The translations under genes were made by a program, and so were the position numbers. The notes beneath the pieces were generated by a model. The model was not told where the DNA came from and made no database searches. It saw only the letters and a program-made list of their open reading frames with translations. From a virus (lineage: Duplodnaviria > Caudoviricetes), in the IMG/VR virus record IMGVR_UViG_3300033405_000062, positions 1 to 29,054 of that record: 29,054 nucleotides of DNA. One strand, 5' to 3'. This document shows positions 1 through 29,054 of this stretch, one piece after another (positions within the stretch are counted from its first letter, which is position 1; each line of letters begins with the position of its first letter).

Positions 1-125
1 GACATTCCCAACGATTATGCAGCTAGAAATGGGTCGTTCTGTGCCTTGTCCTGCCCAAGGAGCCTCTAACTTACTTGGTTACGCGACTACGTTCCTTGGA
101 AGCCACTGTTTTTTGAAAGAGGCTC
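1..125. mobile_element. Probable insertion-sequence terminus interrupting the neck-like gene
   Basis: The phage protein appears to lose coherence after ...DSSGLIKV, where the minus strand reads GAGCCTCTTTCAAAAAAC, resembling IS5/IS1182-type ends. The segment length (~125-127 bp) mirrors the right edge. Confidence 0.4.
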
Positions 126-904
126 ACCTTTATGAGCCCCGAGGAATCGGCCTTTGGATACATGTGGACGACGCCCTTACGGTGATCGATGCGAAGCCAG
201 GGCATAAGGTCGAGGACTTTCTGCCCCGTGATCGTGTAGAGGTCTAGTCGCTGCACGGAGGCGATGGGCCGCCGCTTCAAATTTATTCGGCCGCCTGCGT
301 TCCAGTTTTTTCTGTGATAATAGTAGGCATCCTCGAGCTCATCGTATTGCGCATCGGGCGCCACGTCGTCGGCGCATACGATTACGCAAGGCAGGATGGT
401 CCAGTTCAGGGCGTGCTCAAATTCCGCCGTGGCGTTTTTTATCATGCCTGTTATCTGGGCATTCGTAAACTGCGCTCCGCTCGCCGAGGTGAAGGGAACA
501 CCCCACATGTAGGTGGAACGAATGTCTTCGGCCGTGAGAACCTCGCCGAACTCGCCTTTGGGAACGGTGTAGTTCCCCAGGGTCCAGCCGACCTTTTCGG
601 AGGATGAAGAAGCCACCCTCCCCCATTCACTAATTTCGTAGGCCGAATATGTTTTATTCCCCAAGGTATCAGTATAAACCACGCGATAGCGATATTGATA
701 AAGACCCGCGGCAAGAGAGTAATCGGAGAGCCGGTTAGAAACTACGACGACGCCCGGAGACATCCACGCCGAACCATTCCATGGAGCCCATGCGATGCTA
801 TCGGATTGTCTTTCGATCGAGTAACCCGAAAAGTTTGCATCGGCACTATGGTCGGTCAGCGCGAGGAGTACATCAGAATTAACGAACGTCGCCGTTATAG
901 ACAT
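71..904 (-). CDS. Putative head-tail connector/neck protein with an N-terminal beta-rich domain; C-terminus probably truncated at ~126
   Basis: Second gene after the capsid gene. Motifs DIRSTYMWGVPF and GRINLKRRPIASVQRL resemble head-completion proteins of SPO1/Twort-like myoviruses. Confidence 0.55.
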   Translation of the reverse strand: MSITATFVNSDVLLALTDHSADANFSGYSIERQSDSIAWAPWNGSAWMSPGVVVVSNRLSDYSLAAGLYQYRYRVVYTDTLGNKTYSAYEISEWGRVASSSSEKVGWTLGNYTVPKGEFGEVLTAEDIRSTYMWGVPFTSASGAQFTNAQITGMIKNATAEFEHALNWTILPCVIVCADDVAPDAQYDELEDAYYYHRKNWNAGGRINLKRRPIASVQRLDLYTITGQKVLDLMPWLRIDHRKGVVHMYPKADSSGLIKVSLFQKTVASKERSRVTK

Positions 905-916
905 TCAGAGAGCCTT

Positions 917-1204
917 TTACTTCACGGTCCAAGGATGCCAGAGGACGAGAAGACTCTTACCCGTGGTGGCCGCCGTTCCCGTAATAACCGCATCGGCGGT
1001 GATGGAGAACTCCGAGGTTACGTCCGTGCTGTCGGTTAAATCGATAACCGAAATGAGTTCGTCCTCGGAGAGAATGGCGGATACCGCGATTGCCCCCGCC
1101 GCCGCTCCGGGGACAATCGTCATGCGAACGAGCGGAGACTTGATGAGCATCTTGGAAAATACTGGGAACGCGCGGATAAGTCGCTTCTTGTACGAAATAG
1201 CCAT
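917..1204 (-). CDS. Small virion-associated protein (possible head decoration protein), 95 aa
   Basis: GAGGAG RBS; directly follows the capsid gene; has an LIKS motif near the N-terminus. Confidence 0.6.
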   Translation of the reverse strand: MAISYKKRLIRAFPVFSKMLIKSPLVRMTIVPGAAAGAIAVSAILSEDELISVIDLTDSTDVTSEFSITADAVITGTAATTGKSLLVLWHPWTVK

Positions 1205-1226
1205 GTAGAACTCCTCGTTAGGAATA

Positions 1227-1250
1227 GGGCCGCCCCTCGCGAGGCGGCCC
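1227..1250 (-). terminator. GC-rich hairpin after the capsid gene (weak terminator or processing site)
   Basis: GGGCCGCC...GGCGGCCC 8-bp stem; poor U-tract. Confidence 0.4.
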
Positions 1251-1276
1251 CTTGTTGTTCACTTCCTCCCGTTCGT

Positions 1277-2689
1277 CTAGAACCAGCCGAGGCCAGAGGG
1301 CGAGACGTTGCGGATAATGCCGTGATACCAGGGGACTTTGCAGTCCGGCGTGCCGAACATGACGATGAGGAAGGGGATGATCGCCGACAGGGTCGGGAAC
1401 AAGTCGAACTTCATCGCGGGGAGGAACGAGTCCCACTGGATGCTCGGGGTAACCCCGTCGTAGGAGAGGAGGATCACATCGCCCGTGCCCGGAAGCACCG
1501 CGTTAAGATCCACGAAGGTGACGGCGGAAGTGCCACCCGCGCAGCGACCAATCTCGCGGAGATCAGTGGTCGCGCCCTTTTGGCCACGGCAGATGATATA
1601 GCCGGTTCCGGGGACGGTCGGGTCTGGGGTAATGGTAAGGGAAACGCCCTCGCCCGCCGTGACGGGGACAGTGGCGACAACCGATGCGCCAGAGATACCA
1701 TCCTCGGAAACTGCGTGGACCTCATAGGTGTAGCTCGCGGCGTCGGCCGCGACGAACTTAGAAGCGGCGTTCACGGCCGCGACACCGACAATGGTCGGCG
1801 CATTGGGGCGCGTGGAAGCGAGGCCCATAGCGGAGACTCCGTTGCGGCAGAAGAACATCTTGTCCGGACCCGCGTCATCGCCCGCGATTTTGATCGCATC
1901 GGAGAATGGTGTCGGATAGCGCTCGATGACGCCCGTGCCCTTGGTGTCGTCGGTGCCGAAGCGCAGGCGATCCTTAACGACATCCTGCAAGTCGGCCGCG
2001 AGGAGCGTCGGCATGAACGCATGGGTAGCGTAGCCGCCGTTATCGTAGATCATGCGGGCGCAATCTTTGAGGGCCGCCTCGCCTGCATTCTGCAAGGTCT
2101 GCCCGCGCAGATCCGAGATATTCTTGGACCCATTGGGGCCAGCCGACGCCATGATCTGCGTCGATACGCTGTCGAATTGCGTGGGGGACGACGCGGAGTC
2201 GCCATGGAAGCATCCGTACTCAGCGCCCTTGAGAATGGTCAGGATGCCAGCCTCTTGCTCCGTCGCCTCGGCGTTCTCGAGAGTCTTCGCGACGCGCATT
2301 TGCAGAGTGATCTGCCTGTACGTCTGCATATACTTGACCAGGCGGGTCACGCGCTCGATGGTCTGAGAGGTATCCCGCGCGTTGCCACCCTCAGAGCCGA
2401 AGATGAGCTGATAAAGACCAGCGTCATCGCGGCGGGTATACTCGTGGACCGTCGACCCTACCTTCTCGTTCTTGAGAAGGTTCATCATCTTGAAATCGGC
2501 CTTCTTCACCGCGAGGGCGTTAATTACCGACTTCTCGATATCCTGGGGGATTAGGGCACGTCCGCCGGTCATCGTTGCGGAGTCAGTACCGTACCCCGCT
2601 TCGAGGGCCTTCATCAGCTCACCGCCGATGGCCTCGCCAAATCCTACTTGGCCGACCTGGCCAACGTTGCTACCGTCAAAGAGACCCAT
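1277..2689 (-). CDS. Major capsid protein (Herelleviridae/SPO1-Twort-like type), 470 aa
   Basis: N-terminal LMKALEAGYGTDSATMTGGRAL and STVHEY motifs, AEYGCFHGDS and QFDSV; size and position after the protease; GAGGAG RBS. Confidence 0.88.
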   Translation of the reverse strand: MGLFDGSNVGQVGQVGFGEAIGGELMKALEAGYGTDSATMTGGRALIPQDIEKSVINALAVKKADFKMMNLLKNEKVGSTVHEYTRRDDAGLYQLIFGSEGGNARDTSQTIERVTRLVKYMQTYRQITLQMRVAKTLENAEATEQEAGILTILKGAEYGCFHGDSASSPTQFDSVSTQIMASAGPNGSKNISDLRGQTLQNAGEAALKDCARMIYDNGGYATHAFMPTLLAADLQDVVKDRLRFGTDDTKGTGVIERYPTPFSDAIKIAGDDAGPDKMFFCRNGVSAMGLASTRPNAPTIVGVAAVNAASKFVAADAASYTYEVHAVSEDGISGASVVATVPVTAGEGVSLTITPDPTVPGTGYIICRGQKGATTDLREIGRCAGGTSAVTFVDLNAVLPGTGDVILLSYDGVTPSIQWDSFLPAMKFDLFPTLSAIIPFLIVMFGTPDCKVPWYHGIIRNVSPSGLGWF

Positions 2690-2715
2690 ATTGTGCTCTC
2701 CTCACCTTTCTTGCT

Positions 2716-4170
2716 TTACAGAGACTTGACGAGAGCCATAGTGCCCTCGTCGAGCGGAATACCCTTCGCAATACGATTCTCGATGAGAACGGAGGCGTGA
2801 TAGTCCAGCTTGTGGTCTCTCACCGCCGCGCCCACCTTGGCGCTAATCTCGGCCGGACTCAGATCGCCGGCCGCCGCCGCACCCTCGAGGGCCTTCCCGA
2901 ACCGACCATTGCGGTCGATCACGGATTTACGCATGGCGGGAATCTCGGAAATGCTCTTGAGCATGATCGATGATTGAAGCTGGGCGTTGCCGATCGACTT
3001 GAGGAGCGCGCTTTGCTCGGAAACGAGCTTGCGCAGCTTCTTGTTCTCGGCGTGGACATCCTGGATGCTTTTTGACATCGCGGAAAGGATGGGAGACACG
3101 TCGAGGAACTCCTCGCCTTCGAGGGGAGGCTCGGGCTCGACCGACTTCTTTACTTTCGCGGGAGGAGCAGCAGGCGGCAACTCATCGCTACCCTCGCCTA
3201 GGCCGTCCTCGCCTTCATCATCGTCGCCATCGGGATCGTCCTCACCCTCGGGCTTTCCCTTCCCTTTCGGAGCAGGGGCCGGAGCGGGCGCCTGCTTAGG
3301 ATCGAAGCCGAGAGCTTTCTGGAGCTCTTCGATAGAATCGTCAAAGGACTTCGCTAGATCGCCGTCCATCTTGAAAACCTCGCTAAATTGTTTCCGACGG
3401 CTCACCAATTCCCGCAGGATATCGGTAGCCTCGTTATCTTTGATGCCATATTCTGCGAGCAGCTTGGCCGCAGCGTCTGGCGTCCCAACATCGCCAACGG
3501 CGACGGCAGTAACCAATGCGTGAATGCCTTTCTTGCGCCCCTTGGCGCCTTCGAGATCCTGGGTCACAAGAGCGGCGCCCCCGGTCGCAGTAGCGGAATC
3601 GGTGGAATATCCGGCCTCGAGGGACTTAACAAAGGCAAAGGAGGAAAGCGCGACAGGCGAGAGCGTTTGATTGACCGGCTTATAGGTCATCGCGAGCTCG
3701 TCCCAAAGGACACCCGTCACTTTGCCAACCACCCGGCCGAAACGACCATCGAAGGATTTATTCTCGATCGGCTTTCGGCCACCAACGCTCGTATGGATGA
3801 TCGTTGATCCGTCTTCAAGCTTTTTTACGATGTCCTCGGCGATATCATTGCCCTTATAGAGGATCGCCTTTACGAAGGTCCGAGAGCCGCGCTTTTCTAC
3901 CGATAGCGGCTCGCCAATTATGTAGCGCGGGTCAGTAATGACCGATCCATCCTCGCCCTTCCTCTGATGAAGATGGTCCCAGGAAATAACCCCGTTATCG
4001 AGGAAATACTTCTTAGAATCGAGGAGCGCCCGTTGAAGAACGATCTGCCCTTGAAAGTCTAGGTTCTCATTCGACGCCTCGGCCTCGATGATGTAATTCC
4101 CCTTGGCATCCGTCTGGATCGCCTTAGAAAGGGAAAGGTCGAGATATATGCGGTCATCGAAAAAATCCAT
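2716..4170 (-). CDS. Prohead protease fused to an acidic/coiled-coil scaffold-like region, 484 aa
   Basis: Start reassigned to ATG 4170 (GAGGAG RBS). Motifs ASNENLDFQGQIV, ISWDH, IIGEP, SVGG and ELAMTYKPVN are typical of HK97-type/Herelleviridae prohead proteases. The C-terminal half is acidic, Pro-rich and coiled-coil-like. Confidence 0.82.
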   Translation of the reverse strand: MDFFDDRIYLDLSLSKAIQTDAKGNYIIEAEASNENLDFQGQIVLQRALLDSKKYFLDNGVISWDHLHQRKGEDGSVITDPRYIIGEPLSVEKRGSRTFVKAILYKGNDIAEDIVKKLEDGSTIIHTSVGGRKPIENKSFDGRFGRVVGKVTGVLWDELAMTYKPVNQTLSPVALSSFAFVKSLEAGYSTDSATATGGAALVTQDLEGAKGRKKGIHALVTAVAVGDVGTPDAAAKLLAEYGIKDNEATDILRELVSRRKQFSEVFKMDGDLAKSFDDSIEELQKALGFDPKQAPAPAPAPKGKGKPEGEDDPDGDDDEGEDGLGEGSDELPPAAPPAKVKKSVEPEPPLEGEEFLDVSPILSAMSKSIQDVHAENKKLRKLVSEQSALLKSIGNAQLQSSIMLKSISEIPAMRKSVIDRNGRFGKALEGAAAAGDLSPAEISAKVGAAVRDHKLDYHASVLIENRIAKGIPLDEGTMALVKSL

Positions 4171-4188
4171 AGAACTCCTCGGAGCAAT

Positions 4189-4238
4189 AAAAAAGGGCGC
4201 GGAGGTTAGCCGGTTTCCCGGTAAACCCTCGCGCCCTT
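4189..4238 (-). terminator. Long hairpin with U-tract immediately upstream of the protease RBS
   Basis: AAGGGCGCG-AGGGTT-TA-CCGG-GAAA-CCGG-CT-AACCTC-CGCGCCCTT-TTTT on the minus strand. Confidence 0.65.
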
Positions 4239-4310
4239 CTGAATGGGGCCAGACCAACAATAGTAGACAGCCGATCCTACCACGGACCCGAGCCACACCC
4301 ACCTCTATTC

Positions 4311-4339
4311 ATTATCTAAGCGCTAAAAATAAAAATCAA
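4311..4339 (-). promoter_or_regulatory. Putative sigma70-type promoter upstream of protease/capsid
   Basis: TTGATT-N17-GATAAT in an AT-rich intergenic patch. Confidence 0.45.
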
Positions 4340-4353
4340 TCGAATAATAGAAA

Positions 4354-4575
4354 TCAATTACCGTCGCGGAGCCTGCGCAATGAGTCGGCCTGCTTGGCGA
4401 GAACAAGCGCGCCCGCAGAGCTATCATCGTCTACACGTTTAGACAATGCCGCTTCCACGGGCGGGAGCCACGCCCCGGCCCTGGATTTAATAGCTTCATG
4501 GACTGCATCGATGTGCCTGCCCATGGCTGTTGTTTTAGCCATAGCCTCATAAATACCCTTCGCCTCGTCCATCAT
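4354..4575 (-). CDS. Hypothetical protein, 73 aa
   Basis: ATGA overlap with the upstream SNF2 gene; GGGAG RBS. Confidence 0.6.
   Translation of the reverse strand: MMDEAKGIYEAMAKTTAMGRHIDAVHEAIKSRAGAWLPPVEAALSKRVDDDSSAGALVLAKQADSLRRLRDGN
4428..4445. repeat. 18-bp quasi-palindrome copy 1 (CGTCTACACGTTTAGACA), inside a CDS
   Basis: Matches the consensus TGTCTA(A/C)ACGTTTAGACA. Confidence 0.85.
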
Positions 4576-7500
4576 GCCGCTCCCTTCTCTTCCTCAGTCC
4601 CATTATTGATTCGCTCTTGCCGTGCCGAGGCAACACGGGCGGCGATCCCGGAATCCTCAAGTGAGCCCGGATCGGTCTCAAAGATCGCGCCTAGCCTCGC
4701 CTTGCGCTGTATCCGGTCCCATTTCTCAGCTTCGTGCCCGGTGTTCGTTACAAGATCGTGGTAGTCTATCTCGTCATGAGCCTGCCCGAAGCGGTCTATG
4801 CGTCCTTCCCGCTGTTCCTTGACCCACGCGGTCTGAGGGAGGTCATAATTGACGAGATATTTCGCGTTTTGCAGGTTGAGACCTGTCGCGCCCGCGTCGG
4901 AGAGTACAACGAGGTCATATTTCCGATCTTCCGGCCTTGACGGATGGAACCCAACCTTGATCTTTTCTTTCTCGGCTCCCGACATTGTGCCGGTTATGAC
5001 GCCGACGCGAAGGCCCTTCTTAGCCATGGCTACCCGTATCGCTTCGACAGAGGCCAGATTATGCGCGAAGACGACACCGGGCGCCCGGTCCCCGGCCTTA
5101 GCATTGTTCTTCTCGTTGGCCTCGGCGTAGCACTTTGATTCTATTATCTCGCCGAGCTTGTTCATTTTCGCGTTGTCCCCGTCGAAAGTATTCACGACCC
5201 TGTTGAGCGCTTCCTCTTTTATCGTGCCCGCCGCCTGCTGTACGCGCTTGGCGATCGACTCGTAATCGCTCTCGGGCTTCCCGTCGAAGCTATGCGGGGA
5301 AAGGACTCGTACCGCGTCGACATCGACTGTTCCGGCCCTGTTCGCCCTTGAGCAGCGCCGAAAAGCCGCCTCGACTTCGGCATACGCTTGTTTCTGATCG
5401 TCGGACAGATTGATTGATTCTTTTGTCCGGTTTTTCTTGATGCCTGTTTCCGTTGGACTCGCATAGCAATATCGACCGACCAGGCGTTGCAATGATTCTT
5501 TATCGAAATCAGAATCGACGCCATAGCGCTTGATGAAGCCGTTCCTGTCGGAAAATTTATCCGGCGCGACTTTATGGAGCATGTCGAAGGCTTCCGAGAT
5601 ATCATTCTTGACCGGCGTCGCTGTTTGATTCATGAAGTAGGGAGTATTGGCATTGAGCGCGTCTATAACGTTAGCCAGAGACGAGTCATCCTTGCCTTTC
5701 CTGTTTGACGTGTAGTGGGCCTCGTCCACGGTGAGCATGTCGAAGGTTATTCCCTCATCCTTGAGCGTTTCCCCGAGATAGCTCGCCCGGTCCTTGGGAG
5801 ACATTGCCTCAAAGGAGGCCTTAGTCTCGTCCTCGCTCTTGTCCATACGTTTAGACATAAGGTACACGAGATCGTCCCTGAGTGATTGATGCGTCATCAC
5901 ACACATATGGTTACCGGACGTATCGCGCATTGCCGATATCCGTTCGTCCCGAGATAGGGCAGGGTCCGACGATACCTTATATTTCCCCGGAGTGCAGAAC
6001 ACATTCACTTCCCCGCCAAATTGCATTTGGACCACCGAGGGGACAGCGAATATTGCGCGCTTAGCTTTCCCTTGAGCGTTTAGGTCCGTGAAGGAACCTA
6101 TCGACATAATCGTTTTCCCCTTGCCCGTACCGAAAGTCAGGTTCATTCGTTTCGTGCGCTCGAACATTTTTATGGCGCGCTGCCGCTCGCCGGAGGCTTG
6201 CATGGTTGAGACTGCGAACTTCTGGCCGCGTAATTGATTCTGTGCGAGTTCGGGAAGCATCGAGGCGAGCTGAGACTCGGCCCTAGCACCGATGGATAGC
6301 CGCTTCGTTCCATCGTCCTGTTCGAGCTCGGCATCATCGAACATTGAACCCTGGGCTGACTGAGCCGCGCGTTCCTTAGCCATATACTCGATTGCCTTCT
6401 CGCGCCATGAGCCGGCAGCGAACTTCCCACCCGAACGATTAGCCACGGTCGCGCCCGCAGATGCCAATTCGGCCTGCACTTTGTTTATGATGGAATCGCG
6501 CTCAGTTTTCCCAAGCATTCCAAGCCGATGCGCCCCCGCCTCCGCTATGTCCGACTGCTTGACCGCGAGGGCCTTCTTGGCTACGCGGCGATAATTGTCT
6601 GAAAACTTCGAAAGGAAATTGCCCTTTATCGAATCCATGACGGCGGCCTGAGCTCTCCCGGTGTCGCCGTGCATTCGCACATACTCGGCCCAGGGCGAAT
6701 CTTCATGGCGTTCCGCTGATTCTCCCGCCGCATATTCATCCTCGGATATGCCTGACATCCATTTATGATAATGGCCTTGAAGCTCTGCACCATAAAGGGC
6801 CTTGAGCTTTCCCGGCAATTCCGACTTCTTGCGCTCTATCTCTTGCGCGACTCTTTCGGAGCTTTCGGTTATTCTCCCGGCCGCCGAGTCCTCTTGCAGC
6901 GTCTTAATGTCGTCGAATAATTGGGCCGCCCCCTTCACGCGGGCGTGACCATCCTTATCGAGGTAGCTGTCTACATCGTCAGGCTTCACGAGGCAGATAG
7001 GCGGTGTGTCCTTATTCCCCCACATATCCTCAGTCGTCCGCTGAGTCATATCATCCTTGATCGCCTCGTAGGCCCCCGCCTCATCCCCGCCGTTCTGGGA
7101 AATAAAAGACTTCCAGGCCCCCGCATGAGTCTTCCCCTTCTCGCCCTGGAAACCCCTCACCGATTGCCGATCAGCCGTCGACCCCTTGTAGATATTGTTT
7201 TCCCAATAGCGCCGCAGATCGGTTTGTTGCGCGGGCGATAATTCATCGACCTTTGAGAACGCGAAAGCCCCCTCGGGAATCTCGCCAAGGGATCGGTGGG
7301 CCGCTTCCTGTGCCGCCTTCATCCCCTCGGCGTCGTCGGCGATCGATTGATTGTCGATATCCCCGGACGGAAGCGCAGCATTCTCGCCAGGATCTTCATA
7401 GGACTCGACGGGGCGACAGGCCAGGCCAGCGGGAAGCCAGCCGTCCTCGTCGTAGACGCCACGCTTGATATCGTCTATCTCTTGATCGAGATTTATCTCT

Positions 7501-9569
7501 TCCGGGTCAACCGCGTGGACGAGCTTATCTATCCCCGTCTTACTGATAGTCGCGATTCGATCGCCATTCACCGTCTCGATGGAATAATCGCCCTTATCGA
7601 GCCCGAGAGCCCTAAGACGCGTGACGGCATCCCCGGACGATATCGCCCCAAGGTTTGACTCGATCTTGTCGAGAGTCGCGCCGCCCTGGGCGACTTGCCC
7701 TAGCATTGCCGTAGATTCGAGTCGGCCAAGGGTCTGCCCAAGGATACGGTTTGATTCATCGAGATAATTACGACGCGCCTCGTTTAGCTCATTAAGCACA
7801 GTAAGGTCGTCAGGATTTTCAGCTTTCAGCTTGTCGATATCCGCGCGAACTTCCTCGGCTTTAGAAAGGAGCTCGGCTGATGTATCGACCGCCTGCCGTA
7901 CAAGCTCTTCACTTGTCTCCGAGTGATACGCCTTTATTCCTTCGACCGCATCGCCGAAGTCTTCCGGCGACATAGAATCGTGCATTACCTTCGACAGCAA
8001 TTGCGCCCCAGCGCGGACACCGAGAACATCAACCACGTCTCGGGAAATCATCGAATCTTTCAAAATGGAAAGCGAGGCGAGATTGAGCCCATCGTAATTC
8101 CCGTTCGCGATCCACTTCGAGGAGCCGTCAGGATTCGCCTTTATCTTGTCGAGGAGCGATCCGTTGACCTCGGCCTGCCGCTCACCCTCTAAGCGCTCGG
8201 CCTCGCGGGCAACATCATTCATGAAGCTCTCTACGGGAGCTACTTCACGGTCAAGGCACAGTCCGTCGCCCCAGGACATATCGACCCCGCTCTTCTCCGG
8301 CGTCGCTTCGTTGGCGTTCTCAATCTTCGCCATTTCTGATTTATACTCGTAGTATGCCTTGAGCACTTCGACCTTATTGTCGATATCGGTGACCTTGTTG
8401 GCGAGCCTGTCCCGTTCGTAAAACTCTCGCCTAATCTCTCCCTGGATTTTCTTTGTCTCAATCCCCTTCTTTACCATGTTCGCCAAGGTGGGATTCGAGA
8501 GCGCTATTTTCTCCATGCTCGCATCAAACAGTTCTTTCTTCTCAGCCGCGAGCGCTTCATCCGTTAGGCCGCCGTTTTTGGCAAGATTGCCATACTCGGT
8601 CTGGAACCCTTTCCCATTATTTGAATTGGTCGTGCGGATAACCTCATCGGCTTGTGTTCTGTCACCGAGCTTCGCTTCGATAAGACTGCGCACGGCCTCG
8701 TCGGCTACGGACTCTTCATGGATAGCGCGAACAGCCCCTCGCCCGGCTGCCACCATATTCGATTGTTGAGCCTTGAGGGCCTTCTCGTAGCCCTTATCGA
8801 TATTTTTAAGGTTCTTCTCAGCCGCTTTTATCTCTCCCTTGTCCTTGCCTTTTGTAGCGGCCTGTAGTTCGCGCTCGGCGACAGCGCGGCCCTCTTGGTA
8901 GCGTGCCGCAATCTCGTCGGTTCTATCGGCCCATCCAAGGAGCGATGCCATGCGTTTAGCGAAAGAGTTTTTGGTCTCGTTTTTTTGCGTCTTGATGACA
9001 GCTTCTTTCGACTTGGCCGCTTCTCGCCTCGCCTTCTCGTTTTCTCGAAGCACTTTGCGCTCGGCAGGCGTTAGCCCTACTTCGACCTTCTTCTTGTCAG
9101 CGCGCTCGACCTCACGCTCGGACTGCTCTTGCATGCGCCTCGCCCTTGTAGTCGCCTCGTAGTCTTCCTTGCTCTTTATATTGTCGAGCTTGAGCATGTT
9201 CAGCGCGCCATGGGCGCCCCCGACGACGTGAGCCTTCCCGCCAGAATCTTCCTGGATAATAACCGGAACGCCCTTCTCGTCTCTCCCGTTTGGATGCATC
9301 GTTATCCAACGCTGCCCCGCCCCGAGACTCGAGGCCGCCTTGGCGTGCGCGGCGGGGGATATCCCCGCTGGAATGGCCGCGCCGCTTCCCGTCGCCGATT
9401 GCGCCTTCGTGAACCTCGCCATGAGCGATAGGCTCTTGCGCATACGAAAATATTCACGAAGCGTCAACGGCTGATAGTCATCGGCCTCGAGGCGAAGCGT
9501 CTTGCTACCTTGATATTCGTCAACCGCTTCCCGAGAGTATGAGTATCCTTGAATCGAAAACAATTCCAT
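4572..9569 (-). CDS. Large (~1665 aa) protein with a C-terminal SNF2/SF2 helicase-ATPase; probable head-packaged polyvalent-type protein
   Basis: Walker A TFGTGKGKT, DEAH, QTATP, SDAGATGLNLQ, QREGRIDR. Start probably ATG 9569 (GGGGTAGGGGA upstream) rather than 9599. The ~1100-aa N-terminal region is helical and unassigned. Confidence 0.8.
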   Translation of the reverse strand: MELFSIQGYSYSREAVDEYQGSKTLRLEADDYQPLTLREYFRMRKSLSLMARFTKAQSATGSGAAIPAGISPAAHAKAASSLGAGQRWITMHPNGRDEKGVPVIIQEDSGGKAHVVGGAHGALNMLKLDNIKSKEDYEATTRARRMQEQSEREVERADKKKVEVGLTPAERKVLRENEKARREAAKSKEAVIKTQKNETKNSFAKRMASLLGWADRTDEIAARYQEGRAVAERELQAATKGKDKGEIKAAEKNLKNIDKGYEKALKAQQSNMVAAGRGAVRAIHEESVADEAVRSLIEAKLGDRTQADEVIRTTNSNNGKGFQTEYGNLAKNGGLTDEALAAEKKELFDASMEKIALSNPTLANMVKKGIETKKIQGEIRREFYERDRLANKVTDIDNKVEVLKAYYEYKSEMAKIENANEATPEKSGVDMSWGDGLCLDREVAPVESFMNDVAREAERLEGERQAEVNGSLLDKIKANPDGSSKWIANGNYDGLNLASLSILKDSMISRDVVDVLGVRAGAQLLSKVMHDSMSPEDFGDAVEGIKAYHSETSEELVRQAVDTSAELLSKAEEVRADIDKLKAENPDDLTVLNELNEARRNYLDESNRILGQTLGRLESTAMLGQVAQGGATLDKIESNLGAISSGDAVTRLRALGLDKGDYSIETVNGDRIATISKTGIDKLVHAVDPEEINLDQEIDDIKRGVYDEDGWLPAGLACRPVESYEDPGENAALPSGDIDNQSIADDAEGMKAAQEAAHRSLGEIPEGAFAFSKVDELSPAQQTDLRRYWENNIYKGSTADRQSVRGFQGEKGKTHAGAWKSFISQNGGDEAGAYEAIKDDMTQRTTEDMWGNKDTPPICLVKPDDVDSYLDKDGHARVKGAAQLFDDIKTLQEDSAAGRITESSERVAQEIERKKSELPGKLKALYGAELQGHYHKWMSGISEDEYAAGESAERHEDSPWAEYVRMHGDTGRAQAAVMDSIKGNFLSKFSDNYRRVAKKALAVKQSDIAEAGAHRLGMLGKTERDSIINKVQAELASAGATVANRSGGKFAAGSWREKAIEYMAKERAAQSAQGSMFDDAELEQDDGTKRLSIGARAESQLASMLPELAQNQLRGQKFAVSTMQASGERQRAIKMFERTKRMNLTFGTGKGKTIMSIGSFTDLNAQGKAKRAIFAVPSVVQMQFGGEVNVFCTPGKYKVSSDPALSRDERISAMRDTSGNHMCVMTHQSLRDDLVYLMSKRMDKSEDETKASFEAMSPKDRASYLGETLKDEGITFDMLTVDEAHYTSNRKGKDDSSLANVIDALNANTPYFMNQTATPVKNDISEAFDMLHKVAPDKFSDRNGFIKRYGVDSDFDKESLQRLVGRYCYASPTETGIKKNRTKESINLSDDQKQAYAEVEAAFRRCSRANRAGTVDVDAVRVLSPHSFDGKPESDYESIAKRVQQAAGTIKEEALNRVVNTFDGDNAKMNKLGEIIESKCYAEANEKNNAKAGDRAPGVVFAHNLASVEAIRVAMAKKGLRVGVITGTMSGAEKEKIKVGFHPSRPEDRKYDLVVLSDAGATGLNLQNAKYLVNYDLPQTAWVKEQREGRIDRFGQAHDEIDYHDLVTNTGHEAEKWDRIQRKARLGAIFETDPGSLEDSGIAARVASARQERINNGTEEEKGAA
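5840..5857. repeat. 18-bp quasi-palindrome copy 2 (TGTCCATACGTTTAGACA), inside a CDS
   Basis: Shares the invariant CGTTTAGACA. Confidence 0.7.
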
Positions 9570-9580
9570 TCCCCTACCCC

Positions 9581-9598
9581 TGTCTACGCGTTTAGACA
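9581..9598. repeat. 18-bp quasi-palindrome copy 3 (TGTCTACGCGTTTAGACA), overlapping the InPase stop codon
   Basis: Shares the invariant CGTTTAGACA. Confidence 0.85.
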
Positions 9599-10059
9599 TG
9601 CACGACTAATCGCTTGCCCTTGTTGTTTTTATCGAGCGCCAATGCTTTGAAGTCGTCGATATCGATCTTGTTCATTGATCCGAAGAATCCGGGACGATCA
9701 TACTGCGAGAGATAAGCAGCCTTAGCCGCCCGAGCGGAGCCGAAACCAATCATGCACTTGTCCTCATCGTATTTCCCCGTCACCGGATCATTCTGATGGA
9801 CGACATAGACAATCGGGGCTTCCTCTTCTGGGCCGATGTAGCAGTCAAGGTGGTCCTTGTCCTTCCCGACCGTTCCCAGAATATACCCATAGGCGAAGTG
9901 CATCTTTGTCGCCCACCTGTGGCCATCTTTGTCGACGCCACGGCGCACCGAGCCCTTCTTGTTCTCGATGCTAATCTCGAGGCCCGCGATAGTCCGTCGC
10001 CCTTGCAGCTTGTGGCCGGAGAAGGTGAGCGACTTCGCCAAAGGAATTACCAACAACAC
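9592..10059 (-). CDS. Inorganic pyrophosphatase-like (InPase) domain protein of the phage polyvalent-protein type, 155 aa
   Basis: ISIENKKGSVRRG, YGYILGTVGKDKDHLDCYIGP, YDEDKCMIGF and AKAAYL motifs. Confidence 0.82.
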   Translation of the reverse strand: MLLVIPLAKSLTFSGHKLQGRRTIAGLEISIENKKGSVRRGVDKDGHRWATKMHFAYGYILGTVGKDKDHLDCYIGPEEEAPIVYVVHQNDPVTGKYDEDKCMIGFGSARAAKAAYLSQYDRPGFFGSMNKIDIDDFKALALDKNNKGKRLVVHV

Positions 10060-10068
10060 ATGGGCATC

Positions 10069-10485
10069 CTAGAATCCCGCGTCTTGATCGATGAGCGTAT
10101 AGTGATGGTCGTTCCCGTCGTCATCGGTCCAGTCGCAATCCGACGTAATCTCTCGATGTTGGCCGTGATAGTAGGCCCCGGCCAAGACTGTGCGGAAAAG
10201 AGAATTGTGCCAAGAACGATTGAGCGCGAGCTGATCGGCATAGCCGCCCATGAACCAAGCGCCTTTGTCGTTGTAATACTTTGCCAGTGCGGCCTTGATT
10301 GCCCACCAATAAATACCAAAGGTCTTATATTGCTCGGGGTCTTTTTCGAGGATCTTCCCCACCGCAAGCGCCGTGCGCCGGACATACGACTCGCCACCCG
10401 GTACTTTGAGCATCGGCTCTAGCTTGTCTATGTCCTCATTGCTGTAGTACATACGCATGGCCCCCTTGCACATATACCTTACCAT
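10069..10485 (-). CDS. Hypothetical protein, up to 138 aa (aromatic-rich)
   Basis: Fills the gap between co-oriented genes with tight spacing; start uncertain. Confidence 0.7.
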   Translation of the reverse strand: MVRYMCKGAMRMYYSNEDIDKLEPMLKVPGGESYVRRTALAVGKILEKDPEQYKTFGIYWWAIKAALAKYYNDKGAWFMGGYADQLALNRSWHNSLFRTVLAGAYYHGQHREITSDCDWTDDDGNDHHYTLIDQDAGF

Positions 10486-10488
10486 GCT

Positions 10489-13400
10489 TTATCGACTTAG
10501 CGATATCTTCGTGCGGCTCTTCCCGGAAGTATTGATGATACTGGCCATCCTTACCTTTTCATAGTCGCCCTCGAGGTCAGGGTGCCCCTGTAGACCACTT
10601 TCAATCTCATAGGCGTCATTGCCCGTCGTGTTCGCGATATCGTCTGTGCTCACCCACCCCTCAACATCCTTTTTCTCTTTCGCGAAGGCGCCATACGCCT
10701 TCTTATTGTCCTCGTCCGCAAAATACCGATTCAGCTTTGCCTCATGCACGACCGCAGGCCGAGCCACGTCCCCGTGTATTTTGCTTATTCCATATTCATA
10801 GGTCGACATACTGAGCTTACCGGTCTTTAGTCCATTCTCTATCTTCGTGCGTCCCTCGGCGGAGTATGGATTTATTATAGTAGCTCCCTCGACGTAATCA
10901 GCCCTCCCCGCCGTGCCTATATTCCCGTCCGGTGCCTCCAATATCCACTGAGGCGAATCGGAACCGTAATCGGCATGTATTTTCATGTAGTCGTCATAGT
11001 TCGACTCTTTGTACTCGCGGGGGGAGGACTCAAAGGCTTTGGGGTCAGATAGTTTGGTGAATCGCTCCACGTCGGCAGGGGAAGGATTCGGAATCAGCTC
11101 GCCACCGTCATCTCTACGGAAACTCTTCATCCCATTGGTAGCTGCTTGCATTTTCCCCACAGGCTCGCCACTCAGCATGGAAGTAACATCGTATTCCCGG
11201 TTCTTATAATCAAAGCCCGACACCCTGAGCATCTTGTGGTCCTTGATTACAATATCTCCCATGCGAACGACTCTGTGGTTGCGCTCGTCATAGATAAAGG
11301 CAGGAGGCTTGTCGCCCAGCAGCTCGGGATAGCGAAACTCGGGGTTTCGCTTGAGAGCGCTGTCGAGATTGCTAATGCGATCGAGCCTATTCTGATATTC
11401 GCGTGAGCTCTTGTCCCCCTTGAAGGAGGAGAGCGCACCCCGCATAAGGGAGAGAGCGCGGAGCTGTTTATACGCCTTATGCGTGTTGTCCTTAATATCC
11501 TTCTCTTTCTTTTTCGTATCCATGAGAGCCCGCCGCTCAGTGGCGTCCTTGGCGTTGCCGAACTCCTCGGATAACGATATGAGTAATTCGTCCATGCTCA
11601 TCCCGTCAGAATCAGGATTCAAGAACACGCTTGCTTTCGTCCTCAGGAGTTGGTTTATCCAATTCTGTTTTTTCCCAACAAGGCCCATCGAATAGTTATC
11701 GATTGTACCCCGTGCGGCATAGGTGTGCAGCTCGACCTTTTCTTGCCCATTTCCTTGCCGATCTATACGACCATTCCGCTGTATGAAATCGGCCGGTCTA
11801 TAGGGAATATCAAAATGGTGGAGGGCTGAGCTGTCTTTTTGCAAGTTGACGCCCTCGCCTATCGTCTGAGTCGTCCCTATGAGGATCTTATATTTAGGAG
11901 GCTTGGTCATATTGCCGTCAAAATCATAAACGCCATTGAATCCATCGATTGCGTCCTGGACCGCATCATCGGTAGCCTTTTCGGCCATTTTAACGCCGGA
12001 CTTCGTGATACCGTTTATTATGCCTATCTCTTCCGGTTTGAAGCCGCGAGCGACAAGCGACGCCTTTATTTTTTCGTGCATATTGAGCGTACCGTCGCCG
12101 GATAGAACACGGTCGCAGAAGATAACCTGGCCGCCGCCACGCTTTTCCCTAATATTGGCCGCGTTGTCGGCGAGCATTTCTAGCTTTGGATTCTTCCAGC
12201 CTTTGTATTTTTGTGGATCATACAATTCAAGATCGAGCGAGAGGGTGCGCATGTCCCCGTAAAAGGAGAGAAAGCCACGGCCGCCGTATTTTTCTTTCCT
12301 CTCCTCTGCTGTCATCTTTGAAAACGTCTCAATCTCGGCCGCAAGAGCCTTCACTTCTTTTACTTGCGCCTCATCCTGATCGATAATATTCGGCCTATTG
12401 TCGGGAGTAGGCTTTTTTAATCCGATTGCCTCAGGATCGTTTTGTAGGTCGGTGTACTTGAAAAATAGAGATTGCAATGTCGGGAGATTCTTGTATCCCG
12501 AAAACTTTCGGCTAGTTTTGCTCTCGCCGCCAGCCCAGGAATAATCATCGGAATCGGCAATAACGGCGAAGTTGTTTATGAAGTCGTCGATATTATTGAG
12601 ATTGAGACGCGAAAGCTCCTCAGGAGCAACATGATAGAGCATATTGTAGTATTCAAGTGGAGAATTGGTCATCGGCGTAGCCGTCAGAAGAAAGACGTTT
12701 TTGTTGTCATGGTTCCGGCGAATGTATTCGCACTTCTTGAAAAACGCCATTGCCCTATCGGAATGTCGCCCATCATTTATCCCAGTCTCGCGAGATAAAC
12801 TTGAACTCCATAAAGCCTTGTATGTGTGAGCCTCATCGCAGAATATGGCGTCGCATCCAAAATCCTCGAAGGTAATGGTATGGTTTGTCTTTCCATTTTG
12901 CAGCTTGCTCTCCGCGCTATCCGTCAGTTTTATCTTGATCCGCTCGCTTTTGCCTTCTTTCTTTTTAGAGGTTATCTGTGCGGCCACAGAATCGGTAATT
13001 TCTTGATCGTGCTCTGCCGAAAGCTGGATCTCGCTCGCGCAGGACTCGGAGAGGATAATGGCGTCGTAATCGCCAGACGCAAGCTCTTGGTATCGCTTGA
13101 GACGCCCCTCTTGCGTCGACATCCCCCGAGCACTCGTATCAACGTAGCCGATCTTGAGCCCCGGCATATTCTCCGCAAACTCGGCCACCCAATCCTTGAC
13201 CTTGTTATTGGGCACCTGGAAAAGAGGGCGCTTAACCTTGCCCTCTTGGCGAAGAAGTGCAAACAGGCCAACTGCACTGAGCGTTTTGCCAAACCCAGTC
13301 CCGAGCGCCGATATTCCCTTGCCTTGACGATAAAGATGGTGGATGGTTTGCCATTGATGCGGCTGTAGCGTTTTCTTGCCGCTCCATCCATCCAGCTTCA

Positions 13401-16400
13401 CCGTGTAGGTCTTCGTTGGTGACCCGAGTTCGTTGCGATAGAGGCGGTTGAAAATCTCCTCGGCTTCCTTGCGAACCTCTGGCTCATTCGCCAAAAACGA
13501 TTTGAAGTTCTCGAGCGCATCCTCGTTGTAGGCGTCCGTATCCATGTTGCCGCGTTGTTTCTGATTATTCAGGAAATAGACAAGCGGGTCGTTCTCCTCG
13601 CGCCATTCGCCTTCGTTGTCGGTGATGTAGTTTCTGGTTTTGTAATCATAATGCCGCACATCCTTGCTGGCAATAATGCCCCACTTACCCTTCTCGTTTT
13701 TCGCATAGCTGAACCCATCGGGCGCGGGATGCCCCATGCCATCATCGGCCCATTTGTTGACGATATTCACGGGCACCCATGACGACTGAGGAGCCACGTC
13801 AGACTCCTCGATAGGCGTCCATCCGATTGCTTCACGTAGTTCCTGTATCCCGGCCTGCCACTTCTCACGGTTACGCTTATACTCAGAGCTAGTATAGGCA
13901 TCCACCGCAGCTTGCAAAGCGTCGATTTTCTGCCAGGCATCGCCCGACAGAAAGTCTTCTTTCGCCTGGAATATTCCCTCCGGCGTTACGAATACGTCCT
14001 CATTATTTGACCACATGGCCTCGATAAGAGCATCGGCCTCATTCGGGAAATATGCCTTGATAGTCTCGGGCGTCGCGTCGACCATGTATTCACGGATAGT
14101 ATTGAGCGCGGTTAGCTCTGGCTTGTGGCCGTCGACGATTTCAACTTCTTTGTTGAAGATGTTCTGTTTATTGAGGATGTCGCTATCCATATCGACGACC
14201 AGGGCCTCGGCGACGCCCGTAGTGTTCGGATGGGTGGCAAAGAAGCGCTTCAAGTCGCCGTCGTCCTTCGGAGTAGTCCCGAAATCCTTCTCGTAGGCTT
14301 CGAGGAGCGCCCGTGCTTGCCTTTGTAGGTCGTCTATCGGTTCATCCCTTGTCAGAGCCGCGCGGATACTCCTAATCGTCTCGGCGTATTCTTGCGCGCG
14401 AGCGATCTTTTGAGCCGTCAGCCCGTCCGAGTCCATTAGCTCCCATCGATGACTTTCATTGAGCCGATAGACCTTGCCATTGATCGTTTTCGTCATGCCG
14501 ACGTGCAGGGTTTTCGCAGCAAAGGCCGCAGCTTCCTCGGGGGCGAGCTTTTCGACTTCTTTATGGGCGGGCAGCTCGCGGCCCTTCGTGAGCTCGCGGA
14601 TCTTCCCGAAATCATCCCCGGTCTTCATTGCCACGGGGGAGAATTGCTCGATAGCCCGGTCCATGTCTTCCGGTGCCAGCTTCCCTACCGTTATCTCGGT
14701 ATTGAAGTTCCCCTTCGCGACGCGGCCAAGCCTATGCGCCGGATTCTCGTCGTAATACTTTCCGTCAACGAATGCATCGTCCCAAAATCCAGCCTTCTTT
14801 ACTTCCTCGTCGGTCATCATGACGAGGCGGTCGCGGATATCGTCGGGATAGGCCCGGAACATAACCACGTCGGGCGAGACGCCCGTGCCGGTATGCTTGA
14901 AGGACTCGTCCGGAAGCCGCACCGCCCCGATGAATTGACCCTTGCGGAGCATCACCGCGCGCCACTCGGCATTCCCCTTATTGTCGAGGACGCCCGAATG
15001 GACGATGAGCGCCATGGAACCACCGGGGGCGAGGTTGTCGAGTGATCGCGAGATGAAGTACCGATCGAGGCTTTTTTCGTCTGGCTCGTCCATGAATGAC
15101 GTTTCCACGGACCTGTCCCCGAATGGAGCGTTGCCTATAACCGCGTCGAAGCGATCACTGTAACAGAGATTGAATTGCTCGAAGGAAGAGCCATAGATCC
15201 TCGCTTTAGGCTGTAGGAGGCTCGCCGCGTGCGAGGTCCGGTTGTCGAACTCGACGCCCGTCAGGTCCACGCCATCGGGCGCTGCCTCGAAGAAGACGCC
15301 AGTGCCTGCTGAAGGCTCGAGCACCTTAGCCCCGGCATGAACCGGCGCGAACTTATTCATGAGCTTCCAGACCATGCGGGCGACAGGCGGCGAGGTGTAG
15401 AAATCATAGAGCACTCCGCGCTCGCCCTCGGCCTTTACGCCTCCGAAGCCCGAGTAGAGGCGAATCTTGTCCATTTCCTCCGGCTTGATCTCGTCAGAAG
15501 GCAGCATGAGCAGCTCGGCGACTTCCTGATTGAGCGTTGCGCGCTTGGCCGGAGTTAGATTTTTTCCCTTAGCGGACCAGGAGCCGTAGTCGCGAAACTT
15601 GGTTTTCGTAATCGGCTTGGCGAGCTCGGCCTGAATCTTTCCCGAATTGACCCCTGGGTCGGGAGCAGCCTCGGGCTTTGGGAGCCGATCGGCGACAGGA
15701 GAGGGCACAACAGCCTCGGAATTGGCTGGATTCGCGGCTTCTTGGGGCGCCAATGGCCCCTTGGTATCCGGGACATCGCCGAATGCGGCTATCGCTTTCT
15801 CGCGCGAGGGGAAGGCCCCTAGGCGTTCCCCGTTTGAATCTATCGCCACATGGGCGACTCGACTTCCGCTTTTCCCGGCCTGAATCTCGGTTGTAACCCA
15901 TCCAACCGCCTCGCCACAGCGCTTTATGACGGAAGGCTTATTAGGGCCGCGATCTTCGACCGTCATCGCGGCAGATTGCTCGCCCTCAGGGGCCTTGCTG
16001 GCGACTTTCTCGGGCTCGGGCGCGCGGAATTTGCTAAAAGCCTTCCGGGCCATCGCCTCGTTCGGATAGAACGTAATCGAGGGCACCGTCTCGCCCGCAT
16101 CGGTATCATCGAGCCGAATACCAAACTTCCCGGCATTCCCCCCGGTGTAATACTTCATGAGAACGGCGCGCGTGCCATTCTCTTTATCCTCTACCGAGTC
16201 TATTTCCTCAACGTCTTTCTGCTTTTCCTGGCCCTTGGCTTCCTCCGCAGGCTTCGGTTCGTCCACAGGCGCGCCCCACGCTTGACCTTCACCCTCGCCG
16301 AACAGGTCCGCCTCGTAGGTGTATTCCCCCACGATATCCGCCGCTTTTCCGCCCGCCTTCTTGTGCTTATCGATCATCTTCGCGTCGTCAGGCTTTATCC

Positions 16401-16518
16401 ATCCCGTGCGAAACCCGAGCGCGCCCTTGGCCGTATGGAAAGGTAGGTCGGTTCTCCAAACGAGGCCAGGACGAGCCTTTTTGATATCGTCAGCAGAAAC
16501 AGGTAATACCAGACGCAT
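10489..16518 (-). CDS. DarB-like N6-adenine DNA methyltransferase fused to an SNF2 helicase, 2009 aa
   Basis: MTase motifs FYTSP, VLEPSAGTGVF and VIGNAPFG; helicase motifs LQPHQ, GTGFGKT, DEAH, LTATP, GEGVNLQ and QRNGRIDRQG. Domain order matches P1 DarB. Confidence 0.85.
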   Translation of the reverse strand: MRLVLPVSADDIKKARPGLVWRTDLPFHTAKGALGFRTGWIKPDDAKMIDKHKKAGGKAADIVGEYTYEADLFGEGEGQAWGAPVDEPKPAEEAKGQEKQKDVEEIDSVEDKENGTRAVLMKYYTGGNAGKFGIRLDDTDAGETVPSITFYPNEAMARKAFSKFRAPEPEKVASKAPEGEQSAAMTVEDRGPNKPSVIKRCGEAVGWVTTEIQAGKSGSRVAHVAIDSNGERLGAFPSREKAIAAFGDVPDTKGPLAPQEAANPANSEAVVPSPVADRLPKPEAAPDPGVNSGKIQAELAKPITKTKFRDYGSWSAKGKNLTPAKRATLNQEVAELLMLPSDEIKPEEMDKIRLYSGFGGVKAEGERGVLYDFYTSPPVARMVWKLMNKFAPVHAGAKVLEPSAGTGVFFEAAPDGVDLTGVEFDNRTSHAASLLQPKARIYGSSFEQFNLCYSDRFDAVIGNAPFGDRSVETSFMDEPDEKSLDRYFISRSLDNLAPGGSMALIVHSGVLDNKGNAEWRAVMLRKGQFIGAVRLPDESFKHTGTGVSPDVVMFRAYPDDIRDRLVMMTDEEVKKAGFWDDAFVDGKYYDENPAHRLGRVAKGNFNTEITVGKLAPEDMDRAIEQFSPVAMKTGDDFGKIRELTKGRELPAHKEVEKLAPEEAAAFAAKTLHVGMTKTINGKVYRLNESHRWELMDSDGLTAQKIARAQEYAETIRSIRAALTRDEPIDDLQRQARALLEAYEKDFGTTPKDDGDLKRFFATHPNTTGVAEALVVDMDSDILNKQNIFNKEVEIVDGHKPELTALNTIREYMVDATPETIKAYFPNEADALIEAMWSNNEDVFVTPEGIFQAKEDFLSGDAWQKIDALQAAVDAYTSSEYKRNREKWQAGIQELREAIGWTPIEESDVAPQSSWVPVNIVNKWADDGMGHPAPDGFSYAKNEKGKWGIIASKDVRHYDYKTRNYITDNEGEWREENDPLVYFLNNQKQRGNMDTDAYNEDALENFKSFLANEPEVRKEAEEIFNRLYRNELGSPTKTYTVKLDGWSGKKTLQPHQWQTIHHLYRQGKGISALGTGFGKTLSAVGLFALLRQEGKVKRPLFQVPNNKVKDWVAEFAENMPGLKIGYVDTSARGMSTQEGRLKRYQELASGDYDAIILSESCASEIQLSAEHDQEITDSVAAQITSKKKEGKSERIKIKLTDSAESKLQNGKTNHTITFEDFGCDAIFCDEAHTYKALWSSSLSRETGINDGRHSDRAMAFFKKCEYIRRNHDNKNVFLLTATPMTNSPLEYYNMLYHVAPEELSRLNLNNIDDFINNFAVIADSDDYSWAGGESKTSRKFSGYKNLPTLQSLFFKYTDLQNDPEAIGLKKPTPDNRPNIIDQDEAQVKEVKALAAEIETFSKMTAEERKEKYGGRGFLSFYGDMRTLSLDLELYDPQKYKGWKNPKLEMLADNAANIREKRGGGQVIFCDRVLSGDGTLNMHEKIKASLVARGFKPEEIGIINGITKSGVKMAEKATDDAVQDAIDGFNGVYDFDGNMTKPPKYKILIGTTQTIGEGVNLQKDSSALHHFDIPYRPADFIQRNGRIDRQGNGQEKVELHTYAARGTIDNYSMGLVGKKQNWINQLLRTKASVFLNPDSDGMSMDELLISLSEEFGNAKDATERRALMDTKKKEKDIKDNTHKAYKQLRALSLMRGALSSFKGDKSSREYQNRLDRISNLDSALKRNPEFRYPELLGDKPPAFIYDERNHRVVRMGDIVIKDHKMLRVSGFDYKNREYDVTSMLSGEPVGKMQAATNGMKSFRRDDGGELIPNPSPADVERFTKLSDPKAFESSPREYKESNYDDYMKIHADYGSDSPQWILEAPDGNIGTAGRADYVEGATIINPYSAEGRTKIENGLKTGKLSMSTYEYGISKIHGDVARPAVVHEAKLNRYFADEDNKKAYGAFAKEKKDVEGWVSTDDIANTTGNDAYEIESGLQGHPDLEGDYEKVRMASIINTSGKSRTKISLSR

Positions 16519-16527
16519 ATAGACCCC

Positions 16528-17721
16528 TTATTCGGCTTTCTTCTTATTCGCTAAAGGACTCGGGAAATACCGCATCCAGGAGCCCCTGCACCAAGGGTGT
16601 ACGACTCCCGCAGGCGCCCACCAGGCGGCCTGCTTGCGGCCGATATTTGACTTGCCTTCCCATATCGCCACAGGCGCTATAGGATCGTCGATTTTATCGT
16701 CGTCTAGAGGATGATCCACCCACAAGGCGATAAGGCCACGGATTTTTGAGCAGTAGCCGCAGACATATCCATCGCGCATTTCCATCCGCTTGAAGTAGAG
16801 CTTTTCGCCCGCCTTGGCCGTGGCGGCTTGCTCTCGCAGGAAGGCATTATCGAACGTGTTGACCGTCTCGGTCTCGGCTATTCGGCGCCAGTCTCGGTTT
16901 AGCTCGCCCATTTTATTAAAAAGGTTCTGCGCAATCTGCGACTTGCTCTCTCGACTCGCAATACCGTCAACAATAGTACGCCGTACCGCGTGCTTGGTGT
17001 CGTCCTCGATCTTGGTTATATGGTCGCCTATCGATTGCTCGCCAAGCTCGACGGCCTCGGCGACGCGGTGATAGTGCTCAATCATCTGTTCGCGCTCATC
17101 GGGGCTTGCTGGGCCAAAGAGCTTATCTTGCCGCGCTAGATCCTCGGCGAGCCAGTCGACCGACCGCTTTTGATATTCGACCTCTTTAAGCGGCACCTTC
17201 CAGAGCTCGGCCGATGGATTTTCCATAAGCTTGCGCGCCATGACGCGGCCCAGGGCGACTGAATCGAGTACGATTTTTCGGCCCTCATTGTCTATGCGTT
17301 TAGACAAGAACCGTTCGAGGGCCTTTATGACTTTCTCGAAATCGGCCCGATAGATAGGCTTTCCCGTCTCGGGATTGAAGAGGATCTTCCCGTGATACCA
17401 AATGGCCTCTGAAACCGGGCGAGGGGGGCCGCTCTCGTCTTCTATGGATTTCGAGAAGGTAGTCACCAGAGGAAGGTCGAAAACGTCGCATACCGTCGCA
17501 TATACAGCGTCGAGCGTTTCTCCCATCCGTTGTGCTATGCCATCCACAAGGTCTTCCTCGGCCTTGAAAACAAAATCCTCGGCGTATTCCTCGTCCCTTG
17601 GCTTTATGGTCAGAGGAAGGCCCATCGCCTTCGATAGAGACTCGGTTGCAGCAAGGAACTTATCGCGCCGATTATTTTCGGTTATCCCCGCGACAGTGAG
17701 ACGTATATCGTTCACGAGCAC
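16528..17721 (-). CDS. Head morphogenesis protein (SPP1 gp7/Mu gpF-like), 397 aa
   Basis: WRRIAETE, CGYC and HPWCRGSW motifs; located downstream of the portal. Confidence 0.8.
   Translation of the reverse strand: MLVNDIRLTVAGITENNRRDKFLAATESLSKAMGLPLTIKPRDEEYAEDFVFKAEEDLVDGIAQRMGETLDAVYATVCDVFDLPLVTTFSKSIEDESGPPRPVSEAIWYHGKILFNPETGKPIYRADFEKVIKALERFLSKRIDNEGRKIVLDSVALGRVMARKLMENPSAELWKVPLKEVEYQKRSVDWLAEDLARQDKLFGPASPDEREQMIEHYHRVAEAVELGEQSIGDHITKIEDDTKHAVRRTIVDGIASRESKSQIAQNLFNKMGELNRDWRRIAETETVNTFDNAFLREQAATAKAGEKLYFKRMEMRDGYVCGYCSKIRGLIALWVDHPLDDDKIDDPIAPVAIWEGKSNIGRKQAAWWAPAGVVHPWCRGSWMRYFPSPLANKKKAE
17289..17306. repeat. 18-bp quasi-palindrome copy 4 (TGTCTATGCGTTTAGACA), inside a CDS
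   Basis: Shares the invariant CGTTTAGACA. Confidence 0.8.
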
Positions 17722-18260
17722 GCCTTGAAGGCCCGGAAAATCCCATTGCGAACGGATAACATGATAGACTTCTCAACAACCGTCACTCTCGCCGGAGCTT
17801 CCTCGCACGCCATTTCTTCTTTTTTATTCTCTTCGGGCTTCGCCTGAGATTCGGGTGGTACCTGTTCGGACCAATAATCAACGCGCTCCTTAAGGTTCTT
17901 TAACCGGACCTTCCCTATGTCCTCCGAAACCACGCCGTCGCGCATGTCTCGCCTCAACTTCACAACCCTAGCCTTGGCCTCTTTGAGGGCTTCGCCAACA
18001 TTAACATTGGGCGCCACCATAAGCTGCACGTCGGGCGACATTTCGACCCGGACTTTTGCCTTCGGCTGCTCGAACAGCCCGAGCTGCCCGCGATCGTTGC
18101 TCACCGCATTATCCGACTCAGGGCGGACCCATGCGTTGCGATAGTGCCCCTTGCGGTACGTCTGATCTTTGACCCACACCTTTTTCTGCGCAAGCCCCGG
18201 CCGCGACTTCTCGAGCCGGTCAATAGTTTCTCGGGGGACGAATATGCCAAGTAGTGCCAT
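17712..18260 (-). CDS. Hypothetical head-associated protein, 182 aa
   Basis: Lies between the portal and the gpF-like gene; N-terminal LEKSRPGL...WVRP leader resembles that of the DarB-like protein. Confidence 0.7.
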   Translation of the reverse strand: MALLGIFVPRETIDRLEKSRPGLAQKKVWVKDQTYRKGHYRNAWVRPESDNAVSNDRGQLGLFEQPKAKVRVEMSPDVQLMVAPNVNVGEALKEAKARVVKLRRDMRDGVVSEDIGKVRLKNLKERVDYWSEQVPPESQAKPEENKKEEMACEEAPARVTVVEKSIMLSVRNGIFRAFKACS

Positions 18261-18271
18261 GCAGAGCCACC

Positions 18272-19996
18272 TTAAATTGTAATCTCGATAATTGACTTTT
18301 GGACCTGGCCGCCCCTATCGTCGCCGGGTTCTTTCGGCTCTTGGGGTTCCTCGGCTTCGTTTTCTTTCGGCACAGCGCCCCACCCATCGTCATCATCATT
18401 GCTGGCCGCCTGCCCCTTGCCGCCCTCGTCATCATCCCCGAAGGCCATCTTCTTATAGCCGTCGTCACCTTCTGGCCCCTGCCCCGGCGCGCCTTGTGGC
18501 TGCCCCTGGCCTTGAGCCTGAGCGCCCATGGCTTGCTGTGCGGCCTGGGCCTGAGCGGCCATGACCATCTGCACAACGGAAGGATTGAGCGGGATTATTG
18601 ACCACGGCTGCTTATAAGGTTTCATGTCCTTGGCCTTGCAGATATCGTCGATAGACCGGAATGTCCGTAGCTCGGACTCGAGAAGTTCGCTTTCGGCCTT
18701 CGGGTCATAGCGCTCATACCCGACAAACTCGAAATCGATCCAGTCCTCGAGCTTTTCGACTATTTTCTGGAAGTGGGATTCAAGGAAGGACAGAATCGCG
18801 GACTCGCCGCGCTGTTTGGACTCCTCTATGCGGGGCGTCACATTGTCGCCAAGGACCGCGCCGCCCGTCCGGAGGTGAATACCCACTTCTTCGAGATCCA
18901 CGCCAAAAAGGGCGCCTACGCTCGCCCAAAGGTGATCCGTCCACTCGATAAACTCCATGTCGCGGTTATTCGCTCGGAAGGACACCCACTCCATACTACT
19001 TTTCCCGCCCTCGCCGCCTGTGGCCCCGGCCGGGACAATCGGAATGCGCCATTTCCCCTGCGGCCCGGCGCTCATGGTGTCGGAAACGAACTCCTCGATG
19101 GCCTCGACCGTCTCGAGGTCGGAGTCACCATTCAGTAGGATCATGCCGCGCGGCAGATTGTCCTCCGTCATGGAGGAGGCGTTATACCAAAAACTGTTTA
19201 TCTGAGCGGTAATGAGGTCGATTGCTTGCTCTGTGAGGGAATATCCATACCCGGAATGGTCGATATCGGAGCGCGGATTGCCGTAGTCGAAGATCAGGTC
19301 GTCATCGGTGTAGTAGGTAACGGGGATCTGATCAACTTCCTGGACAAAGCGCACCGCGTCGTCCCCGGTATACTCGCGCTCGATACATCGGCTTATGGTG
19401 GCCGGATCGATCGCCCAAAAGGCGAACGGTGTCCCGTTTATCCTGTTTTGCATCTCCGTTGTCAGTTGGTCGATGGTCAGATAGTCGCGGACCGCCTTCA
19501 TACCGAAATGGACGAGATCGTCTTGGCGCTCAGGGTCTTTCTCCCACCCAGTTTGGAGCATGAACCTTTGAACCTGGGCAAGTTTTACTTTTTGCGCGGG
19601 CGTTGGCGCATGTTCTTGGTCCTTGAGCGTTAAATGGAAACCTCGGATGTTTTTATCGGTAGAAGGCTTCAAAAAGGGCCGAATCTTGTTTTGCTGATGC
19701 GTGATTATGGTATTTATAAGCCAAGCCTTCTCGGCGATGCGCCGGAGAACTTGATATTCGACATGCTTATTCGGCTGAAGTTTATTCTTGCCCCCGGAGC
19801 CCCAATATCGCGTTGCGGGGTTGAGGAGCACTGAGTGAATAGGCTCGACGCCCTTCGGCGCCGTGGCGGGCATTCCCTCCGCATAAGGCCCCGGCGTCGC
19901 AATGCCAAGCGGTGAGCCATTATCTTTCCCAGAGCTTGAAACAAGGCGGGCCTTTTGCAGATATCCGAAAATCTCGTCTTGGCTTATCTTAGGCAT
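18272..19996 (-). CDS. Portal protein, 574 aa
   Basis: FWAIDPATI, GYGYSLTEQ, NLPRGMILL, NRDMEFIEW and ALFGVDLEEVG match HK97-family/Herelleviridae-type portals; acidic Gln-rich tail. Confidence 0.88.
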   Translation of the reverse strand: MPKISQDEIFGYLQKARLVSSSGKDNGSPLGIATPGPYAEGMPATAPKGVEPIHSVLLNPATRYWGSGGKNKLQPNKHVEYQVLRRIAEKAWLINTIITHQQNKIRPFLKPSTDKNIRGFHLTLKDQEHAPTPAQKVKLAQVQRFMLQTGWEKDPERQDDLVHFGMKAVRDYLTIDQLTTEMQNRINGTPFAFWAIDPATISRCIEREYTGDDAVRFVQEVDQIPVTYYTDDDLIFDYGNPRSDIDHSGYGYSLTEQAIDLITAQINSFWYNASSMTEDNLPRGMILLNGDSDLETVEAIEEFVSDTMSAGPQGKWRIPIVPAGATGGEGGKSSMEWVSFRANNRDMEFIEWTDHLWASVGALFGVDLEEVGIHLRTGGAVLGDNVTPRIEESKQRGESAILSFLESHFQKIVEKLEDWIDFEFVGYERYDPKAESELLESELRTFRSIDDICKAKDMKPYKQPWSIIPLNPSVVQMVMAAQAQAAQQAMGAQAQGQGQPQGAPGQGPEGDDGYKKMAFGDDDEGGKGQAASNDDDDGWGAVPKENEAEEPQEPKEPGDDRGGQVQKSIIEITI

Positions 19997-20024
19997 GAAA
20001 AATCCCCCGGCGAACAGTGCCTAC

Positions 20025-20053
20025 AGTTTACTCGGAGGCCAAATTATTGTAAA
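20025..20053 (-). promoter_or_regulatory. Putative sigma70-type promoter of the head operon
   Basis: TTTACA-N17-TAAACT, about 30 bp upstream of the portal ATG. Confidence 0.55.
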
Positions 20054-20065
20054 CAAAGCGCAAGT

Positions 20066-20296
20066 TCAAGCGGTAATCCCCAGCGTGCCGATGATGACCG
20101 GAAGTAGCTGGCCCGTATTCACGATCGATTCAGCCAGGGCCTTGTAGCCCGATACGCCCTCCTCGCACGTCATGTCGGCCTTTTTCTTCTTTCGGTCATT
20201 CCACAGAGCGACATAGGCCACGGCAGAAGTCCAGCACGCAAGGATGGGCAGGAGGTCGGCGAGCTCGTAGAGGGCGCGGGCGAAGGCGGCGGTCAT
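20066..20296 (-). CDS. Small putative membrane protein, 76 aa
   Basis: ATGA overlap with the upstream gene; hydrophobic segment followed by RKKKK. Confidence 0.5.
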   Translation of the reverse strand: MTAAFARALYELADLLPILACWTSAVAYVALWNDRKKKKADMTCEEGVSGYKALAESIVNTGQLLPVIIGTLGITA

Positions 20297-20847
20297 ATAT
20301 CGCCCCGTGCTTCTTCTATTTTCTGGCAATGGTCGGCGATATAAGTAGTGATTTCTTCGGAAGGTTGAAACCATTCGCCGCGAATTCGATATTTAAGAAA
20401 TTTCTGATGTAGCATGGCCTCAAACCGATAACTACCTTTCATTGTTCCAAGGACAGATAACGGCTCATGGCAGGCCGTTTGAAGAGTAGCTAGCCGCGAT
20501 TTAAGATCAGTTGAAATTCCAATTTTTATTGGACCATTAACGTCCTTCTGGATGAAATAAATAACAGCAATTGCTTCAGGATCGAATGGCGCAAAGTCAC
20601 TGACCGTTGGTTTCTCTGGGAAATGTTCAAAAAATCGTTCGTCTGCCCATTTTGTTAAAAATTCTTTAGCCTGAATTTCTGTAATCATTCCTTCATCTAT
20701 TAATAAATTGGTTTCTTTAATCATATAATCGACCGGAGACATAAGACCAAGTTGGCTTAATATTTGATCGCCATAGTCTTCAAATTTTCCAGCATCGACA
20801 ATGACGCGAAGAAGCGAAGCGGCTCCCACATAATCCGGAATATTCAT
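20293..20847 (-). CDS. GIY-YIG superfamily (T5orf172/MUG113-like) protein, 184 aa
   Basis: IYFIQ...IKIGIS...RL..LQ...E..LH..F...RIRGEWF signature; visibly AT-rich relative to its flanks. Confidence 0.8.
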   Translation of the reverse strand: MNIPDYVGAASLLRVIVDAGKFEDYGDQILSQLGLMSPVDYMIKETNLLIDEGMITEIQAKEFLTKWADERFFEHFPEKPTVSDFAPFDPEAIAVIYFIQKDVNGPIKIGISTDLKSRLATLQTACHEPLSVLGTMKGSYRFEAMLHQKFLKYRIRGEWFQPSEEITTYIADHCQKIEEARGDI

Positions 20848-21581
20848 GCTAAAACCTCTTGCCTCGGAAAGATGGCAGCTAGAGCATCGAGCCCTTTTGC
20901 GGTAACGCGCGTTTGTTTGGTTATGTGCTCATTAGGCGGATCGCCATAGGTTCGCGTCTTGACCTCAAAGTATTCCTTGGCGAGGAAGCATTGAGTAGGA
21001 AGCCAGTCGCCGCCGCGCTTGAAGATCATCCCCCTGGTGGCGAGCTCGTCGAAGAACTTTAATGGCGCACGCCCGAGCTGCTTCGCTACATCCATGATGC
21101 AGAGCGACCCCGAGGCGTCGAGAAAGCGATCGAAGGCTTCCACTTTGGGTTTAGCGATCTCGACCTGGGTAGCAAGCTCTCGCGCCTTGCCTTCCCAATA
21201 GTCGAGGACTTTCGCCGTCATCCGAGCTATCTCTAGCTCGGTCGTGAAATTGGCAACCTGGACAACGTTGTCCAGGTCATTCCTGCCGCTCTTTTCGATA
21301 GCCTGCTTGATTGCGGTTACCTGAGCCTCATCGAGGTAGGTGGTTTTCCCGTCTTCGACGAATTCAGGGAAAAGCGTAGATGCATGGCGGCGCACCGTCC
21401 TGTCGGCAACTCCGAGCGCTTCGGCGACTTGCTTGACGGTCATCGCTCTCGACATTGCGTCGGCAACCTTAGCGATCTCGTTCACGATTTCCTCCTCGGG
21501 CGCCGGGATCTCGGCAAGCTCAGCCGATGACCTCGGCACGGACCGCGCGGCGATGATATGGAAACCGTTAGTCGCCGACAT
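20844..21581 (-). CDS. Phage antirepressor with an N-terminal HTH and a C-terminal KilAC (ANT) domain
   Basis: MTVKQVAEALGVADRTVRR HTH; AKPKVEAFDRF...DVAKQLG...YFEVK...QTRVTAKGL. Start chosen at ATG 21581 (GGAG RBS). Confidence 0.8.
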   Translation of the reverse strand: MSATNGFHIIAARSVPRSSAELAEIPAPEEEIVNEIAKVADAMSRAMTVKQVAEALGVADRTVRRHASTLFPEFVEDGKTTYLDEAQVTAIKQAIEKSGRNDLDNVVQVANFTTELEIARMTAKVLDYWEGKARELATQVEIAKPKVEAFDRFLDASGSLCIMDVAKQLGRAPLKFFDELATRGMIFKRGGDWLPTQCFLAKEYFEVKTRTYGDPPNEHITKQTRVTAKGLDALAAIFPRQEVLA

Positions 21582-21831
21582 TCTTTGTGGCTCCATCGGC
21601 CCATGCAATAGCAACCATGACACCAACCACTCCGATCACCGCAGGAAGGCCGATGCCACCACATAGTCCGACAGTAAAAAAAATAACCACGTCGACAAAT
21701 CGCTTCCACTGATTCTCTGGGACCAGTGAGCAGATCCAGGGCGTCAGCAGGCAGAAAATGCCAATAAAGACCCCGACCGCAAGAATCGCCGCAATGCAGT
21801 TCCCAATAGCCAGCCTCATGTTTCGCTTCAT
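21568..21831 (-). CDS. Small membrane protein with two hydrophobic segments, 87 aa
   Basis: GAGGA RBS before ATG 21831; two long hydrophobic stretches. Confidence 0.6.
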   Translation of the reverse strand: MKRNMRLAIGNCIAAILAVGVFIGIFCLLTPWICSLVPENQWKRFVDVVIFFTVGLCGGIGLPAVIGVVGVMVAIAWADGATKNVGD

Positions 21832-21845
21832 ATTTTCCTCTTTAA

Positions 21846-21863
21846 CGTCTACACGTTTAGACA
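21846..21863. repeat. 18-bp quasi-palindrome copy 5 (CGTCTACACGTTTAGACA), just past the tRNA 3' end
   Basis: Shares the invariant CGTTTAGACA. Confidence 0.85.
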
Positions 21864-21864
21864 T

Positions 21865-21936
21865 TCCGGGCGGTAGGGATCGAACCTACGAATAACGGAG
21901 CCAAAATCCGACGCCTTACCGCTTGGCTACGCCCGG
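21865..21936 (-). tRNA. tRNA-Gln (anticodon TTG), CCA not encoded
   Basis: CCGGGCG-TA-GCC-AAGCGGTAA-GGC-G-TCGGA-TTTTGGC-TCCGT-TATTC-GTAGG-TTCGATC-CCTAC-CGCCCGG-A folds as a cloverleaf, with one mismatch at the top of the anticodon stem. Confidence 0.9.
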
Positions 21937-21965
21937 ATATGAAAAGGTGCCGCGAGGGCGAGCGC
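21923..21965. repeat. 43-bp bipartite direct repeat, copy A (overlaps the tRNA 5' end and leader)
   Basis: TTGGCTACGCCCGGA-N12-CCGCGAGGGCGAGCGC. Confidence 0.85.
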
Positions 21966-22001
21966 AGATGAGATAGACGGAGGTAGTGGCGTAGGTGCCA
22001 C

Positions 22002-22244
22002 TCATTCAGATATCCTCCCGGCAAAATGTATTCGAGCCTCGAGTTGGTACATATCCATGGCGACGAGTAGTTTCTCGGCCTCTTCTGGCTTTAACGAGTT
22101 GTGCAGTTCCGAGACCGCCTTGCCGATCCAATCAATTATTTCCTCTTCGCTGAAATGCTGCATAACCAATCCCGCCAGGAGCACTTCTAGGAGTGTTTTG
22201 TAATAACGAACATCCACAAGATCATCTTCGATCTTGCTCATCAT
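22002..22244 (-). CDS. Hypothetical protein, 80 aa
   Basis: ATGA overlap with the antA/B-like gene; helical acidic sequence MMSKIEDDLVDV... Confidence 0.6.
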   Translation of the reverse strand: MMSKIEDDLVDVRYYKTLLEVLLAGLVMQHFSEEEIIDWIGKAVSELHNSLKPEEAEKLLVAMDMYQLEARIHFAGRISE

Positions 22245-22918
22245 GCGGCCGTCTTGATCTGCCGAACCCCGAAGGCGGCGATAGCGATTTTGATCTGTGC
22301 ATAGTCGGCTCCGAGGTCGACCATGGAGCCCGCGAAGCGCTCGAGGCGCTCGACGGACACAAGCTGTACTTGCGTTAGGTGCTCGCGAACATTGGCATCC
22401 TTCTCGAGGCCCTTCGCCTCGCGGAAATGGCGCGCATCCATCCCGAGGACAACACGGTAGATGAGGTCGGTGATTTGCTTGTAGGCCCACCCGTGCATCG
22501 CCTCATTGAGGGGCGAGGTCTGAATTGTGTCAGTAAACTCGCGACGGACAATCTTGCTTGCCCTGGAGTCGATAATGATTTCCCGAAGGGCCTTCTCGCA
22601 TTGGAGGAAGTAGCGGCGCACTTCTTTTCCTTTATCGGTCCCGGCCATCATGCAGAAAGATTTGAAGCAGTCGGCAGAAAGCCAATAAACAGAAATGGGC
22701 TTGTTTTTGTAGCTTTTAAGTTCTCCACCTTTTTGTGTATTCTTTTTAGAACAATGAATTATTGAAAAATCTACACCCTCTTGGAAGTTTTCGCAGAGTG
22801 CCCGAAGTGCGCTGTCTTTTCGCGAATACCCGACCCACTGCCAAGCACGGTCGAAATCAATCGGAAACGCAGAATCGCTCTTGACGATCTCGCTGAATGT
22901 CTCGATAAGGTCGCTCAC
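22241..22918 (-). CDS. AntA/AntB-like antirepressor / phage DNA-binding protein, 225 aa
   Basis: GGGAGG RBS before GTG 22918; FPIDFDRAWQWVGY, FQEGVDF, DCFKSFCMMAGTDKGKEVRRYFLQCEK. Confidence 0.72.
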   Translation of the reverse strand: MSDLIETFSEIVKSDSAFPIDFDRAWQWVGYSRKDSALRALCENFQEGVDFSIIHCSKKNTQKGGELKSYKNKPISVYWLSADCFKSFCMMAGTDKGKEVRRYFLQCEKALREIIIDSRASKIVRREFTDTIQTSPLNEAMHGWAYKQITDLIYRVVLGMDARHFREAKGLEKDANVREHLTQVQLVSVERLERFAGSMVDLGADYAQIKIAIAAFGVRQIKTAA

Positions 22919-22930
22919 GACTACCTCCCT

Positions 22931-22973
22931 TTGGCTACGCCCGGACCAGCAAGACGCCCGCGAGAGCGAGCGC
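22931..22973. repeat. 43-bp bipartite direct repeat, copy B (abuts the antA/B RBS)
   Basis: TTGGCTACGCCCGGA-N12-CCGCGAGAGCGAGCGC. Confidence 0.85.
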
Positions 22974-22982
22974 CTTGAATTG

Positions 22983-23225
22983 TTACGCCTTGGCCGTCTT
23001 CTTTGCAACGAGGGCCTTCGCCTCATCGAACGCGATATCGATGTCGCCAACCGCAAGGGCCTTGTCGAGCGTGCGCAGCTCCTTTGCGAGGGCCTTCCGG
23101 GTAACCCTGATATTCGCGAGCGAAGGATTCTTGTTCGCATTAGCAAGCGCGGTGGTAGAGGCGGTAAGGTCTACCGTCGAGACAATCGAGGAAACCTTGG
23201 CGGCCTGCTTCTCGTTTAGTGTCAT
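22983..23225 (-). CDS. Small basic Ala/Lys-rich protein, 80 aa
   Basis: GGGAG RBS; lies directly downstream of the solitary CRISPR repeat. Confidence 0.65.
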   Translation of the reverse strand: MTLNEKQAAKVSSIVSTVDLTASTTALANANKNPSLANIRVTRKALAKELRTLDKALAVGDIDIAFDEAKALVAKKTAKA

Positions 23226-23286
23226 AATAACTCCCAAAAGTGAAATAGTCGGCCCACCAAGGAGCCGTATCGGAGAGGCTGGAATC

Positions 23287-23318
23287 GTTTCAATCCACGC
23301 GCCCGCGAAGGGCGCGAC
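23287..23318 (-). CRISPR. Solitary type I-C-like CRISPR repeat (no array, no cas genes)
   Basis: GTCGCGCCCTTCGCGGGCGCGTGGATTGAAAC: 32 nt, 7-bp hairpin, TGGATTGAAAC end. Confidence 0.88.
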
Positions 23319-23442
23319 TCCGTAAATACGTCATTAGCCTAGTAGGCGCGACGACTTGTCTAACCCCATCGCGCCTTATTAGGAACTGTTTTATCTTCGA
23401 TACCCCCTTGAATGTGTCTAGGGATGAACCCACGGAACCTAT

Positions 23443-23637
23443 CTAGGCCACACCGCGAGTAGCCGAGCACGGTTTCTTGTCGAAGATGCTGAGGAGCCGA
23501 TCGACTTGGGCATCCACTATGCCGATGATCGTGATAGCCGGTCGGGAAACGGGCCGGACGAGATCCGCGAGAAAATCGCGGAGGTCCACGTACATGGCAG
23601 TTGCCCACAGAGAAATAAACAGCAGGAATGAACGCAT
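23443..23637 (-). CDS. Hypothetical protein, 64 aa, hydrophobic N-terminus
   Basis: AAGGAGG RBS before ATG 23637. Confidence 0.5.
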   Translation of the reverse strand: MRSFLLFISLWATAMYVDLRDFLADLVRPVSRPAITIIGIVDAQVDRLLSIFDKKPCSATRGVA

Positions 23638-23771
23638 CTCTTTACCTCCTTTCATTGGATTTTATTTGCACCTATCACCAGTTACAGAAAAGATGCGCCA
23701 GAAGGCTCGCTCTCCGTTTGTCGGTCAGGTGGCCCGCGACATCCCCCGGCGCCGGGACTTTAAGCGAGCCA

Positions 23772-24134
23772 CTAGGAGGAGACCGCAGCGGGGACCACGG
23801 CGGCCTTGTCGCCCTCGAGCGCGCCAGGAAGCGCGGTCGGGTCGGCAGCCACGGCAGGCTCAATGGGAACGGCATCAGAGGCGACCTGAGCATCCGTGTT
23901 CTGCCCGAGCTTGGCCGCGAGCGCGTCGCGGTCCCGCTGGATAAGGGCGAGGGCATCGGCGATTGCCGCCTCGGTGTCTTTGCCGATATCCTCGCCTACC
24001 TTGATTTCCTTGTCCTCGACGTGGAGCGCGATCTCCTCGAGAGCCTTCTTTGCAGCGGTCAGCTTATCCACGAGGATAGCTTTATCGCTCTTGAAGGCGG
24101 CCTTGATCTTAGCCGCAATGTCCTTGAAACTCAC
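23772..24134 (-). CDS. Hypothetical Ala-rich coiled-coil protein, 120 aa
   Basis: GGAGG RBS before GTG 24134. Confidence 0.65.
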   Translation of the reverse strand: MSFKDIAAKIKAAFKSDKAILVDKLTAAKKALEEIALHVEDKEIKVGEDIGKDTEAAIADALALIQRDRDALAAKLGQNTDAQVASDAVPIEPAVAADPTALPGALEGDKAAVVPAAVSS

Positions 24135-24178
24135 AGAAGCCTCCAATTGTAAAAATGTGAACCCCGCTATGCGGAGCA

Positions 24179-24904
24179 TTATGCGATGACGGCGAGCGTG
24201 TCAGGACAATTCGCCTTGAGCCAGTCGGAGATAGACTCCATGGCCCTGGGCTTCCAGGCGCCGCCATCCGCCTCATGGAGCGATATGGTCACCGTTCCCT
24301 CGGAGTCGGCGCGCATGCGGAAAAGAAACTCGCCCGCAGGCTGGGTAATCTCGCGGAAGGTGCGGAAGGGCTGGAGGGTAACACGAGAAGGCGCCGCCTT
24401 GTTTTCCGTGAGGTTTCCGCGCGTCCCCTGCCGGACGGTGACATTCTGAGATATCCCGGTATCAGCAATCTCGCTTTCGTTGGATACCGTGATCCTCGAG
24501 GCAAGGCTAAGGAGATCATCGCGAGTATCCGTTTGGATGATGAGCGCGTTCGCCGCGATAATGAACTCTTCGATGCTCAACCACTTGCCGAAGGGAAACA
24601 CGATGCCGTCGAAGTCGGCGACTAGGAAGGAATCACGCTTGCGGTTCTCGCCGTTCAGATCCGAGAGAAGTACGACCTGAGTGGGGGAAACGACATGCAC
24701 GATGAGCTTTGAAAGATCTAGGGCGTCTCGGTTTGCTTTCAGGTAGTCGGAGATAGCCGTGAGGCTTTGGACCTTTATAGCGTCCGGCCTTGGATTATAC
24801 ATGACCGGCTTCATTTCGAGCGGCGAATAAATCCGGCCATCCTTCTCGATCTTCACGCTTTCGTTGGAGATGCGCTCTACCGCATCAACAAAACTACCAT
24901 CCAT
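24179..24904 (-). CDS. Conserved phage protein (YfdQ/DUF2303-like), 241 aa
   Basis: SLTAISDYL, LIVHVVSP, DTGISQ, LQPFRTFREITQP and EADGGAWK are motifs of a widespread prophage family found paired with the upstream gene. Confidence 0.65.
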   Translation of the reverse strand: MDGSFVDAVERISNESVKIEKDGRIYSPLEMKPVMYNPRPDAIKVQSLTAISDYLKANRDALDLSKLIVHVVSPTQVVLLSDLNGENRKRDSFLVADFDGIVFPFGKWLSIEEFIIAANALIIQTDTRDDLLSLASRITVSNESEIADTGISQNVTVRQGTRGNLTENKAAPSRVTLQPFRTFREITQPAGEFLFRMRADSEGTVTISLHEADGGAWKPRAMESISDWLKANCPDTLAVIA

Positions 24905-25293
24905 CAGGCTCTCCTTCCTGGCATATTCAATACCTTGCCCTCACCCTCGAGGGGTTCCTCGGCAGTCCCCGCCTTCCCGAGCTTGAGCTGGCTAATGTCC
25001 GATTGATAGGCTGTAATATCGTCGCCGTCATAAGAGAAGGCAGCGAAGCTCCTGGACGGCTTAACGGGCGCGAGCTTCGTCACATGCGTAACCTCGACCT
25101 GGGCGCCGCCGCGATCATCCTCCGGCCGAAACTTAATTACGAGCGTCAGCGACCGTACCGCCTTGGCCTCCGTATTCTCATCCGCGACATTCGTGAGAAT
25201 CTTTTTTACTTCTCGATTAAAGAGCGCGACAGCCTGGCCGCCGTTCACGCTTTCGAGGGACATTAACTCGTAGTTTCCAGGATTCTCTGGCAT
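24904..25293 (-). CDS. Conserved phage protein, partner of the downstream gene (often labelled 'replication terminator protein'), 129 aa
   Basis: GGAGG RBS; GGQAVALFNREVKKILTNVADENT...RSLTLVIKFRP...TKLAP motif. Confidence 0.6.
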   Translation of the reverse strand: MPENPGNYELMSLESVNGGQAVALFNREVKKILTNVADENTEAKAVRSLTLVIKFRPEDDRGGAQVEVTHVTKLAPVKPSRSFAAFSYDGDDITAYQSDISQLKLGKAGTAEEPLEGEGKVLNMPGRRA

Positions 25294-25359
25294 ATACTTC
25301 CTCCGAAATGAAACGTGATGAAACACCTATCTCCCGAATTGTCTCGCGTTTAAAAACAG

Positions 25360-25386
25360 ATTATACCGATGTTCAGAACTCGTCAA
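25360..25386 (-). promoter_or_regulatory. Putative promoter adjacent to palindrome copy 6
   Basis: TTGACG-N15-TATAAT (spacer shorter than usual). Confidence 0.45.
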
Positions 25387-25390
25387 CGTT

Positions 25391-25408
25391 TGTCTACACG
25401 TTTAGACA
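25391..25408. repeat. 18-bp quasi-palindrome copy 6 (TGTCTACACGTTTAGACA), intergenic
   Basis: One mismatch from the perfect palindrome TGTCTAAACGTTTAGACA. Confidence 0.88.
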
Positions 25409-25412
25409 AGAT

Positions 25413-25667
25413 TTAGCTCCTTATTCGGACGGCATCGAAGTGCCGGATTATTCTTGCCTCCTTCGCCTTGAGTGTTAGCGTCAATCCAACAGCTTCGTCG
25501 ACCTCGCAGTCGGTAATGTTTCCCCCAACGTTGCACTGGACCGTTGTTCCGGGAGCGAAAACCTCGCGGATTGTTTCACGCAGCAATGCCTCCGCATCCA
25601 CCAATCCCTGGATGGCCGCAGCCAGCTTTGCCTCTTTCTCCTCGACGGTCATCTTCGTGTTTTTCAT
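25413..25667 (-). CDS. Hypothetical protein, 84 aa
   Basis: Tightly packed, co-oriented ORF. Confidence 0.6.
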   Translation of the reverse strand: MKNTKMTVEEKEAKLAAAIQGLVDAEALLRETIREVFAPGTTVQCNVGGNITDCEVDEAVGLTLTLKAKEARIIRHFDAVRIRS

Positions 25668-25669
25668 TA

Positions 25670-26008
25670 TTAATCCGGCAACGCATTGATCGACTCGAAG
25701 AGAGAGTATTCCAGTTCGGCGATCTGCTTGGCTGCATCCAGCCGCTTCACGTTCTCTTTCAGGAACTTCGTCTCCGTACTGTCAAAGGTCACGTTCAGCG
25801 GCTTTTCTTTATCTTTCTTCCAGTCCATGTAAACCTTGTTTCGAACTAGCGGGTCGGGCGTGCTTGTGAACTCGATATCCGCTATTTCCTTCGTACTAAG
25901 ATCGATCTTTTTCCTGATCGACTTCACGGCACGAATGCCGACGAAGTCGTTATTCTCAGGAAAGAGCTTGCCCATAATCGTAACTCGATCGCCAACCGAA
26001 AGCTTCAT
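25670..26008 (-). CDS. Hypothetical protein, 112 aa
   Basis: GGAGG RBS before ATG 26008. Confidence 0.65.
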   Translation of the reverse strand: MKLSVGDRVTIMGKLFPENNDFVGIRAVKSIRKKIDLSTKEIADIEFTSTPDPLVRNKVYMDWKKDKEKPLNVTFDSTETKFLKENVKRLDAAKQIAELEYSLFESINALPD

Positions 26009-26058
26009 TGTTGAAAAACCTCCGAAAAACAAAAATAGGCCTATAATACTACTGGCCT

Positions 26059-26381
26059 TTATTCCATATTCTTGAGCGCGGCTTCCTTGCGACGTTTCGC
26101 GTCCTCATAAATCTTATTGAATGTGCCATGGTCTAGGATCACGCGCGCGGACTCGATAAAGTAGGCGATAAGTATAATTACCTCGACTAACGTCCATGAC
26201 CCGCCGCACCTATTGCATACGCAATAATCATTCGGATGACAGAGCTCGCAAGCGGGATCTCCTGCGGGATCATCTATCCAGAAATGGTCACTCCCCTCCC
26301 ACAGACCGGGCAGGCCCATTCGTCATCGGTGATAGGAAGCGGGATATGCTTCGCAGAGCATTCCATCCCGATACACGTCAT
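26059..26381 (-). pseudogene. Cys-rich zinc-ribbon-like protein apparently split by a frameshift near 26299
   Basis: One frame gives ...DEWACPVCG; the adjacent frame continues EGSDHFWIDD...CELC...CNRCG. Confidence 0.45.
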
Positions 26382-26475
26382 AACACGGCCGCATGGACCA
26401 GCCTCGATATCCCCTCGCCTTTCTCGTTCTGATCGCAGATTCTTGGTCGACCGCACTAAACAGCTCAATCGACAT
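26323..26475 (-). CDS. Possible 50-aa ORF (MSIELFSAVDQ...)
   Basis: GGGGA RBS just after the upstream stop; below the ORF-track cutoff; overlaps the zinc-ribbon start. Confidence 0.3.
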   Translation of the reverse strand: MSIELFSAVDQESAIRTRKARGYRGWSMRPCYDVYRDGMLCEAYPASYHR

Positions 26476-26483
26476 AAGTCCCC

Positions 26484-26876
26484 CTAGAAAGAAGTGGAGC
26501 CCTTAATTGTGACATATATTTCGGTTTTATACTCGGCTACCCATGGCCGTATTTCCGTTCCAGATTCTATCCCATGGTCGCATTCATGACGTAGCCCAAC
26601 CTCAAAATTATCAAACACAAGTGCCGCTTTCGCAATATAGACGGCCTCGTATGGATCAAAGGTGAACTGCACTGCGGTATCGGGATATTCATATGTTTTT
26701 ACGCCAGCCGCTAGCTCGACATACTTCCACAGTGTTGCCTTTAAGCTAAGATCCGTAAAAAAGGAATTATCAGGAGCAGCATACGAAACTTCATTTATGC
26801 CCTTAGTAACCCCAACCCCATATTCGGGGACCATGCCAGCCGAAAGGGCCCATGAAAGAACCAGCCAGTTTAGCAT
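26484..26876 (-). CDS. Secreted protein, possibly a small outer-membrane beta-barrel, 130 aa
   Basis: Hydrophobic signal-like N-terminus, alternating aromatic/hydrophobic strands, terminal Phe. Confidence 0.55.
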   Translation of the reverse strand: MLNWLVLSWALSAGMVPEYGVGVTKGINEVSYAAPDNSFFTDLSLKATLWKYVELAAGVKTYEYPDTAVQFTFDPYEAVYIAKAALVFDNFEVGLRHECDHGIESGTEIRPWVAEYKTEIYVTIKGSTSF

Positions 26877-26891
26877 TTCGATTCCCTTTCC

Positions 26892-27113
26892 TTATGCCGC
26901 ATACTTATTCGTTTTTTGAATGAGCGACAATATTTCGCTAATGTCCTCATAGCGAGATACCCGACAGATAGTTCCTATGCAAAACATAACGAATTGTTGC
27001 CATGACCATCCCATACCTAAATGTCGCGTTTTCCACTCGCTAATGCCTGTCGGACTCTTCAAATAATCAGTTGTCCTATTGGCATATTCACCATATATCG
27101 ATGTAGTGTTCAT
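26892..27113 (-). CDS. Hypothetical protein, 73 aa
   Basis: Co-oriented, AT-rich ORF. Confidence 0.45.
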   Translation of the reverse strand: MNTTSIYGEYANRTTDYLKSPTGISEWKTRHLGMGWSWQQFVMFCIGTICRVSRYEDISEILSLIQKTNKYAA

Positions 27114-27336
27114 TCCCCGGAATCCGACGAAACTTGCGCGGTGTGTCGCGATTGCGAAGCTGAGGCAAAATGACGACGGGGATACTAGCCTGAGCCTCGG
27201 CCTTCTCGGCTTTATTTTTGTCGATGAAAAGCTGAAACTGAGCCAACGCCGAGCCTAGGTCTTTTGCCTTGGTCCACTCGTTATTGATAGACGCATACCA
27301 CTCCCTGTGTTCGCGTTTTAGTCCCAAGTAAATCAT
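27088..27336 (-). CDS. Hypothetical protein, ~82 aa
   Basis: First ORF after palindrome copy 7 and its TTGACA; start uncertain (27336 or 27363). Confidence 0.5.
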   Translation of the reverse strand: MIYLGLKREHREWYASINNEWTKAKDLGSALAQFQLFIDKNKAEKAEAQASIPVVILPQLRNRDTPRKFRRIPGNEHYIDIW

Positions 27337-27407
27337 GCAGCGCCCTAGTCCCCGCACGTCCATGCGAGCACGTTATTTTTGTACACCTGTAGCCCAGTTT
27401 ATGTCAA

Positions 27408-27425
27408 CCGCTAAACGTTTAGACA
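27408..27425. repeat. 18-bp quasi-palindrome copy 7 (CCGCTAAACGTTTAGACA), abutting a minus-strand TTGACA (27402-27407)
   Basis: Shares the invariant CGTTTAGACA; core CTAAACGTTTAG is perfectly palindromic. Confidence 0.8.
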
Positions 27426-27445
27426 AGAGTTTAGTTCCACAGGGG

Positions 27446-27475
27446 AAATAAAAAGGCGCCCTGGCTAGGGGCGCC
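27446..27475 (-). terminator. Rho-independent terminator
   Basis: GGCGCCC-CTAGCCA-GGGCGCC-TTTTTATTT on the minus strand. Confidence 0.7.
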
Positions 27476-27562
27476 CGCCCGCGACAGGCTAGGGAACTAG
27501 GGGAAACACACGCGACGAGAAGAAGGTATGCCAGCTCGGATAAATAGTATTTCGGGCAATTA

Positions 27563-27661
27563 TTATTTGCAAGCGTATTCGGCGATCAAAGCCTCTGGGG
27601 CAATCCTACGGGCAAACGTCGATTCCCCAGAACCGGGCATACCTCGAATAATAGTAATCAC
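27563..27661 (-). pseudogene. Remnant of a P-loop kinase/ATPase (AAA_33-like), 32 aa
   Basis: GTG-started ITIIRGMPGSGESTFARRIAP; Walker A Lys replaced by Glu; early stop. Confidence 0.6.
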
Positions 27662-27777
27662 TCTATGTCCTTCCCCGGCTCATATTCGGCCATTATCTTG
27701 CCGTAGTAGTAGCGCCATCAAAAATAGCAACGCTTCTCGTTTCGGATGGGTACGTCTATGAGGGCCTTCTCCTATAC

Positions 27778-27845
27778 TGTCACGTCGTACATAGTTCTGA
27801 CTGAATTTCGCTCGCTTTTCTGACTCTCGGTTTTTTTGACTTATG
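27778..27845 (+). mobile_element. Putative TGT-type transposon end
   Basis: Starts TGTCACG; TT(C/T)TGACT occurs at 27795, 27818 and 27834; marks the switch from phage-like to host-like genes. Confidence 0.35.
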
Positions 27846-27939
27846 GGGAAGGAGACACCCTATCAGATTCTGAAAGGGGAAGTCACGCTGAGGGTGGGAG
27901 TGTCGGCATAAAAGGGTGCACTGATGTCTTGGGTCCGGT

Positions 27940-28524
27940 TTAGCGTAGACCCAAGATTTCATAGGCCGACATCGTGAAGAGGTCGACAATCAGCCGCTTG
28001 ACCTCTTCGGTCAGCTTTGCGTCCAGCCCCTCATGGATCAGGCGCAGGACGAGCCCTGTCAGGCCCGAGGCCAGGTAATCGATGTAAAGGGAATACCTGC
28101 GCTCCGGGCAATGGTAGTCCAGCTTTGAGATGCGCTCGTTGACGATCGCGGCCAGGGAATCCTTGAGCAGCTGGCCAAAGCGTCCCGAATAGCGGCTGGC
28201 CCCTACCCACTTGATGGTGGCCATGTGGGCGCTCAGGGTCAAAACGAAGCTTCCGATATTGGCCAGCCCCTGTTCCCTGAGGGCGGGGTCAGCCACAGGC
28301 TCCATCATCGAGTCCGCCGCCTCCGCGAGAATGGACGTCACCGCGGCGTCGACTACCTCTGCGATGCTCTTGAAGTGAGCATAGAAGGTTACGCGGTTGA
28401 TATCCGCCGCCTCGGCCAAGCTGGATATGGTCAGGTCGTCGAGCGAGCCGCTTCGTGACATTGCCTCCAGCGCGCTGAGGATTGCCTTCCTAGTGCGCGC
28501 CTGTCTCCGGTCTATACCCAACAA
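27940..28524 (-). CDS. TetR/AcrR family transcriptional regulator, 194 aa
   Basis: DRRQARTRKAILSA...LTISSLAEAADINRVTFYAHF HTH; GGGAGG RBS. Confidence 0.92.
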   Translation of the reverse strand: MLGIDRRQARTRKAILSALEAMSRSGSLDDLTISSLAEAADINRVTFYAHFKSIAEVVDAAVTSILAEAADSMMEPVADPALREQGLANIGSFVLTLSAHMATIKWVGASRYSGRFGQLLKDSLAAIVNERISKLDYHCPERRYSLYIDYLASGLTGLVLRLIHEGLDAKLTEEVKRLIVDLFTMSAYEILGLR

Positions 28525-28648
28525 TTCCTCCCGTATTGTCGTCTATGCGACAGTTTGATGATGTGTTTTCAAGAATAACCGACAAACGTCTTGATTGCAA
28601 CAAATGATTTATATAATACAAGTGTAGTCGTCAAGCAGGAGAACGAAC

Positions 28649-28927
28649 ATGGCAAAGAATGAAGGACGGGGCACGACGAGGCGCTTCTTTTTCAGGGACC
28701 AGGAAATGAACTTTACGATGTATCGAGCTCTCATGGCCAGCTACGCAGGAGGAGCCGCGATCGGAGAATGCCTCTCCGTCGCCGAGTCCGTGAATAACGG
28801 AGATGCTCGGGGCTATGGCAAAGCCTGGATGGCTCTTGGCGAGCGCCTGGCCGCGAAGGGAGACGCAAGCCTGTCCGCCGGGGACAGGCTGCGCGCCCGA
28901 GAGTTCTTTCTCCGGGCAAGCAACTAC
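28649..28927 (+). pseudogene. N-terminal part of an alpha/beta hydrolase (FrsA/DHPON-hydrolase-like), interrupted after ...FLRASNY
   Basis: GGAAIGECL and AREFFLRASNY motifs; no catalytic domain; divergent from TetR; AGGAG RBS. Confidence 0.7.
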
Positions 28928-29054
28928 GGGGCTTCGGACTTTTGTGTGGGTGGGCTGAAAAAAAGCAAGGATTCTGTCAAAATCCTGAGATATGCAGGAT
29001 AAAGAACTCTATCAGAAGCTTCTCGGACTTAGGAGTCCGTGGTTAGTAAGCGAT
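28928..29054. mobile_element. Probable IS/transposon terminus interrupting the hydrolase
   Basis: Abrupt GGGGCTTCGGACTTTTGTG start exactly where the hydrolase motif breaks; segment is 127 bp to the window end. Confidence 0.5.

Follow-up and report, generated by a model that had tools for sequence, protein, structure and literature searches.

The window analysed, a whole contig of 29,054 nt, carried genes for capsid, protease, portal, head-morphogenesis, DarB-like, Ulx-like and antirepressor proteins, as obtained from a family search with 34 chosen ORFs, and it also encoded a tRNA-Gln. None of these 34 ORFs matched cas families, in agreement with the initial annotation, which had reported no cas genes in the window. 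The element of interest was located between ORFs 23655-23443 and 23225-22983 (Table 1), with short unsupported ORFs overlapping it mechanically, and no sigma-70 consensus promoter was found in positions 21800-24300. The runs listed as containing the contig were peat metagenomes, and the same peat runs contained CRISPR arrays with repeats differing by 0-4 letters from the phage repeat. A 1,180-nt contig of run X2, which belongs to another study than the possible source run X1, covered positions 22756-23935, including the whole element, with 0 differences; this ruled out a mis-assembly of the repeat locus. A metagenome scan (27 of 64 parts) returned the present contig alone; an 84%-identical relative is P0002.

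Table 1. Features of the repeat locus and its two flanking genes, in order of the minus strand.
Feature	Position	Strand	Basis or remark
Upstream 70-aa ORF	23443..23655	-	No family match
Hairpin A, 11 bp, z -3.3, without U-tract; mutually exclusive with the outer stem	23344..23376	-	Folding
GTCGCGCC, described initially as a partial repeat; supplies the 5' arm of the 14-bp outer stem (predicted) as well as the 3' arm of hairpin A, and is no repeat unit	23338..23352	-	Folding
5' arm of the predicted 10-bp inner stem; pairs with 23275-23266 and encloses the repeat	23318..23330	-	Folding
Solitary 32-nt type I-C CRISPR repeat	23287..23318	-	Sequence match, folding
Repeat hairpin, 7 bp	23316-23298	-	Folding
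Predicted Cas5d cut	between 23298 and 23297	-	Site as given in PMC5965381; a prediction for the present RNA
11-nt 5' handle	23297-23287	-	Prediction
17-19-nt segment behind the repeat (would-be pseudo-spacer); no target found	23268..23286	-	Sequence searches
Hairpin B (the second hairpin), weak; 23262-23248 alternatively pairs with 23352-23338	23250..23267	-	Folding
Shine-Dalgarno (SD)-like GGGAG	23235-23231	-	Sequence
80-aa four-helix protein, function not assigned	22983..23225	-	Structure model, pLDDT 82 (15-sequence)

Other features of the contig were observed outside this locus. Positions 4572-16518, between the portal/head-morphogenesis and the protease/capsid genes, held two large genes with helicase domains (one of them DarB-like, with an N6 methylase), followed in the list of products by a Ulx-like and an InPase-domain gene; their order is shared with the prophage G008:C113, and we regard the group as an antirestriction block of P1-like type, carried here by a probable spirochaete phage. 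The tRNA-Gln gene has its first 15 nt, along with a portion of the sequence before it (22931-22973), duplicated about 1 kb upstream (21923-21965), just before the antirepressor-like gene, as if the block of this gene had been inserted with duplication. The last part of the contig (27940-29054) contained a gene of the TetR family and a partial, divergent one; the two may derive from the host or be cargo. An 18-nt imperfect palindrome (TGTCTA-N6-TAGACA type) appeared in about seven copies, both intergenic and intragenic (4424-4446, 5830-5858, 9577-9599, 17285-17307, 21842-21864, 25387-25409, and 27404-27426), and half-sites were noted near 23420 and within the hairpin A loop; it is possibly the operator of a phage regulator, and none was seen in the G008 prophage.

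The initial annotation had placed an intact solitary type I-C repeat on the minus strand of the locus, and this proved correct, the repeat being present in a single copy and identical over 32/32 letters to the repeats of real I-C arrays. When a genome collection was scanned with the last 30 nt of the repeat, the exact 32-mer was obtained in all the loci recovered (58/58; about 39 genomes from many phyla, including five spirochaetes), and 969 of their 1,033 spacers were 33-36 nt long; the match is far beyond chance. Arrays with the exact repeat adjoined a cas5d match over the family cut-off in genomes G003 (21 copies) and G005 (27 copies), and the repeat was therefore assigned to type I-C. Since the repeat is spread over many phyla, the host cannot be told from it. 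As reported in PMC5965381, Cas5d cleaves the 7-bp hairpin with 11-nt tail of the I-C repeat, and the hairpin of the present repeat was predicted with a probability of at least 0.99 for the seven transcript 5' ends that were folded. The locus corresponded to a solitary repeat unit (SRU), for which at least 90% identity and coverage, an intergenic position in a mobile element, and no full or >70% partial repeat within 100 bp are considered, the last as described in PMC10651486. Identity to the array repeats of the genome collection was complete, the contig around this intergenic repeat carries capsid, portal and protease genes, and the best local score on either flank was 16/32 in our SRUFinder-like approximation of the published filter. 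A CRISPR mini-array, with at least two repeats in register around a 30-38-nt spacer, was not present, the runner-up match anywhere in the contig reaching 20/32 and the 8-mer upstream being out of register. Repeat and segment together gave 0 matches in IMG/VR. Two degenerate I-C mini-arrays of 2-3 repeats were observed in another genome, G164 (L117 and L118), on contigs separate from its cas5d contig.

The order to which G001 belongs (G001 is recorded as Rectinemataceae, order Treponematales) was represented by 301 genomes, and 14 of these encoded relatives of the capsid protein, with a best value of 56% as compared to 26-30% for the 12 named phages listed of 164. The closest prophage, G008:C113, was syntenic with the window over nine genes (41-71% identity). 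Its genome possesses cas5d and a repeat alike in 28/32 letters, and its family includes G001, G003, and G005, all of them with the exact repeat. The comparison with host I-C repeats that the initial annotation had proposed yielded the exact repeat in three genomes from the same family as that of the closest prophage, a family standing in for the true host. Cas5d appeared over the cut-off in 53 of the 301 genomes of the likely order. From the capsid search, the synteny and the matching I-C systems, we infer a spirochaete host; this assignment is tentative because the capsid search among bacterial genomes was confined to the order of G001, and because none of the host spacers (sets of 1,033, 471, and 1,614, which overlap) matched the phage beyond short chance matches, the best being a 29-nt, 90% partial one. 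No lone repeat at 23/32 or better was found in the fetched stretches of capsid-bearing relatives, G008:C113:1-40000 included, and the repeat is therefore no conserved feature among phages of this group.

A comparison set of 65 distinct viral lone repeats with full flanks was gathered from 136 IMG/VR loci (second scan, 44 of 64 parts), 338 array-type matches and those with short flanks having been dropped. Against this background the flanking features of the initial annotation stood in part. The supposed partial repeat-like start 34 nt upstream does begin at 23352, but its match to the repeat comprised only 8 nt, the start-to-start distance was 34 nt vs. about 65-68 nt in arrays, it has no 5' handle and in the predicted fold it forms the arm of a stem; among the other viral lone repeats, 0/65 had such an 8-nt copy of their start 34 nt upstream. 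The second hairpin was present at 23267-23250 but was weak (-9.4 kcal/mol in a 32-nt window, -8 or better being reached by 25/65 of the others), its region resembled the repeat in 16/32 letters only, and it was not called in a terminator scan, no clear U-tract being found. With a hairpin so weak and so unlike the repeat, the segment described as a 19-nt pseudo-spacer, which does occupy 23286-23268, has no defined length and may be read as 17 or 19 nt.

For a transcript starting at 23352, the predicted fold paired 23352-23338 with 23262-23248 (14 bp) and 23330-23318 with 23275-23266 (10 bp), the hairpin of the repeat forming the tip (z -3.3; 1/200 shuffles). When only the flanks were shuffled and the repeat was kept, 12/1000 sequences folded as well; the flank duplex gave a p of 0.0035 for a rod that was noticed post hoc, and an equally strong duplex occurred at 82 of 2,895 positions of the contig. 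The long stem predicted around the repeat would thus be of modest significance. Only 2/65 of the other viral lone repeats displayed an enclosing flank duplex at p 0.05, which led us to reject an enclosing stem as a class-wide trait, and an equal count of cross-pairs was obtained in 5/65. Among the seven starts folded, the rod dominated only for 5' ends 23360 and 23352, whereas hairpin A was formed in longer transcripts and hairpin B in shorter ones. The seed positions of the segment were mostly paired in the predicted fold of the naked RNA.

Direct duplications of at least 8 nt across the repeat were found in 8/65 lone repeats vs. one in the control, the longest at the present element being 5 nt. 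Five lone I-C repeats (L253, L262, L227, L246, and L320) were observed with flanking direct duplications up to spacer length (34 nt in L253, 18 nt exact in L262), which suggests capture by spacer-protospacer recombination or mis-assembly; a literature search outside subscription journals found nothing on protospacer duplication at lone repeats. Downstream hairpins (8-30 nt) at -12 kcal/mol were present in 13 vs. 2 of 65 (control), with an overall Wilcoxon p of 0.15. Downstream gene starts within 70 nt showed no excess on the sense strand (14 vs. 15 of 65), and a class-wide placement of lone repeats in 5'UTRs was rejected. Several viral lone repeats abut a ribosome-binding site, among them that of phage G747, in which the exact 32-mer occurred as a lone repeat (L388, (-)2288) immediately before the site, its flanks being predicted to form pairs across it. 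Phage G748 contained a look-alike of 23/32 (L391, (-)17952) with a short tandem hairpin behind it, and 0/200 shuffled repeats reached 23/32. Both phages share a gene with the window, as described below. Such recurrence of lone copies in gene-sharing phages mildly favors a function, and a shared pool of hosts could also explain it.

The 80-aa protein encoded downstream gave 15 matches, one of them a long chance match that was dropped, leaving 14 short relatives. It had no family or fold match at E 0.001, the Atlas gave no usable match, and the family was present in 0 of 401 genomes of the order. Two of the five viral loci with relatives contained full-length ones (G747 and G748), each directly after an AAA_24 ATPase in a replication module. 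No repeat was found within 4 kb of these two; the lone repeat of G747 lies about 5.7 kb upstream of its family gene, in another context than that of the window. At L382 (3134-4790) and L383 (2861-4876), relatives were observed between the AAA_24 ATPase and a gene that is SSB/DUF669-like by eye, with no Pfam match, a layout that resembles the Healer pair as described in PMC13687109. No known acr or aca gene was detected next to the repeat by general family searches and, for the 80-aa protein, fold searches, the neighbors being small ORFs without family match.

Type I-C systems use a TTC/TTN PAM, with a wobble at every sixth position, and this was consistent with the host CreR-like controls used in the searches for targets of the segment. 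In 60 loci (58 around cas5d matches plus the two G164 mini-array contigs; 796 kb), TTN-seed targets amounted to 3 vs. a shuffled mean of 7.3, and the longest run, 10 nt, was equalled or exceeded by 36/100 shuffles. The initial annotation had pointed to host cas promoters as possible targets of a crRNA-like repressor; a tolerant PAM-flanked search of 119 CRISPR/cas loci gave nothing above chance (2 vs. 2.5 and 0 vs. 0.8 by chance), and the sole near-cas match (L168) lay about 1 kb upstream of cas3, just beyond an unrelated gene. As positive control, the same logic in the same loci provided a 12-18-nt TTN-PAM match within 230 nt for 4/5 host CreR-like elements. These elements were observed in or near I-C loci (L150, (-)4800; L158, (+)4930; L184, (+)5405; L016, (-)18659; L035, (-)4392), three of them (L150, L158, and L184) just upstream of cas3 in genomes of the spirochaete order. 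They share with the phage element the handle, a short segment and in some cases a hairpin, but they reside in host CRISPR/cas loci, the 5' half of their repeat being usually degenerate, and the phage segment resembled none of the host elements or spacers (best, 14/19 among 1,963).

Phages, also named by the initial annotation as a place to search, gave one chance-level match in IMG/VR and no TTC-PAM match in G747 or G748. A self-target within the phage was discarded, the best being 9/15 with PAM. A search of 69 family genomes for TTC plus the first 11 nt of the segment gave 16 matches, spread over 15 genomes, vs. 0 for the reversed control, and in 16 vs. 6 (control) of 401 genomes in a wider search of the phylum; the excess over the reversed control in the family genomes is likely an effect of composition. 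The segment reads like tRNA positions 57-73. The 16 family matches ended at 12-14 nt and 17 further loci lay in stop-free frames of at least 152 codons; a tRNA was present in 0/16 and 0/17 of them, Rfam gave no tRNA signal, and the idea of a tRNA 3' end as target or remnant was therefore dropped.

Several explanations of the locus were weighed together. Cracrs are described as viral crRNA-like RNAs matching cas or creT promoters over at least 9 PAM-proximal nt, I-C cases included (bioRxiv 10.1101/2024.10.29.618823). If the element were one of them, its 11-nt handle, 17-19-nt guide and hairpin B as 3' end would load the Cascade of the host and silence, without cutting, the promoter of cas, creT or another defence gene. 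The architecture of CracrVA1 is likewise that of a single repeat with a short spacer-like segment and a hairpin behind it, I-C Cracr candidates have been reported in the same preprint, the likely order contains host elements of similar shape upstream of cas3, and strong downstream hairpins are commoner in viral lone repeats than in the control. However, the RNAs of that preprint match a cas or creT promoter and a host CreR/CreA spacer over at least 9 nt. No target rose above chance in the loci searched, and such a match to a cas/creT promoter or a host CreR spacer was therefore lacking in the 119 loci, from which the real host may be missing, whereas the same logic succeeded with most host elements; the hairpin is weak, without clear U-tract or terminator call, and the seed would be mostly paired in the naked RNA. 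We consider this promoter repressor, also put forward by the initial annotation, unlikely. A role in cis appears more doubtful still: the repeat, placed on the same strand 62 nt upstream of the ATG of the 80-aa gene, would be a Cas5d cut site in its leader, and the phage would sense the Cas5d of its host or employ it for processing or switching this mRNA. Several viral lone repeats abut a ribosome-binding site and alternative folds exist, but gene starts are not enriched on the sense strand and neither of the two full-length relatives of the gene has the repeat upstream. The predicted accessibility of the SD was the same whether the RNA was uncut, cut or covered by Cascade; a translational switch is disfavored by this result, and this variant was rejected. 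A literature search outside subscription journals found nothing on a Cas5d/UTR switch.

The repeat could also be an inert capture from a host array by recombination, possibly a decayed mini-array, and devoid of function. Its perfect identity to host repeats, the absence of the repeat from the syntenic G008 relative, the upstream 8-nt copy of the repeat start, which could be a deletion remnant and was seen in no other lone repeat, and the spacer-length duplications flanking some viral lone repeats (L253 and L262) point in this direction. On the other hand, no duplication beyond 5 nt spans the present repeat, its flanks are predicted to pair more strongly than shuffled ones, and the same exact repeat recurs alone in G747; on balance we find an inert origin rather improbable. 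Exact identity with host repeats is compatible both with a recent capture and with selection.

The best explanation, which we hold tentatively and at slightly below an even chance, is a Racr-type RNA decoy lowering host CRISPR immunity. The repeat is a solitary and intact I-C repeat running in the same direction as the flanking genes, without scar duplication, and it would likely be transcribed along with the neighboring minus-strand genes. Host Cas5d would then cut the repeat RNA at the base of the hairpin, and the resulting RNA would likely occupy Cas5d, Cas7, and Cas8c and guide them to no target, the benefit to the phage being a lowered I-C immunity. The RNA anti-CRISPR proposed by the initial annotation is thus supported as a candidate by the solitary intergenic repeat, the hairpin predicted for 7/7 transcript starts and a host family with matching I-C systems. 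Points that weigh against it are the lack of a sigma-70 consensus promoter in 21800-24300, of a known acr or aca neighbor and of a repeat near the two full-length relatives of the 80-aa gene, the absence of lone repeats from the fetched stretches of capsid-bearing relatives, and the failure of all 1,614 host spacers to match the phage. The marks of Racr membership considered were a host with the same subtype, transcription and processing, inhibition of interference and, typically although not necessarily, an acr gene within 1 kb. RacrIC1, a lone type I-C repeat, is reported to inhibit I-C immunity by itself, and about two thousand lone repeats have been catalogued in the same work (PMC10651486), the only one on RacrIC1 found in a search outside subscription journals. 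As described there, RacrIC1 shares with the present element a lone, intergenic and intact I-C repeat and a host group, here a likely one, with the same subtype. It differs in that it lies 11 nt downstream of acrIC5 and is transcribed and inhibitory, whereas the present repeat has no known acr neighbor, is a candidate, is exact instead of diverged and is predicted to lie within a long stem.

This stem raises one more possibility, to which we give a very small chance: a switchable RNA anti-CRISPR, in which the transcription start would toggle between decoy and crRNA-like short guide. With a 5' end just upstream of 23352 the flanks would close a 24-bp rod around the repeat; the halves cut by Cas5d would remain paired, with about 11 nt after the handle, Cas7 would be unable to polymerise and Cas5d would be trapped. 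In longer or shorter transcripts hairpin B would fold and produce a crRNA-like short guide. The predicted rod would acquire weight only with covariation in close relatives.

Both the decoy and the Cracr mechanisms are published classes that include I-C members (PMC10651486; bioRxiv 10.1101/2024.10.29.618823), and the main text of the latter contains neither "Spirochaet" nor "Treponema". If the repeat is active as a Racr decoy, a candidate from a probable spirochaete phage would join a class with one tested I-C member in PMC10651486.
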